Below, one piece after another: positions 1 through 33,946 of a stretch of DNA of 33,946 nt. The notes beneath the pieces are model-generated. The model was not told the DNA's origin. It searched no databases and worked only from the letters and a program-made list of their open reading frames with translations. The position numbers and the translations under genes were made by a program. Origin of the DNA: a virus (lineage: Duplodnaviria; Caudoviricetes). Positions within the stretch are counted from its first letter, which is position 1; every line of letters begins with the position of its first letter. Location: positions 1-33,946 of the IMG/VR virus record IMGVR_UViG_3300032330_000282. The stretch is one strand, 5' to 3'.

Positions 1-990
1 AGGTGGTTTTATGCTGCACTTCTTCCTTGTCGGTCTCAGCATGGTATTGTACGTGTTGTGGGAACTGTGTTACATCTCGATTCCTTACTCAATCGTATTA
101 TGCCTCCCGATTATGATGGCGATCATATTAAAGTTGAACCATTAAAGACTTATAGTACTCGTAAGAAAGTTGAGTGGAGAGCTGTACGATACAGAGCTCA
201 CTCTGAAGATTATCAGCACATACTGTGGGCTGACAGATACACAGCAGAGTTCTTTAAGGATAAGAAAGACGATTACACTAAACAGGGTATTCCTGAAGTG
301 TATGCACAAGAGTTCTTAAACTATCCTATTGATGAGTCTACTGCTTATTTTAAACGTACTGACTTTATTGAGATACCAAAGTTTACACTAGATGCAATCA
401 AACATAAAGAGAAGAGACTTACGTACTATGCTGCTGTTGACTTCGCAATCTCTACAAGAGACCGTAGCGATTATACTGTTATTGCTATTGGCGGAATTGA
501 CTCTGAGGGTATAATGCATATTATAGACATCCGTCGTGGACGATGGGATGCTCTTGATATTGTAGAAGAGATGTTTGCAGTACAAAAGAAATATGAACCC
601 TACTACTTTGTAACAGAGAAGGGTGCAATTGAAAAAGCTATTGGTGCTATTTTAAGACGTGAGCAAATAGCTAGACAAACATATATGAACTTACATCCTA
701 TGACTCCTACTAATGATAAGCAGTCAAGGGCAAGAAGCTTTCAGGCACGGTTTAGAGCAGGTGGTGTTAAGTTTGACAAGACTGCTGAGTGGTATCCTAA
801 TCTAGAAGAAGAGATGGTTAGGTTTCCAAAAGCAAGACATGATGATCAGGTTGATGCTTTAAGTTGGTTAGGACTTGTAGTTGATCAAGTTCAAAGTGCT
901 GATACTCCTGAAGAAGAAGAACAGTACGAATACTTACAATCATTAAAATCTGATACAAATAACGGACGATCAAAGGTTACGGGATACTAA
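1..990 (+). CDS. terL: Terminase large subunit (5'-truncated by the window edge)
   Basis: Frame is open from base 1 (RWFYAALLPC...VRVVGTVLHLD). Contains YAQEFLNYP and the RNase H-like nuclease motifs AAVDFAIS..DYT and HDDQVDAL. Lies directly upstream of the portal. Confidence 0.93.
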   Translation, partial: RWFYAALLPCRSQHGIVRVVGTVLHLDSLLNRIMPPDYDGDHIKVEPLKTYSTRKKVEWRAVRYRAHSEDYQHILWADRYTAEFFKDKKDDYTKQGIPEVYAQEFLNYPIDESTAYFKRTDFIEIPKFTLDAIKHKEKRLTYYAAVDFAISTRDRSDYTVIAIGGIDSEGIMHIIDIRRGRWDALDIVEEMFAVQKKYEPYYFVTEKGAIEKAIGAILRREQIARQTYMNLHPMTPTNDKQSRARSFQARFRAGGVKFDKTAEWYPNLEEEMVRFPKARHDDQVDALSWLGLVVDQVQSADTPEEEEQYEYLQSLKSDTNNGRSKVTGY

Positions 991-993
991 AAT

Positions 994-3144
994 ATGGAAT
1001 TAGATGTAAAGATTAAAATTGAAAAACTCTTAACATCACCTAACATTGCTGAAATGTTAGATGAACAAGAACTTCATACTATTGGAGCTACTGTACTAAG
1101 AGAGTTTAATATAGATAAAGAATCTCGTAGTATGTGGGAACAACGTGTAGAAGAAGCTATGAAGTTAGCACTACAAGTTGCAGAAGCTAAATCATTCCCT
1201 TGGTCTGGTGCTTCTAATGTTAAGTTTCCTCTTATTACTATTGCAGCATTACAGTTCCATAGCAGAGCTTACCCAGCTTTAATACCTTCTAATCAACTTG
1301 TTAAACTAGATGTACCAACATACTATGATTCTCAAGAAGATAGTACAGACATTGTTAATAGTCCTTATGAAAAGGCTAAACGTATTGAAACACACATGTC
1401 TTATCAGATCCTTACTCAAGATGAGAACTGGGAATCTGAAATGGACAAAGTACTTATTACAGTACCTATTGTTGGTTGTGCATTTAAGAAAACATATTGG
1501 GATTTTAATACTAACCATCCTGTTTCTGAAAACGTATTAGCTAAAGACTTTGTTGTATCTTATTGGACTAAGAGTTTAAAAGACTGTACACGTCAAACTC
1601 ATGTAATCTATTTATCAACTAATGATGTTATTAGTAGACAACGTAGAGGTCTATGGCTTGATGTTAAGTTAGGTCGTCCTATCTTACAACCACAAGATGA
1701 TTTAACAGTAGCACAAGATAAGCAACAAGGTACAGAAGATTATAATACAGATTCTGGTACTCCATATGAGTTCCTTGAACAACATCGTTGGGAAGACTTA
1801 GATGGTGATGGTTATAAAGAACCCTACATTATCACAGTACATAGACCTACAGGTAAAGTAGTTCGCATAGTATCAAACTATTTAGAGTCATCTATTTTAA
1901 GAAATGATAAAGGTGAGATTATTAATATCACACCTGAAACCTATTTTACTAAGTATCCATTCATTCCATCACCAGATGGTGGTTTCTATGATATTGGTTT
2001 TGGTATATTGTTAGGACCTTTAAATGAATCTATCGATACTATTATTAATCAGCTCATTGATGCTGGTACTATGGCTACGACTGCAGGGGGTTTCCTCTCC
2101 AGAGGAATTAAAGTTCGTGGAGGTAATTATAATTTCGCTCCTCTTGAATGGAAGCATGTGGATTCTACTGGAGAAGACCTTGCTAAAGGTATCGTACCTC
2201 TACCAGTAAGAGAACCAAGTGGTGTATTGTTTACACTACTACAAACATTAGTTAACTATGGTGAACGTATTGTTGGTGCTACTGACATTATGGTAGGTGA
2301 AAGTGTTGGTCAAAATACACCAGCTCAAACATCACAAATGATGGCAGAGCAAGGTATGAAAGTATTCTCTGGAATCTTTAAACGTATCCATAGATCACTT
2401 AAAGAAGAACTTAGAAAAGTTTATAGACTTAATCAATTATATCTTGTTGGTGACATTGAGTACCCACAAGGTTTTATTAGATCTATAGATTATTTAATTG
2501 ATGACTCTACCCTAAGACCACTAGCTGATCCTAATGTAGTAACAGATGCTCAACGTATTATGCAAGCTCAAGCATTAATGCAAACAGCTGCAACTATACC
2601 TGGTTTTAATATGTATCAAGTAACTAAACGTTATTTAGAAGCTCTTAAAGTTTGTAACATTGAGGAAGTATTACCAAACCCACAAGGTCCTAATGCTGTA
2701 CCTCAACAACCAGATCCAAAAGTACAACTTGCTACTATTAAAGCACAAGTTGATATGAATGACATTAATAAGAAAACTCAAGTTGCTTTAGCTAAGTTAC
2801 AAGAAGACTCAAGAGTAAATGAAGCTAGAATCTTAAAACTACAAGCAGAAGCACTACTTGCTTTAGAAGAAGCAGATGATGTTCCTAGAAACAATATGAT
2901 TGCTTTAATCCAAGCAGAGATTGGTGCAGCTAAACATAAACAACAAAGTTTATTTGATTCTATTAAGTTCTTAAAAGAAATGATGCCTCAAGCAGGCAAC
3001 CCAGAAAGTAATGGATCATTAAAGTCAGATATTAGTTCTAAAATAGTTCAAGGAGAGAATGTAAATGGTAGTAACCAAGGAGGAATTCCTGGAATGGAAG
3101 GAGCACCCAGCGACCAAAGCGTTGTTGAAGGCACTCCGCAGTGA
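994..3144 (+). CDS. Portal protein
   Basis: 716 aa after terL. Motifs FPWSGASNVKFP, VGCAFKKTYWD, FIPSPDGGFYDIGFG and NQLIDAGT, followed by a C-terminal coiled coil (barrel) as in P22-like portals. Confidence 0.88.
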   Translation: MELDVKIKIEKLLTSPNIAEMLDEQELHTIGATVLREFNIDKESRSMWEQRVEEAMKLALQVAEAKSFPWSGASNVKFPLITIAALQFHSRAYPALIPSNQLVKLDVPTYYDSQEDSTDIVNSPYEKAKRIETHMSYQILTQDENWESEMDKVLITVPIVGCAFKKTYWDFNTNHPVSENVLAKDFVVSYWTKSLKDCTRQTHVIYLSTNDVISRQRRGLWLDVKLGRPILQPQDDLTVAQDKQQGTEDYNTDSGTPYEFLEQHRWEDLDGDGYKEPYIITVHRPTGKVVRIVSNYLESSILRNDKGEIINITPETYFTKYPFIPSPDGGFYDIGFGILLGPLNESIDTIINQLIDAGTMATTAGGFLSRGIKVRGGNYNFAPLEWKHVDSTGEDLAKGIVPLPVREPSGVLFTLLQTLVNYGERIVGATDIMVGESVGQNTPAQTSQMMAEQGMKVFSGIFKRIHRSLKEELRKVYRLNQLYLVGDIEYPQGFIRSIDYLIDDSTLRPLADPNVVTDAQRIMQAQALMQTAATIPGFNMYQVTKRYLEALKVCNIEEVLPNPQGPNAVPQQPDPKVQLATIKAQVDMNDINKKTQVALAKLQEDSRVNEARILKLQAEALLALEEADDVPRNNMIALIQAEIGAAKHKQQSLFDSIKFLKEMMPQAGNPESNGSLKSDISSKIVQGENVNGSNQGGIPGMEGAPSDQSVVEGTPQ

Positions 3145-3289
3145 CAGGGAATACATGAAAGAAATGGTGGTTCGTGGTAACACAGCCAACGTTGAAGAAG
3201 TAAAAGGTAGATGTAATGCAATCATGAGTATCTTAGATTTAACTTATGAAGACTTAGTAGAAGGAGCAAGAGAAGATGCAAAATACTAG
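3065..3289 (+). CDS. Small conserved head-module protein
   Basis: 74 aa (FLEWKEHPAT...EVKGRCNAI), preceded by AGGAG. Overlaps the portal 3' end by 80 nt and the groES start. Confidence 0.75.
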   Translation: MVVTKEEFLEWKEHPATKALLKALRSDREYMKEMVVRGNTANVEEVKGRCNAIMSILDLTYEDLVEGAREDAKY

Positions 3290-3584
3290 TGGAATTCACC
3301 CAAAGGGTCACAGAGTTTTAATACTCCCAGATCCAGTGGAAGAAGTAACACAAAGCGGTATTATTGTTTCAGTTGGTGAAAACCGAGATAGGGAAAGACT
3401 AGCACAACTAAAAGGTACTATTGTCGAATTAGGCAATACTGCATGGTTAGACCAACCAAGCCCATGGGCAAACGAAGGCGATCATGTAATCTTTGGTAAG
3501 TACTCTGGTTTAATCTATAAGGGTGCTGATGAAAAAGAATACCGTATCATTAATGATTTAGATGTTGTAGCAATAGTCGACTAG
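3276..3584 (+). CDS. groES: GroES/Cpn10-like co-chaperonin
   Basis: IHPKGHRVLI, EEVTQSGIIV, GTIVELG, GDHVIFGKYSG and EYRIINDLDVVAIV match the Cpn10 signature. Confidence 0.9.
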   Translation: MQNTSGIHPKGHRVLILPDPVEEVTQSGIIVSVGENRDRERLAQLKGTIVELGNTAWLDQPSPWANEGDHVIFGKYSGLIYKGADEKEYRIINDLDVVAIVD

Positions 3585-3592
3585 GAGAAAAC

Positions 3593-4438
3593 ATGTCAGA
3601 AGAAAACAAAGTAGTAGAACCTGTTCAAGAACCAGACCAACAACAAGGAAACGAAGTCTTAGAAAAAGAAGCTCGTGTATTTGGTTGGGTACCTAAAGAA
3701 GAGTTTAGGGGTTCAGAGGATGATTGGGTAGATGCAGATACATTCGTAAAACGTGGTAAAGAAATTAATCCTATACTTCGTAAGAACAATGAACTTCTTA
3801 TGAAGAAACTAGATGAAAAAGCTAGAGAGATTGATACCATTAAAAAGGATGTAGAACAGTTCAAGAAGTTCCAAAAGGAATCTTTTGATAAAAAGAAAGT
3901 TGAACTTGAATCTGAAATCGTAGCCTTAAAATCTCAAAAGAGAACAGCGATAGCTGAGGGTAACGGAGATCTAGTAGTAGACCTAGATGATCGTATTGAC
4001 GAACTAAAAGAAGCACAGCGGGAAGCTAAAGCGGAGAGTAAAGCTCCACCGCCACAAGCAGAACCTACACCCGTAGCAGTAGACCCTGAGATCTCAGCAT
4101 GGCTAGACCGTAATAAATGGTTTGGTCAAGATACTGAGTTAACAGAAATGTCTAATGCATTAGGTGCTAATGTAAGAAAGCAGTTCCCTCACCTAACAGG
4201 TCGTGAGTTTCTTGATAAGATAGATGAAAAGCTTGCTGACTATTTTCCTGAAAAGTTTATGAAAAAACCTAAGGTTAATTCTGTAGACAGTTCAGGTAGT
4301 GTAAGGTCTAGTGGTAGTAGCGGTAAAAAGTCTTATGACAACTTACCACCAGAAGCTAAAACAGCATGTGATCGATTCATTAAAAATGGATGGATTAAAT
4401 CTAAACAAGAATATGTAGACAGTTACGACTGGAATTAA
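3593..4438 (+). CDS. Capsid scaffolding protein (putative)
   Basis: 281 aa, highly charged coiled coil with ARVFGWVPKEEF and WLDRNKWF. Sits between portal and capsid. AGGAG RBS. Confidence 0.7.
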   Translation: MSEENKVVEPVQEPDQQQGNEVLEKEARVFGWVPKEEFRGSEDDWVDADTFVKRGKEINPILRKNNELLMKKLDEKAREIDTIKKDVEQFKKFQKESFDKKKVELESEIVALKSQKRTAIAEGNGDLVVDLDDRIDELKEAQREAKAESKAPPPQAEPTPVAVDPEISAWLDRNKWFGQDTELTEMSNALGANVRKQFPHLTGREFLDKIDEKLADYFPEKFMKKPKVNSVDSSGSVRSSGSSGKKSYDNLPPEAKTACDRFIKNGWIKSKQEYVDSYDWN

Positions 4439-4449
4439 GGAGAAAAACT

Positions 4450-4941
4450 ATGGCTAAAGCATTAACAATTGAAGAAAAGAAAGAAGCAGCATTAACTAGA
4501 ACTGAAGTTGAACGTCCTACACGTGAGCGTGTTAGAAACGTATTTAATGGAACTCAAGCTAAGCTGACTGTAAATCATCAAATCCCTGGATATAAACTAC
4601 ACATCTTTAATGATGAACCTGGTCGTATCCAGACCGCAATCGATGGAGGTTGGGAATTTGTAACTCCTGATGAGGTGGGCGGTGTTAAAGATAGTGTAAC
4701 GTCTGGTAATACAGACTTAGGAGAAAAGGTAAGATACCTCGTTGGTACTAGTGAGAAAGGTGATGGACTTTACGCCTACTTGTTAAAGATTAAACAAGAG
4801 TGGTGGGAAGAAGATCAAAAAGAATTACATAAACGAAATGATCGTGTAGATGAAGCTATTCGTGGTGGTGTAAATGTTAAAGAAGGTACTTCTTCTGATG
4901 GCTTTTATACTCCTAAGGGTGGCATTAACTACAAAACATAA
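4450..4941 (+). CDS. Conserved head-module hypothetical protein
   Basis: 163 aa with AAGGAG RBS and motif PGYKLHIFND...GGWEFV. Function not assignable from sequence. Confidence 0.7.
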   Translation: MAKALTIEEKKEAALTRTEVERPTRERVRNVFNGTQAKLTVNHQIPGYKLHIFNDEPGRIQTAIDGGWEFVTPDEVGGVKDSVTSGNTDLGEKVRYLVGTSEKGDGLYAYLLKIKQEWWEEDQKELHKRNDRVDEAIRGGVNVKEGTSSDGFYTPKGGINYKT

Positions 4942-4965
4942 ACTTAATTTCTAAAAGGAAATAAA

Positions 4966-5589
4966 ATGGCTAACGCAAATACCCCTCGTGGACTTAGCCC
5001 AGTAGGAACAATTACTGGTGCTCCGTACAACGAACAAGGTCGCCTTTACGCTATTGCTAACGACGCTTCTAACACTTACGCTATTGGCGATATTGTTAAA
5101 GTTGCAACAGGTAGTGATGCAAATGGTGTACCTTACGTAACAAAAGCGGCTACTACAGACACACCAGTTGGTGTTATTGTAGGTATCCGCGTATCAGATC
5201 CAGGTGTATCTCTTGTAGGTACAACATTGGCTCTAAACACAATCTACTTACCACTTAGCTCAGGACTTCGTTACGTTTTCGTAGTTGATGATCCTTCAGT
5301 TATTTTTGAAGTAGAAGGTGATGCTACTGGTGTAGCGGCTGCTGACGTATTCAAGCTTGCTGGTTTAACAATTACTGCTAACCAAACAACTCTTGCAATG
5401 TCTGCACCGCTATCAAACACAGTATTGAACGCTTCTTCATTCCTTGCTTCTAGTGCTTCTGGCTCTTTAGCATTGCCATTACAAATCATTGGTTTATCAC
5501 AAGGTGTTAATAACGCTCCTGGTGCTTATGCTAATGCATTGGTAAAATGGAACAAGCATCAATTCCTCAACCCAGTTGGCACAGCTTAA
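4966..5589 (+). CDS. Capsid decoration/cement-like protein (putative)
   Basis: 207 aa immediately upstream of the major capsid (MANANTPRGLSPV, IGDIV, VVDDPSVIFEVE). Codon bias looks like a highly expressed gene. Confidence 0.6.
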   Translation: MANANTPRGLSPVGTITGAPYNEQGRLYAIANDASNTYAIGDIVKVATGSDANGVPYVTKAATTDTPVGVIVGIRVSDPGVSLVGTTLALNTIYLPLSSGLRYVFVVDDPSVIFEVEGDATGVAAADVFKLAGLTITANQTTLAMSAPLSNTVLNASSFLASSASGSLALPLQIIGLSQGVNNAPGAYANALVKWNKHQFLNPVGTA

Positions 5590-5604
5590 TAAGGAGAATA
5601 TAAC

Positions 5605-6519
5605 ATGGCTGGTATTATAACAACCGCTTCACACCCTAAGGCCCTATGGCCTGGGATCAAAGCATGGTGGGGTCAAGTCTACGATGAACATAAAGAAGAA
5701 TATTCTCAATTGTTCGACAGCGACACATCCTCAATGAACTATGAAGAAGATGTTCAACTTACAGGTTTCGGTTTAGCTCCAGTTAAATCCGAAGGTTCTG
5801 GAGTTTCATACGATTCAGAAATTCAAGGTTTCACAACACGATACACTCACGTTGCTTACGCACTTGGTTATATCGTAACAAAAGAAGAGTTAGATGACAA
5901 CTTGTATGAACAAGTATCACGTCGTAGAGCTGCAGCATTAGCGATGTCTTTCCGTCAAACGAAAGAAAACATTGGTGCTAACATCTACAACCGTGCATTT
6001 AATGGTACATATTTAGGTGGTGACGGTGTTGCTTTATGTTCTACAGCACATCCTAACACATCTGGTGGTACATTTGCTAACACTCCTACAGTTGCAGCTG
6101 ACTTGTCAGAAGCTTCTTTAGAAGATGCATTAACAGCAATTATGGGTTTCCAAAATGACCGTGGTCTTTTGATCAATGTTATGCCAAGAAGCTTAGTTGT
6201 TGCTCGTCAAAACTGGTGGAATGCTAACCGCATTATGAAATCAGCGTACACACCATCAACAGCAAACAATGCAGTGAACGTTTTAGTAGCGACAAATGCG
6301 TTACCAGAAGGTATCGTAATGAACCACTACTTATCTTCACCTAATGCATGGTTTGTAAGAACTAACATCCAAAACGGTCTCAAGTACTACTCACGTGTTG
6401 GTATTCAATTTGATCAAGACAATGATTTTGATACAATGAATGCTAAGGCTAAGGGTTACGAAAGATACTCATTTGGCTGGACAGACCCTAGAGCAATCTA
6501 CGGTGTTAACGGTCCTTAA
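5605..6519 (+). CDS. Major capsid protein (Mu gpT-like HK97 fold)
   Basis: 304 aa with LWPG, GFGLAPVKSEG, YALGY, GGDGVALCSTAHP, NHYLSSPNAWF and ERYSFGWTDPR. Strong TAAGGAG RBS and optimal codons. Confidence 0.9.
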   Translation: MAGIITTASHPKALWPGIKAWWGQVYDEHKEEYSQLFDSDTSSMNYEEDVQLTGFGLAPVKSEGSGVSYDSEIQGFTTRYTHVAYALGYIVTKEELDDNLYEQVSRRRAAALAMSFRQTKENIGANIYNRAFNGTYLGGDGVALCSTAHPNTSGGTFANTPTVAADLSEASLEDALTAIMGFQNDRGLLINVMPRSLVVARQNWWNANRIMKSAYTPSTANNAVNVLVATNALPEGIVMNHYLSSPNAWFVRTNIQNGLKYYSRVGIQFDQDNDFDTMNAKAKGYERYSFGWTDPRAIYGVNGP

Positions 6520-6532
6520 TTAGGACTATATG

Positions 6533-6576
6533 AGATGTAGAGGGGGCGAGTTAAAGCTCCCTCTTATCTTTACTTA
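6533..6576 (+). terminator. Post-capsid hairpin (weak terminator or mRNA stabiliser)
   Basis: AGAGGGGGC (6539-6547) pairs with GCTCCCTCT (6556-6564), including one G-U pair. The stem can extend via AGAT/ATCT. The following T-rich tract is interrupted. Confidence 0.6.
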
Positions 6577-6585
6577 GGAGTTTAT

Positions 6586-6645
6586 ATGTCATATCCAATC
6601 GAAGAGAAAAAAGGTAAACGCCCACCTGTCAAAAAGGGTAAATAA
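6586..6645 (+). CDS. 19-aa Lys/Pro-rich small ORF (MSYPIEEKKGKRPPVKKGK)
   Basis: AGGAG lies 5 nt before ATG 6586 and the ORF stops at TAA 6643-6645. It is below the ORF-track length cutoff. Confidence 0.55.
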   Translation: MSYPIEEKKGKRPPVKKGK

Positions 6646-6654
6646 TTTAATTGT

Positions 6655-6711
6655 TCTCTGATGACGCTTAGAGATAAGCGTTGTTAAAAAACATAACAAC
6701 GTCAAAGGAGA
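6655..6711 (+). promoter_or_regulatory. Candidate structured cis-regulatory RNA (three-way junction covering the RBS)
   Basis: P1 = TGAC 6662-65/GTCA 6701-04. P2 = GCTTA-GAGA-TAAGC 6666-79. P3 = GTTGTTA/TAACAAC 6680-6700. TCTCT 6655-59 pairs with GGAGA 6707-11. Confidence 0.55.
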
Positions 6712-6716
6712 TTTAT

Positions 6717-7430
6717 ATGGGTAATCCAACAAGATTTACAAGCGGAATAGGTACAGCTTACCAAGGTGAAACACTAGGTAACTATCCTCTTCCAGATCCG
6801 TTTCATACTGGTAGTACACAAGGTTTAGGTATTTCAATTTATCAAAATGATTTTAATACACTTATTGGTACTGACTATACAGTAACTGGTACTTCATCAA
6901 CATTTGCATTGTCAAGTACAATCGTTGGTGGTGCAGGTGTATTAACACCAGGTGCAGCTACAACAGCTACAGCTGCTTACAAAGCTGGTTCATTCTTACA
7001 ATTCCAAGCTGGTAATCAGTTCTGGTATGAAGCAAGATTTAAAGCATCAGCTGTGTCAGGTACTAAATCATTCTATGTAGGTTTACGTAATGGTTCAGGT
7101 GTAACTGATGGTTTATGGTTTGCTAAAGCAGCATCATCAACATCTGTTAACTTAGTATCAACAGTAGGTTCTACAGCTACTACTTTAGTAACTGGCGTAG
7201 CAACAGCTGCAGCAGATACTTGGCTTAACTTAGGTTTCTACTACGATGGTACTGATTTACTAGTCTATTCAGACAATGCTTTAGTAGCTCGTGTTTCAGC
7301 TCCAACAATTGGTACTTCAGGTACAACACTATCAAGCGTGTTAATGGCACCTGTATTCCAAATTACTCCAACAGCAACTGATACTTTAAGTGTTGATTTC
7401 GTTTTAGCTGCTCAAGAACTAGTACGCTAA
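6717..7430 (+). CDS. Virion structural protein (beta-rich, possible head spike or lectin-like fold)
   Basis: True start is ATG 6717 after AAGGAG rather than the track's 6681. T/S/G-rich, with MGNPTRFTSG, WYEARFK and LGFYYDG. Confidence 0.65.
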   Translation: MGNPTRFTSGIGTAYQGETLGNYPLPDPFHTGSTQGLGISIYQNDFNTLIGTDYTVTGTSSTFALSSTIVGGAGVLTPGAATTATAAYKAGSFLQFQAGNQFWYEARFKASAVSGTKSFYVGLRNGSGVTDGLWFAKAASSTSVNLVSTVGSTATTLVTGVATAAADTWLNLGFYYDGTDLLVYSDNALVARVSAPTIGTSGTTLSSVLMAPVFQITPTATDTLSVDFVLAAQELVR

Positions 7431-7442
7431 TAGGAGAATAAC

Positions 7443-7859
7443 ATGGCTAATTCAGTTCAGATTCAAACGTTAGTTGATAGTGAACGTAACTTAGTTGTTA
7501 AGTTAGTAGGCCTTTTAGATACAAATAACGTAAGTTTAACTACATTAATTGACCCAGCACTTGTTGCTGCAGTTAATGCTTCAGGTTTAAACTCACAACA
7601 ACCTACTAAAGTAGCAATTAAAAAAGTAACTTATGACGTAGAAGATGGCTTAGCTGTTAACCTTTATTGGGATGCCACAGCAGATGTACCTATCTGGAGA
7701 TTTGTAGGTAGGGGATTTGTAATGGGAGAACAAATTGGTTTCTTACAAAATAATGCTGGTGCAGGTGTGACTGGTAAAGTTTTATATGATACAGACGGTT
7801 ATTCATCAGGCTCATTATCATTCAGTTTATTAATTGAATGTATTAAGCAATGGAGCTAA
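7443..7859 (+). CDS. Virion structural protein (putative)
   Basis: 138 aa with AGGAG RBS, in the head accessory cluster. Motifs VNLYWDATAD and NNAGAGVTGKV. Confidence 0.6.
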   Translation: MANSVQIQTLVDSERNLVVKLVGLLDTNNVSLTTLIDPALVAAVNASGLNSQQPTKVAIKKVTYDVEDGLAVNLYWDATADVPIWRFVGRGFVMGEQIGFLQNNAGAGVTGKVLYDTDGYSSGSLSFSLLIECIKQWS

Positions 7860-7860
7860 T

Positions 7861-8211
7861 ATGGAAGAAATCATAGGATTATTGTTCCATGCACGTACTA
7901 TAGCGCATATAGAGCATTTAAAGACTAAGAGCTATGCTCAACACAAAGCTCTTGGTCATTTCTATGATGATGTTGTTGAGCTAGCAGATGACCTTGCAGA
8001 AGCATTTCAAGGGGATGAAGGTATTATGGCTGACATCCCTTTGTTTTCTAGTATGCCTACAGACACTATTGACAACTTCTTAGTTAAACAAGTTAATATG
8101 ATTGAGAAATTAAGAGTATCAGCGTCTAGTAGAAAAGCTGTTCAAAACATCATTGATGAAGTAATTGCTTTATATCTAAGTACTATTTATAAACTAAGGA
8201 ACTTATCATGA
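7861..8211 (+). CDS. Ferritin/Dps-like four-helix protein (DUF5856-like)
   Basis: Start is ATG 7861 after GGAG. AHIEHLKTKSYAQHKALGHFYD...ADDLAEAFQG resembles the Dps H-x-W/H...H..F..Y....D..AE pattern. Confidence 0.75.
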   Translation: MEEIIGLLFHARTIAHIEHLKTKSYAQHKALGHFYDDVVELADDLAEAFQGDEGIMADIPLFSSMPTDTIDNFLVKQVNMIEKLRVSASSRKAVQNIIDEVIALYLSTIYKLRNLS

Positions 8212-8363
8212 TAGCTACTGATGCTAAAGTAAAACAGATGGAGCTTTCTGCTATTATTACAAGAGCAGATGGAACTATTGAAGATCTTGGAACAATTCAG
8301 TATTGGCACAAGAACCCACTTAAACGTATTTTATGGAGAATTAAAAAATGGCTACACTATTAG
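8208..8363 (+). CDS. 51-aa small protein (not in ORF track)
   Basis: ATGA overlap with the ferritin-like gene's stop, AAGGA RBS. Translates as MIATDAKVKQMELSAIITRADGTIEDLGTIQYWHKNPLKRILWRIKKWLHY. Confidence 0.7.
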   Translation: MIATDAKVKQMELSAIITRADGTIEDLGTIQYWHKNPLKRILWRIKKWLHY

Positions 8364-8713
8364 TAAACACAGGTAAAGCTGTAGTTACAAACCGTATCAA
8401 AGGCTCTGGAACTGAACCTTCCTATGTTGCTTGGGGTACAGGTGCTGGAACTACTGCGGCTACCGATACAACTTTATTTACTGAAACTGGTACTAGAGTT
8501 GCAGGTACATCAACACAACAAACAACATCAACAACTAATGATACATATCAAGTTATTGGTACACAAACAGCAGGTGGTTCTTTAACAATTACTAATGCTG
8601 GTTTGTTTGATGCATCTACATCAGGTAATCTATTTGTTAAAGGTGACTTTTCTGGTATCGCATTAACATCAGGCGATAGCATTCAGTTCACATTCAAAAC
8701 ACAATTTAGTTAA
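8348..8713 (+). CDS. Fibre-associated structural protein
   Basis: LVNTGK...YVAWGTG...TDTTL...ITNAGLFDASTSGNLF resembles the fibre-collar/attachment domains of tailed phages. Confidence 0.6.
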   Translation: MATLLVNTGKAVVTNRIKGSGTEPSYVAWGTGAGTTAATDTTLFTETGTRVAGTSTQQTTSTTNDTYQVIGTQTAGGSLTITNAGLFDASTSGNLFVKGDFSGIALTSGDSIQFTFKTQFS

Positions 8714-8733
8714 TAAGATTGGGGGCCTGAGCT

Positions 8734-9561
8734 ATGGCTCTAAATCAATCAGCAATTAACGTACGAGTAATAAACGGGGCTGAGACTACACAGTTTAGTC
8801 AAGCCCTGAATGTTACTGCTACAGTTACTGCTTCGTTCTTACGAGCACTAGGTGCTATTAAGTCTATTGTTAGTACAAGTACAGCTACAATTGTTTCAAG
8901 TTTTGTATACTTAAAAACAATCACAGCATCCTTAGTTACTAGCTTAGCTTCGATAGCTCAAACTGGTCGTGGTAAAATATTAGAAGTATCTTCTACTACT
9001 TTGAGTACTTTAGCTAATAGACTATCTTTACTTAGAACTTTAGTTGCTACTAGTACTATAGTTCAAACGCTTCAAAGAACCTTTGGTAAACTTGTTTTAC
9101 AAGCAGAAGTAACAGTAGCTACAATACTAACAGCTACTAATAGACTTGTAACACTATTAGCTTACTCAACAGCTACATCTAGTTTTACAAGAGCAATAGC
9201 TTTTAAAGTAACTTTAGTAGTCTCTACAGTAACTGCTACTTTAACTACATCTAAAGCTTTAGTAAGAACAATTACAGCTTCTATAGTTAGTTCTATCAGT
9301 ACATTAATAGCAGTTAAATTGTATTATCAAATCTTAACTGTTTTATCTACAACAACCTCTACTTTAGTAAAATTAGTAGGAAAACCATTGACAATTCTAG
9401 TAAATTGTGGTATTATATTAGTTAAGGGTGTAAAAAAGTTTATTACATTAGTAGTTACTCCTATAGTTACATTAATTAAGAGTGTTATATCTTTCATAAG
9501 ATACCCTTTAAATAGATTAATATATGCCGCTTCTAAAATTAGAAAAGTCTTTTATACTTAA
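8734..9561 (+). CDS. Repeat-containing fibre-like protein
   Basis: 275 aa, T/S/V/L/A-rich, with about 12 degenerate 18-21 aa repeats, no Asp and only 3 Glu. Confidence 0.6.
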   Translation: MALNQSAINVRVINGAETTQFSQALNVTATVTASFLRALGAIKSIVSTSTATIVSSFVYLKTITASLVTSLASIAQTGRGKILEVSSTTLSTLANRLSLLRTLVATSTIVQTLQRTFGKLVLQAEVTVATILTATNRLVTLLAYSTATSSFTRAIAFKVTLVVSTVTATLTTSKALVRTITASIVSSISTLIAVKLYYQILTVLSTTTSTLVKLVGKPLTILVNCGIILVKGVKKFITLVVTPIVTLIKSVISFIRYPLNRLIYAASKIRKVFYT

Positions 9562-9572
9562 GGATTTAGGAT

Positions 9573-9884
9573 ATGCCTACGGCTTTTTCATACAAAGTAA
9601 CTACTGAAAACGAACAGTTTACTTTTGACTTTTCTCCAGCTATGGGTACAGGAGAAACTATTACAAGTGCAACTAGCACAGTACAAGTAGTCTCAGGTAC
9701 AGATGCATCTCCTACTTCTATACTTCAAGGTGGTCCTGTAGTAAGTGGTCAACAAGTAGGACAAAGAATTTATGCTGGTTTAGATGGAGTAATTTATCGT
9801 ATTCAAATGACGGTAATTACTTCGGCTGCTAATACTTTAGTACTTTTAGCTGACCTACAAGTTCTTGCTCCAACTAGTGTCTAG
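9573..9884 (+). CDS. Fibre adaptor-like small beta protein
   Basis: K..E...FTFDF...GETITSA...AGLDGVIYRIQMTVIT pattern, seen in small virion adaptor proteins next to fibre genes. Confidence 0.55.
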   Translation: MPTAFSYKVTTENEQFTFDFSPAMGTGETITSATSTVQVVSGTDASPTSILQGGPVVSGQQVGQRIYAGLDGVIYRIQMTVITSAANTLVLLADLQVLAPTSV

Positions 9885-9893
9885 GATACTCAA

Positions 9894-10301
9894 TTGAGTT
9901 ATATTGCTAGATATGATAAGGGAGATTGGATAGCCATATGTGACGTCTGTGGACGTAAGTATAAAGCTTCTAATCTTAAAAAACGTTGGGATGGCCTGAT
10001 GTGTTGTGATGACGATTGGGAAATACGTCAACCACAAGACTTTGTAAGAGGTGTTGCAGATACTCAAATAGCACCTTGGTTAAGATCAGAACCTTCTAAT
10101 AGTTTTATACCAGTAACCCAGGCTTTATGGGGATTGTATAATTCAGTAAGTAATACAACATTAAGTACTCTTGTTGTGTATGCTCCTTGGAACATGCATT
10201 TTTATAGTACAGCAACAGCAACTCTATCATACGCTAGAGTAACTCCATCAACACCAGAATCAATTAATGGTTCAGCAATCAACACGACAACTTTAGGATA
10301 A
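9894..10301 (+). CDS. Cys-rich (zinc-binding) neck/virion protein
   Basis: TTG start after AGGA. N-terminal AICDVCG...WDGLMCC...WEIRQPQ and a C-terminal T/S-rich extension. Confidence 0.65.
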   Translation: MSYIARYDKGDWIAICDVCGRKYKASNLKKRWDGLMCCDDDWEIRQPQDFVRGVADTQIAPWLRSEPSNSFIPVTQALWGLYNSVSNTTLSTLVVYAPWNMHFYSTATATLSYARVTPSTPESINGSAINTTTLG

Positions 10302-10305
10302 TATT

Positions 10306-11964
10306 ATGGCAGGATTAAATTTATTTACAAATAACGCAGCTACCACACTAGCTACAGGTATTAATAGCTCTGTTACATCGTTAACTGTTGCATCAGCTAC
10401 TGGTGCTTTATTTCCAACATTAGCAGGATCACAATACTTTTACTGTACCCTATCTAATACAGCAGGTACTACAATTGAAATTGTTAAAGTAACTGCTAGG
10501 TCAACAGACACATTTACTATTGTCCGTGGTCAAGATAATACAACTGCAGCTGCATTTATTGCAGGTGATAAAGTTGAACTCCGTTTAACAGCAGCTGATC
10601 TTCAAAACTTTCCACAATTAGATTCAACTAATACATTTGCGTTAGCTCAAACATTTACTACAGCTATTGCAGTAACTTCTGGTGGTACAGGTGTAACAAC
10701 ATCGACAGGATCGGGCAGCAATGTATTATCAACATCCCCAACACTTGTAACTCCTATATTAGGAACTCCAACTTCAGGAGTAGCTACTAACTTAACTGGG
10801 TTACCTCTTACCACTGGTGTAACAGGAACCCTTCCAATTGCAAATGGCGGTACTAATTCTACTACAGCTGCTGGTGCTAATGCTAACTTACAAACATATA
10901 CAACAACAGCTACAGCTGCTGGTACAACTACACTTACTAATACAAGTACATATTATCAATACTTTACAGGTACAACAACTCAAACTGTTGTTTTACCAGT
11001 AACAAGTACTTTGTCTTTAGGTTGGTCTTTCCATATAGCTAATAACTCTACTGGTAATTTAACTTTACAATCGTCTGGTTTAAATACAATAGCAACTATT
11101 TTACCTAATACTACTGCACACGTAACTTGTATTTTAACAAGTGGAACAACAGCAGCATCATGGGATTATGGTTTTACTGATTTTAATACCTCAGTACCAG
11201 TAGCTTTAGGTGGCACAGGTAATACATCAGCAACTGCTTACGCTTTACTAGCAGGTGGAACAACTACAACAGGAGCATTCCAATCATTAGCATCAGTAGG
11301 AACAACTGGTCAAATCTTAACATCTAATGGTGCTGGTGCCTTACCTACATTCCAAACTGCCGCAGGTGGTGGTGGTTTTACTGGTATTCAAGTATTTACT
11401 TCTAGCGGAACTTTTACTATTCCATCTGGAAAAACTACAATTAAAGTTACAATAATTGGTGCTGGTGGCGGTTCTTGTGCTGGTGGTTCTGCTGGTGGCG
11501 CAGGAGGCTCTAGTTCATTATCATCAGGAACTCAAACAATTACAACGCTTACGGCAACTGGTGGAACTGGTGGACCAACTAGTGGGGCTTCAGGAACAAA
11601 TGGAACAGCTTCTGGTGCATCATTAATTTCTAATTATCTTAATACTAATATTGGTTTTGCTGGATATACTTATACTTGCGGAACTACTGGATATGTTGCT
11701 TTTTCTTATAGTAATTATAATGTTATGGGATTATCAATTACTAATAGCACCACTCCTGGCGCAGGGGGAGAAGCAGTTTACATAGGAGGCGGAACTCTTT
11801 TTTCTTATGGTGGTGCTGGTGGTGGTGGTATATGGTATTTAACAGGATTAACTTCAGGTAATACGCTTACTGTAACTATAGGACAAGGCGGAACAAGAGG
11901 AAGTAATGTTGGTAGTGGTTATGGTAATACTGGATACAATGGTGCAGTAGTTATTGAATATTAG
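10306..11964 (+). CDS. Tail fibre / receptor-binding protein
   Basis: N-terminal attachment domain (FTNNAATTL...EIVKVTAR...RGQDNT), GGTG shaft repeats, and a C-terminal glycine-rich domain (VFTSSGTFTIP...GAGGG...GAVVIEY). Confidence 0.8.
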   Translation: MAGLNLFTNNAATTLATGINSSVTSLTVASATGALFPTLAGSQYFYCTLSNTAGTTIEIVKVTARSTDTFTIVRGQDNTTAAAFIAGDKVELRLTAADLQNFPQLDSTNTFALAQTFTTAIAVTSGGTGVTTSTGSGSNVLSTSPTLVTPILGTPTSGVATNLTGLPLTTGVTGTLPIANGGTNSTTAAGANANLQTYTTTATAAGTTTLTNTSTYYQYFTGTTTQTVVLPVTSTLSLGWSFHIANNSTGNLTLQSSGLNTIATILPNTTAHVTCILTSGTTAASWDYGFTDFNTSVPVALGGTGNTSATAYALLAGGTTTTGAFQSLASVGTTGQILTSNGAGALPTFQTAAGGGGFTGIQVFTSSGTFTIPSGKTTIKVTIIGAGGGSCAGGSAGGAGGSSSLSSGTQTITTLTATGGTGGPTSGASGTNGTASGASLISNYLNTNIGFAGYTYTCGTTGYVAFSYSNYNVMGLSITNSTTPGAGGEAVYIGGGTLFSYGGAGGGGIWYLTGLTSGNTLTVTIGQGGTRGSNVGSGYGNTGYNGAVVIEY

Positions 11965-11973
11965 GAGTAATAA

Positions 11974-12282
11974 ATGAAAAAAGCATTAGTAACAACACAT
12001 GAATTAATTAAACATTATCAAAATAATTCTGTTTTAGGATATAGAATTGCTGATGTATTTGATACAGAAGTTTTTGAACCTGCTTCTGGTATGTTTTGGA
12101 TTGATGTTAATGATGATTTTGATATGATATCTGCATCATTAAATTATTATAATTTAGAAACAAATACTATAGAAATTATTCCTGTTGATCCTGAACTTAT
12201 TAAATTAGCAGAAGCTAAATTACTTAATAAAACAAAACAAGATCAAAATCAACCAGTAACAACAGGAACACAAACTTTATAA
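11974..12282 (+). CDS. Fibre-associated protein (tip partner or chaperone, putative)
   Basis: 102 aa directly after the glycine-rich fibre. AGGAG RBS and motif RIADV...FWIDV. Confidence 0.5.
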   Translation: MKKALVTTHELIKHYQNNSVLGYRIADVFDTEVFEPASGMFWIDVNDDFDMISASLNYYNLETNTIEIIPVDPELIKLAEAKLLNKTKQDQNQPVTTGTQTL

Positions 12283-12779
12283 TGATTGAACATTTAGATA
12301 AAAGTGTTATGATATTTGACAAGTTTTTATCAAAAGAAAGATGTTTGCCATACATAGAAAAGTTTAAAAAAGAACAACCTCATCCAGAAAAACCTATGAA
12401 TTGGGTTTATATTCATGATGATGAAATTGTAAATGAAACAAAAACATTCTTAGAAAAAATGCTAAGGATTAAAATTAAGAATGCTAAGGCTGGAATAGGT
12501 GTTTGGCTTAATAATAATGGCGGAACAAGACTTCATGTTCATGATCCTATAGTAAGACCTGATAATGATTTTACTAGTTGCATCTATTTAAATGACGACT
12601 TTAAAAATGGTGAATTTTTTACTTTAGATTTAAGATATAAACCAGTAACTGGATCGTTAACATTCTTCAACGGAATGAAGACGTATCATGGCGCAGCAAA
12701 CCAAACAGAAAATGATAGGTATTATTTAATATTTTGGTGGGAAGGCACAACGTATGATAACGGTAACGCCTCAGCATAG
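12282..12779 (+). CDS. 2OG-Fe(II) oxygenase (prolyl 4-hydroxylase-like)
   Basis: HVHD metal-site region, IYLNDDFKNGE, PVTGSLTFF, distal His (YHG) and a 2OG-binding Arg (DRYYLIFW). Confidence 0.82.
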   Translation: MIEHLDKSVMIFDKFLSKERCLPYIEKFKKEQPHPEKPMNWVYIHDDEIVNETKTFLEKMLRIKIKNAKAGIGVWLNNNGGTRLHVHDPIVRPDNDFTSCIYLNDDFKNGEFFTLDLRYKPVTGSLTFFNGMKTYHGAANQTENDRYYLIFWWEGTTYDNGNASA

Positions 12780-13032
12780 TTTTACTTACGATGGCGCCCA
12801 GATAAATGTTTATCATGCAAACAAAGGTGAGGGTTTAGGTAAACATTCCCATAACTTTAGTCACGCCACAATATGCCATAACGGGTCTTGTATTGTAAGG
12901 CTAGAGGGCAAAGAAAGAATTATTGATAAAAATAGTGGAGCTTTTAATCTGCCAGCAGTTGAGTGGCATGAGATAGAAGCATTAGAAGATGATACAGTTT
13001 TTGTAAATGTTTTTGCAGAAGGTAAGTACTAA
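12754..13032 (+). CDS. Cupin-domain protein
   Basis: HSHNFSH motif 1, WHEIEALED motif 2, and ending VFVNVF. Confidence 0.85.
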   Translation: MITVTPQHSFTYDGAQINVYHANKGEGLGKHSHNFSHATICHNGSCIVRLEGKERIIDKNSGAFNLPAVEWHEIEALEDDTVFVNVFAEGKY

Positions 13033-13397
13033 TGGATCCAATAACAATTTTATCAGCATTTGCTCCTGTAGTAATGGACTTAGGTAAGTCCCTTATTAAC
13101 AAGTTTGTAGCACCTGATCAATTTAAACCTGCAACTATCGAGCAGTATGCTCAGATGAAGAACATAGACCTAGAGTTTTTTAAGGTTATGAATGACGCTG
13201 GGGCAGGTAATTCTTCATACCCTTGGGTAGAAGCCATCGTTAGATTAATGAGGCCTCTAATAGGCCTTCTTGTGCTTTCTACATGGGTATATATGCATGT
13301 ATCTGGTACATCAACTCCTGAGGTAGATAACTTTGCTTCAGCTGTTGGATTTTACCTCTTTGGTGAACGTAGCCTATTTTATATTAAAAAGAAATGA
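13032..13397 (+). CDS. Holin-like membrane protein (GTA 3TM holin-like)
   Basis: PWV...MRPLIG followed by hydrophobic helices, GFYLFGERS, and a basic C-terminus. Confidence 0.55.
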   Translation: MDPITILSAFAPVVMDLGKSLINKFVAPDQFKPATIEQYAQMKNIDLEFFKVMNDAGAGNSSYPWVEAIVRLMRPLIGLLVLSTWVYMHVSGTSTPEVDNFASAVGFYLFGERSLFYIKKK

Positions 13398-13732
13398 ATC
13401 TTATAACAGTTGAGTCGTGTAAGGCAGTTTACAAGATGTTACGTGAACTCCCTCCCTTCAACAAGTATAAGTTACCAAGTCCTTCCGAGATAGAGTTTTT
13501 AGTTGTAGAAGATCCTGAAATGTACGGATCTTATTCACCTGAACCTCACTGTATTACAATGAGTACAAGTAAGATGAGTCTACTCCAAACCCTAGAGAAA
13601 ACAATGGCACATGAAATGGTGCATCTTATACTATACCTTCAGGGTAAACGATATGAACTCCATAACAAAAACTTCTATAAACTAACATACCAAGTAGCCG
13701 AGATATACGGCTGGGAACCCAAGGACTTATAA
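13394..13732 (+). CDS. SprT-like zinc metalloprotease
   Basis: TMAHEMVHL (HExxH) plus a third His in LHNKNF. Confidence 0.75.
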   Translation: MNLITVESCKAVYKMLRELPPFNKYKLPSPSEIEFLVVEDPEMYGSYSPEPHCITMSTSKMSLLQTLEKTMAHEMVHLILYLQGKRYELHNKNFYKLTYQVAEIYGWEPKDL

Positions 13733-13911
13733 TGGAACATTTACAAGAATCAACTAAACATGTATTAGATACAGCATCTATTGTAACAGCAGTAGGGACT
13801 ATGATGCAAGTGCTACCAGCAATAGCTGCTTTATTTACTATTGTATGGACTTGTATTCGTATTTACGAAACTAAAACAGTACAAAAACTATTAGGTAAAA
13901 CTAAGGAATAA
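13732..13911 (+). CDS. 59-aa holin-like membrane protein (not in ORF track)
   Basis: TAATG overlap and AAGGA RBS. Translates as MEHLQESTKHVLDTASIVTAVGTMMQVLPAIAALFTIVWTCIRIYETKTVQKLLGKTKE, a hydrophobic core with a basic tail. Confidence 0.65.
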   Translation: MEHLQESTKHVLDTASIVTAVGTMMQVLPAIAALFTIVWTCIRIYETKTVQKLLGKTKE

Positions 13912-13912
13912 T

Positions 13913-14911
13913 ATGGCTACTTCAGGTACTACTACATTTACCGTTACCAGAGATCAGATTATTGAAGCTGCTCTACGTAGTTTAGCAGTACTAGAAGAAG
14001 GTGCTACACCTGGGCCTAATGCTCTAGAGAATGCTTCTTTCTCTTTAAATCTTATTTTAAAGAAATGGCAGTCAGAAGGTATTAAACTATGGACTATTAA
14101 AGAGTATACACTACCATTAGTTAATAACCAAACAAATTACACAATTGGACCATCAGCAGCCTACGATTATAATGGTGCTAAACCTTTAAGACTTATTCAA
14201 TGTTATTTAAGAAACTTATCTAATGCTACATACTCAGTAGGTAAGATCTCTTTAACATCTGGTGGATCAGGCTATACAGTACAACCAACTAATGCTGTAT
14301 CCTCTACTGGTGGATCTGGTTCTGGTGCTACATTTAACTTAACATTTACAGGTACAACTGTAACTAATGCATTACTTGCTAACAATGGTGGTAGTGGTTA
14401 TGCAATAGGTGATGTATTAACAATGCAAGGTGGTACATTTACTACACCTGCTACTGTAAGAGTAGACTCTCTTTTAAGTGTATATACAGATATGCCAATG
14501 ACTATTATTTCTCAACAAGAGTATAATATCTTGGGTGCAAAACAATCACAAGGTAACGTAAACACTGTATACTATAAACCTTGGAGAGATTATGGAGAAT
14601 TAAGTGTATTCTTAACTCCTAATAATTTTACAGCTACAACTTATAATTTACATTTATTTGTACAGACACCTATTGAAGATATTACAGCAGCTAACCAGAA
14701 CTTTGATTTCCCTTCAGAGTGGTTCTTAGCTCTTAAATGGGGTCTAGTTGCAGAGCTTGCATCAGACTATGAGAAGACTCTTACTGATAAACAATACTAT
14801 GAACAAAAAGCAAATGTTCTTAAGAATGACTTAATGGATTGGGATATTGAATGGACTTCTACATTCTTCCAACCAGATGTAAGATCAGGCTTTAATAGGA
14901 GCTTCCGTTAA
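13913..14911 (+). CDS. Head-tail adaptor (P22 gp4 / T7 gp11-like) with an inserted GSGY domain
   Basis: MATSGT...IIEAAL...LNLILKKW at the N-terminus and DFPSEWFLALKWGL at the C-terminus, with an internal G/T-rich segment. Confidence 0.7.
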   Translation: MATSGTTTFTVTRDQIIEAALRSLAVLEEGATPGPNALENASFSLNLILKKWQSEGIKLWTIKEYTLPLVNNQTNYTIGPSAAYDYNGAKPLRLIQCYLRNLSNATYSVGKISLTSGGSGYTVQPTNAVSSTGGSGSGATFNLTFTGTTVTNALLANNGGSGYAIGDVLTMQGGTFTTPATVRVDSLLSVYTDMPMTIISQQEYNILGAKQSQGNVNTVYYKPWRDYGELSVFLTPNNFTATTYNLHLFVQTPIEDITAANQNFDFPSEWFLALKWGLVAELASDYEKTLTDKQYYEQKANVLKNDLMDWDIEWTSTFFQPDVRSGFNRSFR

Positions 14912-16560
14912 TGCCCATTGTTAATGTCCCGTTAACAACACCTATAAAACAACGTACCAATGATATTAGCAAAGATGCTAAGATGGTTAATTGTTTTAAA
15001 GAAACTATGCCAGGTGGGGCTACTTTAGCTATTAAACGTCCAGGTAAAGCTGCATATACAATTACTCCTGCACTACCCATTGATGGTAATGGTCTTTGGA
15101 CATTTAATAATAATTTATATGCAGCTGCTAGTACTAAACTATACAGTATTACTGGAGGTACTTCAACCGAACTACTTACAGGTATGAGTGGGCAAAACGT
15201 TAGTTGGGTTAATACACTAGCTACAACAGCACCACACCCTTATATGGTCTTTCATGACCAAGTAACAGGGTACTCAATGAATTCTACAGGAACAGTTGTT
15301 GTAATAAATAAACAAGTAGCAGGAGTTACTTTAGTTAGTGGTGGTACTGGGTATACAGCTACTACAGGTACCTTTACAGTTACAGGATCTATTAGTGGTT
15401 CTGGTGCTGGTGGTACTTATATTTCTGATGGTACTACAGTAACAAGTGTAACTTTAACTTCTAATGGTTCTAACTATGCAGGAACATTAGCTGTTGTGTT
15501 TGATGTAGGTGGAACTGCTGTAGCTACTCCTTACTTAAATTCATTTCCTACAAACCCTGTTCCAGGTTTAGTATACCTTGATGGTTATGTATTTGCTATG
15601 GATCCTCAAGGTCAGATATTTCAATCTGATAATGAAAACCCAAATGTATGGGGACCTTTAAACTACACTTCAGCAGTATCTGAAGCAGATAAAGGCAAAG
15701 CTCTTGCTAGACATCTTAACTATGTTATAGCTTTTAAAGAGTGGACAGCTGACTTTTTCTATGATGCTGGTAACGCTGCAGGCTCAGTATTAAGTATTAA
15801 CCAATCTGCTCATATGGAAATAGGTTGTGCTGATGGTAACTCAATACAAAATCCAGAACAAACTTTAATTTGGATGGGAACTGTAGTTGAGGGTGGTAGG
15901 GGTATTTATGTAATGGAAGGTTTATCTCCTCAAAGAGTATCAACTAAAGCAGTTGAAAACTTTCTAAACGCTAGTAACTTATCAGGTACATACTCTTGGT
16001 TATATAAAATTGCTGGTCATACTTTATATGGACTTGTACTAACAGATCAAAACGTTACACTTGTATATGATATGGGTGAAAAAGAATGGCACTATTGGAC
16101 TACAAGTAAAGACTATATTGGTGGTGGTGAAAACTACTTTGAATGTTCTTTTGTAGTACAGTTTCCATTTAATAGTGGTAACTTCTATGTATTAGATGCT
16201 GTTAATGGTCTAGTGTTTACATTGAGTCCTAATAACTATGTAGATCCTTTTGGACCTATTAGAATGCGTATTGTAACTGATCGTATGGATTTTGATACTT
16301 ATGCTTTTAAAACTGGGTATGGTTTAACTATGTTTGGTGATAACATTAATGATGTAATGCAAGTTAGACATACTGAAGATGATTATACTAATTGGTCTCA
16401 ATATAGACAAATACAATTAAACTTACAAAAACCTTGTTTATATCAACTTGGTAGATTTAGACGTAGAGCTTATGAATATTTATATACAGGAAATAACCCT
16501 TTCCGTTTAGAAAAAGTAGAATTTAATATTAATGGTAGATTGGATTTAAAACAAGAATAG
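14911..16560 (+). CDS. Tail nozzle/hub (P22 gp10 / T7 gp12-like) with an inserted GSGY domain
   Basis: VNCF...KRPG, VYLDGY, IGC, RVSTKAVE, TLVYD...WH and LGRFRRR are all typical of gp10-like beta-propeller nozzles. Confidence 0.78.
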   Translation: MPIVNVPLTTPIKQRTNDISKDAKMVNCFKETMPGGATLAIKRPGKAAYTITPALPIDGNGLWTFNNNLYAAASTKLYSITGGTSTELLTGMSGQNVSWVNTLATTAPHPYMVFHDQVTGYSMNSTGTVVVINKQVAGVTLVSGGTGYTATTGTFTVTGSISGSGAGGTYISDGTTVTSVTLTSNGSNYAGTLAVVFDVGGTAVATPYLNSFPTNPVPGLVYLDGYVFAMDPQGQIFQSDNENPNVWGPLNYTSAVSEADKGKALARHLNYVIAFKEWTADFFYDAGNAAGSVLSINQSAHMEIGCADGNSIQNPEQTLIWMGTVVEGGRGIYVMEGLSPQRVSTKAVENFLNASNLSGTYSWLYKIAGHTLYGLVLTDQNVTLVYDMGEKEWHYWTTSKDYIGGGENYFECSFVVQFPFNSGNFYVLDAVNGLVFTLSPNNYVDPFGPIRMRIVTDRMDFDTYAFKTGYGLTMFGDNINDVMQVRHTEDDYTNWSQYRQIQLNLQKPCLYQLGRFRRRAYEYLYTGNNPFRLEKVEFNINGRLDLKQE

Positions 16561-16563
16561 TTT

Positions 16564-16980
16564 ATGCAAGTATCTATTGTAGACACAAAAGATGTTGAAC
16601 GGGTTTGGCCTCATATAGAAGGTTACATGAAAAGAGCAGCTAAATATACTTATGGTAGATTTGAAGCTGAAGATATTAAAGAAGGATTATTAAAGCAACC
16701 TCAACAACTTTGGATTGCTTTTGATGACAAAAAGATTTATGGTGCTGTAGTTACTGAAGTATACAAGTACCCTAGAATGACAGCTTTAACTGTACACTTT
16801 TTAGCAGGGATTCAGTTTGAAACATGGAAAGAACCTATGCTTAGATTAGTGCAACAGTTTGGTAAAGATAATGGTTGTAAATTAATTGATAGTTACGGAC
16901 GTCCTGGTTGGGAAAGAGTCTGGGCTAATTATGGTTATACTAAACGTTTTATATTTTATGAATTACCCCTGGAGAACTAA
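16564..16980 (+). CDS. GNAT-fold tail/ejection assembly protein (P22 gp14 / T7 gp13-like position)
   Basis: QLWIA...GAVVTE...YP...FLAG...GCKLI...GRPGWERV, located between the nozzle and ejection genes. Confidence 0.65.
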   Translation: MQVSIVDTKDVERVWPHIEGYMKRAAKYTYGRFEAEDIKEGLLKQPQQLWIAFDDKKIYGAVVTEVYKYPRMTALTVHFLAGIQFETWKEPMLRLVQQFGKDNGCKLIDSYGRPGWERVWANYGYTKRFIFYELPLEN

Positions 16981-16982
16981 AT

Positions 16983-17453
16983 ATGTTTAATAGTAAAATA
17001 GGTATAGGTGTTTTAAAACATCCTGGATACAATAAAGGTAAAGGTGGTGGAGGTTCATCTTCCTCTACTTCTACACCTGTGGACTTCTTTGGTGCTGGAG
17101 CAAGAGCTCCGTATGAAGAAGCCCTTAGTAACTTACTCTTAGGGGGAGGACCTTCTCTTGATTATATTAAAAGTCAACCAGGATTTATGCTAGGTAGTGA
17201 AATGGGTCAAGAGGGCCTTCAAAGGAAGTTTGCTTCTACAGGGGTAGGTCCTAATGGTTATGAAAACTTAGCTATTAATAACTTTCAAAATGCGTATGCT
17301 GGTGATTACCTTCAAAGACAGGTTGCTAATCTTGTATCAGCTTCTGGTGCTGGCTTGGTAGCAAACTCAAGTACATCAACGTCACAAGGACCAAGTCAAA
17401 TACCTGGTATGCTTGGTACAATTGGTGGCGCTATTATTTCATCAATTTTCTAA
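16983..17453 (+). CDS. Small DNA ejection protein (P22 gp7-like)
   Basis: Leader followed by KGKGGGG, then SQPGF...G...A.TG and a Gly-rich hydrophobic C-terminus. Confidence 0.62.
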   Translation: MFNSKIGIGVLKHPGYNKGKGGGGSSSSTSTPVDFFGAGARAPYEEALSNLLLGGGPSLDYIKSQPGFMLGSEMGQEGLQRKFASTGVGPNGYENLAINNFQNAYAGDYLQRQVANLVSASGAGLVANSSTSTSQGPSQIPGMLGTIGGAIISSIF

Positions 17454-17481
17454 ACTACCTATTTAACTAAGGAATATAATT

Positions 17482-19176
17482 ATGGCTTCATTTGGAGAAG
17501 GCTTTTCATCAGGCATGCAGCTTGGTAAAATGTTTAGAGAAAGACAGTTTGAAAGGTCTATTGATGACGCAGGTAAATCTGTATCAGAAGAGATTAAAAA
17601 AGAAAAAGAATTTAGAGACCAACAAAAACAACTTGCTGAGAATTCTAAAACTCTTGATACAACAGCTACAGAACCAGTAAATCCTAGTATCTATCAACAA
17701 GGAGACTCTTTAGGACTTCGAGGATATCAAACAGGTAATAAACCTATTGAAACTACAGTGCCTATAGCACCTCTTGGTTATGGTACTAGAGAAGATGGGA
17801 CTGCTCCTGATCAAACTTTAATGGGTAACTATGGTACTACTGCTGCTTTTAAAGGTGAGAAACCTACATTAGAAGACACTCGTATGATGCAGAAAGATAC
17901 ACAAAGACCTTTTAATGGTCCTCAAGATAATAATGTATTAGACTTAACTCAAATTAAACCAGAGACACCTGCTCAAGAAATTGCTAAACCTAAAATATTA
18001 GATACTCTAAATGAGCATGTTACTTCTGCCGATAGAGCTAAAGAAGCTTATGATTATAATACTCGTGTTATTCAAAAGCTTCAACAAAATGGTAATGCTA
18101 GAGCAGCCCTAGAGTATGGTAGTAAAGTTGCTACTTCAGAACTTACACTAGCTCAAGCTGATCATTCAAAGTTTACAACAATGGCTGCCCTATCTAAAAA
18201 AGTAGGTGATATGGCTAGCAATGCTTTAGAAACAATGCAACAACCTGGTGCTGACATTAATAAGATTTTCTATGATACTATGGCTAGTGCTAAAAATGAT
18301 TTAGGTTATACTGGTAAAGTACCTTTTAGTATGGATCCTAGAGAGAACATTAAAACATTACAAATGTTAGAAAAGAATTCTCTCACTGTAGCAGAAAAAG
18401 CTGAACTTGGTATTAAACAATCTGTTGCTTCTCAAAAGTCTGTAATGGATAATGCAGAGCTTAGAATTAAAGAAGAGAAGTTAAATCTTGATAAAATTAG
18501 TACTGGCTTAGCTATGGGTAAAGAAAATCGTGAACAAGCTACTGCAAGCTTTAATCGTTTAGCTGAGAACGTTAAACTACAGTTCCAAGCTCTTAATAGT
18601 ATTAATTCTGTAATGGATGAAGACTATAAGAAAGCTTTAAAACCTAGCTATGATGCTAACTTAAAAGCTCTTCAAGGATATGCTAAAGTACTAAATGTAC
18701 CTATGCCTAACATTGCTGTGGGTACTCCAGGTAATCCTTTTGCTTCTAATAAAACACAACCTGGTGCAGCCCCAGTTGCAGCTCCTTCAGTAGTTAACCC
18801 TTCACCTAATAATCAACCAGTGAACAATGCGTTCCCTGCTGATGTATTACAAGATGCTGGTGTTGCTAGTGAGGCTGGTGGTTATGTACCTCCTACACCT
18901 AAAACTACTGCTCAAGTGACACAAGAAGCTAAAACTCGTGCTGCTACTAAAGAGAACATTAAAGCTCAAATTGAAGCATTAAAAGAATCTACTAAATCTG
19001 CTCCTGTAAGAGGTACTATGGCTACAGTTAATGCAGCTAAAGCTGGGTATAAAGCTACTGCTAAAGTACTTAATGAAGCTGGTAAAGCTATGTCTGATTG
19101 GGCTGTTGGTAAAGATGAAGCAGAAGTACAAGCTAAAATTAAAGAACTTCAAAAACAACTAGACTCACTTAAATAG
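17482..19176 (+). CDS. Internal virion / ejection protein
   Basis: 564 aa beginning MASFGEGFSSGMQLG. Helical, Q/A/K-rich, no Cys, in the expected position. Confidence 0.6.
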   Translation: MASFGEGFSSGMQLGKMFRERQFERSIDDAGKSVSEEIKKEKEFRDQQKQLAENSKTLDTTATEPVNPSIYQQGDSLGLRGYQTGNKPIETTVPIAPLGYGTREDGTAPDQTLMGNYGTTAAFKGEKPTLEDTRMMQKDTQRPFNGPQDNNVLDLTQIKPETPAQEIAKPKILDTLNEHVTSADRAKEAYDYNTRVIQKLQQNGNARAALEYGSKVATSELTLAQADHSKFTTMAALSKKVGDMASNALETMQQPGADINKIFYDTMASAKNDLGYTGKVPFSMDPRENIKTLQMLEKNSLTVAEKAELGIKQSVASQKSVMDNAELRIKEEKLNLDKISTGLAMGKENREQATASFNRLAENVKLQFQALNSINSVMDEDYKKALKPSYDANLKALQGYAKVLNVPMPNIAVGTPGNPFASNKTQPGAAPVAAPSVVNPSPNNQPVNNAFPADVLQDAGVASEAGGYVPPTPKTTAQVTQEAKTRAATKENIKAQIEALKESTKSAPVRGTMATVNAAKAGYKATAKVLNEAGKAMSDWAVGKDEAEVQAKIKELQKQLDSLK

Positions 19177-22100
19177 ATGGCAACTAAAGCTAAGCTAGAT
19201 GAATCACCTTTCTTAAGTGAGGGTGAAGCTTTTACTAAAGATAAACTATTAGAGTTTATTAAGGAAAGAGAATCCTTTAGTGCTAAAGCATACAAAGATG
19301 GAGATCATTACTCTATTGGGTATGGTACTAAAGCATCTGGCCCTGATGAAACTATCTCTAAAAAAGTAGCAGAACAACGTTTACTTCAAGACATTGACAC
19401 TCGTGAGAAGTTTATTCGTAACTTTGCTAAGGTTAAAGGTTATGACTGGAATGACTCACAAATTAATAGTTTAGTTGACTTCCATTATAACACAGGTCAA
19501 AAGAACTTCTTAGCACTTACTGATAATGGTAAACGTTCTGATGATGAGATTGCTGCTAAACTTCCAGAATATAATAAAGTAGATGGTGAGTTTAATCAAG
19601 GTATTCAAAACCGTAGATTTCAAAATCAATTAGCATTTACTACACCTACTGAAACTAATTCATTACAAAACTTTGCTGGGGCTCCTCAAGAGCAACCACC
19701 TCAAGCTACTACTCAACCAGTAGCACCTATTAAAACAACACCTCAACCAGAAGCTACATCAGTAGCCTCTAATCAATCTACTTTTGTTAATACACCACCT
19801 ATACAAGTAGCAGCTAATACAAATCCTAATATAACTAGTGATGTTCCTTCACCTATTGTAGATACTACTAGTAACCCTGAAGTACCACAATCTATGGGTC
19901 AGAAGTTTGGGTATGATGCTAACAAGTTTAAGTTTAACCAACCACAACAGGCAGCCCCGGCTCCTACAGGTGAGTCTCCTTTAGACAAAGACTTTAATGG
20001 TAATGTCTATAAAGCTTTTGTTAAAAACAATGATAAGAAATTAGCACAGAGTTACTTTGATAACATTAGTACCTTTGCAAGTAAGGGTACACTACCTCCT
20101 AAAGAGTTTAATGGTGAGGTTTATAAAAACTTAATGGCTTATGGTGAAAAAGATTTAGCTCAAAAGTACTATAATAGTATGACTAATATTTATGCACAAC
20201 AACCACAAGCTCAACCTCAAGGGGCACCTACGACTGAAACACCTCCAGCAGAACCAGTAAAAGAACAAGGTTCTTTAAGAGTACTAGGTCAAACAGCTTT
20301 AAAAGAAGTTATCCCTACTGGTATTGGTTATGGAGTATCAGAACTAGTTGGTGCTGCTCTAGCACCTGAAACTGGTGGTGCTTCATTAGCATTAGTACCT
20401 TTACTTGTTAATCTTGGAGCACGTATTGGTACTTTCATAGGAGCTCATACTGGTGGTAGTGCTGTACAAAAGAATTTACTTCCAGAATCTATTAATAAAA
20501 CTCTAGAACAAGGTGAAGCACAACACCCTACAGCAGCTATGGTAGGTGGATTCTTACCTTTTGGTTTATATGGTGGTTTTGGTTTGTCTACAGCTGCTCG
20601 TAAAGAACTAGGTTCAGCTTTTGATTTAGCTAAAACTGGTGATTATTCTAAACTTAAATCGTTAAAAACTTATTCAGAACCATTAGTTCAAGCAGGTTTT
20701 GGTGCTGGTATTGAAGGTGTATCACAGGCAGTACAAGGTGAGTTTGATCCATCACGTATTTTAATTAGTGGTATGATGATGCCATTAGTAAGTGGAGACA
20801 AGACTCGTCTTGGTAAAGCATTATCATTTGAAAACGTAAACTTTAAACCTAAAGAATCAGCAGAATCTATTATTAATAGGATTTCAAAGAGTGAATTCTT
20901 TGTACCTAAACAAGTAGATGATATACCTATTATAAACCTTGATAAGGAGACTAAAGGTGAATATGCAACTAGACACAATATTACTGAAGCTGAAGTTGAT
21001 GCTCATAAGGCTAATGAAGACTCTGTAAGAATTAAAGAAATTAAAAACGTTCCTACAATGGAAGTGGACAATGCTAGTGTTATTAAAGAGTTTGCTAACA
21101 AAGCTTGGACTAAACTATATAATCTTCCTGAGAATATGTTTAAAGACTTCCAGTCTTACTTAGACTTTAAGATTCAAAGAACTAAGATTGAACATCAAGA
21201 ACCTGAAAGTACTTTCCATGAAAAGAATGCAGAGTCATTAGCAGCATCTGAACAAGAGTCATTTACTAGAAGACAAGAGTATTATAATACAGTAGGTGAT
21301 CTTCAAGCTGAAATTGATGGATTAAAAACATTACATCAATCAGAAACAAATCCTCAAGAAAAAGCTGATCTTACTAAACAAATTAATGATAAAGAAACAG
21401 AACTTAAAACATTAAAAGCAAATGAACCACCTGAAGCTTACATCTCTCATAAAGAGTTTTTAACAAGTGAAGATACACACAATGTATTAACAGGCTCTAC
21501 TACTATTGGTGAAGCTTTAGACCGTCTTGTAGAGGGTAGTTTAGGTAACCCTGTTGAAAAAGCTTTATTTAAACTTCTTAGATCTAATAAATATATTAGT
21601 GAGATACCATTAAATCTTAATCCTAAAGTTCAACCTATAGATAAAGAAGGTTATATCATTTCTGGTTCTTATACTAGAAAGAAAATAGGTGAAGGGTTAT
21701 TTGATAATGGTGCTTTAGATCTTAATAAAGATGCTAATTTACACACGTTTGGTCATGAAGTACTACATGCTGCTACTCTTAATGCAATGGATCATGATCC
21801 TGAGTTTGCTAAACAGATGGATGACTTCTTTGAAAAGCTTAAAGCTACTGCAACTAAAGATGAAATGTGGGAAAGTCAAACTGAAAAGTCTTTTTATGGT
21901 TTAGCTGATGCTAGAGAAATGATTTCTGAAGCATTTTCTAATAATGAATTTCAAAGATGGATGAGTGAAAGACCACCACTATTAGATGTTAAAGCTCCTA
22001 GTGCTTGGCAAGAGTTTAAAGATATTATTAAAGAATACCTTGGTAATGGTAAAGAGAATACTCAAACTGCATTAGATCAACTTATAGATCTTACACATCA

Positions 22101-24441
22101 GAACTTATCTAAAGACCAGAAGTTTGGTGACTTTACTAGAAAAGGTGGACCATCAGACCTTAGGTATAAAGATAGTTCTTATCAATCTTATTTAACTCAA
22201 AGTGCAATGGAGCAAGCTTCTATTAACCCATTCTTTAATTTAGATAACTTAGGTTTACCTCCAATGCCAACTAATGAAAAAGAGTTAGCAGATGGTGCTT
22301 TTATCTCAGCTAATGCTAAGATGATTGATAACATTAGAGGTATTAAACTATACCAAATAGCTATGACTGAGGGTTTAACCCCTGAGATGCAAAACAATAT
22401 TAGAATGCATTTAGAAGGGGTTGATGCACCTCCATTAACTAAAGCAGAACAAGCACTTTTTGATAAGTATTATCAACCTTTAATTACTGAACTTACTAAA
22501 GCTTATGAATATCTTAAAGGTATTAACCCTGAACTTGCTAATCAACTTGGTGAAATGAGGGGTAATAAGTTTTTCTTTAATAGAATGATGAACCCATTAA
22601 CTCGTGAACAAATTAAAACTATGCAAGAAAATGGTACTATTGAGAACCCTAACTTTTTTGGTAAAATTAAAAATACCTTTGCAGAACTAGGTGGTAAACT
22701 AGAAGGTGGATTTGATCCTAACTTAGGTAAACTATCTAGTGCTTCTAAAACTCGTTCATTCTGGGTAGTTAAGAATAAAGATGGTACTAGTGATGTAGTT
22801 CAGATTGCTAAAGACGGTAAGATTTTTAAATGGGATAAACAAAAAGCTACATTAATTGGTAGAATGCCACCACGTTCTGAGATGCTACGTGAGGGTGATA
22901 CTTTCTTTGGTGGTAAATTAGCTCAAGGTTCTATTGAACAACTTGAAACACATGCACCTGTAACTTATAATAAAAACTCATTTGCAGTGTTAATTCAAAA
23001 GATGAATGAAGCTCGTGAGGAAGTACGTCAAGACGCATACCTTAGAGAACTTATGGCATCTCCTATGATGAAAGAGATTGCTTTACCTACCCATGCAGAT
23101 GGTAAACTACAAGAAATACCTGAAGGTTATGCTGTACCTAAAAGTGTTCAAAAGTACCCACCATTAGCTGGTTATATGTTTCCTACACGCGTAGCTAACA
23201 TTATTAATGACTTTGCTAAAGTATGGGATCCTACAGTATTAACTAATTTAACTAACATCATTGTTAAAAACATGATGATTAACCCTATAGCCCACATGTT
23301 AAACGAAGCATTCCACTTGTTTAATGCCCGTGGTTTAACTGGTTGGGTAACTCCAGGTGGTATTGCAAGGTTCCAAAAGTATGGTAGACAAGCTATTGAT
23401 GATGTAGTTAACCTATCAGATTTTTATGAAGAAACCATTAGACTTGGTGGTTCTTTATTAGCACCAGGTACAAGGGCTTCTGCTTTTCAAGAAGCTTTAT
23501 TTGGTAAAGGTTTAAATGAATTCTCTAAGACTGGTGAATTTAAAGAACTAGCTAATGACATGGGTGTATCTCTTAAACAACTATACAATAACATATCTAA
23601 ACAATCTAACAGAGCTATGTGGATTACTCGTGATATTATGTATATGCAATATCTTAGAGAGATAATGGAAACTAAAGGATTGTCACACCCTGAAGCTATT
23701 GCTTATGCAGAACGACATATGCCTAACTATAGACTTCCATCAATGATTGGTGAGAAAGTTGTTGGTGAGAACTTAGGTAGAGGTTTAAGTTATATTATGC
23801 AAAACCCTAACATCTCAGTGTTTAGTAGATACCATTATGGTATGGTTAAATCACTAGTCAACATGGTACGTGAGGTTGGTGCTATTCGTAAAGGTGCAGA
23901 GGGTGTTAAAGAATTTAAACAAGGTGTAGATTCTGCCGCAGCTGTAGCTATGGCTTTAGCTGTTATGTATCCAATTATGGATATGATGGCTAAATCAATG
24001 ACAGACAATGACAAAGCTAAATTTAGACGTGCAGGTCCATACCATTTAATACATGCTATGGAAGATGTAGTATCAGGTGCTAAGTCTCCTGCTGCAGCTA
24101 TGAACTCTGTGTTTACATTTAACCCAGCATTAAGTGGTTTAGTACAACTTGGTATGAATACTAACTGGTATAATGGTCAAGCTATTTATAACCCACAAAG
24201 TGATCCTGTAACCCTAGCGTCTGATCTTGCTCGTTATACTGGTATGCAATTACCAATGGCTAGTCAAGCATTACGTGCTGAGTCTGATAGATCTGGTGAA
24301 GGTTATAGTGCAATGGCTGCTCGTCAAATTGATATTGAATCTCCAACAGCTGCTCAATATGTTTCTACTGAAAAACGTAAACGTGAGGCAGCTAAAGATT
24401 CACTTAGACGTAGACTTGAAAGACAATTAAGAGGTTTCTAA
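19177..24441 (+). CDS. Large ejection protein with N-terminal GH24 lysozyme and internal zincin domain
   Basis: FIKERESF...AYKD...SIGYG, LVDFHYNTG and GIQNRR mark the lysozyme. HEVLH...EMISEAFSN marks the metallopeptidase. Also has Gly/Ala hydrophobic segments. Confidence 0.8.
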   Translation: MATKAKLDESPFLSEGEAFTKDKLLEFIKERESFSAKAYKDGDHYSIGYGTKASGPDETISKKVAEQRLLQDIDTREKFIRNFAKVKGYDWNDSQINSLVDFHYNTGQKNFLALTDNGKRSDDEIAAKLPEYNKVDGEFNQGIQNRRFQNQLAFTTPTETNSLQNFAGAPQEQPPQATTQPVAPIKTTPQPEATSVASNQSTFVNTPPIQVAANTNPNITSDVPSPIVDTTSNPEVPQSMGQKFGYDANKFKFNQPQQAAPAPTGESPLDKDFNGNVYKAFVKNNDKKLAQSYFDNISTFASKGTLPPKEFNGEVYKNLMAYGEKDLAQKYYNSMTNIYAQQPQAQPQGAPTTETPPAEPVKEQGSLRVLGQTALKEVIPTGIGYGVSELVGAALAPETGGASLALVPLLVNLGARIGTFIGAHTGGSAVQKNLLPESINKTLEQGEAQHPTAAMVGGFLPFGLYGGFGLSTAARKELGSAFDLAKTGDYSKLKSLKTYSEPLVQAGFGAGIEGVSQAVQGEFDPSRILISGMMMPLVSGDKTRLGKALSFENVNFKPKESAESIINRISKSEFFVPKQVDDIPIINLDKETKGEYATRHNITEAEVDAHKANEDSVRIKEIKNVPTMEVDNASVIKEFANKAWTKLYNLPENMFKDFQSYLDFKIQRTKIEHQEPESTFHEKNAESLAASEQESFTRRQEYYNTVGDLQAEIDGLKTLHQSETNPQEKADLTKQINDKETELKTLKANEPPEAYISHKEFLTSEDTHNVLTGSTTIGEALDRLVEGSLGNPVEKALFKLLRSNKYISEIPLNLNPKVQPIDKEGYIISGSYTRKKIGEGLFDNGALDLNKDANLHTFGHEVLHAATLNAMDHDPEFAKQMDDFFEKLKATATKDEMWESQTEKSFYGLADAREMISEAFSNNEFQRWMSERPPLLDVKAPSAWQEFKDIIKEYLGNGKENTQTALDQLIDLTHQNLSKDQKFGDFTRKGGPSDLRYKDSSYQSYLTQSAMEQASINPFFNLDNLGLPPMPTNEKELADGAFISANAKMIDNIRGIKLYQIAMTEGLTPEMQNNIRMHLEGVDAPPLTKAEQALFDKYYQPLITELTKAYEYLKGINPELANQLGEMRGNKFFFNRMMNPLTREQIKTMQENGTIENPNFFGKIKNTFAELGGKLEGGFDPNLGKLSSASKTRSFWVVKNKDGTSDVVQIAKDGKIFKWDKQKATLIGRMPPRSEMLREGDTFFGGKLAQGSIEQLETHAPVTYNKNSFAVLIQKMNEAREEVRQDAYLRELMASPMMKEIALPTHADGKLQEIPEGYAVPKSVQKYPPLAGYMFPTRVANIINDFAKVWDPTVLTNLTNIIVKNMMINPIAHMLNEAFHLFNARGLTGWVTPGGIARFQKYGRQAIDDVVNLSDFYEETIRLGGSLLAPGTRASAFQEALFGKGLNEFSKTGEFKELANDMGVSLKQLYNNISKQSNRAMWITRDIMYMQYLREIMETKGLSHPEAIAYAERHMPNYRLPSMIGEKVVGENLGRGLSYIMQNPNISVFSRYHYGMVKSLVNMVREVGAIRKGAEGVKEFKQGVDSAAAVAMALAVMYPIMDMMAKSMTDNDKAKFRRAGPYHLIHAMEDVVSGAKSPAAAMNSVFTFNPALSGLVQLGMNTNWYNGQAIYNPQSDPVTLASDLARYTGMQLPMASQALRAESDRSGEGYSAMAARQIDIESPTAAQYVSTEKRKREAAKDSLRRRLERQLRGF
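19987..20181 (+). repeat. Tandem 38-aa-period duplication inside the large ejection protein
   Basis: KDFNGNVYKAFVKNNDKKLAQSYFDNI versus KEFNGEVYKNLMAYGEKDLAQKYYNSM, 114 nt apart. Confidence 0.8.
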
Positions 24442-24887
24442 TGGCACAAGGATTAGCACCAATACCCAATCAACCTATAGGAAACACTCATGAGTGGAGA
24501 GAGTGGTTCTTTAACCTATGGGAAAGTTTAGGAGGAGCTCAAGGACAAATCTTTTATACAGGTTTAAACTTTACAGGGTCTAACTTAACTAGTATCCAAA
24601 CAAGAGCTCATAATACTTTACAAGGTTTACAAGGTGGTAATGTAGGAGGTACTGAGTACTACCATTTAAATGCTACTCAATATTCTACTTTAACATCATT
24701 GTCATTACCTTTATCTATTGCTAACGGTGGAACTGCTGCTACTACGGCAGCAACAGCTAGAACTAATTTAGGATTAGGAAGTGGTTTATCTGTAACTATT
24801 ACTACAGCTGCTTTAACAGCGTTAGGAACACAGGGTAGTATGACTTTTGTTAACGGAATTTTAACTGCACAAACACAGGCTACATAA
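24441..24887 (+). CDS. Short fibre / tail needle-like protein
   Basis: PIP...WREWFFNL N-terminus, a LSIANGGT..TAATARTNLGL fibre repeat, and a C-terminal MTFVNGIL. Confidence 0.55.
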   Translation: MAQGLAPIPNQPIGNTHEWREWFFNLWESLGGAQGQIFYTGLNFTGSNLTSIQTRAHNTLQGLQGGNVGGTEYYHLNATQYSTLTSLSLPLSIANGGTAATTAATARTNLGLGSGLSVTITTAALTALGTQGSMTFVNGILTAQTQAT

Positions 24888-25279
24888 TGAGATTATCAAT
24901 TAAAAGATTTGAATTTGCTAAAACTTACACTGTAGGTAAACTATATGTTAATGGTACGTTTTATTGTTACACTTTAGAAGACACAGTTAGACCTAAAGGG
25001 GAAAAGATAAATGGACAAACAGCTATTCCTACTGGCACTTATTCTGTCATTATTGATGTTTCTAATCGTTTTAAGCGCAGACTACCTCATGTATTAAATG
25101 TCCCTGGATTTGAGGGTGTGCGTATCCACACAGGAAACTCTAGTGCGGACACTGAAGGGTGTATACTATTGGGTACTACGTGGGCAGGGAAAGATTTTAT
25201 TGGTAATTCTAAGATTGCTTTTGATCCATTGTTTGATAAAATGGAATTAGAAAAGACTATAGAACTTATAATAGAATAA
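24887..25279 (+). CDS. DUF5675-like putative endolysin (L,D-peptidase-like)
   Basis: TVGKL...CYTLED, TAIPTGTY, VPGFEGVRIHTGN and TEGCILLG (conserved His and Cys). Confidence 0.72.
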   Translation: MRLSIKRFEFAKTYTVGKLYVNGTFYCYTLEDTVRPKGEKINGQTAIPTGTYSVIIDVSNRFKRRLPHVLNVPGFEGVRIHTGNSSADTEGCILLGTTWAGKDFIGNSKIAFDPLFDKMELEKTIELIIE

Positions 25280-25304
25280 AAAAAGGGGAGCGTTGCACTC
25301 CCCC
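25278..25304 (-). terminator. Rho-independent terminator of the replication arm
   Basis: On the minus strand GGGGAGTG-CAA-CGCTCCCC is followed by T7, at the point where the two arms converge. Confidence 0.88.
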
Positions 25305-25312
25305 TACTACAA

Positions 25313-25459
25313 TTAGCCCTTCAGAAAGGCTAGTACTTCATCAAAGGTTGCAAAGATTGCAATCTTGTTATCCTGTGTTTTGGTCAGGACATCAAGTTTT
25401 GTTGCATTGACAATGTAACCATTTGATACTTTATTTACTTGCACGCCATCATAATTCAT
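25313..25459 (-). CDS. 48-aa hypothetical protein (not in ORF track)
   Basis: AAGGAG RBS. Translates as MNYDGVQVNKVSNGYIVNATKLDVLTKTQDNKIAIFATFDEVLAFLKG. Confidence 0.75.
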   Translation of the reverse strand: MNYDGVQVNKVSNGYIVNATKLDVLTKTQDNKIAIFATFDEVLAFLKG

Positions 25460-25468
25460 ACTATCTCC

Positions 25469-25612
25469 TTATGTTAATGTAATTACTACTCTAAATATGA
25501 GAAGTTCTAATACTAAATAAGAACCATCGTCGTCTAACTCTGGTATATATTTAGTATCAACTAACTCAAAACCAAGTGATACACCGCATATAGGTTTAAT
25601 TGATACTTCCAT
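25469..25612 (-). CDS. 47-aa hypothetical protein (not in ORF track)
   Basis: TAATG coupling to the nrdJ stop. Translates as MEVSIKPICGVSLGFELVDTKYIPELDDDGSYLVLELLIFRVVITLT. Confidence 0.65.
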   Translation of the reverse strand: MEVSIKPICGVSLGFELVDTKYIPELDDDGSYLVLELLIFRVVITLT

Positions 25613-27489
25613 TATGCTATCTCACAACTTCCACCAGTACACGCTAGTGTCTGGGACCCTTCGGTATTATCATCCTTTTCAATAAGATCTTCCCAGTTAA
25701 TATCACTAGGCATCTTGGATGCTAATTCTTTGTACTGCTCTTCTGTAATATCTTCATATGGTGCTTGTTGATATGTATGATTTGAATGTGGTAAGAAGCT
25801 AATACCACTAACCTCATCAAAGTATTTCCATACCCATGCCCCTACTTCAGGCCATTCATTATCTGTTACTGTAATAGTTACAGAAGGTTTGTGTTCACAC
25901 CAATGACGTTGATAGATTAACCATAAGTTAAGTTGTTCTATAGCAGTCATATCATTACGAGTTATAGCACCCTTAGGGGCTTTTATCGGAAAGCTGAACA
26001 CAGCTGTCGAGTCAGGGCGAAACACTTCGTCTTCCACTGGGAAACCTTTTTCCTTGAGGAACGAGTATACAGGATCCTTTTTATCAATACGTACCCTTCG
26101 TATGTAATGAGCATTGTGTCTAGCATGAATGCCACTAGCACTATCAACCAACTGGGATACGGTACCTGAGGGTTTAACACAAGTGATAGAAGCAGAAGGA
26201 GGTATACCAAGTTCCTTAGAAAGTTGTTTGTTTGTCTCTCTCGCAGCATCACGTAATTCCTCTAATAATAATGGATCAGGATTGCTAGTTACTTTACAAT
26301 CCATGATACCTGTTAATGACACTCCTAGTAAACGTTCTTCTTCAGTATTCTTTTTCCATTCTTCAGATAAGAATTGAAAGTCTATGAGTGTAGACTGTAT
26401 AGTACCTAAGATTGTAGCTAACTTAACTTTTCTAAGTAAGGAATCTCTGGTATCTTTTTCCCGTACAACCACTTCCGTAAGATTGCAGAACTGTTTATCA
26501 CGGAGGATAATTTCTGAACATGGATTGGTTCCGTAGCTGAGAGTTGGATCTCGTCGTCCCCATCTTGCTGCTTGATTTTGAGAAGCAACTCTATTAAATA
26601 CTCCTCGTTCACCTGATTTGGACTTAACCAAACTGACCCACTCTTCCATGAAAGTTTCACTATCGGGTTTCTCAGTATACGCAACTGAATTGTTGGCAAG
26701 ACCTCTGTATGGATAATCATTATACCATGCTCCTGTTTTAGCATCACGCATTCTTTTGTCTGTTAAGTTACTTAAAGAGATAAGAGCTGATCTTCTTACA
26801 CCTCCTACTACAACAATCTCACCAATCATACATAAGATGTCATGTACTTCTAAGCTATTAAGTTTTCTTCCTGCAGATCCTTTGCAAGTATCCACCGTGA
26901 ACTTGAACAACTTTCGCAATGGGTCAGGCCCACTAGCTCTCCCTCCAAATGTTTTAAGTCTGGATCCAGCTGGTCTAACTTTGCTATAGTCAACTTTAGG
27001 GATGTCACCTTCCCACAATGAGGACAGTAACTTTTTAAAGGCTTTAGCCCACCCAAGCTTTGAGTCTCCAACTGATATGACATCATCAACCTCCTTAAAA
27101 GTACTAGGTAAAGGTGGTAACTTATCAATCTCTTGACGTTCACATGAGAACCCTACACCAGTGCCATTCATTAAAATGTAAAGAGCTTCAGAGAATGCTC
27201 TTTTGTTATTAATAGCAAGGTAAGAACAGTTATAAGCTGAAATATTATCTCTGTCACATGCTTCACCTGCGGTCATTAATAGACGCATAGATGGCATAAC
27301 TTCTAGGTCTATAATAGATTGTTTTAAATCATCCCATGGTATAGACTTAACAGTAGTCTTAATCTTTAAATAAGACACAAGTCTATCAACAGTTTCTTCC
27401 CAAGACTCTCGTCTTTGTTCAGCCTCAATGTATCTAGCATATCGAGACTTATGTATGAACTTACTGTAGTTCGTCAGTTTCGTAGTCAT
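25612..27489 (-). CDS. nrdJ: Class II (adenosylcobalamin-dependent) ribonucleotide reductase
   Basis: MPSMR, YNC, GTGVGFS, VVGGVRRSA, TNPCSEI, CNLTE, TCVKPSGT and a C-terminal CxxxxC (ACTGGSCEI). No beta-subunit gene is adjacent. Confidence 0.93.
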   Translation of the reverse strand: MTTKLTNYSKFIHKSRYARYIEAEQRRESWEETVDRLVSYLKIKTTVKSIPWDDLKQSIIDLEVMPSMRLLMTAGEACDRDNISAYNCSYLAINNKRAFSEALYILMNGTGVGFSCERQEIDKLPPLPSTFKEVDDVISVGDSKLGWAKAFKKLLSSLWEGDIPKVDYSKVRPAGSRLKTFGGRASGPDPLRKLFKFTVDTCKGSAGRKLNSLEVHDILCMIGEIVVVGGVRRSALISLSNLTDKRMRDAKTGAWYNDYPYRGLANNSVAYTEKPDSETFMEEWVSLVKSKSGERGVFNRVASQNQAARWGRRDPTLSYGTNPCSEIILRDKQFCNLTEVVVREKDTRDSLLRKVKLATILGTIQSTLIDFQFLSEEWKKNTEEERLLGVSLTGIMDCKVTSNPDPLLLEELRDAARETNKQLSKELGIPPSASITCVKPSGTVSQLVDSASGIHARHNAHYIRRVRIDKKDPVYSFLKEKGFPVEDEVFRPDSTAVFSFPIKAPKGAITRNDMTAIEQLNLWLIYQRHWCEHKPSVTITVTDNEWPEVGAWVWKYFDEVSGISFLPHSNHTYQQAPYEDITEEQYKELASKMPSDINWEDLIEKDDNTEGSQTLACTGGSCEIA

Positions 27490-27646
27490 CGTTTATTTCT
27501 TTCTGAAGTTTATCGTAGTTATCTTCTATTAGATCTGAGAAACGTTCTACTAAATCGTAAGAAGTAATGTTTAGTAATTCTAGAAGAGTTATCTCATCCA
27601 GTCTATCTGCAAGCCGTTCTTTCAACTCTTCTAAAGTTAATTGCAT
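27461..27646 (-). CDS. Conserved acidic 61-aa phage protein
   Basis: LTLEELKERL...DEITLLELLNI..DLVERF, tightly packed between DUF3310 and nrdJ. Confidence 0.72.
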   Translation of the reverse strand: MQLTLEELKERLADRLDEITLLELLNITSYDLVERFSDLIEDNYDKLQKEINDDYETDELQ

Positions 27647-27647
27647 G

Positions 27648-27872
27648 TTATGATTTCAATTCTTTTAATAGTTCTACATAATGGATAACTTTGTCTAAGT
27701 CTTCCACTCCACCTTTATCACGCCAACGGCAGATGTATTTAATAATATTACCCTCAATATAAGGGATATTGTTTTTAGTAATAAACTCAACAGGTTGGAT
27801 TACATACTTAGTGTAATGTGTACCTGCTACTTGTTTAGTTATAGCTTTTTTTAGTTCTGGAAATTTAGTCAT
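27648..27872 (-). CDS. DUF3310 family protein (T7 gp1.7 nucleotide kinase-related)
   Basis: QVAGTHY, IQPVEFI, GNIIKYICR and KGGVEDLDKVIHY. Confidence 0.85.
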   Translation of the reverse strand: MTKFPELKKAITKQVAGTHYTKYVIQPVEFITKNNIPYIEGNIIKYICRWRDKGGVEDLDKVIHYVELLKELKS

Positions 27873-27907
27873 ACTATTATTATACCATCCTTTTTAAACA
27901 TTTACAA
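27872..27907 (-). promoter_or_regulatory. Sigma70-type promoter, probably giving a leaderless transcript
   Basis: TTGTAA (27907-27902), 17-nt spacer ending in TGG, TATAAT (27884-27879), then 6 nt, then ATG at 27872. Confidence 0.78.
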
Positions 27908-28640
27908 GCTTTATAGAACCTTTTTCTTTAAGGTTAGTACCATCTCTAAACCAGTTACCACACGTACGGCATTGATATCTTTGGTATTTGCCTGTAGAAG
28001 TAAGGTTATACCCTCTTTTCTGGAAAGATTTAGAAGTACATGTAGGGCAACACAACCCATTGTTCTCAATAAGGTTACGGTTAAGGTGGTTCTTAATCCA
28101 AGGTTTAAAACGTTCATAGACTTTTTCTAAAAGAATAACATCGTTCTTGTTATACTCTTCCATCGTTTTCCAAGCTTTAGGGATACCTGCCATACATTGT
28201 ACCCATAGTTCATGACCACTATGTGCAGTTTTTTTACCTAGTCCTAGTTGCTGTGCTACATAGTCTAATTTGTTAGATACAAATCTAAACCTACCTCTAG
28301 CTACAGTTAATAAATCAATCTCTTTAAAGGGTGCTGGTGGAAACATACCATGTAATAAGAATTCTTTATTAAGAGAAGGGATATCAAAACGTTTACCATT
28401 GTAGTGTATAACTGCATCAGCTTCATCAAGAAGCTTGTGTATACCCTCTAGCATTTTCTTTTCACCAGACTTTTTTACAGACTGAAACATCATTTCTTTA
28501 CTACCTAACCATTTAGCTGCGTAGCACATGACATATGAAGACTCTTGCAATTGATTGATACCAATGTTCTGATCCCAGATACCCCACACATGGGCTACGT
28601 TGGGAGCCATTTCAATATCTAATAGTAATATTTTACTCAT
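27894..28640 (-). CDS. DnaQ/RNase H-like 3'-5' exonuclease with C-terminal zinc ribbon
   Basis: LLDIE (Exo I), HYNGKRFD (Exo II), SNKLDY, YNKNDV (Exo III), and CPTC...CRTC. Confidence 0.82.
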   Translation of the reverse strand: MSKILLLDIEMAPNVAHVWGIWDQNIGINQLQESSYVMCYAAKWLGSKEMMFQSVKKSGEKKMLEGIHKLLDEADAVIHYNGKRFDIPSLNKEFLLHGMFPPAPFKEIDLLTVARGRFRFVSNKLDYVAQQLGLGKKTAHSGHELWVQCMAGIPKAWKTMEEYNKNDVILLEKVYERFKPWIKNHLNRNLIENNGLCCPTCTSKSFQKRGYNLTSTGKYQRYQCRTCGNWFRDGTNLKEKGSIKLVNV

Positions 28641-28649
28641 ATATCTCCT

Positions 28650-29264
28650 TTACCAATAAAGTTCTATTTTATTATTTCTTTTTATTAAATGTCCTTGAAG
28701 AGTAATACGATACTCTCCTTGAACAATCTCTTTAAGTCCTGCTATTCTGTGAATACTTAAACCATCATGCCATACAATTTGTTTTTCTTTATATTCTAAA
28801 TAGTGTACATTAGTTTTAGAGTCAAGCCAATCTATACCTCCTCCTAGTGTAGGAAGTTTAATTACAATTGTTACTGTTGAATTGTCTGTTCCAGTTAACT
28901 CTAATGTTTTTTGTGGTATATCTATATGCCAATTACCTGCAACACCTTTAAACTTTGGATCAGATTCAAATATATGAAACCCAGGGTAAGCTAAATCTTC
29001 TGTTAATGTAACAGGTTCATTTAATTCTTTTGATAAATACTTTAAGATTATATCATATAATTCTGAAAAGTTATCAAGTAATAGTTTATTAAACTTATCT
29101 TTTTGACTTTTATACTCAGGGGTACGTCCTTCTATATAAGCGTTTTTACCTAGTGTATAAAAAGGAAAGTCATTAGATCGTAATTCCCAATGACTTTTAA
29201 GTTCAAGTAACTTACTAGTAATAGTTTCAATATCAATATCTAATGTATTTACTTTAAAAATCAT
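28650..29264 (-). CDS. 2OG-Fe(II) oxygenase-like protein
   Basis: PGFHIF, WHID (HxD), LP..GGG, distal His (IHRIA) and RITLQGH. Confidence 0.75.
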   Translation of the reverse strand: MIFKVNTLDIDIETITSKLLELKSHWELRSNDFPFYTLGKNAYIEGRTPEYKSQKDKFNKLLLDNFSELYDIILKYLSKELNEPVTLTEDLAYPGFHIFESDPKFKGVAGNWHIDIPQKTLELTGTDNSTVTIVIKLPTLGGGIDWLDSKTNVHYLEYKEKQIVWHDGLSIHRIAGLKEIVQGEYRITLQGHLIKRNNKIELYW

Positions 29265-29632
29265 TTATTATTTTTACTTGTTATTACTCTTTGTTTCTTT
29301 TCTTTTAGAGTTTTCTTGTCGTGGCAGTCTTTACAGAGCACTTGCAAATTATCTTTGGTACAATAAAGTCTTTCAATGAATTCGTCCCAAGATGTAAACC
29401 CAACCTTAGCATCAACCACTGGTTTGATATGATCAACTTGAACTTGTTTAGCAGGGTACTCGTTTTTACAAGACTTGCATTTGTAGTGCATACCCATGCG
29501 CTTAGTAAGTTCGTTAATCTTTTTACCAGTTTGTGCTTCTTTGAGCGTTTCGTATTTAGGAGGCCAACGTCTGTACCCTCCCCGCAACACGGACGTAATA
29601 AATCCTTTGATTCTGCCATCAGTCCACTCCAT
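29261..29632 (-). CDS. HNH endonuclease
   Basis: CKSC, QVDHIKPV and NLQVLCKDCHDKKT. Confidence 0.85.
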   Translation of the reverse strand: MEWTDGRIKGFITSVLRGGYRRWPPKYETLKEAQTGKKINELTKRMGMHYKCKSCKNEYPAKQVQVDHIKPVVDAKVGFTSWDEFIERLYCTKDNLQVLCKDCHDKKTLKEKKQRVITSKNNK

Positions 29633-29958
29633 TATAATGTAGGTTCTTTCTTATAAGTATCATCTATCTTAGGATTAGTAAGAAAGACATTAGCAGGGAA
29701 TCTGCTTGTATCACCTTTGTACCATTGTATTACAACATCTTCACCCTCGTGAGTATAACACGCTAGAAGACGGTTACCGTCAATCCTAGTAGCTACTGCA
29801 GTTAAAGGGTATAAACTTTTAAGTTCAGGTAAAACACAATCAATATTTGAAATGGTTATAATTACATTTTGATTATATCTGTAATGTAAATATTTATAAG
29901 CTTCAGCAATTGCACTTGTACTTAAACATAACCCAATAACTAACAATAGTTTTTTCAT
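29632..29958 (-). CDS. Exported protein with signal peptide
   Basis: MKKLLLVIGLCLSTSAIA has a basic n-region, a hydrophobic h-region and an A-x-A cleavage site. Two Cys in the mature part. Confidence 0.7.
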   Translation of the reverse strand: MKKLLLVIGLCLSTSAIAEAYKYLHYRYNQNVIITISNIDCVLPELKSLYPLTAVATRIDGNRLLACYTHEGEDVVIQWYKGDTSRFPANVFLTNPKIDDTYKKEPTL

Positions 29959-29985
29959 GAGGACTCCAAGTGATGATAGTAGTAA

Positions 29986-30189
29986 TTACGGATACTTAAC
30001 ACGTTCGTCAAGCATTGCGTTTGAAACCTTATAAGCTTGTTTAGCTAATTCTATAGGATCATCTGACCAATTAGAATCAATGAATGCATGTAATGCTTCC
30101 ATAGCTATGTAATCCCTAAGGTTCATACCAGTATAGATTTGTTTTTTGTTATCTTGACACGGGAATGCTGGTGAGTTTCCGTTACTCAT
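29986..30189 (-). CDS. Widespread phage protein (PAFP...GMxLRDY family)
   Basis: SPAFP, GMNLRDYIA and AYKVSNAML. ATG 30189 after AAGGAG is preferred over 30204. Confidence 0.78.
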   Translation of the reverse strand: MSNGNSPAFPCQDNKKQIYTGMNLRDYIAMEALHAFIDSNWSDDPIELAKQAYKVSNAMLDERVKYP

Positions 30190-30240
30190 GCTACTCTCCT
30201 TCATAAATTAAAATCATTAGAGCTACCCAAAGAAGGATGA

Positions 30241-30435
30241 TCAATTGATTTGACCACCTTCTTGTTTGAATAAATCTAACTCTTGTTCAACGGCATCTGT
30301 TGCAACTTCAAAGACACCTCTACGCACCAGTTCTTTGATAGCATAGTCCATTAAGAAGGCAGCCTCTTTAGGGTCTACATGAAACTCAAAGTCTAATGAC
30401 CCGTCTTTATTCTGTACACAGTTTGATATAAGCAT
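30241..30435 (-). CDS. Hypothetical protein, 64 aa
   Basis: Co-oriented ORF overlapping the exonuclease 3' end, with AAGGA upstream. Confidence 0.65.
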   Translation of the reverse strand: MLISNCVQNKDGSLDFEFHVDPKEAAFLMDYAIKELVRRGVFEVATDAVEQELDLFKQEGGQIN

Positions 30436-31081
30436 CTAACCAGTTTTCCTTTCCTTTTTGTCTAATCCAAAGAACCTGAGCATTCATCTTAAACTCTTCA
30501 TCGTTACTATAAGCATTCCTAACTGCATCAAACAACTGTTGTTCTGTTTCACATTCAGCTAAGATTTTATCTGCTTTTTTAGTACCAATCTTTTCTATGC
30601 CTTTAATGTTATCAGACCTATCACCCATAAGACATTGCTTATAGAAGTGTTTAAGTCCTTCAAACTCATTAACCTCACAGAATTCATTCTTAACAAAGTT
30701 AAAATGTTTACCAGGAATCATAAGAAGATCTTTATCTATAGAACAAATAACAGTATCATCTGTTTGATTTAACCCAAGTGCATCGTCAGCTTCCATACCA
30801 TCAATAACTTCTGCATTGAATGTTGCAATAAGATATTGACGAATAGGTTCTAACCAGAATGGTTTCTCTTTAGGACGGTGGGCTTTATACTCAGGGTATA
30901 TACTATACCTAAAGTTATCTTTACCCGTTAAATAAAGATTATACTCAGAAGCTTCCGTACTAACTAGGATATGATCAACTAGATCTTCTGTCCTAGAATA
31001 CGCAAAGTCCTGAGCATCATCATCTTGTAGCGTACAAGCAACCCTATACGCTACTATATCAGCATCAATAAGTGCTTTCAT
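30407..31081 (-). CDS. 5'-3' exonuclease (T7 gp6 / FEN-like)
   Basis: LIDADIVAY, NFR...YPEYKAHR, EADD, SIDKDL and GDRSDNIKG. Confidence 0.92.
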   Translation of the reverse strand: MKALIDADIVAYRVACTLQDDDAQDFAYSRTEDLVDHILVSTEASEYNLYLTGKDNFRYSIYPEYKAHRPKEKPFWLEPIRQYLIATFNAEVIDGMEADDALGLNQTDDTVICSIDKDLLMIPGKHFNFVKNEFCEVNEFEGLKHFYKQCLMGDRSDNIKGIEKIGTKKADKILAECETEQQLFDAVRNAYSNDEEFKMNAQVLWIRQKGKENWLDAYIKLCTE

Positions 31082-31608
31082 TAGACTGGAATGTCATCCT
31101 CTAAATCATCAAAGTTTACTTCTTTAGTAGGGTTTGGATCTTTACTAAATACATAAGCTTCGAATTGTTTAGCTGTTGCAATAACTTCATCAACAGATTT
31201 ACCCTGTCCTAGTAACTCTACTGCAGTTGATAGAGATGATTGACGAATGATAAACACTTGTCGTGCAGCTCTTTCTTCTTTAGTTTCATAGTTACTTCCT
31301 GTTACTCTACCACCTGCTTGCGCAGTTGCTGGTTTACTTTGTGTAGCCACTGGTGCATCTCCTTCATTACCAATACCTGTCCAATCCCAAAACCCTTTGG
31401 CATTTTTAACAGTCGTTACATTAACAACCTCACCTTTAGCTAAACCTTTGATATGATTAAATACCGATGGGTTACTAAAAGACATAAGTTTTTTATTAGC
31501 TACTTGACCATTTTCAGTCTTGTAAGTTATTTCAATCTCTTGGTAAGATCTACCATTAGATGAAGCTTTAGTACTAGGTGTTCCAACATCAACAATATTA
31601 ATTAGCAT
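31081..31608 (-). CDS. ssb: Single-stranded DNA-binding protein (putative)
   Basis: OB-like beta N-terminal half, acidic tail FDDLEDDIPV, and a position between polymerase and exonuclease. Confidence 0.65.
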   Translation of the reverse strand: MLINIVDVGTPSTKASSNGRSYQEIEITYKTENGQVANKKLMSFSNPSVFNHIKGLAKGEVVNVTTVKNAKGFWDWTGIGNEGDAPVATQSKPATAQAGGRVTGSNYETKEERAARQVFIIRQSSLSTAVELLGQGKSVDEVIATAKQFEAYVFSKDPNPTKEVNFDDLEDDIPV

Positions 31609-32317
31609 TTACTATCTCCATGTTACCCCAATTAAGTCCAACTTGACATTCGACTCTCATAGGAAGATTAAATTCAACCCCAAATAACTTCTTAAAGTTA
31701 AGAGGGATGTCCGTAAAACAATCATCTACTAACTTAACTATACTATTATTATCGCATAGTTTCTCATCAAAGTCAACTATAATCGAATCATGAACAGTGT
31801 TTATTAACTTAGTTCCTTCTACTTTCTTTAGTCTATTAGCTAGACTAACTCTTGCTATAGCCATCAAATCAGCACCGAGTCCTTGCACTGGATAGTTAAG
31901 GATTCGTGTGCGGGGCCATTTAGCTTTACCATATCTTATTTCTGGTTCATAATGATATACCCTCCCTGTAGGCATAGTTATTTTTCTATCTCTTTTAGCT
32001 TTCTCAACAATCTCTTTGTGCCAGGCATCAAGTCCACTATACTTTTTATAGAACTCATCAATGATGTTCTGCCAGAATGTTTCTTGTTTACTGGTATCAG
32101 TAAAGTTAGGATCATTAGCATAACTATAAGCACTGCCACCATAGATGAGTCTGAATACAAATGTCTTAGCAATGAGACGAGAAGGTAGGCCGAACCTAAC
32201 CTGATTATCCGTGTGCTGATCTGTCCCATCCCATATCTCCTTAATAGCAGTTTGATCTTGTGATAGATAAGCTGCACATACCCATTCTAGTGCTTTAGCA
32301 TCAGCTTGTAACAGCAT
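31598..32317 (-). CDS. polA: DNA polymerase family A, C-terminal subunit (palm/fingers, motifs A-B-C)
   Basis: ATG 32317 with GGAG 5 nt upstream. LLQADAKALE (motif A), RLIAKTFVFRLIYGG (motif B), NYPVQG and TVHDS (motif C). Confidence 0.9.
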   Translation of the reverse strand: MLLQADAKALEWVCAAYLSQDQTAIKEIWDGTDQHTDNQVRFGLPSRLIAKTFVFRLIYGGSAYSYANDPNFTDTSKQETFWQNIIDEFYKKYSGLDAWHKEIVEKAKRDRKITMPTGRVYHYEPEIRYGKAKWPRTRILNYPVQGLGADLMAIARVSLANRLKKVEGTKLINTVHDSIIVDFDEKLCDNNSIVKLVDDCFTDIPLNFKKLFGVEFNLPMRVECQVGLNWGNMEIVNAN

Positions 32318-33470
32318 ACCTACTCCCAAATAGTTGTTTAATTTCTCCATCAAAGTTCTGTAAGTTAGGTTTAGTAGACGATAGTCTTCCTGTCTTAGCA
32401 ACACATTGATTAAGAACACCGTGTAGTGTACCTTCTTTCCAGTTCATAGTCTTGCGTAGTACTACCAATCCTTCATAGTATGCAGATAATCGTTTCTCTA
32501 ATGTAGCCCTAGCTAAGATAAGTTCTATTAATTCTTTAGCTTGTTTACTACCTTTTAATGATCGTAATGTCTGTTCATCATTAGAGAAGTAACCTTCTTT
32601 TTCTAGTTCAGAACCTTTAAGAGGATTAGCCAAACGTTCAAACTCTATAACGTATTCTTTCCATTGGCTTTTAGGTAAGCCCGCTCTAGTCCCTGTTTTA
32701 AAAGTACCAATAACTTCTTGACGTCTGACTTTAATAGATCCCCCATAGAGAAGAGCACTAATATGTTCAGTGCTATTAGCATTAAACTCAGGAAGCTTAT
32801 GATAAGTATAAAGGATTGAATCAATACGTTCAATATCTTTTGTAGTTTCTTCCCCAAGCCTAACACACTCTGTTTCATTAAATTTAAGACCATTGTATTC
32901 CATCTCCTCTAATATTAATAAGTCTTGGTTATGTAAGCTAAGAAGTCTTTGCATTTGTTTTGTGCCAACTGCAAATTCTTCCATTTGTTTTTCATACACT
33001 TTTTGCGTTAACTGCAAATCTTGTGTGAGGTATTCTTCTAACAAGTCTTTAGGTATCTTGTCAGTATCTATCCCATTCTTCCAATAATCAGTAGCAATGA
33101 TATCAAGTTTACTACCCAAAGCATAGTAGTCAGCAACACCATTGAGACTTGGATAGGGATATTGTTGGCCCGTAAGTATAAAATGAGCCAACTGACAATC
33201 CCAAATACGCTTATCCATAAAATTAATTCCATAGCGTCTTAACCAATGCAAGTCAAACTTAATGTTAAAGCCAACAAGAGTATCGTGGCTGTCGATGCTT
33301 CTTTGTATAGCGTCAAGTCTTTCTCTGTTAGGACTTCCGCTATAATCAATGTCGTATAAATAAGTGCCATCAGTACTATAGAGTCCAACATAACAAAGTT
33401 TATTCCTTTCATCAAATGGATTACCTTTATTGCTTATGGTTGTTTCAACATCTAAGATTAAGCTGCGCAA
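32301..33470 (-). CDS. polA: DNA polymerase family A, N-terminal subunit (3'-5' exonuclease + thumb)
   Basis: TTG start after AAGGA. LDVET, GFNIKFD, YLTQD, MEYNG and KTGRLSSTKPNLQN. Confidence 0.9.
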   Translation of the reverse strand: MRSLILDVETTISNKGNPFDERNKLCYVGLYSTDGTYLYDIDYSGSPNRERLDAIQRSIDSHDTLVGFNIKFDLHWLRRYGINFMDKRIWDCQLAHFILTGQQYPYPSLNGVADYYALGSKLDIIATDYWKNGIDTDKIPKDLLEEYLTQDLQLTQKVYEKQMEEFAVGTKQMQRLLSLHNQDLLILEEMEYNGLKFNETECVRLGEETTKDIERIDSILYTYHKLPEFNANSTEHISALLYGGSIKVRRQEVIGTFKTGTRAGLPKSQWKEYVIEFERLANPLKGSELEKEGYFSNDEQTLRSLKGSKQAKELIELILARATLEKRLSAYYEGLVVLRKTMNWKEGTLHGVLNQCVAKTGRLSSTKPNLQNFDGEIKQLFGSRYAVTS

Positions 33471-33616
33471 TCGCCAGTTCCTTGGTTGAGTGGATAGTAT
33501 TTATTTACTGCTTCAAGAAGGGTTTCATTAGGACCCATTAGATCTATTATATCATAAATGTCTGCTCTATTCAAGTCAGGTCTAGCTTCTAAAACTTCTG
33601 TAAAATCATTATCCAA
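33458..33616 (-). CDS. 52-aa acidic hypothetical protein (not in ORF track)
   Basis: AAGGAG then a TTG start at 33616. Translates as MDNDFTEVLEARPDLNRADIYDIIDLMGPNETLLEAVNKYYPLNQGTGDCAA and overlaps the polA start by 13 nt. Confidence 0.65.
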   Translation of the reverse strand: MDNDFTEVLEARPDLNRADIYDIIDLMGPNETLLEAVNKYYPLNQGTGDCAA

Positions 33617-33634
33617 AATAGATACTCCTTTAAT

Positions 33635-33946
33635 TTAAATGTCAATGTATCTTGCAATGTCTGCTTTAATTAATACTTGTTTAGAACCATGTCTTAAGTC
33701 AGGTAAAGTGTCAGTATCACCTACTAGTTTATTCTTGCAGATATTAAAATATCTACTACGACTAAGGTTATCTTGTTCTTTACCTATCCCTAGGATCCAA
33801 TCGGCTTCGCCCTGCTTAGCCGTTTTGGAGCCGTCGACTTGATCCATTGTTAGAAATAGCTTGCCTTCCGCTTCGCCTGATGCTTGCGATACAGCGATGA
33901 CAGGTGCGTATGTTTTAGCAATCTCTCTAGCCCATTGATAAATCTG
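33635..33946 (-). CDS. DnaB-like (SF4) replicative helicase, C-terminal part (truncated by the window edge)
   Basis: Frame is open to the window end: QWAREIAKTYAPVIAVSQA...SKTAKQGEADWILGIG...NICKNK. Confidence 0.85.
   Translation of the reverse strand, partial: QIYQWAREIAKTYAPVIAVSQASGEAEGKLFLTMDQVDGSKTAKQGEADWILGIGKEQDNLSRSRYFNICKNKLVGDTDTLPDLRHGSKQVLIKADIARYIDI

Follow-up and report, generated by a model that had tools for sequence, protein, structure and literature searches.

A linker-free three-way junction at the Shine-Dalgarno sequence of a post-capsid phage gene, a candidate translational operator for a predicted spike protein

The post-capsid locus

The DNA analyzed here, referred to as the window, is the whole 33,946-nt stretch of a Caudoviricetes record (IMGVR_UViG_3300032330_000282), a 33.9-kb phage sequence in which terminase, portal, GroES, and likely scaffold genes were annotated. 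A 207-aa pre-capsid protein is encoded upstream of the major capsid gene (5605 to 6519, + strand; 304 aa). The latter was assigned to the Mu-like gpT/HTVC023P-like type through PHROG 371, Pfam (Mu-like_gpT, PF10124; 24.7 bits against a cut-off of 20.1), and tblastn, by which its kin were Pelagibacter phage HTVC023P, Roseobacter phage CRP-901, and Caulobacter phage RW. Searches for solved homologs of the capsid and pre-capsid proteins, and of the "cement" protein of DSL-LC04, found none. Downstream of the capsid gene, and likewise on the + strand, lie a terminator-like hairpin with a weak U tail (6539 to 6564), a micro-ORF read from the sequence that encodes a basic 19-aa peptide with a KGKRP motif (6586 to 6645), a folded leader (6655 to 6711), and, directly 3' of this fold, a gene for a 237-aa protein (6717 to 7430). 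Homologs of this protein are approximately 237 aa long and the conserved start is ATG 6717; the in-frame TTG at 6681 given by the ORF finder lies inside the leader fold.

A linker-free junction in the leader of the 237-aa gene

In the fold predicted for the + strand, three helices meet at a three-way junction (6662 to 6704) with zero linker bases. P1 pairs 6662-6665 with 6701-6704, and its 5' strand, identified by folding, conservation, and covariation, ends in the junction C at 6665. The P2 arm (6666 to 6679) has 5 bp and a GAGA loop in the window and the P3 arm (6680 to 6700) 7 bp and a 7-nt loop, spanning 10 to 29 nt and 11 to 21 nt, respectively, across relatives. Beyond a GA/AA 2x2 internal loop, P0 pairs 6655-6659 with 6707-6711 (TCTCT/GGAGA). 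The anti-Shine-Dalgarno strand of P0 and the GA side of the loop thus occupy 6655 to 6661, while 6701 to 6711 hold the 3' strand of P1, the AA of the loop, and the Shine-Dalgarno (SD) sequence (AGGAG, 6706-6710) paired in P0.

The minimum free energy structure from ViennaRNA (-19.5 kcal/mol, 70% of the ensemble of the window leader) was identical to the one drawn from the letters alone in a preliminary description of this DNA, and all pairings proposed there, including the extension of P1 that places TCTCT on GGAGA, are present in the sequence. The accompanying claim, that so much pairing is unlikely to be chance, was borne out by a fold z of -5.22 and by shuffles, of which 0 of 200 were equally stable. 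The junction was retained when folded in a 224-nt context. Both of the 8-bp alternative helices are also present; the extended-P2 hairpin reached -13.1 kcal/mol and the best SD-free fold -15.3 kcal/mol, compared with -19.5 kcal/mol for the junction, placing the alternatives 4 to 6 kcal/mol above it. When successive prefixes of the window leader were folded, those of up to 47 nt formed the long P2 hairpin and those of 57 nt or more the junction. No second such junction was found in the 33.9-kb record, its own reverse complement aside. At the junction, no intrinsic terminator was called on the + strand, and the one call on the - strand, on P3, was no more than chance would give (4 calls, against 2.9 expected).

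Conservation and covariation across relatives

Leaders of the family were gathered blind to the leader itself, by protein searches and codon patterns for the N-terminus of the downstream gene, giving 131 distinct sequences; 14 of 145 leaders, known only from a leader-sequence pattern scan that is biased and has many chance matches, were left out of this set. A junction was scored where three arms of at least 3 bp met without linker at C|G steps, C|U being permitted on the third strand. This rule was passed by 126 of the 131 distinct leaders, compared with 7 of 2,620 dinucleotide shuffles and 0 of 24 other window leaders, and rules with other core dinucleotides gave 0 (GC), 4 (AT), and 2 (TA) passes. 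Two of the five misses have a junction that is degraded by eye (L311 and L301), one has lost the junction although a PTRF-class gene follows the capsid gene (L391), and no capsid gene was seen near the remaining two (L327 and L328). A covariance model (R1) built from 52 cores recovered all 19 held-out leaders and none of 3 non-family controls; it scored L311 at 14.7 bits and had no match in L301.

A metagenome scan added 18 further family leaders, 16 of which passed; in the two that did not, the three C|G steps can still be made out by eye. The scan of a genome collection returned 28 matches with one true family gene (L578), whose junction is intact; two of the other 27 passed by chance, hence the rule gives false positives in GC-rich DNA. 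L578 is a Bacteriovoracaceae MAG contig, reflecting either a host link or a binning artefact. Junction members spanned AT-rich to GC-rich phages. Among 11 GenBank loci of cultured phages there was no junction, these loci having GAC types, plain hairpins, or nothing.

In the MAFFT alignment, 92% of cells were paired, 129 cells contained double changes, and the covariation score was 0.51; shuffles scored 0.16 and slid partners no higher than 0.16. Conserved structure and covariation in homologous leaders, whose absence would have refuted the preliminary description, were found. Nine pairs had a double change, a number that 47 of 500 shuffles also reached. On a 53-tip capsid tree, approximately 58 joint changes were counted over nine arm positions, such counts being rough because of recombination; the closing pairs P2.1 and P3.1 underwent zero changes and P1.1 a one-sided change to C-U, three times. 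C-U occupied P1.1 in 8 of the 126 leaders. The stems of the 52 cores contained 10 G-U and 0 A-C pairs, which indicates that the coding strand is the one folding. Closable P2 tetraloops in the same cores were of the GNRA (7) and UNCG (7) types, and that both are common also points to coding-strand RNA. The leader fold is real, confirmed as a prediction and by its conservation.

What is conserved is a core of three G-C closing pairs with the same polarity, mostly RC|GY per strand. Judged from the aligned sequences, the junction is approximately threefold-symmetric, the symmetry being imperfect past the first pair. The fixed identity and polarity of the closing pairs, beside arms that covary freely, suggests recognition, beyond stability alone. 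A DNA-level site, for which the TGACG...CGTCA repeat was considered, was rejected because neither its spacing nor its sequence is constant, the pairing covaries, and the stems held 10 G-U pairs and 0 A-C. Neither of the hallmarks of a riboswitch, many conserved unpaired bases and a metabolic context, was found for these leaders, in which the conserved bases are the paired junction bases only.

Predicted pairing of the Shine-Dalgarno sequence

The structure over the ribosome-binding site of the post-capsid gene, noted beforehand for the window, was predicted in every member. The GG of the SD was predicted to be paired in 126 of 126 junction leaders. Of the 38 other genes in the window, 30 have a GG to count, and it was paired in 15 of these; for capsid and pre-capsid genes the counts were 6 of 28 and 20 of 27, respectively. 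Opening the SD had a predicted median cost of 3.4 kcal/mol in junction leaders (2.9 kcal/mol in the window leader), against 2.1, 1.3, and 4.1 kcal/mol for other window, capsid, and pre-capsid genes, respectively. SD occlusion is thus predicted to be consistent but mild, below the opening cost of the pre-capsid gene, and at approximately 3 to 4 kcal/mol the free RNA would leak translation. Such mild occlusion is consistent with a structure that a ligand could tip and also with a modest fixed attenuator.

Clade-specific parts and upstream partners

Several features singled out in the preliminary description proved to be clade traits. This applies to the GNRA loop, given the equal number of UNCG loops, and to the GA/AA internal loop, which occurred in 43 of 126 leaders, a further 34 having AA/AA and the remainder being paired or other. 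Branch migration of the junction, also proposed there, was upheld in part. Both 8-bp helices exist in the window, and across the 52 cores the P2 alternative averaged 3.88 bp compared with 3.28 bp with swapped partners (0 of 2,000 partner swaps reached 3.88, in a test confounded by kinship); the P3 alternative, in contrast, averaged 1.87 bp against 2.10 bp with swapped partners. As the P2 alternative was just 1 to 2 bp in 17 of the 52 cores, long alternatives are clade-specific and not general.

The junction had further been suggested to act with the upstream hairpin and micro-ORF. A micro-ORF was present in 94 of 110 leaders, 6 to 44 nt and mostly 10 to 27 nt before P1; in the window its stop is 9 nt before P0. 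In 11 distinct leaders, the capsid stop is less than 70 nt from P1 and the micro-ORF is absent, and 4 of these 11 (L063, L347, L402, and L414) are also without the hairpin, the junction following straight after the capsid stop. Seven leaders, including the deep branches L312, L337, and L421, have a terminator-like hairpin between capsid gene and junction and no ORF. Conversely, the micro-ORF was kept in L132-L142 although the junction is replaced there. Because 11 leaders do without the micro-ORF and 4 of them without the hairpin, both upstream elements are, on the evidence of these sequences, dispensable to the junction, and the suggested joint action was not supported.

Two leader classes in the post-capsid slot

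A second class of leader occupies the same slot, in front of TFSGPV-class genes. At least three GAC triplets were found in 103 of 119 TFSGPV-class leaders and in 1 of 126 junction leaders, whereas the junction rule was passed by 1 of the 119, false by eye, and model R1 matched 0 of 74 TFSGPV-class loci. A threefold signature therefore appears to recur in the post-capsid slot, in both leader classes. In L132-L142, where the capsid proteins are 89 to 91% and the pre-capsid proteins 80 to 87% identical, spike gene and leader have been exchanged for a cassette in which a GAC-type leader precedes the gene of a MANTHFSGPV protein of 81-85 aa, in place of junction and lectin gene. Unlike L132-L142, more distant phages retain the junction. 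On a 99-tip capsid tree, gene class changed twice, once at the origin of the PTRF clade and once by a replacement inside it. As far as these genomes indicate, the junction RNA follows the downstream gene family and swaps out with it, although with a gap of approximately 15 nt between leader and gene co-travel is expected from linkage alone. The leader of L132-L142 folds as an interlocked three-helix structure with three AGAC motifs, also seen in HTVC023P, HTVC027P, and DSL-LC04 and without an Rfam match. Lectin homologs of the Caulobacter RW type are 26% identical, begin with TTRFPNGV, and had no junction in 12 distinct leaders; 3 of the 12 passed a looser junction rule, solely via terminator hairpins.

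The Infernal search against Rfam that had been recommended as a check was run and gave no known family, with no match in the window either at the gathering threshold or at E values up to 10, and none in 27 related loci. RF03012 (Mu-gpT-DE), serving as positive control, was recovered in CRP-901 (L286, 2479-2531; 72.3 bits, gathering threshold 49 bits). Like Mu-gpT-DE, the window RNA lies past a Mu-gpT-like capsid gene and on the ribosome-binding site of the next gene; the outer stem of RF03012 also pairs the SD in its alignment, and a threefold short-motif signature is common to both. RF03012 contains unpaired linkers and a GAC(A) motif in triplicate, whereas the window RNA is linker-free and its three C|G steps are paired. 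Gene class differs as well, the window RNA type preceding PTRF-class genes and GAC types preceding TFSGPV-class genes. The junction RNA is no member of Mu-gpT-DE, though the role is probably shared. Mu-gpT-DE reportedly originates from Weinberg 2017. The main text of Weinberg 2017 gave no match to "gpT".

The downstream gene and its predicted product

Complete downstream proteins were homologous throughout (88 of 88; 26 to 99% identity). No PHROG, Pfam, or NCBIfam family and no solved homolog named the 237-aa protein, and its sequence relatives are uncharacterized phage proteins. The AlphaFold2 model had a pLDDT of 82, with residues 1-31 below 50, and its Foldseek matches were CBM66 and legume lectins. 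As modeled, the protein consists of a 31-residue N-terminal arm (MxxPTRFxxGVxT) and a predicted ConA-like lectin beta-sandwich, a sugar-binding fold without a known RNA-binding domain. Modeling of three copies, the one complex size covered and hence one that does not tell a trimer from other oligomers, gave a score of 0.89 against 0.00 for the best control, with a pLDDT of at least 84 and a run-to-run contact agreement of at least 47%. Of 30 solved pairs, 20 reached the 0.89 mark, as did 1 of 23 single chains, and the calibration is only rough. The model supports self-association of the 237-aa protein, with a homotrimer predicted, and the conserved N-terminal arm lies partly within the modeled trimer interface. 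From its gene position, the protein is likely a capsid-surface spike; GenBank labels for genes in the post-capsid slot include "cement" and "minor capsid protein".

A candidate autogenous operator and its alternatives

From the conserved fold and its linkage to the gene, together with the predicted SD pairing and the predicted oligomer, we infer binding and regulation by the gene's own product. In the reading we favor, to which we attach a little less than even confidence, the junction would be a translational operator bound by the predicted trimer of the downstream gene, resulting in self-repression. While capsids offer free sites, the spike trimer would load onto them; surplus trimer would then clamp the threefold junction and lock P1 and P0 over the SD, initiation would stop, and spike supply would be matched to capsid number. 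As in autogenous operators, a conserved structure in the gene's own leader overlaps the SD, by predicted pairing. Inheritance of an operator with the gene it regulates agrees with the swap described above, but linkage explains this too, and RW-type homologs are without the junction. Also speaking against the operator reading are the loss of the junction in L391, the low cost of opening the SD, which does not exceed that of the pre-capsid gene, the sugar-binding fold of a protein with no known RNA-binding domain, the placement of its conserved arm partly in the modeled interface, and the imperfect symmetry of the junction. A more specific version, which we consider possible but doubtful, has the junction as a receptor for the homotrimeric spike, each PTRF arm reading one C|G corner, and the GAC types, including Mu-gpT-DE, as a threefold answer reached independently for the spike class that goes with them.

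The scaffolding protein of phage P22 is said to limit its own synthesis when unassembled, a different protein from that considered here and one reportedly acting without such a junction. A leader junction as operator has a precedent in ribosomal protein uS15, which blocks its own translation (PMC10931766) by stabilizing a three-way junction in rpsO leaders, including those of Thermus thermophilus and Bacillus stearothermophilus. Unlike the window RNA, the uS15 operator is a mimic of a site in rRNA, and its ligand is a monomeric ribosomal protein; the two show no homology, and the candidate binder in the window is a virion trimer with a predicted lectin fold. Perfectly paired DNA three-way junctions have a cavity of approximately 1.1 nm that holds triple-stranded helicates (PMC9825177). 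These are designed DNAs with synthetic ligands, whereas the window holds a natural mRNA leader.

The same pairs could serve another ligand. The near-invariant junction pairs and the SD overlap would suit any binder, and the junction could be an operator or sensor, still gating the SD, for an RNA-binding protein of the host, for a different late protein of the phage, or for a small molecule fitting its cavity; the cavities of three-way junctions bind small molecules and metallopeptides (PMC9825177, for DNA junctions). Capsid, pre-capsid, and micro-ORF products are unlikely candidates, since they persist where the RNA has been exchanged; hosts probably differ, given that members are AT-rich through to GC-rich, and a small-molecule ligand would need more conserved unpaired bases than the few present, leaving this explanation unlikely overall. 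We rate as similarly unlikely that the junction needs no ligand and acts as an attenuator that fixes translation at a low level, possibly with a kinetic window in which the long P2 hairpin forms first with the SD free and P3 then closes it. The order of folding in the prefixes, the P2 alternative that is longer than with swapped partners, and the predicted pairing of the SD in every junction leader all agree with attenuation. Yet a plain hairpin, as used by RW-type homologs, would suffice, and attenuation leaves unexplained why the three closing pairs keep their polarity while neighboring pairs flip; the P2 alternative, moreover, is minimal in the 17 cores mentioned, and the swap test behind it is confounded by kinship.

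Alternatively, the junction could be an mRNA processing or stability element, which would give the capsid message a 3' barrier or the spike message a protected 5' end, with decay setting stoichiometry. Rfam labels Mu-gpT-DE "sRNA", and in the four leaders noted above the junction follows the capsid stop without a terminator. Contigs of two metatranscriptome studies had loose ends at 6686, but the letters there match the P3 loop variant of a relative and mark no RNA end. Among metatranscriptome contigs of relatives, which do not show strand, level, or ends, the junction was covered in 3 of 4 runs and the hairpin crossed in 2. The distance from the element to the downstream ATG is near-fixed (13 to 26 nt), whereas that to the capsid stop ranges from 15 nt to approximately 1 kb, and the element swaps with the downstream gene; we therefore regard processing as improbable. 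Coupling to the micro-ORF, with ribosomes that terminate there melting P0, would fit the position of its stop shortly before P0 or P1 in most leaders, but spacing varies and the seven leaders with a hairpin and no ORF, deep branches among them, speak against it, making this the least credible explanation.

Novelty and significance

No description of a linker-free junction leader motif was found in the literature searched, subscription journals being mostly outside the search. Fremin 2023 offers 8,495 candidate structured-RNA models from the viral IMG/VR set (PMC10690425), and four of its supplement files had no match for short motifs or contig ids. The junction is apparently an uncatalogued leader RNA, with no match in Rfam, though it may already have been predicted computationally among the Fremin 2023 models or in the Weinberg 2017 supplement. 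It constitutes a well-covarying RNA family of rare shape, in which three helices meet with no linker and the same closing pair occurs three times, and by joining the slot of the orphan Mu-gpT-DE it makes the function of that orphan testable. Among phages with approximately 90% identical capsids, each of the two spike classes comes with an RNA class of its own, which provides a ready cross-specificity comparison. If the trimer does bind the junction, phages would have a simple means of keeping an accessory virion protein in proportion to capsid number, and the synthetic junction-cavity binders would have a counterpart in nature. Should each PTRF arm further read one corner and the GAC types be an independent parallel, symmetry-matched RNA operators would count trimeric virion proteins across a very abundant aquatic phage group.

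Additional observations

The micro-ORFs form a lysine-rich family after the capsid gene (approximately 18 to 60 aa), with a KGKRP-like motif in 86 of 94, and the product could be a DNA-binding internal virion peptide. Near-consensus sigma-70 promoter sequences were seen by eye just past the capsid stop in L016, L021, L031, L148, L157, and L158, at the place of the hairpin in the window, and may give the spike gene a transcript of its own in these phages. ORFs are inserted between capsid gene and leader in L024, L143, L147, L155, and Caulobacter RW (L288, 3888-5393), which we take, by eye, to be HNH-endonuclease-like. L031 carries a PqqA precursor peptide gene (1874-1945, + strand; TIGR02107, 35.6 bits, cut-off 20) in the phage late operon, between a basic ORF and the junction, and L024 has a similar ORF; the sequence hints at a PQQ-using, perhaps methylotroph, host.

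Elsewhere in the window, a small ferritin/Dps-like gene (PHROG 858, "starvation-inducible transcriptional regulator"; DUF5856) is located among the virion genes at 7861-8211 (+ strand). The family A DNA polymerase (31598-33470, - strand) is split over two ORFs (32301-33470 and 31598-32419) that overlap in different frames, a frameshift that is either programmed or assembly-derived.
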